This document shows, one piece after another, positions 1-64,000 of a stretch of 64,000 nt of DNA; position 1 is the first letter of the stretch; the number at the start of each line of letters is the position of its first letter. The notes beneath the pieces were generated by a model that saw nothing but the letters and a program-made list of their open reading frames with translations, had not been told where the DNA came from and did not search any database. A program made the translations under genes and the position numbers. Source of the DNA: Octopus vulgaris. Its lineage: Eukaryota. The stretch is from the NCBI GenBank assembly GCA_951406725.2, contig OX597822.1:113956001-114020000 (forward strand), in the 5' to 3' direction.

Positions 1-1498
1 TCCTCTTATATATATGAGGTCTGCAGAAGGGCTAGTGAGCAGAATGATGAAGATGGTGCAGTCAGCATAGATGGTGGGGAGATGAGGAATTGATTGTTAT
101 GAGTGATACAGAAAAGGAATTTGAGCAGTAAATGAAGATGTCAACTATAGATTTGAACTATATTCTTCTTTATTCCCTAATGTATATCTTTTTTATATGC
201 TTTTGTGTATACATATATGTTGAAGTTTTTTTTTTTTTGCATAAAAAAGCATATTTTATCTAAAAAAAATTCAGTTGCACCTGAATTTCTAACATGGAAA
301 TCATTAGCAAAGTAAGTTTCATGTTACATTATAGTGAAAATTTTCCGGAATGTGTTTCTTAAAAATTTTCATAATTTTACAATTTACTGCAAAGTGCAAG
401 TGTGGAAGATGAGGATGATATCAACACAAGATATTTGCTTTTGACATCATTCCCTACAATCTTTGTGTATAATTGTAGCAAACCAGGTAAGGGAAAGTCA
501 TGGGGCACAATTTTTGACTTTGAGAAGAATTTATAGTTTTTAGCTAAGCAACTGACCTTCCTAGATGTATTGAAAGCATTATAACATGTTCAGAACACTA
601 TTTCTGAGAAAATTATCTCTGTTCTCTTTGAGCACATAAAAGACAAATTTAGCTGGGGCAAAATGAGTAAGACAAGATAGATAAATTTTGCCTCTTCAAT
701 TCTCCAGAATTGCACTTGAAGAAAAGAAAAAAAAGACTCATACACATTATCCATCCTTAGACATCAGAAAGATCAGAAATGCATCGAAAATTTTTAAATA
801 TCTAGGTCAAATGAAAGAGGATCATGGAAAAATGGCATGGGTTATAAAATTAACAAAACTCAACATAAAATATTCTCTATTGGTTCTTTATGATCTGCTG
901 GAGTGACTCTCTTCTCGATATATTTACCCACCATGCAGTTAAAGAGAAGAAATTATTAAAATGAGTCGTTAATCATTTTACCCCAAATTAAACCTTATTT
1001 TCCGAAGATTGTAAATTGTCAAATTAGCTATTAATTGACTTGGAATACAACAGAGAAAAGAATATTGATTGTTAAACACCAGAAATTATCCAGATATTTT
1101 ATTAGCAACTTCAATTACAATTGGGTCAAAGTTGAAAAATTTCTAGAAAAAAAAAAATATCTGTCAAAAATATCTTCGACAACAACTATGCTGACCAACT
1201 TTTACTCCCAAAGATAATGCAATTCTTGCATTGTAAATGGTTTTCAAATAGGTAAGGAGAAAATAATGAAAAATCAGAAATTACTCATTTTGCTGCTCCC
1301 TCACCTATTTTGCTGGAAATGGGAGAGAAAGGTTTCGGTTATGAATATATTTGTGAAAACAGAAACTTAGCACCATCCTTTTTGGCTGGTGCTAAAGGAC
1401 TTGAGATCATCTCTAGATCTATGATATAAATTTCCTGTGTTACAGTGATTTAAATTAAAATGCTCTATCAAAAGCATCTATCAAAATGCTTTGACATA

Positions 1499-1808
1499 TT
1501 TACAAAGTCAGAAAACAGCACAGCTCCTTCCATGACTTTCGGAAACATTTTTTCACGCTAAGAGTTGCTGAAGCATGGAACAAACTGCTGGCATCAGTTG
1601 TTAGTTGTCGGAGCACTGCATCCTTCAAAACTTCCATGCTTCCTGAGATTTGCCAACACTACACCTGATTTTCTCCCCTCCGTACACACGCAAGCATGTA
1701 CCTGACTCATACACTGTTCACTTCCCAGACATTTGTACATTACTCCATATACTCTGACAAGTTGTGGTGCACCTGAGCACTGTATACAATAATTTCATTA
1801 TTATTATT
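1499..1808 (+). mobile_element. CR1-type LINE 3' end
   Basis: Homologous to 8116-8440; ends in CAATAATTTC(ATT)n. Confidence 0.85.
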
Positions 1809-2386
1809 TAAAATTATTTAATTAATATTCAAAACACAACATATATAATAATGTCAAATATATTTTAATAAATACTTCGTTATTTTCTAAAATGAGGCAA
1901 AAGCAGTATATTTCAACCTAAATATGGTTACAAATTATTCAACTTCTGCACTGAATATTAGGTAAATTCTAGGTAGAACAATGCATTCAATAACCTCTGC
2001 CAAATGGCACACAAACGAGAGGTGCGTTTTGAATTGCTTATTATTCTGTATTTGAAATTCTTTCGTTATTACAAGAAATGAGTCAGATAAATGAACCAGA
2101 ATTTTCAAGTTAGGCTACACTAGAAATTACAGACGTACAAGTTTTATAAAACGCAACTATTTTTCAGTGGTGCATCCTCAAATTTATTAAATAAGGAAAA
2201 AAAAAAAAAAAAAAGAAAAACCCTCGAAAAATAGTGAAATAATAATTAAGTCAAATATGTTTTTTTAGAAGTTGTATCTTCCAAATTTAATTATACATTG
2301 CCTGCTTTATGGTATCCAATCAATTTACACTAAATTCTTCACAAGTTATACGTCATCACAGTTTGACGGGAATTGTGAAAGGAAAA

Positions 2387-2789
2387 GAAGTGGCTGTGTG
2401 GTAAGTAGCTTGCTAACCAACCACATGGTTCCAGGTTCAGTCCCACTGCGTGGCATCTTGGGCAAGTATCTTCTGCTATAGCCTCGGGCCGATCAAAGCC
2501 TTGTGAGTGGATTTGGTAGACGGAAACTGAAAGAAGCCCGTCGTATATATGTATATATATATATGTGTGCGTGTATGTTTGTGTGTCTGTGTTTGTCTCC
2601 CTAGCATTGCTTGACAATCGATGCTGGTGTGTTTATGTCCCCGTTACTTAGCGGTTCGGCAAAAGAGACCGATAGAATAAGTACTGGGCTTACAAAGAAT
2701 AAGTCCCGGGGTCGAGTTGCTCGATTAAAGGCGGTGCTCCAGCATGGCCGCAGTCAAATGACTGAAACAAGTAAAAGAGAGTAAGAGAA
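2387..2789 (+). mobile_element. tRNA-derived CORE-type SINE (family A)
   Basis: A box TGGCTGTGTGG and B box GGTTCAGTCCC; CORE-like CTTGGGCAAGT; internal (TA/TG)n; tail GAAACAAGTAAAAGAG. Confidence 0.85.
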
Positions 2790-3345
2790 CCCATGAAATA
2801 AACGCATTTTACTGTGATCGATATAATGTGAACTATTTGCTCACTTATTTATACATTGTGAAATTATACAATTTCTAATGAAAACTATGCACTTAATAAA
2901 TATAATTATTAAGTCATATAATTATAATGTAAATTTCATTTCGTGTGCCGCATTCTCTCGAGATAAATAAAACTGGGGCACCTTTCTGTTGTCTTAGATA
3001 CAGACTCCTTCATTATAATAATTACGTCCCTTGGCAACGTGACCCCTAATTATTGCCTCGAACCTCATTTCTTCCCGGTAAATACTACAATAAAAATAAC
3101 CGAAGTTATTTTTTATTATTACGAAACTGCATCGTTAATTTCTTAATTAATTAAAAGGTAGGCATTGCAATAGCCAAACCCATAGCTTATTCTCCATCAA
3201 GCGGTGAATGGGAAATTTTTTATACCATAGATATCGTAACCATAACAATACAACACATTGTGCTTTAGAAAAGAATTTCCTCGTGTTAAGAAACGTAAAC
3301 ACTCTTGATAATCTTTTGAACGTATTTAATATATTCCTAATATAT

Positions 3346-3663
3346 TACTACTAGCGAACAGTGGTCCCGGTGTGCGCACACGCGCCATCGCGCTAGCTAG
3401 TCGTGACTAGTCGATCCTACAACGACTACCCTAGCAAAGTAAATAAAACACAAAATAAATAATTTTTTTACACAAAATAAATAATTTTTTTTACACAAAG
3501 TAAATAATTTTTTTAAAACAAAGTAAATAAAACACAAAAACACAAAGTAAATAATTTTTTGAACAAAGTAAATAACAAAAACACAAAGTATGGATCGACT
3601 AGTCATGACTAGCTGGTGCGGATACGCGAGTGCGCGCGCCGGGACCACTGTTCGCTAGTAGTA
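3346..3663. mobile_element. MITE with about 72-bp GC-rich terminal inverted repeats and an internal AT-rich minisatellite
   Basis: TACTACTAGCGAACAGTGGTCCCGG...GACTAGTCGATCC (3346-3417) mirrors 3592-3663. Terminal TA could be a target-site duplication. The interior is made of AAAGTAAATAA(TTTTT)/AACAC units. Confidence 0.85.
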
Positions 3664-3796
3664 CCTTTGATATATTCAATCTTTTCATTTCTTGTGATTT
3701 TCGCAAGCGTTTATGATTTTTTAAAAATATATATTTAAGGAAAAAAAACAGATTAAAAATTGGTTTTTATTTAACCTCAATAAGTTTGGTGTTTCC

Positions 3797-3835
3797 CCGG
3801 AAGTGACGACACAGACGAACTCGACATCTGATTGG
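3797..3835 (+). promoter_or_regulatory. Housekeeping-type proximal promoter of KAT2: overlapping ETS/half-CRE site plus reverse CCAAT box
   Basis: CCGGAAGTGACG at 3797-3808 and ATTGG at 3831-3835, about 200 bp upstream of the ATG at 4035; locally CpG-rich. Confidence 0.6.
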
Positions 3836-3916
3836 TTGTTTCTCTGCTTCTGTTGTTGCCAAACCGCAAAAATGGTGATGGGTGTTTTGGACTGATTCCC
3901 TTATTTAGCCTATATT

Positions 3917-3949
<33 letters not shown>

Positions 3950-4034
3950 TTCCCTATACGGTCTTAGCAGTATATACGTAAAAAAGAATCAGTCCTATTT
4001 TTAAAAAAACTAGTAACATCGAACCGATTGCTCT

Positions 4035-22506
<18,472 letters not shown>

Positions 22507-22998
22507 ACCATGCTGGGCGTTCCGGTTCAGATCCTTCCAAATCTCTGTAAAGAATGTGAATGCCTAACAACTTCAGCATGAAAGCTCTTAAGGACAGAGT
22601 TGTTAGTGGAAAGCTGCTGCTGCCACATGCCTTAGTGCTGATGAGGAACAGCAGAGGGGCAGCGTTCAGCAAGGAAGCCTACCATCGTTGGTTCTGCTAT
22701 AGCTCTTTGCTGTCCCTATAGCTAACTGCTGTGTCTGAATCAAGACTCAACTATTTGTACAAATCTCAACTAATTTGTACAGCAGCTACCAATGTAACCT
22801 ACACAAACTGACCAGTGCCATTGTGAAATATATATTTTGTTAAATCAAATTTGAATTTTAAGACTCTTCAACTTCATAATGCCATTCTGGTGTTTCAGTT
22901 CTTTTTCATAAATCATAACTTTCCAAGACTTCAGACATTGTTAGAGAGAAACTGATTTGTGGGAAGAGAAATAGTTTTTCACTTCATTATTTGACAAT

Positions 22999-23004
22999 AA
23001 TAAA
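22999..23004 (+). terminator. Candidate polyadenylation signal of KAT2
   Basis: AATAAA about 490 nt after the stop codon, followed by a T/GT-rich tract at about 23056-23075. Confidence 0.45.
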
Positions 23005-24399
23005 TCATTTTGTATATTTCCACATCATGAATATTTAACCACATTTAATTTCACTGTTTTTTTTTTTTGTGTGTGATAGTTTTGCAGCAATGCTTAAACT
23101 TATCAAACAAAAAGTGCAATTTATGCTAATTGTAATCAACTAAGTCTCTCTATCATGTTTTTTCTCCCTCTTTAATTTGAATAAGTGTTATACTGGATAC
23201 ATGAGTATCATATAATCCTTATTCATCATCATCATCATCGTTTAACGTCCGCTTTCCATGCTAGCATTGGTTGGACGATTTGACTGAGGGCTGGCGAACC
23301 AGATGGCTGCACCAGGCTCCAGTCTTGATCTGGCAGAGTTTCTACAGCTGGATGCCCTTCCTAACGCCAACCACTCCGTGAGTGTAGTGGGTGCTTTTTA
23401 CGTGCCACCTCACTCAAATATTATTACATGTGCCAATGGCACAGAGTTTTCATTGATGTAGAATAGAAGTTGATAAAGACTGGACAGTTGGCATTAGGGA
23501 GGGCATCCAGCCATAGAAACCATGCCAAAACAGACATGGAACCTGAACAGCACTTCAGCTCCTGTCCAACCCATGATAGAGTGGAAAACCTGTTACTTGA
23601 TGATGATAGTAAGGCAAAATGCTTAAATTATATTACCTGTGGTGGTATTTGATTGAGTCCAAATGATACTGGAGTTAACACTTTTCCATTTCTTCAAAGA
23701 AAATTGTTTAATACACTTCTCATAGCAACCTTCTTTTGAGACTGCCTCAAATTCAGTGATAAAAGTCTCTTGATTTATAGAAACCTAATGAAACCATCCA
23801 TATATTTCTTTTTTTTTTTGTTTAGTATTGAAAAATTCAGTTATTTTTGCCCATTTTCAATTAATTGAAACCTAAAAGCAGCTGGTCCATGAAGGGCAGT
23901 CACTAAGAGGAGTATAATATTTGGTGGAGTAGGTTACATATTAGTCACCAGAGACGAAAGGCTTGTGTGAGCTGTACAAGCCATGTGTAGAGATGCAGTC
24001 AACAATGGCAGAGCAGCAGATTGTTTTTGCCATAGCTCGATATTGGCTGATCATTGACTATTGGATGCTAACTAATGTGTTGAAGCATCACTAAAGGGCC
24101 TTTTTGCATGCATTCCTACTGAATCTCTGTGATTCGCATGCCATAATGGCATATTTAAAAAAGATATACTTATAGATTCAAATGCTCAGAATCCACATGG
24201 TGGTGCCCAGCTTTTGCATCTGTTCATAAAAGGTGGTCTTGACTTAGTGGAGACAAAATGTTTGATATCTGAACGGAGTCTCAGAGTCTGAAAGTGATTG
24301 TGATTTGTCCTTTTTTTTTTATGACATTCTGTGCATTCCTGCATGTTTTGTCTATTTGTTATACTTAGGTCAAGTGGGATAATAACAAAGGGAGAATTG

Positions 24400-25250
24400 A
24401 ATCATCATAGTTTAACTGAGGTCTGGAGAGCCAGTGGCTGCACCAGGCTCCAATCTGATCTGGGAATGTTTTTACAGCTGGATGCCCTTCCTAACGCCAA
24501 CCACTCCGAGAGTGTAGTGGGTGCTTCTTATGTGCCACTGGCACAGGAGCCGGCTAGGCAGGCCTGGCATCAATCACGTTCAACTAGTGCTTTTTATGTG
24601 CCTCCAGTCAGGCAGTCCTGGCATTAATCATGTTCAGCTAGTGCTTCTTACATGCTACCACCATGGGAGCCAGTCAGCGGGTACTGGCATTGACCATGTT
24701 TGGATGGTGTTTTTTACATGCCATCGGCATGGGAGCCAGTCAGGGGACACTGACATTGACCACATTCAGATGATGCATTTTATGTGCCACCAGAATGGAA
24801 GCCAGTCAGGGCAATGGCAACAGCTACGATTTCGGTTTTGACTCAGCAGATCTTCTCAAGCATATATCCCCTGACACATCAAGGGTACTCTTAAATGGGC
24901 CAGGCATGAAACACTTGCATTGGCCATAGCTGCAATCACACCTTAGTTGCCGGATCTTCTCAATCACAGCATATCTCCAAAGGTCTTGGTCTCCTGTCAT
25001 TGCCTCTGTGAGGCCCAATGTTCAGAGGTCATGCTTCACCACCTCATCCCATTTCTTCCACAGTTAAGGAGTGGCACACAGCTGTCTTCATCCTTATGTA
25101 ACACGTGACCATACCAGCACAGTCATCTCTCTTGCACACAACATTTGAGGCTTCATATGTCCAACTTTTCTCTCAGGGCACTTACACTTTATTGTGTATG
25201 CACACTGACATTATACATTGAGCGGATCTTTACTAGCTTCATTTTCAAGC
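24400..25250 (-). mobile_element. RTE-clade LINE 3' end (second subfamily)
   Basis: Minus strand encodes GLTEAMTGDQDLWRYAV and a WYGHV motif, followed by tandem units and the shared terminal UTR. Confidence 0.8.
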
Positions 25251-25918
25251 CTGCGCATGTCCGCAGCAGTCATGGCCCGTGTTTCATGTTTCAAACCAAA
25301 GGCTGTAGCCATGTTGGAGCACTGCTATTATCAATTTTTGTTGTTGATTTAAATATCTGTCAGTATTATGAAAGTAGACAGATGCAGACGGGAATACATA
25401 TACGATAGTTAATTAGCTAGGTGCATAGGTGAGTCTGTAGATGGAAAGATACATTAATAGATATACTGCAGATGTGTAGCTGAACTGTAACTCAGGCCTT
25501 GTACCCTAAAATAGAAAGGATTATTATTATTAGATGCAGCACGAAGTTTTGTAAATAACTTTGGCTGACAGTAAAAAGTCTAGTTCATATATATATATCA
25601 CCGTGATCGACCAGGCTATCAGATGTTGCTACACATTGCTGGTCACAATGCGCTTTGCATTGTTTTAGCCTTCGAATGACGCCACCCCGCTGGCTAAGCA
25701 AGCAGGCCAACAGAAGAAAGAGTGAGAGAAAGTAGTGGTGAAAGAGTACAGCAGGGTTTGCCACCACCCCCTGCCAGAGCCTCATGGAGCTTTAGGTGTT
25801 TTCGCTCAATAAACACTCACAACGTCCGGTCTGGGAATCGTAACCGCAATCCTCCGACTGCGAGTCCACTGCCCTAACCATTGGGCCATTGCGCCTCCAC
25901 ATATATACATATATACAC

Positions 25919-25955
<37 letters not shown>

Positions 25956-25958
<3 letters not shown>

Positions 25959-26333
25959 TCTTTACTTGTTTCAGTCATTTGACTGCGGCCTTGCAGGAGC
26001 ACTGCCTTTATAGTTGAGCAAATCGACTCCAGGACTTATTCTTTGTAAGCATAGTACTTATTCTATCGGTCTCTTTTGCCGAACCGCTAAGTGACGGGGG
26101 ACATAAACACACCAGCATCGGTTGTCAAGCAATGCTAGGGGGACAAACACAGACATACACACACACACACACATATATACAGTTTCCGTCTACCAAATCC
26201 ACTCAGAAGGCTTTGGTTGGCCCGAGGCTATAGTAGAAGACACTATAGATATAAAAGGTGCTACGCAGTGGGACTGAACACGGAACCATGTGGTTTGTAA
26301 GCAAGCTACTTACCACACAGCCACTCCTGCGCC
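25956..26333 (-). mobile_element. SINE family A
   Basis: Reverse-complement homologue of 2387-2789. Confidence 0.85.
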
Positions 26334-26616
26334 TATACGAATACGTTATCATTTTGATTCGTCCTTTATTTCCTTAAACTATAAAGCACATTATATCTAT
26401 CAAATATTAAAAGGAGGAAAATCAGCAATACCTTCTAAATTTATTTTGACTATATATGAACAGTTTTGTTTAAATGGCAGGACTTCAAAAAAAAATTTTT
26501 TTGAAATTCCTTGCTTGTGTTTAATATAACAATGTTTTCAGGTATGCTGGGATTTTTATGATTCAGGAACCACTTCAAACGATGATAATAGATAATAAGG
26601 GTATGTATGTGTATAG

Positions 26617-27365
26617 ATGGACATAAGAAGCATCAGATGTGGTGTGCAAGAGAGACGTTTGCACTGGTATGGTCATGTACTACGGATGGATGAGGAGAGA
26701 TGTGTGAAGAAGTGCCACTCCCAAACAGTTGAAGGTATCCGGGGGGAAAGGAAGACATGGGATGAGGTGGTCAAGCATAACCATCGAATATTGGGCCTCA
26801 CAGAGGCAATGACGGAAGACCAAGACCTCTGGAGATATGCTGTGACTGCAAAGATCTGACAAATAATGTGAGTTCATGGCTGCTTCCTGCACCAGTTTCA
26901 CATAGCAACCCCAGCCCATCCAAAGTACCTTGGATTGCAGAACAACCTGCTGTGCTTACCTTGGATCGTAGGGTGACCTGCTGTGCTTGAGGAGACCTAT
27001 TCAGTCAAATACATCAACATCAAAATAAATATCAAATGGAAATTGTAGTTACGATACCTGTGCTGGTGGCACGCAAAAAGCACCATCCGAACATGGCCGA
27101 TGCCAGTGCCGTCTTGACTGGCTTCCGTGCTGGTGGCACATAAAAAGCACCAACCGATTGTGGCCACTGCCAGCCTCCCTTGGCATGTAAAAATTACCCA
27201 CTACACTCATGGAGTGGTTGGCATTAGGAAAGGCATCCAGCTGTAGAAACACTGCCAGATCAGACTGGAGCCTGGTGCAGCCGCCTGGCTTCCCAGATCC
27301 CGGTTGAACCATCCAACCTGTGCTTGCACGGAAAACGGACGTTAAACGATGATGATGATGATGAT
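26617..27365 (+). mobile_element. RTE-clade LINE 3' end: ORF C-terminus, 3' UTR with about 57-bp repeats, (GAT)n tail
   Basis: ERRLHWYGHVLRMDEERCVKK...RKTWDEVV...DLWR is a typical RTE C-terminus; ends GTTAAAC(GAT)n. Confidence 0.85.
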
Positions 27366-27905
27366 AGTAGCGCTAAGTCTGGTAGTGGAAATGAATTGCA
27401 TGGTGATGGTGATTTGTCTGACAATACAGGTAAGTGGATATGTGTTAGCAACAAGAAATATGACACCCACATACACCTTCCTTACCCTGTTATAAATGAT
27501 TTTGATGGTCAGAGCAGACACCAACTGAAGCTAGGCCTGTGATTTTTTTTTTTTAATGGCTGCTGTTGGCTCTGGGCCTTTACTTTGGGATTATCTTGTG
27601 ACAGGATCCAATAATTATTTGACTTACTGCATGGAAAACATGGGACCATTTCAGAAGCATTCCACATTCCAAAAGGCATCTGTAGCAGCCAGTGATGCTT
27701 GAAAACCTATCAGCATTTGTTAGTTTGCTTTTGAACATGGGATTCCCATGGAAACATACCATGGAGCAGTGCAGGGACAAAGTCTCCGAAAATTATTCAT
27801 TTACACTAAGGAGTTAAGAGGCTTACTTTGTAACCAGTTGGTCCCAGGTTCAGTCCCACTGTACAGCACCAAATCACCCAATGCCTTGTGAGCAAATTTG
27901 GTGGA

Positions 27906-28130
27906 TACAGGAAGTCACCCAACAGTAAATCCAAATTCCATACATGCCATCTGTAATTCTGTATTGACTCCGAGTGGAGAATGTGTCGCTCAAGAAAAAC
28001 TTCAGTTTGGACCATTTTCATGATGTCGCATATTAGATTTTTTTTTTATCAAATCCATTCAGTTGTTAAACATAAATAAATCTTGGAATTAAATGGTTTT
28101 GATTTACTGTCAGGTGACTTTTGGCCAACC

Positions 28131-28134
<4 letters not shown>
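27906..28134. mobile_element. Tc1/mariner-type MITE with a damaged left terminal inverted repeat
   Basis: The right end GATTTACTGTCAGGTGACTTTTGGCCAACCCTGTA mirrors the left TACAGG..AAGTCACCCAACAGTAAATC. Confidence 0.55.
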
Positions 28135-28167
<33 letters not shown>

Positions 28168-28274
28168 TAAATTCAGGGTGAATACTTGATAAATGTAAGC
28201 ACCTGTATACACCAGCTAGTAACAGAGGTGAGAGGGTATATATATCAAATAAAATCAAAAGCAGAACACAAAGG

Positions 28275-28376
28275 ATGTCGTGGTACATGTGTTTCAAGCT
28301 TTATAAATGACCTGTTCTTACACCAGTGTATAATAGATATAAAAGATGGTTTAAAGCTCTCTTCAGCCGCAAACAT
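28275..28376 (-). ncRNA. Type I hammerhead ribozyme motif, left arm of palindrome
   Basis: Mirror copy of 28444-28545; stem III reads CACATG. Confidence 0.6.
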
Positions 28377-28443
28377 TGTTATTCCAAAGAGTTACATCAC
28401 ACTATGAAAAATATGATGTGTGATGTAACTCTTTGGAATAACA

Positions 28444-28545
28444 ATGTTTGCGGCTGAAGAGAGCTTTAAACCATCTTTTATATCTATTATACACTGATGT
28501 AAGAATAGGTCGTTTATAAAGCTTGAAACACGTGTACCACGACAT
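28444..28545 (+). ncRNA. Type I hammerhead ribozyme motif (Penelope-like), right arm of palindrome
   Basis: Stem I ATGTTTGCGG/CCACGACAT (imperfect); core CTGAAGA 28454-28460; stem II GAGCTTTA..TAAAGCTT with a long insert; GAAA 28525-28528; palindromic stem III CACGTG; GUA cleavage triplet ending at 28536. Confidence 0.65.
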
Positions 28546-29487
28546 CCTTTGTGTTCTGTTTTTGATTTTATTTGATATATATATATATATATAACGACAT
28601 GATACCAAATTTTCTCCATTTTAAGAAGTTGCTACTAGTTACTTTTGAAGTCTTCTTTGACCAGTCAAATATCGGTTTACCTGGAACAAAACAATGAAGT
28701 TATTAATAAGAGGAGTTGAAATTTATGCATGAAGAATCACACAGCCGTAGCATCAAATAATCAGCCTATGAACTTTTCAGACTGCCTATGTAAGATGAGA
28801 AAGCATGGACATTGACTGCAGTGTCTGCAAAAGCTAGAAGCAAATGGAACGAGTATGCTTTGCTAGATGTATAACGTTTATGTGCATGAGTGACAGAATA
28901 AATAAACTAAGAAAAATTAGACATTTAGCAGAATCAATCTTAGTGTACAAGAGAAAACACTTTTCCTGTGTATGGACAACGAAAACTGTATAAAGACATG
29001 CTCCAAGTGAATGGAATTTGTGGAAGAAGAAAACTTTGGGGAACAAAATATTGAAGACTGATGTTGAGATGCTGCACCCTACAGAGGAAATGGCAAAGGA
29101 CTATGGCATTTGGTAACATGTGGTACTGGAGAGGACCTCCCCTCTATACATGTAGGCATGGAGAAACCTACATTAAATGAGGGGAATTAATGATGAATGG
29201 GATATATATATTTACATTGTTTTCTTTCACTCATTCCGTTCCTCCTGTCACCATTCTCACTTATTCATTACTCCCTGCCACCACTGCCACACTATTCACG
29301 GCATCCTGTCACCTGTATATTGAAAACATTGGATTCGTCTGCATTCCCATCATATGACAGATAACACTCTCGAATAATAGAATCTTTCAGTATGTGAATA
29401 CTTGGCTTGAAATAACATTATTCTGTAAATACAAGGAAGTGTTTAAAAAAAAAAGACCTGAAGCATGAATGTGGATTAATCAAAGGT

Positions 29488-29713
29488 TAATCCTTTAGCA
29501 TTCAGATTAGTTTGTCAAATAGAACACTCATTTATTCATTGTTTTGAATTAATCATACATTGTCTTGTAATTTTGAGATTTCTATGATGTATTTGTTTAC
29601 ATTTAGAATGACATTGTACGATAAGTGTGAGAGGCCTGATTCAACCAGTTTGAACACAAAGCAGGGAGAATATTTGGGCCTGATAAAGCCAGTTTAATTG
29701 CTTAAAGAGTTAA
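29488..29713. mobile_element. Second TTAA-type MITE family; copy at about 36858-37087
   Basis: TTAATCCTTTAGCATTCAGATT...TAAAGAGTTAA; homologous to 36858-37087. Confidence 0.7.
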
Positions 29714-30637
29714 CAATTAATTTTGTCTTTTCTTTTTTAATGTGGAAACTCTTGTACCAGAATTGAAAATATTGTAGATAAATTTGGTTCATGAAACAAA
29801 AGAGGATTACTATGCAAAGACATATATTTGCATGCATGAAGTGGAGTCAATCCACCATTGCCAAATTTAAATTAACACTGCAACAGAACTTTTCCCACAA
29901 TGGAACAATTATTTTTCTCTGAAACCAGTTTTACATCTTCCAGATGTCTTTAGCTAGGCCAAAATAATGTCTTCACCACTTGACCTTTTCTAACCTCTTC
30001 TACTTCACCAAAAGCTAGAATAGAGATAACAAGACCACCAACTAAATCTATTGTTCTCATTGATATATCTATCCTTCTGGATCTTTATATAAGCAAGCAC
30101 ACCCCAAGCAAAAATCAGTTCATCACAGTCGTGACGACTCAACGAAGTTAGTCACAGTCAGAGGGAGAAAGCAACTGTGAGACAGCACCCTACAATTCTC
30201 TCTAGCTCTAATTCTGTCCCTTACAACATCATTCTATATCTCTCTCTGTAATTACTACTACTAAACAAAAGCAAGAGAGGCAACTGTTCTCGTCAATGTT
30301 GTTATTCGCTTGATTGCTGGATAAGCATCCATGCATAACTTTCAGCTGATATTATGAAGTTTCTTTATTCAAATCTCTGTTCCTGTCGGGCAGTCCCGCT
30401 ACCCTTGGTTCTCATAGAGCAGCTATAAACACAGAGTACTTCTTTAGGAGTTCTTCACCTTATCTCGTGCTGTTTATTAGCTTCTAGGTATTGTCGAAGA
30501 GGCCCGATCTGGAACTCAAGGGCCGTCTGGATTTCTTTCCTACCTCAACACCCATCCATTCATTTAACATTAATCCTGACAAGGTCATTTCGATATGGAA
30601 ATTGCAAGTCATTGCGAGTATCTTTTTATCATAATAT

Positions 30638-31356
30638 ATAATGAAATTATTGATACAGTGCTCAGGTGCACCACAACTTGTCAAAAGTGCGTATAAAGCA
30701 TATGCAGTAATGTACAAATGTCTGGGAAGCGAACAATGTACGAGTCAGATACATGCTTTTGTGTGTATGGATGGGGAGAAAATCAGGTGTAGTGTTGGCG
30801 AATCTCAGGAAGCATGGAAGTTTTGAAGGAATCCAGTGCTCTGACAACTAACAACTGATGCCGGCAGTTTGTTCCACGCTTCAGAAACTCTTAGCATGAA
30901 AAAATGTTTCCGAAACTTATGGGAGCTGTGCTGTTTTCTGACTTTGTAAACATATAATAATAATATTAATAATGAAATTATTGTATACAGTGCTCAGGTG
31001 CGCCACAACTTGTCAAAAGTGCATATAAAGCATATGCAGTAATGTACAAATGTCTGGGAAGTGAACAGTGTATGAGTCAGATACATGTTTGCGTGTGTAT
31101 GGAGGGGAGAAAATAAGGTGTAGTGTTGGCGAATCTCAGGAAGCATGGAAGTTTTGAAGGATGCAGTGCCCCGACAACTAACAACTGATGCCGGCAGTTT
31201 GTTCCATGCTTTAGCAACTCTCAGTGTGAAAAAATGTTTCCTAAAGTCATGGGGGCTGTGCTGTTTTCTGACTTTGTAAACATGTCCACGGGTGTTGGAC
31301 AGATGGAGTTTGAAAAGGTGCTCAGAGTTATTGTTTGTAAGATGGTTAATAATTTT
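30638..31356 (-). mobile_element. Two tandem CR1-type LINE 3' ends (about 30638-30951 and 30955-31356)
   Basis: Both start AATGAAATTATTG.ATACAGTGCTCAGGTG on + and match 8133 onward. Confidence 0.85.
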
Positions 31357-32051
31357 TCGTTCCGATATCTAAGTTGCTGACTACTTCAGTTGTCCAGTCT
31401 AGTATCCCAAATGTAAAACAAGATATGATTTTATTGAATGCAGACAGAGTTGACTTTCATACCTTCTGAAGTCTACAAAACCTTTCTTATGTGCGGGTGG
31501 GTATATGTATACGTGTGCATGCATGTGCAAGTGTGTGTGTATATTGCATCGGTAAATATAACCCCCAGAAGAGCTCATAGAATACCAGTGGGTTCGACTG
31601 CCGGTAAACGAACATCTTGATCTGTAATTGTAAATCTCATGATTCAGGTACTGAGAGTTGTCTCCCCTCGTAAAGCTGGGATTTTTTTTTGCTTCGTCCG
31701 TAAGTTTTTCATTTCCTCGAGTATTTTTGTGTCATTATCCCCTGTTTATAGTAAATATTTTGGTCTTTCCTCATATTTTTATTGTTATTAACCCTGTCAG
31801 TTGTTAATATTTTGCGGTGTAGAATCCACACTACATTTAAAAACAAAACAAACAAACAATTGAAATGTACACTCCCACTTTATAACGACAATAATAATAA
31901 TTATTAAAATTACGGAGATGTACTTGCATAGCGAGTGACCTGATCTGAGATCGTGTGCTGGAGCGAAAACAATTGCAGCGTGGAAGGTGTTTATAAGCCA
32001 TTTAAGAAACACACAAAAAACCGTTAGATTCACTTCAACAAATAAATTTAA

Positions 32052-32102
32052 TTTGTCAAAATATTTTCGTCGCTTCGAGACCGCGACCTGTTCACTGACA
32101 AA
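32052..32102 (-). ncRNA. Minimal type I hammerhead ribozyme motif with G3:C8 core variant
   Basis: Minus strand: TTTGTCA GTGAACA G GTCGC ggtctcgaa GCGAC GAAA ATAT T T TGACAAA. 7-bp stem I, 5-bp stem II, 1-bp stem III with a palindromic ATAT loop. Confidence 0.65.
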
Positions 32103-32340
32103 GCTTCGTGCTGCATCTAATAATAATAATCCTTTCTATTTTAGGGTGCAAAGCCAGAAATTTTTCGGAGTCGGTCTAGTTGATTGCATCGACTCGGTGT
32201 TCAAATGGTAATTATTTCCTCGACTCCGAAAAGATGAAAGGCAAAATCGACTTCGGCGTAATTTGATCTCCGAAGGTAAACCCGGAAGAAATGCCGTTTG
32301 GCATTTTATTCGTTATGTTAATGATTCTATAATAATAATA

Positions 32341-32372
<32 letters not shown>

Positions 32373-33382
32373 CACATGTGTAGACGAACTGGAAAGCTCT
32401 GGATTTCCTCATTTCCAAAAGTTGGGATGGTGGAACGGGATTAAAAAAAAAAAATTAATTGTTTAGGAAAATAAATTTTTTTTCGTAATCTCTGATTTTA
32501 AAACAAGGATCGGAATAAATTCTAGGGAAAACCTAGGAGTGACCTTACCTTGATACATCTGCTTTTATTTTTCCAAAGAGTAATAAGAAATAATTAGGGA
32601 CATTCGATGTGAGGAGAATCGGAACCGGATCGCTATCAACTTTCGTTGTGCTACGCATCTTTGTTTTGTAAGAATATTATTTTTATTTCTGCAGCGTTGA
32701 AGTAATTGAGATTTGTTTAAAGAAATCGTCTTTGTTTATTAAAACATTAAAGAGGTACATACTACAGTATTGGCAAAGTAACTGCATGGTCAAAGTGTTT
32801 ATTTATAAACTCATAGTTTATATTATGCAAGTATTTTATGAAATACAATTAGGTGCTGTTTGTTTGAAGCAGTGGAGTCTCAAACTTTCTTCCCTTGGGA
32901 CCTTAATGAGTTCATTGTTTATAGTAAAATCGATTGAGGAAAGGGAAATGAAAGAAAAGTCATTAGAGTTAAATGTTTGTACAAATCTCTTCAAAGTCTG
33001 TTTTAATGGCAAACTCCTGGATTTTACCTCAAATTTCAGCTTTACAATGATTACTGTTGTGTTCGTAGGAAATCCTGCTAAAAATATGAAAATGGAATCA
33101 GAAGCAAGAATGAGGACTTTAAATAGCTGTGGAAATTCTGGAAGTGCCAGCTTTTTAAATGATGCTTGGCAAATTTGAGGCAATGCCAATAAATGTTGAA
33201 TAGTTCATTGGAGGAATCTTTAATCGAAGTTTAAATATGATAATTTAAAAAACCTTTAAAATTTACTTGATTTAATGTCACCACTTCATTTACTAGAATT
33301 ACCTTTAAAAATAGCAAAAGTGTCAGAGCACACCTTTGTATGCAAATTTTCCAAAATTTTAATTCCCTTTTGAAGGTTGAGA

Positions 33383-33979
33383 TCAGTGGTTCTCAACCAT
33401 TTTTTTTACTGGTAAACCCCTTTGATTATTATTCTCTTCTGGTGGACCCCGTGGCCATCCAATGTTTAAAAGTTAGTTTTATAGATACTCCTTTCAAAAT
33501 CCCTATTTTGCTTATCATCCATTCACTTGTATAGGTTTTGCAGTAGAACTCTCTGAGAGAACATGTTTCAGTTGTTGGGAAAATGTTAAATTATGTAAAA
33601 CGTCAGAGAAAGAAACTTAGCTGTTACTTGCAATAAATACATCTGAACCAAATTATTTTCATGAACCCTTAAAATAGGCATGGGCATGGCTGTGTGGTTA
33701 GGAAGCTTGCTTCCTAGCTACTTGGTTTCGGGTTCAGTCCCACCACATGGCACTTTGAGCAAGTGTCTTCTGCTATAGCCCCAGGCCGACCGAAGCTTTG
33801 TGATTGAATTTGGTAGGCGGAAGTTACTGCCGTGTGTGTATATGTGCGTGTAGGTGCTTGTGCCTCTCTGAAAGAGAGAGAGGGGTCCCCTATATACTAT
33901 AATATTTTGCTTGCATGGGACGCCCTAAAAATCTTATAGGATCCTCAGGGGCCTTATGGACCCTGGTTGGGAACTGCTG
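33383..33979. mobile_element. hAT-like MITE with a nested partial SINE A (about 33677-33860); related element at about 4731-4957
   Basis: Termini CAGTGGTTCTCAACC and GGTTGGGAACTGCTG. Confidence 0.6.
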
Positions 33980-35216
33980 GTTTAGATGATTCGTTGACAG
34001 CAAAGCCTGTTCCTTGCTTCCTTTGGAATGAATGTTTAGTGGGTAGAAGACAGGTCATCAATTTAACATGTTGATCAATTGTTTGGATGCAAAGATTATT
34101 TCAGTGACTAATTTTTTTAAATGAAAACAAATTAATAGGATTAACCCTTTCGATACCAACCTGGCTAAAACCACCTCTGGCACTGTAGTACAAATGTCTT
34201 GTTTTCATATGTTCTGAATGAAAATCTTCCACCAAACCTTAGTCACAATTTATGTTCCTAACACAAGCTTAATGGTAACTAAGTTATTTTACTAGATTCT
34301 TTGTTATATTTAAAATTAATTGAAAGAAACACAAAGCATCTCAAAATAAATACGGTAACAAAAGGGTTAATAGGTATCAAGAAAAATTGACATACAACCT
34401 GTAAAACATAAACAAGAAAATATCTTCAACAATAACCGTTTTAATTACTCATTAATTAAACATTTATGTGAGTCTATTAGTTATAACACAGCAAATATCT
34501 ATTGCTAGAAATCTCTATATAATAATATCTTTGCATAATAACTGCTAATATAAATGTTGATTGGTTGAGTTTTTCAGTTGTGATTTATATAGAGAGAGGA
34601 AGAGATTGAAAGATAGAGATATACAAAGTTAACATAAGAGGTGCAGGGTGATTGCATGTCAAGCAACAAAAATAGGGAAAGCCCCTGGTCCACCAGGAAT
34701 CACTGCAGAGATGCTCGAAATATCTGGCCAGCAACCCAGTTTTTCTCTCAGTTGATATAATTTCACATTATTTATTTTGCCATTGCCTCCAGAAAAAGCA
34801 TGAACATTACATAACCTCAACTGGCTTCCATGCCAGTGGCACGTAAAAAGCACCAACCAATCGTGGCCATTGCCAGCCTCACCTGGCACCTGTGCTGGTG
34901 GCATGTAAAAAGCACCAACCAATCGTGGCCGTTGCCAGCCTCACCTGGCACCTGTGCTGGTGGCATGTAAAAAGCACCCACTACACTCGCGGAGTGGTTG
35001 GCGTTAGGAAGGGCATCCAGCTGTAGAAACACTGCCAGATTAAGATTGGAGCCTGGCGCAGCCATCTGGTTCGCCAGTCCTCAGTCAAAATCGTCCAACC
35101 CATGCTAGCATGGAAAGCGGACGTTAAACGATGATGATTTTCTTACCAATGTGTATGTAAACTATAAATTGTCATACTTTCAATTTCAGGACACAAGCGT
35201 ATTGTAACCTACAGCT

Positions 35217-38200
35217 ATGTTGTCAAACCTCTTCGTGTGCCTACTGTTTCTTCCGTGTGTCAACAGTCTTCATTTCTTTGACCAACAAAACTTTGGTAAG
35301 TTGAACAAATTGCTTCTTACATTTTACGTTACTTCTTTGATTACTTTCTTCTCGGTATTTAACACTGATGTTTCATATTGGGTTACTGAATTTCCTGGCA
35401 CTAAAAGAGCTATTTCAATTTCTCTTGGCAAATCTTAAAAGTCTGTTATGTTGCTCCAGTGTCAGAATCTAATCTCAGAGGAAGTCTTTTATATTAATTC
35501 TAAAAAACGAAAATATATTCTAAGGGGAGGCGGGAGGGTGTATATAAGTTAGTAATCCTCAAAATATTCTGCTGAACTTGTTATTATTTACCCTCTGATC
35601 AGCTCTAATCAAGCAGACATGGGCAGAAGGCTTTCCAGCTGTGACCATCACATTTTGTTTTTTTGAAATGTAATATACCTAGGATCACATTATCTAATAT
35701 AACCTTTCATGGGGGTATATTAGAGGGAGTTTGGGCTGTTATTTCTAGCAGGGAGAGGCTCCCACCTTGGTTCTTGTGAGGTTTCTAATACTGTGATACA
35801 CAGTAATTGTTATTTGTAGAAATAAATTGTAACAGAAAATATAATTATTTAAGAAATTAAATTAATCCTTAAAAAGCACCATCCGATCGTGGCCGTTGCC
35901 AGTCTCGCCTGGCCCCTGTGCTGGTGGCACGTAAAAAGCACCCATTACACTCACGGAGTGGTTGGCGTTAGGAAGGGCATCCAGCTGTAGAAGCATTGCC
36001 AGATCAGACTGGGCCTGGTGCAGCTTCCTGGCTTCCCAGATCCCAGTTGAACCGTCCAACCCATGCTAGCATGGAAAGCAGACGCTAAATGATGATGATG
36101 ATGAAGATGATACCATTTGTGAAATAGTTGATGTTGTACCTGTTATTTTGTTTCAACTGTCGTATTTTAGTTTGACTTTTTATTATTATTATTTTTAAAC
36201 TATTCATGAAAGTGGGGACAGTGCAAGCCCCCTGGGACTGGTGAGATTAATGCAGCTGATATCTAACCTGAACAGCTGCTCAGATTCTTCATGAAAGAGA
36301 ATTTGTGATCTGGTCTCAATGGCTGCAACAGGCTGAACTCTGCTAAAGGCCAGGTGGCTTAGTGTTAGTCTGAGCAGCTTGCTAGATTTATCACCCACGA
36401 TGTGTTTAAAGGGAAATAATTGCTGTATATTGATGCTTATGTGTGTTTGGTGTATTTATATAAGGGAACTTTGATTAAATATTAGAGACAGGGGTTTTAG
36501 AAAGGGTTGCTGTTTGACCCCGTGCTTGAGCAGAACTGCAATTAAATGTCTCCCAACCATGACAGTCTTGTATTTTTGTATATCCGAGGCTACATTCTTT
36601 AATGTACCCCTAAGACTAGGATTTTGGTTGTGATTTAAAAGATATTTCATCAACCCTGATCATCAACCTTTCATCAGCCCTAATGAAAGGTAAGAACATC
36701 AAAACCAGTTGGTTCTATTTTCGTCCCTGATTAGTTTTATATAAAATGTTTTACAGCTTCTGTTGTGAAGTGTAAGAGTCTTTATTATTTTCTTCCCAAC
36801 CTCATAAAATGGAGATAATGGGCACACAAGTTTTGATTGGCCTTTAATTTAATTTAATTAAACGCTTTAGCATTCAGATTAATCTGTCAAATGTAAAGCC
36901 TGTTTAATTACATTGTTTTAAATTAATTGTACAGCATCTTGTAACTCTGGGATTTTGATGATGACCCTGTTTATTTTTAGAATGACTTTGTAGGGTAGGT
37001 GCGAGAGGTCAGAGCTGGCTTGGTTTGTGCATAAAACAGGAAGACAATTTTGGCCTGGTATGGCCGGTTTAAACATTAAAGGGTTAATGATACACCAGGA
37101 ATTATTATCAAGCCACCATCAATTGTGCCTAATTTTGTTTGTATTTTAATTGGTAATCTTGTATTCCTTTAGCTTAGTATCTTGAGTACTTACTTGTACT
37201 TGTGACGGCGCTCACCCAGGGCAGGTTGAACCGGCTTCTTCTCTGGTCCTGATGGCATCATGAACCATGGCGGCTATTGCCATGGTAGTAGTAGGATTCA
37301 TAGAAGAAGTTTCATGGAAATATTTAATTCACAAACGGTCCCCGACATACCGCATGCATATCCCGAGTGATGCCCTGTTTGCCACGGAGTCTCCACAGAC
37401 GCAGGGATAGAATGACCTCGAGGCTGCCGGTTGCTGATCAGACACCTCTTGGAATTTTCACCAGAGCCCCGTTGGCCAGCCTGTAGCCCAAATACCGCTC
37501 GGTGCCTGACCAATCCGCCTTCGGTGGCCCTACCAGGAACCGAAGTTCCCGATGGCATAGCTCTGACACTGCCCGTTCACACCACCCTACCGCTTTGAGG
37601 AGAGGTTGGACTTTAGGGTAGAGTATCTTGAGTGATTGTAAACAAACTGGTTGCTTCTGTCTTCGTCCTTAACTGTTAAAATTATAATGATGACAATTTT
37701 TTTTTTTTTTGCAGAACACAGAAAGAATGTGCTGTTCATTGTTGTTGATGACCTTCGACCTACACTCGGTTGTTATGGAAACCCAGTGGTCATAACACCA
37801 AATATTGATCAGCTGGCTTCAAAATCAATAAAATTTGAGCGAACTTATGTCCAAGTAAGATCTTTGTTTGTATTTTGATCATTAATGTTGAATTACAGAT
37901 AATATTTTAAATTACCTAATCAGGGGATATTTCTTTTCATTAAAATTTCACATAGACATTCTAAGGTCCGTGATTTTGTCAACAACAGATGTTTCATCAA
38001 AGAATTATGTAAATGTGAAGCTAATGATGTTTGCAATAAATGGTGGCAAGCTAGCAGTATTGTTAGCATGCCAGCAAAAATGCACAATGGTATTTCATCA
38101 GTTTTTATGTTCTGAGTTCAAATTCTGCCAAAATCAACTTTGCCCTTCATCCTTTTGCAATCAGTAAAATAAGTACCAGTTGAATACTAGGGTTGATGTA

Positions 38201-38348
38201 AATGACTTCCCCATTTGCCTGGAATTGCTAGCCTTGTGCTAAAATTTGAAGCTCTTCCAGTACCTTAGTTTCACAATCACATGTGGTGCTGTCATTAATG
38301 TTTTAGATTATTTCAAAGATTTTCACTGAGGAGTTCCCAGGTATGATA

Positions 38349-38407
<59 letters not shown>

Positions 38408-41401
38408 GTGTGTGTGTGCATATCTTTTTATTTTTCATGTTATTTATTTACTTATTTCTTTTTTGATTAGCCTTTACTGTTATCATCTAGAAATCTAGTC
38501 CCCAATGAAATAATTAGTACTGACTTAAGACAAAATAGATTGAGAAGAATCTTAATCAATTAATCAAATGAGGATTGTACTCAAAAACTAAAGAAATGAT
38601 GTAGGCCAAGAGAAGTAACTCCTTTAGTCAGTTTTCAAATTATTTCACAAATTAATTACATATTTAAAGTTGCTTTACATATTAGTTACATGTCTTAGAT
38701 GGCTTCTTGTTACTCTTTACTCTTTTACTTGTCTCAGTCATTTGACTGTGGCCATGATGGAGCACCGCCTTTAGTCGAGCAAATCGACCCCAGGACTTAT
38801 TCTTTGTAAGCCTAGTACATATTCTATCAGTCTCTTTGCCAAACCGCTAAGTGACGGGGACGTAAACACACCAGCATCGGTTGTCAAGCGATGCTGGGGA
38901 GACAAACATATACACACACATACACACATATATATATGTATACATATATATATGACAGGCTTCTTTCAGTTTCTGTCTACCAAATTCACTCACAAGGCTT
39001 TGGTCGACCCGAGGCTATAGTAGAAGACACTTGCCCAAGGTGCCATGCAGTGGGACTGAACCTGGAACCATGTGGTTGGTAAGCAAGCTACTTAACCACA
39101 CAGTCACTCCTGCACCTGTTAATACAATTATAATTTTTGGGGACTATTTACCTTGTATTTGCTGATGAAAAAAAGATGTGTTAATATTTATATGTACAGT
39201 ACTGTGTTTAGATGTAAATATTAAAACTTCCATCTTAAATGATAAAGTTAAAAGAATTAATTGTATTGCTTATAAGTTCAATATAAATCTTCTCCGTTGA
39301 GTAGCAGGCTGTCTGTGGTCCAAGCAGAACATCTTTCTTAACGAGTCGTCGCCCAGATACAACCAGATTGTATAATTTTGGATCTTATTGGAGGAAAGCA
39401 GCTGGAAACTTCACCACTTTACCCCAATATTTCAAGGACAATGGTTACTTCACAGTTTCAGTAGGAAAAGTATTCCACCCAGGTATGTTATTTCCAAGGG
39501 ATGATTATTATAATCTTATTATGTATGTCTACTGCTAACCATTGATCAGATCTGACCTCTCACACCTACCCTACAACATCCTTCTAAAAATTAAAGAATA
39601 ACATTATTGAAATCTCAAAGCTATGATAATGCATGATTAATTTAATAATGAAATTATTGTATACAGTGCTCAGGTGCGCCACAACTTGTCAAAAGTGTGT
39701 ATAAAGCATATGCAGTAATGTACAAATGTCTGGAAAGCGAACAGTGTATGAGTCAGATACATGCTTGCGTGTGTATGGAGGGGAGAAAATCACGTGTAGT
39801 GTTGGCGAATCTCAGGAAGCATGGAAGTTTTGAAGGATGCAGTGCTCAGACAACTAACAATTGATGCCGGCAGTTTGTTCCATGCTTCAGCAACACTTAG
39901 CGTGAAAAAAATGTTTCCAAAAGTCATGGGAGCTGTGCTGTTTTCTGACTTTGTAAACATGTCCATAGGTGCTAGACGGGTGGAGTTTGAAAAGGTGCTC
40001 AGAGTTATTGTTTGTAAGATGGTTAATAATTTTATGGGTGTCTGCCAAGTCAGTTGCCAGACATCGGAGTTTCAATGTATCCATGCCCAGGGAAGTAAGG
40101 CATTCAGAATATGGCAAATGCCTGATGGACGGTATTCTCTTGGTTGCACATCGCCGAACGGCAATTAATATCCTGGGCAAGATAGGGGTTCCAGATTGGT
40201 GATGCCAATTCCAGGTGAGGTCATACCATAGCTATATATAGCCAGAGAGCGGCTCACAAAGGACTTGATAAGTGATGCCAAGACACCCTCAGCCTTCTTG
40301 GCAATTTTAGCAATTTAAAACAGTGTAAATAGTCTTACATTTGATGGAGTAATCTGAATACTAAAAGGTTTTCAGGGAGCACTAATGCATGTCTTTTCTC
40401 AATGTCAATTTTAGGACGTGCATCAGGTTTTACAGATGACTACCCATACAGCTGGAGCATACCCCCATACCATCCACCAACAGAGAAATATAAGATGGCC
40501 AAGGTAAAGTAAGCATTTTAAAATAGTTTCTTCTGGATTGATTAAAATGACTGAAATGAGTGGGATTTGAGGAAAATAATGATTGGTCTGTGGGAAAAAA
40601 TTATAAGTGAAACTGTAGGATCTGAGGAGTGCTAGCCACTACACATTCTTTATTTTCTCTTCTTGTTTCTTTCTGTGGAAAAGCGTTGGCTCGAAATGTT
40701 AAAGACTTTATCACTTCCCAAGCATTAAACAACTACATCTGTTTGTTGCCTACACTACCTGTCTTCATCTTTTGTTTTTTTGTGAATTCTCCCCAATAGG
40801 CGCAGGAGTGACTGTGTGGTAAGTAGCTTGTTTACTAACCACATGGTTCTGGGTTCAGTCCCACTGCGTGGCACCTTGGGCAAGTGTCTCCTACTATAGC
40901 CTCAGGCTGACCAAAGTCTTGTGAGTGGATTTGGTAGACGGAAACTGAAAGAAGCCCGTCATATATATATATATATGTGTGTGTGTGTGTATGTTTGTGT
41001 GTCTGTGTTTGTCCCCCCCAACATCGCTTGACAACCAATGCTGGTGTGTTTACATCCCCGTAACTTAGCGGTTCAGCAAGAGAGCCTGATAGAATAAGTA
41101 CTGGGCTTACAAAGAATAAGTCCCGGGGTCAAGTTGCTTGATTAAAGGCGGTGCTCCAGCATGGCCGCAGTCAAAATGACTGAAACAAGTAAAAAGAGAA
41201 AAAGAGAAAAAATACAAGGTAACATCTTATCATCATTGTTGTTTTATGTCCACTTTCCATCTTAGAACTCAAATTCTGCAGGTGTTGATTTACCAACTGA
41301 ATCAATCTCATTAATCATATCAGTCCAGGAAGATCTGCAGAAGGTCAAGGTCATTGCACTTTTACCTCTGACTAATAACACACACATGCACACTGATGCA
41401 T

Positions 41402-41435
<34 letters not shown>

Positions 41436-44400
41436 GTACTCTTTTAAATACAGGTTAACGAAAAACAAAAAAGTTCCCTCCTCCAATCGTAATAATTGTC
41501 ATAAATATCTTTGACAAATTTCTGAAATTGAGAATGGAAGATTTATCTTCAATTCTATAACACCAAATTGTTGTTGTTTAGTGCCAAAACATCTCCCTGA
41601 CTGAGCTGCCTTTTGATCAAAGACTTTCCAACTATGACAATTCCACATTACTAGAAGCATCAAGGACACTATTATCAATATTGTCCTTTTTTTAAGATGC
41701 TGGAATATAGTTGACTGAAATTTAACTGTTATTTTTAGGAGGCTGAGTGGCTCCCTTATTGGCTCTAATAGAAAATAGTTTCTATTTCAGGTGTGTCCTG
41801 GAGCAGATGGGAAACTTCATATGAATATTGTATGCCCTGTAGATGTCAATTCACAACCTGAACACAGTCTGCCTGATATACAAAGTACGGAATATGCAGT
41901 ACGGTTCCTGAAAGAAAGAGCCCTGAATAAAAGCAAGCAGCCATTCTTTTTAGCTGTTGGTTACCACAAACCTCACATACCCCTGAAATACCCCAAAAGT
42001 TATCTTGGTAAGTACAAATTCCTTTCTGGTTCTGCTAACCTTTTATTGTCTCTTGTTAATCATTCTTGATGCTGAAGATGTTATGTTCTTATGGGAAGAA
42101 AATAATTGGATGTCTGGATGAGTGTTAAAGGTTCTTTTGCATTTGAATGGCATTATTGTATATAAGCAATCATAATAATATCCATTGGTCTTTGTTGAAT
42201 TTATTGATGTTTGATGGTGGTGCTTTCATTAGAGCCAACAGATTCCCTCAACAATTCTATGGTAATGCTTTATTGCCATACTACCCCTTGTATGGTGTCT
42301 ATTTTTGAATCTAGATAGATGAGTCAATTACAGATGAGGTACTTGGCTCTAGTCCCATTGCAGAATTCTAACTGCTGGCTCCTCAGTTGCCTGGTGGTGT
42401 GATTCTAATTAGAAATATTTGCCATGATCAAATGCGCCGCCTCGACTGGCTTCTGTGCTGGTGGCACATAAAAAGCACCATCCGAACGTGGCCGATGCCA
42501 GCACCGCCTTGGCTGGCTTCCGTGCCAGTGGCACGTTAAAAGCACCAACCGATCGTGGCCATTGCCAGACCCACCCTGGCACCTGTGCAGGTGGCACGTA
42601 AAAAGCACCCACTACACTCGCGGAGTGGTTGGCGTTAGGAAGGGCATCCAGCTGTAGAAACACTGCCAGATCAGACCGGAGCCTGGTGCAGCCTTCTGGC
42701 TTCCCAGACTCCGTCCAAACCGTGCTAGCGCGGAAAACAGACGTTAAACGATGATGATGATGATGATGAAATGATGACCAACACTCTTAACAACTCAAAG
42801 ACATGAACCAAGTAAGGGTACTCTGTATGGTCATATGACCTGCTAGAAATAACAGCTAAAACACCATCAACGGATACTCTATCATCTTCAAAAAGGTTAA
42901 GACACATATTCACCCAGAATAATGTAACTTTGTATGCCTTATAGCTTAAACAAAGACTTCAAGATCACAAGTTGAATGTTTTATTTTCTTATGATTTACT
43001 TAAATGAAGAAGGGTTATACAAAAAACCTCTCAGACAGATGGAAGTAAAGAGTAAAGGGGGAAAGTATTTGAAACCTGACCCCAATGCATAAAACTGTAA
43101 GTTAAACAACAGCAATACAGCTAGATGAAACTTTCTTTCAAAGACAATGCACATATTTTTTTCAGAGGCCAAACATAAAGCAAAATCTCAAATTCTTTGT
43201 AGATCTCTACCCTTTTCCTGAAATAAAACTACCGAAAGACCACAATTATCCTCCAGGCTTTCCAGCAGTCGCCTGGAACCCATTGCTTGATCTTCAAAGA
43301 AGGGAAGATGTTGCAAAACTGAATGTTAGTTTTCCATTTGGGCCTTTACCAGACCATTTCCAAGTAAGTGATATCATAAAAGGTTTTACACTTCATCTCT
43401 CTCTCTCCTCTCCTCCTCTCACACACATTTATTTGTTTCTTTACTACCCACAAGGGGCTAAACACAGAGGGAACAAACAAAGACAGACAAAGGGATTAAG
43501 TCGATTACATTGACCCCAGTGCGTAACTGATACTTAATTTATCGATCCTGAAAGGATGAAAGGCAAAGTCGACCTCGGCGGAATTTGAGCTCAGAAACAT
43601 AACGGCAGACGAAATACAGCTATGCATTTCGCCCGGCGTGCTAACAGTTCTGCCAGCTTGCCGCCTTCACCTCACACACATTCATTGTTAGGGTACCTAT
43701 AGAGCATCAGTTATGAATATATTTTTTTGACTCATTTTAAAATTCAATTCACATCAAAGGGCCAATTTGAAGATTGAAGTGAAGGTTTCATTGTTATTTA
43801 ACAGTTCTTCAGGATTCCTTTTGATCTCATTCCCCTCTGTACCAAATAAATGCCAGCCACTGGTTGCTGCCGTTGTCATTGTCGTTTATTTAGTTCACAA
43901 CAGGACTTATAGTTTGTGGAAAGAAAGCAATCTTCTTAAGTTTATAAGGGACCAGAAGATATGGCAAATTGCTGGACTTGATAAGACACGTCAAGCTAAA
44001 CAAAATTGCTGTCTTCCACTTATAAAGCACTCCTGCTGCATTAACACACCCGTGCCGGTGACATATAAAAAGCACCCAGCATACTCTGTGAAGTGGTTGA
44101 CATTAGAAAGGGTATCTAGCCATAAAAACCATGCCACAACAGACAGTTGAAGCCTGGACAGCTCTCTGCTAGCCAGCTCCATGTCAAACTGTCCAACCCA
44201 TGCCAGCATGGAGAGCGAGTGTTAAACGATGTTGATGGCTAGAAGAATATCTCAAAACAAATCTCCCCACTACGAGGATGGATAAGGGGACATTGCAGAA
44301 GTAACAAAAAATGTGGAGGTTTTACATAAAAATTGTTTAAAATGAAAATTGAGAGAATGCATAAAGTGTCCAGTTGAGGATCATCAACTTAGATTAATGA

Positions 44401-45322
44401 AGGAAATCCATGAATTCAGGATTATCCTGACTACCAAGAATTAGTGCCCTTCTTTCAGATATATTCTTCAGCCTGTAGATACATGATGTGGGTAGGCATT
44501 TTCATTCTGTGTTGACACTCACAATCACCTTTCAGCAGATTTATAAAAGGGCTGAGCCCTCACCCACCAACTCCCACCTACGAAACTTGAAAAAGTCAAT
44601 GTGGGCCTTTGCTTGTACCATAGCCAACATCTAAGACTCTGCATCCAGCAGGGTAATGGGCCAAAAATTATTGATAATGTTTATTTTACTTAGGTTTTTC
44701 TTTAGCAGTGCAACCACTTCCCAGTCTTCTGCTAGTTGTAATAAGGACCTGTCAGGATCAAAAGGAACAGCAGAAAATGGAGATTTAAAACAGAAACAAT
44801 CTCCAAAATAAGGAATGTTTTGGGAATGATTAAGAAAAGTTGCTTGGAGGTTATAGGCTTCTAGTAAAATTATTCATGTCTTGCAAACAACTTGCACATG
44901 CAAGTGCTACCAGTTAAAACCTCCGTATACCGGAAGCTAACAAGTGTATGGGGTCATCAGGAGAGAATGCGCGCTGTTTCGGGGCCTACCTCTCGACGGC
45001 ATCAATGCGCACCGGCCCCCCTCACTGATATGAGGCCCCGCTTGCTAGATCAGCTGGTTATGAAGAACTCAATATACCTCTAGCCATCGCTCATCATTTC
45101 TTTTTAACCAAATCCAGTGGCTAGCCTTCTCCACTGTAGATTGATTCCCTGTTGTCGCTATTTAATAAAGAATGACCATCAGCACCTCTACATTTTCACC
45201 TCTGGAGTGTCCTGAATGCTGAATCTATATTTATGGACATCTTGAGCCATGGTAGATCAAGAAATCTTATCACAGTAATGTCTAGGATAAATATTTTTTA
45301 TTTATTACACACACACACTGTG

Positions 45323-45374
<52 letters not shown>

Positions 45375-47879
45375 GTGCTTGAGGAGACCTATTGAGTCAA
45401 GTACATCAACATAAAAAAAATCAAATGGAAATTGTAGTTGTGATACCTCTGCCAGTGGCACCTAAAAGAGCACCATCCGTACGTGGCCGATGCCAGCGTC
45501 ACCTTGACTGGCTTCCGTGCTGGTGGCACGTAAAAAGCACCAACCGATTGTGGCCACTGCCAGCCTCGTCTGGCACCTGTGCCAGTGGCATGTAAAAAGC
45601 ACCCACTAGACTCACGGAGTGGTTGGCGTTAGGAAGGGCATCCAGCTGTAGAAACACTGCCAGATCAAGATTGGAGCCTAATGCAGCCTCCTGGCTTCCC
45701 AAACCCCGGTCGAACTGTCCAAGCCATGCTAGCATGGAAAACGGATATTAAACGATGATGATGATGATGATGATATAAAAAAATAGGCGAGTGAAATAAT
45801 AAAAAGATGTGTAACAATGAAGTGTGGGTTAGCCAAACAATATTGCTCGGATGTTTCTATTCTTTATTCATTCACAGCCAGAGTTTATTTAATTGTTTTC
45901 TCCAGAAACTTATAATTCAGAGTTACTATGCAGCTACAAGCTACACCGATGGTCAGATAGGACAGTTACTCACTTCTTTGGACAAAAATGGTTTCGCTGA
46001 CAATACAATCATTTCAATTATTGGAGATCATGGTAAGTTGACACAACTTATAATGCAACTAAGAATTTCTTTGCTATTATCCCATTTCTATTTACATAGA
46101 AATGTAAGCAATAGGATCACATGTGGTCGTGTCGTGTAGGAAATACGATCGCACGTGGTTCTACTCTTAACGAATTATTACAAGCCATAAATACATGCAG
46201 TAACAACAGAACATAAGTGAATTGACGACAAGTCTTGCTGTTGAGATATAAATATTGTTTATTTTACAATCGTGTCAACGTTAGGAGTTTGTAAGCGTTC
46301 GCATGTCTTGTGTCTGTGTGTGGCAGGACAATCAGGGTGAATGCGGCTGGCATAGAAGGTACATGATGGTGGCGATGGGGAAGATAGTAGGCTTTCTATG
46401 ATTGTGTGCATTAGCGTAGCCGGTAGTAGCCGGAACAATCGTATATCGCCTGGTTGAGTAACGCTGTGGCCTAAAGTTAGTTCTTAGAAGAACTGGAACT
46501 AAAAGACGAAAAGTGTCTGAAAACACTCCTTTATATACCTGTTGGTTGGCTCAAACGAGCCTCAAAAAACGGAATCTTAACCAAAGGCCGTGATTGGTTA
46601 TTTCGGGACAGTGGCACGAAATAAGTAGAGACAAATCGCGTCACGTGTCAACCAATCAGGTTAGTGTTTACAACAGGAACTAGTTGGCCAAAGATGGCTG
46701 TAACCTCAAACGAGATCATTTCTTGCCTTGCCTTTCAACAGTGATGATATTAGAAATCGCTATAGTCATATTTCAAAATGGCTGAAACTGCCATGCTACA
46801 GAAATATTTTTATGTCTAAATGCTTGAGATGAGGTGTTGTAATTTAGGTTATAATTTTCTAGACTCATCTTTACAGTCTGAATATTTTCCTGCATTTATA
46901 TCTCTATGTTGTGATTTATTCAGCTAATTTGAAAACACTTTCAATATTGAGATAATTATGAAAATCTAAAGAAATTCAAATTGTTTTTAATGATTTCTAA
47001 TGTTGAAACATTTCTACTTTCCCTTTTTCAGGCTGGGTTCTTGGGGAGCATCAGGCATGGTCTAAATTTTCTAACTTTGAAGAGGCAGTTCGAGTTCCTT
47101 TTATAATGCATATTCCTGGCCTGACTTCAAAACCTTTTGCACCTGGTTTCAATTTTCCCTTTCAAGATTCATTCAAATTTTTTAACAAGTCTCAAACCCT
47201 GAAAAACTCTTTGAACATTAAATCAAACAAACTGAAAAAATTTTCATCTGTTGATGCCATTCTGAGAGGAAATGAATACAGTACGAATGAATCAGAGGAT
47301 GCATTAAATGCCGTTTCTCACAGACAAATTGAGAGGGAATTTGCTGGGCCTTTCATTAAAAACACTCAGTTTGTCAGTAACGTTTTTGTGGAGCTGGTAG
47401 ATTTATTTCCTACGTATGCAGAGCTAGTTGGTTTACCTTTACCTGAGCTATGTCCCCGAAACTCATCATTAATCAAAGTATGTACAGAAGGAGTCAGTTT
47501 AGTAAAAGTAATCAAGGAAACCCTGAAATTGCCCAATCTACCCAACAGTGTCGGCCGACATTGGAAAAAGGCAACTTTCAGTCAGTATCCCCGTCCATCG
47601 GATTTCCCTCAAATGGATAGTTTGTTGCCACATTTAAAGCACATCAAAATCATGGGATATTCAATGAGAACCAACGACTACAGATATACAGAATGGGTAG
47701 GTTTTAATCACACTAGTTTTACTCCTGTATGGGAAGACTTGCATGCAACAGAATTATACTCCTTCGACTCTTCTGACTATAACAGAGCCATAGATCCAAA
47801 ATATGCTTCTTTAGTTAGAGAGTTATCAAAGAAACTTCATGCTGGCTGGAGAGCAGCCTTACCCCAAAATATATATTAA
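35217..47879 (+). CDS. IDS: Iduronate 2-sulfatase (lysosomal sulfatase), spliced, about 612 aa
   Basis: join(35217..35295,37715..37854,39305..39482,40415..40503,41791..42007,43203..43363,45906..46032,47032..47879) = 1839 nt, phase-consistent GT-AG. Signal peptide [17 protein letters not shown]; [12 protein letters not shown]; formylglycine motif CGPSR followed by RRPDTTRLY; GKVFHPG; GYHKPHIP; GDHGW; FSQYPRP; IMGYSMRT. Confidence 0.95.
36400..36730 (+). mobile_element. Possible Penelope-like element 3' remnant with decayed hammerhead (36676-36714)
   Basis: One frame reads IYIREL*LNIRDRG, resembling the C-terminal IYIR..LNRD.G motif of Penelope ORFs. It is followed by AGCC CTAATGA ... AAAA CCAG TT GGTT. 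Confidence 0.3.
37188..37621 (-). mobile_element. Young 5'-truncated non-LTR retrotransposon 3' fragment with 12-bp TSD
   Basis: AGTATCTTGAGT duplicated at 37176-37187 and 37622-37633. The minus strand ends in CAAGTACAAGTAAGT. GC/CpG-rich, with an open frame [21 protein letters not shown]...KIPRGV*. Confidence 0.75.
38711..39116 (-). mobile_element. SINE family A
   Basis: Reverse-complement homologue of 2387-2789. Confidence 0.85.
39643..40313 (-). mobile_element. CR1-type LINE 3' fragment nested in a TTAA-type MITE
   Basis: ORF 39887-40180 is homologous to 8275-8721. The flanks at about 39545-39642 and 40315-40370 are two halves of the MITE seen intact at 29488-29713. Confidence 0.85.
40668..40705 (+). 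ncRNA. Degenerate hammerhead motif, second copy of the same small repeat (about 40640-40795)
   Basis: TCTTT CTGTGGA A AAGC gttg GCTC GAAA TG T T AAAGA. The flank is the reverse-complement homologue of about 47970-48125. Confidence 0.35.
40799..41208 (+). mobile_element. SINE family A
   Basis: Starts GGCGCAGGAGTG; full length. Confidence 0.85.
46103..46800 (-). mobile_element. Solo LTR (698 bp, Gypsy-like 4-bp TSD), antisense in an IDS intron
   Basis: TGTAAGCA...TGCTACA termini with GAAA duplicated at 46099-46102 and 46801-46804. On the minus strand: CCAAT boxes (about 46592, 46651), TATATAAA (about 46530-46537), then AATAAA (about 46258-46263), in LTR order. Confidence 0.75.
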
Positions 47880-48048
47880 AGTGCTAAAAACGTGAGAGCT
47901 GTGAAAAATATGCAAATTCATAGTCATCTTTCATGCCCAATTTACAACCAAGACTAAATATAGTTGAAATTTATAAAAAAACAAAAGACAAAGACAGGTG
48001 TATGAACAACAAGCAAGTGTAATAGTTTGATGCTCAGGAAAATGAAAG

Positions 48049-48086
48049 TCTTTTATGTTTCGAGCATGTGCTCTTCAGCAGAAAGA
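48049..48086 (-). ncRNA. Variant or degenerate minimal hammerhead motif in a small repeat (about 47970-48125) just 3' of the IDS stop
   Basis: Minus strand: TCTTT CTGCTGA A GAGC acat GCTC GAAA CA T A AAAGA. Core position 6 is C instead of A. Confidence 0.45.
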
Positions 48087-48602
48087 AATAAGAGAGAATA
48101 AACAGAGAGAGAATGAAGAAAAAGTTTTTTTATGTTTTGAGCATTAATATATATATATATATATATATATCAATCAATGTTTATTTATTATCCCAAAATA
48201 GGGGATTAAAAGTCATTAGGAAACAGAAGTCATTCTGGATTAATCTTCCTCTCTGCTCCTGTCTAAAAAATCTCACAAAATATTGATCAAAGTTCTGTTC
48301 AGTGGAATCAAACCATTAAAGATATGGCTCCAAAGAATGTATCAAATATATGTCTGTATATATATGAATGCATCAAAACTATATATAACCTTCATTTAAA
48401 CAAATTATATCAAAAAAAATTTTAGAGGTAGCATACTAAAGGTGGCATTTCAAAAACAGCAAGAGGACACCCAGGAGTCACAATGTTTGGCTCCCTTACA
48501 GTGTCAGGAACCAATGACCCCAAAACACTTGCTTGTTGGGTGTTCTTCCTTTAAAGATTTCCCATGTCTTCTCATCCTGTAGTGAGTTTCCGCTTACTCT
48601 GT

Positions 48603-48646
<44 letters not shown>

Positions 48647-49110
48647 ATGTGCTTCATTTGAACAATGTTTATATTTTGTTGTTTAAGCAAATATCAAAAA
48701 AATATTTTAGAGATATCATAATGGAATATGTCTTCTATTTTTGAGAAACTACATGTTTTATGAAAAGTCTTCCAAGTTTAATTTGAAGAATGATACAGTT
48801 TGAAAATGTAACGTAAGAGAATGGATGAAATGAAAGTGACCAAAGTCCAGAAGGAATGAAAATAAAAAATAATCTGAAAAATTGAAATGGATTTCTTTTA
48901 TTCTTTTTTTTTTTTGTTTTTCTACATTTAGTCTTTTTTTTAAATTGGTTTCACTCAATGGACTGCAGCCGTTTTGGGGTAGGATTATGAAGAATATATT
49001 TAGTTATATTGACTTCAATCTGATATTATTGATGAAGCATGATTTTTGAAAGTTGGACCTCATGGAGGCAATGACAAGGGACCGAGAACTTTGGTGATAT
49101 GGTGTGCTTA

Positions 49111-49473
49111 TTCTTTTATTTGTTTCAGTCATTTGACTGCGGCACCGCCTTTAGTTGAGCAAATCGACCCCAGGAATTATTCTTTGTAAGCCTAGTACTT
49201 ATTCTATTGGTCTCTTTTGCCGGACCGGTAAGTTACAGGGACGTAAACACACCAGCATCAGTTGTCAAGTGATGTTGGGGAGACAAACACAGACACACAA
49301 ACATATACATACACACACACACACATATATATATATACGATGGGCTTCTTTCAGGCTTTGGTTGGCCTGAGGCTATAGTAGAAGACACTTGCCCAAAGTG
49401 CCATGCAATGGGACTGAACCCAGAACCATGTGGTTGGTAAGCAAGCTACTTACCACACAGCCACTCCTGTGCC
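49111..49473 (-). mobile_element. SINE family A
   Basis: Reverse-complement homologue with an internal deletion. Confidence 0.8.
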
Positions 49474-50356
49474 TGTCAAGTCAGGTGAGATCATGGTTGT
49501 GTAAAATGCCAGTGTTGTGTAACTCGCACATAAAAATCACTCCTCAAACGTTGGGTGATATGCTGTGCTTGAGAAAACCTGTCAGGCCAAGTGAAATCAT
49601 AGCCGTGGCGGATGCCAGTGCCATCTGACTGGCACCCATGCTGGTGGCGCATAATAAACACCATTCGAGCATGTGACTGATGCCAGTGTTATGTCAGTGG
49701 CACGTAGAAAGCATCCACTACACTCTTGGAGTGGTTGGTGTTAGGAAGAACATCCAGCTGTAGAAACCAGATTGGAACCTAGTGTAGCCCACCCCGCCTG
49801 AGTTTAGCAGTTTTCAGTTAAACCTTCCAACACATGCCAGCATGGAAAACCGACGTTAAATGATGATGAATAGTTGTTACTTTTTGCCAAAAAGGGATAC
49901 AACTAACACATCAGTACACACACATCTACAGAGAATATAATATTCGTATGAAGTTTCCCATCAGCTCTAGGACACACCTAGAATAAGCAAAGAGTTTGCC
50001 ACAGAAGCTGGAGATGAGGATAAATCCAAATTGTGAGGGTTAAATAAAGTTATGAGAGTTCCAGAAGTGCCAGAGTATTTTTCTTACTCTGTCAGTTTGG
50101 CAATTCTAGTAAAAGTGACTGGATAGTGATTTGATAGGTAATGGAGTCACCGTTTTTAATAGGAGAACACTGGCAATTTTCTAATGTTCTGGGAGTAAGA
50201 GTTATTAAAGCAGAATTGTAAAAGAAGCAAAAGTTGGTGCAACAGAAAGAAGCTGTCATGTTTGAGAAACAGATAAGACCAGAAGGGCCATAATTGGGCA
50301 TATTCTTAGAGTGACATTGCAGTATTTCAATTAAATTCAACAGTAATGAAATTCAA

Positions 50357-50698
50357 CTGCATGGCACCTTGGGCAAGTGTCTTCTACTATAGCCTCAGGC
50401 CGACCAAAGCCTTGTGAGTGGATTTGGTAGACGGAAACTGAAAGAAGCCCGTCGTATATATGTATGTGTATATATATGTGTGTGTGTATATGTTTGTATG
50501 TCTGTATTTGTCCCCCCAACATTGCTTGACAACCGATGCTGGTGTGTTTACGTACCCGTAACTCAGCGGTTCGGCAAAAGAGACCGATAGAATAAGTACT
50601 AGGCTTACAAAGAATAAGTCCTGGGGTTGATTTGCTTGACTAAAGGCAGTGCTCCAGCATGGCCACAGTAAAATGACTGAAACAAGTAAAAGAGTAAA
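50357..50698 (+). mobile_element. SINE family A, 5'-truncated
   Basis: Starts at the CORE-like segment; tail intact. Confidence 0.8.
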
Positions 50699-51098
50699 TT
50701 CAACAGATGTTATGAAATTTGGTGAGAGCAGAAGTGAAAATTGTATCTGATGATTTTCAGCAATAAGAATTACTAATTAGTAATACTAATTGCCACTCAG
50801 TTTCCTTCACAGTAGATTTTTTTTCATGTCAGTGCTATTGTCATTTTTAAGTATTTTACAGAACTTTAAGAAACCACTTATTTTTGTATTTAATAAAAAT
50901 GCTTATGGCTTAATTTTTTGCAAATAATTAAAGTAGATTTTGTGAAATATTTTTTCATGAATATCTATTATTTTATAATGAAAAAAAAAAGAGAATATTT
51001 TGTTAATTTATTTTTGCTGTTTATTTTTTCATTGTTTTTGTAGAATTATTTATAATATATTTCAATGTATTCAGTCTCCAGAAATGTTAACTCTTACT

Positions 51099-54000
51099 TT
51101 ATGCAGAATTGTCTTTGTCAGGTGAGCAATGTTTAGGGGGATTATTCGGTTGTTCCTGATTGGATTTTTCACTTCTCATCTTTTCGAGTTCAGTTGTTCG
51201 TTGTTTATCAATGATTTCCATTTCTCGAACTTTCTGCAAATATATTGAACCCAAAGACAGAAAATCAGGATTACTGGAAAAAAATATCAGTTTATTGAAA
51301 CAGAAAATCAGGATTATTAAAACACAAGCCACCATGTGGATATGTGTGTGTTTGTATGTATGGATGTGTCTGTGTATGTATGTATAGTTATATGCTAGTG
51401 TGTATATGCTTGTATGTATTTGTATATGTTTGTGTTTATGCATATAGAAAAGAGGGACAAACATATACTTCACAAACATTTTAGAATCATTGATTTCCAG
51501 AAAAAGAATTGTCAAACATTGCTTACAGAATTTTGGGCAAGAAAAGATCAGTTTCAAAGAAATATGTAATGGATTTATAATCACTTGTGATACAATAACT
51601 ACCTGTGGTATTTCTGACATTGTACCTATGATATATCTCACATAATCGAAATGGTAATGGTTGGTGTTTGGAAGGGCATCCAGCCAAAGAAACCGTGCCA
51701 AATCAGACTGGAGCTTGGTGCAGTTCTCTGGCTTACCAGTTCCAGTCAGGCTGTCTACCCCATGCCAGCATGGAAAGCGGACATTAAATGATGATGATGA
51801 ATTACCTGTGATATTTCTGAATTGGATTGTAGAACTGCAGGTGCTGACACAGTGAATCACCAACTGCAGTACAGAAGTGGAGGGGTCGTTATAAGGGCCA
51901 AATTTTCTACCTTCAGTTTAATGTTGGGTAATGACAAAAAAAGTATGATCGTGAATACATGGGGTTGAGACGGGGTTCCTCAGAATGGTCTCTAGGATAA
52001 TGTTACTTAACAGGGTGCATTGCTTGGAGATCAAGGAATCTCTCCTGGTCAAGCAACAACATCTCTGCATTGAGAGGTCACAGCCCTGGTACTATGGACA
52101 TGAGATTAGAATGTCACAGGAAAACATTGCAAGACAAATTCCTCAAGCTGAGCCAACTGGCAGGAGACTGAGGAGTAGATGAAGAATGAGATGATTGGAT
52201 AACATTCACAGTCTCAGGTGGTCGCTCTTGGGAATCCAGGTGGAAAGTCTAATGACAGTTGCTTCAGATAGTACCTATGGAGGAGGTGTTCAAGAACTCT
52301 ACCTTCAAGACCCTCCCAGGAATAAAGGGCAGAGAAGATGGCTGGATGGAGGGAGGGATTTTTGATGTTATTACCTGTGACTGATATTTCCCACATAATT
52401 ACCTGAGATATTTCAGTTTCTATGATGGTTCGATATTTTTTATCTTGCCCCAAAGTTTTCATTTCCTCAAGGAATGTTCTTCTGTCTTCGATTTCTTGTT
52501 GTACTGTAAAAAAACAAACAGAATATCTATTTTAATGTTTAAGATCAACAGAGCATCTTTCAGTGATGCTGTAGGGAGAAACTTGGAGTAAGAGATTGTT
52601 TGTAGTCATGGTAGAGCTGTTGGTGATGATGGTAAATGAGAAGAGAAAGAGAGAGAGAGAGTAGAAGCCATGAAGAGGTAGTGATGTTTGTTACTGGTGG
52701 TGGTGGTGATGTTGCCATCACTATCACTACCTTGATTATCAAAAGTATACTTTTTTTAATATTTTTTTCATTCCTCGTTAAATGTATTTGGTAAACACTT
52801 CAGTAAATACACCTCATTGCAGTAAACAGTTCAATTTCTATGAAGTGCATTAATGATTTTGAGTTTTGGATACCAGAACCAAACTTAGAGAATTTACTTA
52901 AGACATTCTTATTGTTTTTAACCTTAAAGAGAAACTGCTGTAAAATTAGTTAAAATGACTCCATAGTGATTTAATTTCATTTTTATTGTGCTTTCTTCCA
53001 TTAAAAACACTGAAAACTTAGGTTACATAAATTTTTTAAAATGTAAACTGCAATATATTAACACTAATAATATATTTTAGAGAGATATCATGGAAAACAT
53101 GAATGAGGCATAATTCCCATGGTGGTAATGGTATGATGGGTAGTGGCGTGCAACCAAGAGAATACTCTCCATCAGGCATTTGCCATTTTCTGAACGCCTT
53201 ACTTCCCTGGGCATGGATACATTGAAACTCCGACGTCTGACAGCTGACTTGGCAGACACCCATAAAATTATTAACCATCTTACAAACAATAACTCTGAGC
53301 ACCTTTTCAAACTCCACCTGTCTAACACCCATGGACATGTTTACAAAGTCAGAAAACAGCGCAGCTCCCATGACTTTAGGAAACATTTTTTCACAGTAAG
53401 AGTTGCTGAAGCATGGAACAAACTGCCGGCATCAGTTGTTAGTTGTCAGAGCACTGCATCCTTCAAAACTTCCATGCTTCCTGAGATTCGCCAACACTAC
53501 ACCTGATTTTCTCCCCTCTATACACACACATGCATGTATCTGACTCATACACTGTTCACTTCCCAGACATTTGTACATTACTGCATATGCTTTATACGCA
53601 CTTTTGACAAGTTGTGGTGCACCTGAGCAGTGTATACAATAATTTCGTTATTATTATTATTATTATAACGGTTGTGGTGGTGATGCTGGTGGTATTAGCG
53701 ATGGTGGTGGGTGATGGTAGTGGCAGAGGTGACTTTGTTTCTTTATTGATGATGTAGTGATGTCCATAACTGATGGTGGCAAAAGGTGTTGTTTTGTTGT
53801 GTGTCCCCAGGGTAGTGATTGACTTCATTAGCAACCTTAAACTCTTCTCTCCTCAGGTATTTTTCTATTCCTTATAAAGGTTTTATTGTGAAGAGAAATA
53901 AGTCATGTTTCCTACAGAATGAACAGCCATCAATAATTATTATAATTATACCATATTAATATTTACTAGAAATAAATTACATTGTGTAACACGGATTTTG

Positions 54001-57000
54001 TTCTTGGGCAGCGACTGTTGTTTCTTATTTTCTGACCCCTAGAAAGTATGGAAAATGCTTAGTATTTCCTTCAAACTTTGCTTTTGTTACGTTTATTCAA
54101 ACCCTAAAGAACTCCTCTCAATCGATGGCTATGATCAGAGATGCACATACTGTCAGGAACATGCTCAATTGGTTAAGGTCAAACAACTGAAAAGTAAATC
54201 TGTGGCATTGAGCAGAATATTTTCTAAAATAATATTTCTGCTTCAGCAACTCAGCGCTGAATCATCATTGTCATCGTTTAACGTCTGCTTTCCATGCTAG
54301 CATGGGTTGGACGATTTTGACTGAGGGCTGGCGAACCAGATGGCTGCACCAGGCTCCAGTCTTGATCTGGCAGAGTTTCTACAGCTGGATGCCCTTCCTA
54401 ACGCCAACCACTCCGAGAGTGTAGTGGGTGCTTTTTTACATGCCACTGGCACGGGGGCCAGTCAGGCAGTACTGGCAATGACCTCACTCGAATCTTTTTA
54501 CGCATGCCACCGGCACAGGTGCCAGTTAGGCGACGTTGAATCTGTCTGATATATAATGGAACATAGTTCAGTTTCAAAACATTGATGTCCAGGTGACAAA
54601 AGCAAAGTTTGGATGGAATAGCAGTAATTTCCTTTGATTTCCAGATAGAAGCAAATAGGAAATAACACTGACTAAAGACAAAAAAAATTTTTTTTCTTAC
54701 ACTGTGTTATATTTATGAACAAATCCTTGTTGTACAGTTTAGAATAAACATTTCATACATAATATTCTAATCCTAGAAACGTAGACGCCTTTCCATGTAA
54801 TTTTACAAAATTATGGTGATTTATTTATTTTTGATTTTTTGCCTATCCATTCCAAGAAAAGTTTATAATCTTACGTTCTTCAAAACGGTCAACGTCTTCA
54901 AATTCTTCTTCAATTTTTGGTTTCCTCAAAAGTACCTTTGGACGTGGAATATTTTCCTCTTTACCATAGGTCATTAAATTTGCAAGTTTTTCCTTTTCCT
55001 TTTCAGAGAAGAATTCTTCAAAGAAAATAATAATTAATCAATAACTTTAATGAGTGTAATCTATCAATAGAAATAACAATATCAATTTGTTAATGAGATA
55101 AGTAGAACCATTAGAGCATCAAACAAAATATTGTGCAGTATTTAATTACTGATTTTTAGCTTTTGCATTCAAAACCTGCTAAGGTCAAGATTGTTTTACA
55201 TCCCTCTGGGTTTGATAGGAATGGCAAGCTAGGAGGCTGCACCAGGCTGCAATCTGATCTGGCAAGGTTTCTACAGCTGGATGCCCTTCCTAAAGCCAAC
55301 TACTCCGAGAGTGTAGTGGGTGCTTTTTACATGCCACCGGCACGGATCCAGTCAGGCGGCACTGGCATCAGTCACACTTGAATGGTGCTTTTCACATGTC
55401 ACCAGCACAGGAGCCAGTCAGGTGGCACTGGCATCGACCATGCTTGAATGATGCTTTTTACATGCTATCAGCACAGGAGCCAGTCCAGCGGGACTGGCAT
55501 TGACCACACTCAAATGGTGCTTTTTACGTACCACCGGCATGGGAACCAGTAGATGGCACTGGCATCAGCCATGCACAAAAGGTGCTTTTCACATGCCACC
55601 AGCATGGGTGCCAGTCAGATGGCACTTGCATCATCATCATCATCATCATCATTATTATTATTATTATTATTATTAAGGTAGCAAGCTGATGGAATTGTTA
55701 GCTGCATCAGACAAAATGCTTAGCAGCATTTCATCCACCTTTGCATTCTGGAGTTTAAATGCCGCTGGGGTCGACTTTGTTTTCATCCTTTCAGGGTTAA
55801 TAAAACAAGTACCACTTGAGCACTGGGGGTTGATATAACTGACTAGTCCCCCTCCTCACAAATTCCAGGCTTTGTGCCTACACTAGAAAGGATTATTATT
55901 ATTATGGCAAAAACAGCAACCTGACAGAATTGTTAGTGTGTTGGACAAAATACTAAAAGGTATTTTTTCTAATGCTTTGCATTTTGAATTCAAATGCTGC
56001 CAAGGTTGGCTCTGCCTTTCGTTCTTTCAAAGTTGATAAAATAATTATCAGTTAAGCATTCCTCCTCCCATTAAAATTGCTATCCTTGTGCAAAAATTTG
56101 AAACCATTGACTTTGCCTTTCACTGTTTTGGGATTAGTAAAATATGGTACCGAGGGGCAATGTAATCAAACTTCCTCCCTTCAAAATTGTTGACTAACTC
56201 CTCCCCTTAAAAGTGCTGGCTTTGTGCCAAAATTTGAAACTATTATTCTGGCACCTGTGCAGGTGGCACGTAAAAAGCACCCACTACACTCACGGAGTGG
56301 TTGGCGTTAGGAAGGGCATCCAGCTGTAGAAACATTGCCAGATTAGACTGGAGCCTGGTGCAGCCTTCTGGCTTCCCAGAACCCCGGTCGAACCGTCCAA
56401 CCCATGCTAGCATGGAGAACAGACGTTAAACGACGATGATGATGATTATGGCCGAACTGTAAGCATGCTGGGCAAAGTGCTTAATGGCATTTCATCTGTC
56501 CTTACATTCTGAGTTCAAATTCCACCAAAGTCAACTTTGCCTTTCATCTTTTGGGGGTTGATGAAATAAGTACCAGTTATGCACTGGGGTCAATGTAATC
56601 AACTACCCCACCCCAACAAAATTTCAGGATCACTATTATTATTATTATTGAGTGAGAGAGCAGTGCAAGCCATCAAAGTGACACTGGGGTAAAATATACG
56701 AAGCCCAGTATACCCATCATGACTACCCATCTAATAAGGGTACACTAGGCACATGCATCACAACCATATGCGTGCAACATGATGATCTCATATCAAGATA
56801 AACAGCACATGACCTTGCAGGTGGGGCCCAGTTAGAATTTTCTTCAGTTCGAGTAGCCCATCCCACTTAAAAGGTCCCTGAATAAGGGTTGTTTAAGGAT
56901 ATTGAATGAAATACCCATGTTTCCAAAGGTGAATTATTCAAGCCCCAAAGAATCCTTCTCAACACATGGGTATGATGCCCCACCGCCACTACTTCTGTTC

Positions 57001-59077
57001 GTGATCAGAGATGCACATATCGTCAGCCACTAAGGGACATGCTCAACTGGTTAAGGTCAAACAACTGACAAGCAAATCTGTGGTACTGAGCAGAATATTT
57101 ACTGTAGCCCATCTTTTATACCAAGACAAAACAATGTATGTGATAACACTTCCAATCAGTTAAGATCAGAAGTGAGGAGAGCCACTGTTTGGTACTGCAT
57201 CATCATTATTATTATTATTATTATTATTATTGGTTTGACTCAGGTTCATTCTTAATTCAAGTAGAATTTATGTTCGTAGCAGGTTGCTACCTGTAACCTT
57301 AGGTATCCACAATCTTTCAGTAGTCTTTCAACAAGTGCTTAAGACCCTCCTGATAATCTTTTCAGTCCCTAAGAGACATTCTATTCCAATCTCCTTCAAC
57401 CATTTGTCTATATCTTTGCTTACAGTTCCTAATGCACCAATTATTATAGGCACAACCATTATAGTTTTCATATTCCAAATTCTTGCAATTTCAAATTTTA
57501 AAGGATTGTATTTCTTTATTTTTCATCTTCTTTCTTTATAATCCTGGAATCAAACAGACATGATGGATCAATTAGTAAGCAACTTTGTTTTTCCTTGTCT
57601 ATTATTTTCCAGCTTCTTGTCCATTTGAATAGGAAAATCTCACAGAATCTCACAATTCTCAAACTCCTGCATTCTTTTGACTCGATGTTCATATCATATC
57701 ATCAACTTCAAATCCCCATTTCTGGCAAGGCTTTCACTGTAAAACTTTCACAACTTGGTCATGCCTCCATTCTTCCTGTGTCAGCTTGGGAAATCCTGCT
57801 ACAATGTGTGCCACTGTCTTGTTCCAAGTTCCACAGGCTCTACATTTTTCTGACACATTCTCTCCATATACATTTTTCCTGAAATTGCTTGCTTTTATTG
57901 CTTAATCCTGGGCTGCTACATTTAGGCTCTCTGTTTTTTAATTGCCCCATTTTTTAATCAAGTCGAGGATATTGTTCCACATATATCTTCAAAATTGACC
58001 CTGCAGAGGTTTTTCTTCAATCTCTCTAATAAGCTCTCTTTGAATTTCATTCTTGTCCTTTTCTCCAATTCCACACTTGATTGTGTTCCTTATTTACAGT
58101 CTTTGTGTTGTTCTGTAAATATTCTAGTAAGCTTTTTCTTTTCATCTGTACACATTCTTCCATGGCAATTAAGCCTCTTCTATTCTGGTCTCTCTCCAAG
58201 TACAGCCAGTTGATATCAGCTTTCAGATGGTGGGCTCCATACATTGTCAACAGCTCTCTAATTTTTCTGTCATTATTATTTCATGATATCCCACTGATGT
58301 CAGCAACACTGACTTATTTTTATATTAAACTCCCATTTATTACAATTTTCACAAATTAAAGTAATTCATTTGAACCAATTAACTGCAATAAACAGAACCT
58401 TCCTGTACAGGTTTATAAACCTTCTGGTAATAGCAGCAAAATCTCTGTCAATTCATATTTTACACTCTTAAGTTAGGAAGGACACTTTAGATAATGTAGT
58501 CATAGGTACAATATGCCAGAGTAAAACATGGAATATTATTTATAGATTGAATACCTTTAATTAAAAACGATAAACGTCGCCCTTTTCAAGCCTAGCCAGT
58601 CTCAGGGGCCCAGTTTCCGTGGCGTATGTGTTCCCCCCAGCTAGATGGGACGCCAGTCCATTGCAGCGTTACTCAAGAAACAGGAAGAGAGAATGAGAGA
58701 AAGTTGTGGCGAAAGAGTACAACAGGGGTCGCCACCACCCCTTGCCGGAACCTTGTGGAGCTTTAGGTGTTTTCACTCAATAAACACACACAATGCCCGG
58801 TCTGGGAATCGAAACTGCAATCCTCTGACTGCAAGTCCGCTGCCCTAACCACTGGGCCATTGCGCCTCCACTCCTTTAATTAAAGATCTTACTAATTAGA
58901 GATATGCTGAAACTAGACAAAAACAACAATTAAAAGACAGTCAACTCACTTCCAGGTTTCGGTCGATATGAATCAATCTTGTAAGCACCCATGGCTTCCA
59001 TTGTTTGCCGAGTTCTTTTCCCACTGTGTAACAACAGCATTTAGTAGAAAAAATGAAGAAAAGAAGAAAACTAACAT

Positions 59078-59123
<46 letters not shown>

Positions 59124-62100
59124 AAAGAGAGTGTGTATGTGTGTGTATTGGCATTAAAAACATGACAAAAAGAACTTAGTTTACTTTGCCCAATCCAGTT
59201 GTATTTTTACTCGGTACTTTCTTGAACATCTAGTTGCTTCATTCATCATCATTGTTTAACGTCCGCTTTCCATGCTAGCATGGGTTGGACGATTTTGACT
59301 GAGGCTGGTGAACCAGATGGCTGCACCAGGCTCCAGTCTTGATCTGGCAGAGTTTCTACAGCTGGATGCCTTTCCTAACGCCAACCACTCCGAGAGTGTA
59401 GCGGGTGCTTTTTACGTGCCACTGGCATGGGGGCCAGTCAGGTGGTACTGGCAACGACCTCGGTTAAATCTTTTTACACATGCCACCGGCACACGTGCTA
59501 GTAAGGCGACGTTGGTAACTATCACGCTCGAATGGTGCCCTTTTACGTGCCAGAAACAATAAACTTTATTGACTGCTAGTAAGGACACAGTGTTTCATTT
59601 TGCAACCACACCAATACTACCAAGAATATTAAAGGCTTAAAGTCAATATTGACTTTAAATATTGTACATTACTTTTGTGTTAGCAGTGCAATGTTCTCAT
59701 CTTTAAGTTTATCTCTACAGATTTTTCTATAGAATTCAGTGCCAGCACTTGAGATTACAATGTTTTGTATACAAATACATCTATGTAGAACAATGCAATC
59801 AAAGATAGAAAATATAGGTAATGAGTGTAGATGCATATTTCAAGCGTTATTGCTCTTTCATCAGCATCCACAAATGCAATGCTTAAATACTCACTAAGTT
59901 TAGTGATATAACACTATTGGATAAACCAATTTACATATTAAACACATTCTTGGCAACTGATATGTAAATATTAATAGCTGGCATTTGCAATCATAATATA
60001 CAACCAAATATTAAAGGCTTAAAATAAACTGAATGACAAAGGCAGACCATTTCCCATAACAAAAGAAAATAAAAGTGAAAGAGGTGGTAGATGGATGGCA
60101 GGATTATTACTACAAGCTGGCAGCACGGTAGATACTGAAATGGTGAGCAGATTAAGCAGAGAACCATGGTCAGTCTATGTCTGGTCAGGCAGTGGAATAC
60201 TAAAATTCTGAAATGATGAAAGGTGTAGGGATCTAGCTTGACCCTACCTGAGATTTGAAACCAAATCCACCCGCTTGTTGCTTGTCAAAACGAATGAGCA
60301 GGAAGTCCTCTCCATACTAGAAGATTGTTGAGGAAACACTTGGTGCCCTAGGACCTGTTTAGTCCTTTGTTTAGGGTTTGACCTACATTACTGACCACAG
60401 TCTTTATAACAGAGATCAATTCCTCTTTTTTGTGTCAGCAGATCAAGGAGCAAAATGCTCTTCTACATCAGCCATGACCAAGAGCAACACTTCCCTTCAC
60501 CCTTAGCTTGATGTACAAACAGAAGCTTTTGGCTGCAAGAAAGACGATGCCATCTTTATCCTTTCTTCCTTTCTAGTCAGCACAGTGCATTCTTTACTCT
60601 TTCACTCTCTACTGACAGGCAACTTCTACATAACTACCAACTACTAACCAGTGAGCCAACCGTTTTCTACACTGTCACTACAATTACTACTGTCTTTTCA
60701 ACTCCCTGTAAGGAAAATGAATAAATGTATGTAAATAATAGTTCTTCCTTCTTGGTGTTGATTCTTTGATGTTTACTGGTACTCCGACGCAAGAATCTTC
60801 ACGCATTACACCTACACGCTACATTTGGTAGTGGGTTAAATCATATCAACTTGATATGGCATCTCACATTTAGCCCGCTACAAAAGAATGGCAAACTGTC
60901 AAGGTAAAAAAAGAAGTCTTAGTTTCTCTTTTATACAAAAGCTGCATTTAGTACTCTGCTCACCACAGATTTCATTTTATTGTGGAGTTCCATAACCCCC
61001 TGTCTTCTATCTGACTCATGTATTTCAACTGTGAAGCTAGGCGTATCCAAATGTTAAGGGAATGCATCTTCTCATCACTCATAAATATAAAAGAAAAGAA
61101 ACTTGTAAATAAGAAAAAGATTCAAGTCATCAACAGCCATCAAGACATTATCCTCAGTGGCAGTGTCGTTGTCATCATCATCATCATCATCATTGTTGCC
61201 ATTGTCATCATTTTTATGTATGCTTCCCATGTTGGCATGAGTTGTCCTGACTGGGAGTCAGTTCTTATTCTGACCCTTTTAACCCAATGTTTGCTATAAC
61301 CACTTTACAGAATGTAATGGGTGCATTTTATTATCACACCAATTATATTGAAGTCTTCTTTATTTCATTCCATCTCTTCCTAGTTTTTGTTTTGCTCTCT
61401 CTTCTACAAATTCCATTTACTTTGAATGACACCTTTCACTTCTTCTATCCCTCTGTCATACTCTACACACATCATATCCCTGCATGGCATGTAACTTATC
61501 TTGGAACTAAGTTGCCCTCCAAGACACAGTTGAAGGCTTTGCTTAAATCAAAACCAAGCTCAAGTAATTTGGTTTTTCTTCATGGGACTGTGGGCATACT
61601 GGGGCACTGCTTTCTTGGGTATAGTCAAATGATGCTTATTTTACAAGCCTTAACAAAATGGAAGGCAAAATAGAGCTTGGCAGGATTTGAACTCAGAATG
61701 TGAAGGGTCATAACCAAATATATTTTGTTTGACACTCAGCTGATTCTGCCATCCACCTGACGTGATTGAATGCATTCCTTATCCAACCTCCTTCACAATA
61801 CAACAATTTACTACATGAACATGGAAGCAAAAGTTTGTAGAGAAGATATATAAAGTCAAACGAAACAATCCTGGTGCTTTGTTTTACTGATTCTTCAGTA
61901 ATGGAAGTCAAAGTTAGCTCTTGTGAGATTTGAACCTAGATCACAGAGGGACAAAATTAAAACATTTGGTTAAGTGTTCTACAGTTTCTACAAAGGGACC
62001 ATTCTGAAAGTGAATCTCTTGACAGTCACTCGACCTATGAGAAATGGCAGCTAAGACTTCTCCAAATCACACCCAACCATCTAAAATAAGGAAAGGACAC

Positions 62101-62344
62101 ATTAGATAATTATAGCCCAACATAGTACCTAAAGAAAGGGTGGTCATGGTTGGAATGCCTTTGATCAGAGAACTGCTCAATCAGTGTTGGTCTTGGGCTA
62201 AGTAACAGCAGCAATGAATGTTAATCAAATTTCATATTTCTTACGTATAATTGTAACTAGATTTTAGTTTTGGCGGCGAATCACTCCTACACTGCTGGGG
62301 TTCACTGCTAGAAGGACTGCAGGTAACTGGTAAGCAGGCACCAT
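51099..62344 (-). CDS. C22orf23: UPF0193 protein EVG1 (C22orf23-like), 3' five exons; 5' exons not found in this window
   Basis: complement(join(51099..51233,52403..52503,54875..55015,58950..59023,62245..62344)), phase-consistent. Translation GACLPVTCSPSSS...MEAMGAY...EKEKEKLANLMTYGKE...[51 protein letters not shown] matches the UPF0193 pattern as recalled (DRFEEL..EI.ER.EFL..MEALGQGK.YR.II..EISQK.REME). Confidence 0.88.
51990..52340 (+). mobile_element. Decayed RTE-like ORF C-terminus
   Basis: IERSQ.WYYGHEIRM...PTGRRLRSR, resembling the RTE W.GHV.RM...G.R..GRP motif. Confidence 0.55.
53143..53667 (+). mobile_element. CR1-type LINE 3' fragment
   Basis: ORF 53180-53506 encodes the same C-terminal peptide; (ATT)n tail. 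Confidence 0.9.
56650..57201. repeat. Unclassified interspersed repeat; related partial copy at about 54090-54235
   Basis: Shared GATCAGAGATGCACATA...GGACATGCTCAA.TGGTTAAGGTCAAACAACTGA..AG.AAATCTGTGG; flanked by (ATT)n. Confidence 0.6.
57230..58270 (-). mobile_element. Decayed R4/Dong-like non-LTR retrotransposon 3' part (restriction-like endonuclease region)
   Basis: Minus strand: TMYGAHHLKADINWLYL.R...RRGL, AAQD, CRMC, LWDF-like, KIKKYNPLKFEIARIWNMK..VVPIIIGALGTV; (AAT)n tail at about 57203-57231. Confidence 0.75.
59826..59872 (-). ncRNA. Degenerate minimal hammerhead motif
   Basis: Minus strand: TGTGGATG CTGATGA AA GAGC aataac GCTT GAAA TA T G CATCTACA. 8-bp stem I, but G at the cleavage position. 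Confidence 0.45.
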
Positions 62345-62719
62345 CTGAAAAGTACAAAGAAATTATAGAAATTGATGCAAAACCTAAACAATATTACTAC
62401 ATACACACACACACATATTAAGCATGGTATTTGGGGGTGAAGGACGGCAAGCTGGCAGAATCGTTAGCACGCCGGGCGAAATGCTTAGTGGCATTTCGTC
62501 TGCCGTTATGTTCTGAGTTCGAATTCTGCCAAGGTCGATTTTGCCTTTTATCCTTTCGGGGTCGATTAAATAAGTACCAGTTATGCACTGGGGTCGATAT
62601 AATCAACTTAATCCATTTGTCTGTCCTTGTTTGTCTTCTTTATGTTTAGCCCCTTGTGGGTGATAAAGAAATAGGTATTTGGGGGTGATGTAGTGGCTGA
62701 TCTTGTGCCCACACTAACA

Positions 62720-63165
62720 GTCACTATATGAAATGACTCGTTAGTTCCTCAAGATTGGAGAGACAAAAGACTGATTTCACTGAACAAACGAAAAGGTGCC
62801 AAGTCCAGCTTTGGTAACTTTTATGGTATTTACTGACTTGTTGGTATGATATATTCATTCACCAGACTTTTATTGCATCAAGTGCAAACATCCATATGCT
62901 CCATCACTGTTACAGAGTCTCAATGTGGAATTAGATCTGGTTGAGATACCACAGTTATCATCATTAGTGCAGACAGTTGTTGCAGAAGAATTGCAGAGAG
63001 CAGAGACTCACACTTTACCAATTTTTCCTTTAGACATAGGGAATAGAAATGCAGAGTGAAAGATATTGGTAAAGTTCCGGTACCCAACCAAGTCTGCCAA
63101 TTTGTTTATCCAAATACACTTTGGTGTGAAGGCTGATTTCAACTCAAATGGTGATCTGTTGGCAC
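62720..63165 (+). mobile_element. Decayed RTE-like reverse-transcriptase fragment
   Basis: VPQDWRD, KG..S.FGNFYGI, ESQCGIRSG, CREQR and KILVKFRYP motifs with frameshifts. Confidence 0.65.
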
Positions 63166-64000
63166 TAATTCTTCAAGTGGAAAATGTGCTAAATTGCTGG
63201 CGCTGTGCCAAAAATTTGAAATCAGTGTTACAAAAGCATAAAGTGGTGAGCTGGCAGAAACGTTAACATGCCAAGCAAAATGCTTAGCAGCATTTTGTCT
63301 TGTCTTTATGTTCTAAGTTCAAATTCTGCAGAGGTCAACTTTGCCTTTTGTCCTTTCAATGTCAAAAAAATAAGTACCAGTTGAGTACTGAGACTGATGC
63401 AATCAACTTAGCCCTTCCCCTGAAATTGCTGGCCTTGTGCCAAAAATTGAAATCAATATTAGAAAAGCTTAAGAGACAATATCATTTAGTATTAAAAGAG
63501 AGGATCGGCAATATCTGTAGGGTGTCAGAGGAAATGGTTTGTGGTATTAATTGTGAGTTAAGTTGGCAAAGTGTTGGATCAAATATATTGTGTTAGGAAC
63601 AATGGGTTAATAAAATTAGCAGAGAATCAGATAAGAAGTCTTGTGGTCTTAAAAAACAGTTGTGTAATGCATAAAATGCCTTGTGGTATTGAAATAAGGA
63701 ATTGCCAATATCCTTAGAACATCAGACAAAATGACTGACAGTATTGCAACAGTAAATTGGTAATATTTATCTTGATAAAATGGTATTATGAGAATGTTAA
63801 TCTAACTCATCTTATAAGCAAAATAGTCAGAGTAATTATTTCATGTTATTATAGGCACTATCAGGCAAAATATTGGATGGTATAGCAAAATGCTGGATGG
63901 TGGCGTGTTGGCAGAAACGTTAGCGCGCCAGGCGAGATGCTTAGCGGTATTTTGTCTGCTGCTACGTTCTGAGTTCAAATTCCGCTGAGGTCGACTTTGC

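What the first reader, a model, noticed from the sequence alone, without database searches (positions are those of the whole stretch)
28237..28583. 347-bp palindrome carrying two head-to-head hammerhead ribozymes
Seen: 166-bp arms with only 5 transition mismatches around a 15-nt spacer. Each arm reads outward as a type I hammerhead (CUGAAGA, stem II with a long foldable insert, GAAA, palindromic stem III, GUA, stem I). Known: Penelope-like elements carry minimal hammerheads in pseudo-LTRs that can occur inverted, and palindromic stem III allows dimeric cleavage. Inference: this is a non-coding fold-back element. A read-through transcript from either side would form a long dsRNA that masks the ribozyme (a Dicer/ADAR substrate), while transcripts starting near the centre could self-cleave. 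Both arms share the same stem I mismatch and a G-U at the base of stem II, so the inversion post-dates the decay.
Basis: partly seen in the sequence, partly recalled or inferred. Interest (0 to 1): 0.75.

Follow-up and report, generated by a model that had tools for sequence, protein, structure and literature searches.

The report
Two-armed Penelope retrotransposon stub
The palindrome is two truncated tail ends of a common Penelope-type jumping gene, each with a hammerhead ribozyme motif, joined head-to-head in a TA repeat; this is a known kind of genomic debris, and its fixed short-end/long-end pattern suggests both sides of a DNA break likely started copying the element's RNA at once.

Summary
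The palindrome and both hammerhead motifs are real, but it is not a stand-alone fold-back element. The family is common (416 exact hits of a 20-mer). Longer copies carry RT, an Asn-rich linker and a GIY-YIG endonuclease with Hydra-clade motifs upstream of the same ribozyme. Head-to-head pairs recur (14 of 37 ribozyme-selected loci; 11 of 22 tail-selected loci). All 33 tabulated pairs join one short end to one tailed end; 10 of 33 break off within 25 nt of each other (3.6 expected, p=0.001). This fits priming from both strands of one cut at two start sites (inferred). The stem II G-U is the family norm, not decay. Rfam gives no hammerhead hit, covariation is not above shuffles, and no 5' end sits at the cleavage site. 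Inverted PLE copies with tails, opposite-strand hammerhead pairs and Hydra elements are published. This scan has already noted the same architecture and rule in this genome and others.

The parts
28134..28166 (.). Left (TA)n target microsatellite (host)
   Evidence: family ends abut (TA)n at most loci
28167..28244 (-). PLE tail (+45 to about +117 from the cleavage site), present only on the left copy; in L085 the same sequence leads straight into the ORF start
28167..28416 (-). Left copy: tailed 3' end of the PLE, 5'-truncated 132 nt upstream of the cleavage site
   Evidence: L001 m[-132..+133]; loose ends at 28416 continue as family sequence
28280..28370 (-). Left hammerhead motif (core 28366-28360, GAAA 28295-28292, predicted cut after 28284); stem III palindrome broken at 28288, stem I mismatch at 28281
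28403..28417 (.). Spacer: 14 nt of extra 5' sequence of the left copy plus 1 junction base; head-to-head junction
28418..28580 (+). Right copy: short-ended 3' end of the PLE (ends at +44, merging with (TA)n), 5'-truncated 117 nt upstream of the cleavage site
   Evidence: L001 p[-117..+44]
28450..28540 (+). Right hammerhead motif: stem I 28450-53/28537-40 (C-A mismatch 28451/28539), core 28454-60, long stem II 28461-28524, GAAA 28525-28, stem III 28528-35, predicted cut after 28536
28576..28593 (.). Right (TA)n target microsatellite (first bases shared with the element's TATA end)

Best explanation
This is one insertion of a Hydra-type Penelope-like retrotransposon, made of two 5'-truncated 3' ends joined head-to-head in a (TA)n repeat, and it likely formed when both strands of one cut each primed reverse transcription, one at the short start site and one at the tail start site. 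Shown: identity of the family, its RT/EN parent, the (TA)n target, the short/tailed asymmetry and its recurrence. Inferred: the enzyme came in trans from a coding copy, cut (TA)n, and extended both 3' ends on the element's RNA, often the same RNA molecule; the two cDNAs stopped near the same point (-132 and -117) and were joined end to end. The RNA template was uncleaved at the hammerhead, since both arms span the cut site. Today the locus is most likely inert, decaying DNA; any read-through RNA would bury the ribozyme in a 166-bp hairpin.
For: Family: 1347 first-look candidates, 40 scored, 94-97% identity; 416 exact 20-mer matches, 0 for the reversed control. Parent: of 20 loci fetched for the endonuclease, 10 have the same hammerhead end downstream on the same strand within the 9.9 kb taken, and L082, L085, L086, L087, L093 show RT fragments, EN and hammerhead in one orientation. 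L082, L084 and L090 have an inverted 3' end abutting the truncated RT. In L085 the tail precedes the ORF start. Rule: 22 of 22 pairs and 11 of 11 new pairs picked on the tail alone are one short plus one tailed end (random assortment 1.7e-7 and 0.0017). Either arm can reach further 5' (15 vs 18 of 33), which a simple snap-back from the tailed arm cannot give. 10 of 33 pairs end within 25 nt of each other against 3.6 by permutation, p=0.001. In 9 of 13 measurable pairs at most 4 of about 79 outside arms are as close to either arm as its partner, also across 0.5-2.2 kb spacers. In vitro a PLE protein cuts and extends both strands and starts at two sites that bound the tail (PMC11167929, text parts 1-2 of 4).
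Against: The mechanism is inferred from insertion anatomy only. The coupling of truncation points is significant in the first set (6 of 22, p=0.006) but not alone in the tail-selected set (4 of 11, p=0.10), and overall rank correlation is weak (rho 0.16, p=0.38). Five long-arm ends were set by hand from physical spacing, and five pairs (L100-L104) were picked because they were pairs. L106 has matching ends (-269/-280) but arms 9.6% apart with different subfamily markers, against one template there; L014 arms are also not each other's nearest. A palindrome of a diverged relative (78%) inside L094 has two short-type ends, and L074 holds a small tail-to-tail piece. No target-site duplication can be read inside (TA)n. 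No intact ORF was seen in the copies fetched; an active source was not shown. Clade assignment rests on motifs, with no tree.
Confidence: 0.85

Rival explanations
1. Same PLE origin, but the second arm was made by self-priming (snap-back) of one cDNA or on an antisense template, as proposed for Adineta Penelope palindromes.
For: The 15-nt loop and a short duplicated stretch at the junction fit a fold-back with slippage; arms share variants; self-priming is the published proposal (PMC3846280, passages).
Against: Snap-back from the tailed cDNA requires the tailed arm to reach further 5'; it does so in only 15 of 33 pairs, and L099, L111, L017 carry a tail-only stub opposite a longer short arm. 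It may still explain single loci, including this one.
Confidence: 0.12
2. One PLE fragment inserted and was later duplicated in inverted form by a host DNA event (hairpin repair or conversion), as the first reader implied by dating the inversion after the decay.
For: Both arms share two differences from the family majority (at -88 and +3).
Against: A later random inversion would not end exactly at the family's short 3' end, which it does in 33 of 33 pairs. One shared change is a subfamily marker (22 of 75 arms) and the other a recurrent CpG transition (12 of 86). Some arm-to-arm conversion after insertion is not excluded.
Confidence: 0.03
3. The locus is a functional, host-kept RNA element (regulated ribozyme, or Dicer/ADAR hairpin).
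For: The right motif keeps all core bases and its stem III palindrome; a very stable hairpin would form; core positions vary less than other positions across arms (1.9% vs 9.1%).
Against: The arms differ from the family majority at 6 (left) and 3 (right) sites, like other copies; stem I has a mismatch; no covariation above shuffles; the core contrast includes CpG and subfamily sites and reflects source elements, not this copy; the site lies about 5 kb past the end of KAT2 transcript contigs and about 9.5 kb before the first IDS coding exon found.
Confidence: 0.04
4. Assembly artefact (fold-back read chimera).
For: Short-read contigs of four runs did not bridge the junction (uninformative for a multi-copy repeat).
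Against: Arms differ at 5 sites and have different, family-specific 3' ends and different flanks; the same architecture recurs at dozens of loci.
Confidence: 0.01

Closest known systems
Hydra clade of C-terminal EN+ Penelope-like elements (Craig et al. 2021, PMC8557442; passages, section 11, supplement part 2 of 59), including Hydra-1_Obim and Penelope-13_HM
   Same: RT then C-terminal GIY-YIG; CxCX5C linker; no CCHH cysteine pair between GIY and YIG; CxxC and CxH around E/N; (TA)n targets; type I hammerhead near the 3' end, several with G-U before GAA; Penelope-13_HM is listed with an inverted 5'-truncated copy and a hammerhead on both strands.
   Different: RWA instead of RWK and DKI instead of DKT in the copies read; much longer (L085 spans about 7.5 kb with insertions, against <3 kb) with an Asn-rich linker and a 2-4 kb microsatellite-rich 3' region; stem II region of 64 nt; tail about 70-90 nt against the 30-40 bp quoted for PLEs; ribozyme sequence differs from Hydra-1_oBim, so a different family.
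EN+ PLE insertions with inverted pseudo-LTR and one-sided tail (PMC8557442 Fig. 2 legend; Adineta vaga Penelope, PMC3846280 passages)
   Same: Head-to-head inverted truncated copy, tail on one end only, AT-rich targets, Asn-rich inserts in the ORF.
   Different: Here both copies are cut down to under 260 nt, so the whole insertion looks like a palindrome; no TSD readable; the one-short/one-tail rule is counted (33 of 33).
Minimal hammerheads of metazoan PLEs (Cervera and de la Pena 2014, PMC4209133; text parts 1-2 of 4)
   Same: Type I, long helix II, short helix I, palindromic helix III; that paper already reports dual motifs 100-700 bp apart on opposite strands and low in vitro activity.
   Different: G-U rather than G-C at 10.1-11.1 in most copies (G-C in 3 of 42), and a much longer helix II insert.
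Poseidon PAc of Anolis (Frangieh et al. 2024, PMC11167929; text parts 1-2 of 4)
   Same: [quoted passage not shown]
   Different: Other PLE clade; that text describes no two-armed product in the parts read.
Non-LTR retrozymes (bioRxiv 10.64898/2026.07.22.740005; part 1 of 5)
   Same: Non-coding, type I hammerhead, PLE-derived.
   Different: Retrozymes are head-to-tail tandem units; this is a head-to-head pair with variable 5' ends and a coding parent.

Membership tests
EN+ Penelope-like element | RT followed by GIY-YIG endonuclease linked to this 3' end | tested here: met
   Pfam matches weak and under cut-off (RVT_1 E 0.011, GIY-YIG E 0.03); Atlas neighbours RVT_1/HTH_animal 0.90-0.94 and GIY-YIG 0.94-0.95. 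Met by other copies, not by the window copy itself.
EN+ Penelope-like element | Pseudo-LTR with hammerhead, 5' truncation, inverted copy, one-sided tail | tested here: met
EN+ Penelope-like element | RT groups with PLE RTs in a tree | not tested
   No classified reference proteins were held as stored sequences
Hydra clade | CCHH cysteine pair between GIY and YIG absent | tested here: met
   5 of 5 aligned ENs have a short spacer with a single Cys
Hydra clade | Linker CxCX5C | tested here: met
   X5 in 3 of 5 aligned copies, X4 and X3 in the other two
Hydra clade | [quoted passage not shown] | tested here: met
   5 of 5
Hydra clade | N-terminal RWK motif; DKG changed to DKT | tested here: inconclusive
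   RWA and DKI in L084/L085; nearest named homologue P0002 has RWM and DKT
Hydra clade | Insertion into (TA)n | tested here: met
Hydra clade | Generally short (<3 kb) | tested here: not met
   L085 tail-to-hammerhead 1916-9492; EN-to-hammerhead distance about 1.3-4.3 kb. The paper gives this as a tendency; I file the family as Hydra-type, not as a proven member.
Neptune/Nematis/Poseidon clades | CCHH motif in the EN | tested here: not met
   against definitions
Type I hammerhead ribozyme | Core CUGANGA, GAAA, UH and three stems | tested here: met
   (91% of cells paired, 32-45% when slid)
Type I hammerhead ribozyme | Match to Rfam hammerhead models | tested here: not met
   likely due to the long insert (inference)
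Type I hammerhead ribozyme | Compensatory covariation | tested here: inconclusive
   2 pairs with double change against 3.0 in shuffles, 42 arms; copies too alike. Four other families in the genome keep the same core layout with unrelated stems.
Type I hammerhead ribozyme | Self-cleavage | not testable with these tools
   needs an in vitro assay
Non-LTR retrozyme | Head-to-tail tandem units each with a hammerhead | tested here: not met
MITE / fold-back DNA transposon | Fixed-length symmetric terminal inverted repeats | tested here: not met
   ends are asymmetric and inner breakpoints vary from +48 to about -4000

The most novel reading that the evidence does not exclude
Penelope-like elements routinely integrate by two-sided priming: a dimeric enzyme extends both ends of one cut on the same RNA from two fixed start sites, so every inverted insertion has one short and one tailed end and often matching 5' break points. 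These palindromes would then be direct fossils of the PLE integration intermediate and explain the clade's tail and inverted-copy puzzle.
Probability: 0.5. Interest if true: 0.55.

Novelty: new member of a known kind. Interest (0 to 1): 0.25.

Why it matters
The locus itself is ordinary retroelement debris. Its value is as one data point for how Penelope-like elements make inverted copies and tails, which Craig et al. 2021 call an open mechanistic question. The strict short/tailed pairing and coupled break points give a prediction that the existing in vitro system could test. The family is also an unusually long Hydra-type element with a long-stem hammerhead that Rfam misses, which matters for repeat and ribozyme annotation in cephalopod-like genomes.

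Tried and rejected
Rfam: only microRNA-type hairpin matches under their cut-offs, no hammerhead. Neptune assignment (my reading) dropped after the motif check. Cleavage-defined 5' ends: 0 of 66 arm ends within 3 nt of the cut, 59 of 66 upstream of it. Covariation test: not above shuffles. Tail structure: no stable fold in 3 of 3 copies, z -0.2 to -0.8. Sequencing runs: no RNA holder listed. DNA contigs of 4 runs show the family in four organism labels and the unique flanks, but none bridges the junction. Contigs of 4 runs guessed to be RNA cover the KAT2 3' end to 22956-23039, give only short repeat-type matches on the palindrome and no cover at 28817-29217; this is no evidence on expression or editing. 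IDS exon 1 was not located, so an IDS 5' intron is not excluded. L099 was fetched as a possible full-length element but holds two separate head-to-head pairs. Paper searches: penelope + twin priming + inverted gave 2 unrelated papers; hammerhead + octopus + penelope gave 5 papers, 4 listed, one relevant; a five-term search gave nothing new among 15 of 66 listed. The held library lacks most subscription papers, so absence from print is not shown. Only 1 of 59 supplement parts of PMC8557442 was read, with one term search; its alignment figures were not seen, and bioRxiv supplements are closed. Sequence look-up in earlier findings was empty.

Full report
Observation. The inverted repeat is as described: arms 28237-28402 and 28418-28583, 166 nt, 15-nt spacer, five transitions, folding at -275.8 kcal/mol, z -40.6. 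Each arm read outward has a type I hammerhead layout; the right one has CUGAAGA at 28454, GAAA at 28525 and a predicted cut after 28536. My motif scan finds only these two in the window and 1 hit in 20 shuffles. Rfam hammerhead models do not match.

The repeat family. The window lies in a 2.8-Gb animal genome; the best named relative of the family's RT is from Argonauta hians, 48% identical, so the host is probably an octopus-like cephalopod (inference). One arm has 1347 first-look candidates, 40 scored, at 94-97% identity; a 20-mer over the core has 416 exact matches and its reversed control none. Copies end at one of two places, about +44 or about +115 to +133 nt from the cleavage site (52 short, 41 tailed, 2 other of 95 arms), mostly against (TA)n. 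The window's left arm is of the tailed kind and continues about 70 nt beyond the palindrome to about 28167; the right arm is of the short kind. Fourteen of the 15 spacer bases are family sequence of the left copy. The true insertion is about 28167-28580.

The parent. Walking upstream led through 2-4 kb of non-coding, microsatellite-rich sequence to a GIY-YIG endonuclease. Of 20 loci fetched for the endonuclease, 10 have the hammerhead end downstream on the same strand within the stretch taken, and five (L082, L085, L086, L087, L093) show RT fragments, endonuclease and hammerhead in one orientation. L082, L084 and L090 have an inverted 3' end abutting the truncated RT, the long version of the window's structure; in L085 the tail leads into the ORF start. 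All ORFs seen are broken or truncated. Pfam support is weak and under cut-off; the Atlas places the two domains with RVT_1/HTH_animal and GIY-YIG clusters. The endonuclease has a CxCX5C linker (3 of 5 aligned copies; X4 and X3 in the others), no CCHH cysteine pair, and CxxC and CxH motifs. These, with (TA)n targeting, are the marks of the Hydra clade (PMC8557442 section 11), whose table lists an Octopus family and an element with an inverted truncated copy and hammerheads on both strands. RWK and DKT are only approximated and the element is longer than typical, and no tree was built, so I call it Hydra-type.

Recurrence and rule. Head-to-head partners carrying a family 3' end occur within the fetched flanks at 14 of 37 independent loci (window included; paired rows and one local duplicate merged) and at 11 of 22 new loci selected on the tail alone (two loci already seen and five duplicates of one locus dropped). 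All 22 pairs and all 11 join one short and one tailed end (1.7e-7 and 0.0017 under random assortment); L017, dropped by a length filter, also fits. The tailed arm reaches further 5' in 15 of 33 pairs and the short arm in 18. Ten of 33 pairs break within 25 nt of each other against 3.6 by permutation (p 0.001), but the tail-selected set alone is not significant (4 of 11, p 0.10) and rank correlation is weak. Partner arms are usually each other's close relatives (9 of 13 pairs). Against: L106 has matched ends but arms 9.6% apart; L014 arms are not nearest relatives; a diverged relative in L094 has two short-type ends; L074 holds a tail-to-tail piece. Five pairs were chosen as pairs and five long-arm ends were set by hand.

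Mechanism. A PLE protein in vitro cuts AT-rich DNA, extends both strands, starts at two sites that bound the tail, is predicted to be a dimer, and does not need ribozyme cleavage (PMC11167929). The simplest reading of the genomic pattern is that both ends of one cut in (TA)n primed cDNA synthesis, one at each start site, often on the same RNA, and that the two truncated cDNAs were joined head-to-head. This is inference. Snap-back self-priming (PMC3846280) could make this particular locus, but does not explain pairs in which the short arm is the longer. No 5' end lies at the cleavage site (0 of 66) and 59 of 66 lie upstream of it, so templates were mostly uncleaved there.

The ribozymes today. 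The right motif keeps its core and stem III palindrome; the left has lost the palindrome. Both carry a C-A mismatch in stem I from a CpG transition seen in 12 of 86 arms and in one arm only at four other pairs, so it cannot date the inversion. The G-U at the base of stem II is the family norm (39 of 42, G-C in 3). The stems pair in 91% of cells, but compensatory change is not above shuffles. The two motifs are on opposite strands, so one transcript carries one ribozyme and its antisense and would fold into the long hairpin. The site lies between the 3' end of a KAT2-type gene (name recalled from the translated acetyltransferase and bromodomain exons; transcript contigs end at 22956-23039) and the first iduronate-2-sulfatase coding exon found, at about 37.7 kb. 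Expression was not testable with the runs offered.

Novelty. Inverted truncated copies, one-sided tails, opposite-strand hammerhead pairs and the Hydra clade are published. The family appears distinct from Hydra-1_oBim by its ribozyme sequence. I found no paper stating the short/tailed rule or two-sided priming for PLEs (limited library). Earlier notes of this scan, read after my analysis, report the same architecture and reading in this and other genomes; they are not independent support. Verdict: real, explained, a new member of a known kind; interest 0.25.

Noticed in passing
L035, L045, L094 (motifs); also L047, L050-L056, L060 by eye: A second hammerhead family with the swapped core pair G3-C8 and a 4-nt palindromic stem III; it forms its own inverted pairs (inside L035/L070 and at L094:655-692) and shares an upstream stretch with the family studied.
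   Followed up: partly
L040:168-404; L044, L066, L109; L075; L045: At least three more hammerhead families with long stem II and 6-nt palindromic stem III; the L040 one is again a head-to-head pair.
   Followed up: no
family position about -275 to -285 from the cleavage site (L007, L025, L027, L106, L110, L118, L120, L125, L128): Many alignments stop at the same place; some are true junctions (L025, L106), so it may be a truncation hot spot, or partly an alignment break.
   Followed up: no
L085:3874-5028, L082:5401-6783: Long Asn-rich in-frame linker between RT thumb and endonuclease, as described for Adineta Penelope elements.
   Followed up: partly
L070 and L071: Two loci on different contigs share about 6.5 kb at 87-96% including a host-like exon and the same truncated PLE: a probable segmental duplication.
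   Followed up: no
window 10385-10560 and 22288-22505; 37715-47879: Exons of a KAT2/GCN5-type acetyltransferase (name recalled) and of iduronate-2-sulfatase on the + strand; IDS exon 1 not found.
   Followed up: partly
L064, L069, L074, L083, L024, L006: RT or GIY-YIG fragments of other Penelope-like families near the fetched copies.
   Followed up: no
window 28020-28130 and 28600-28730: Both flanks are themselves high-depth repeats in DNA contigs, so the insertion may sit inside an older repeat.
   Followed up: no
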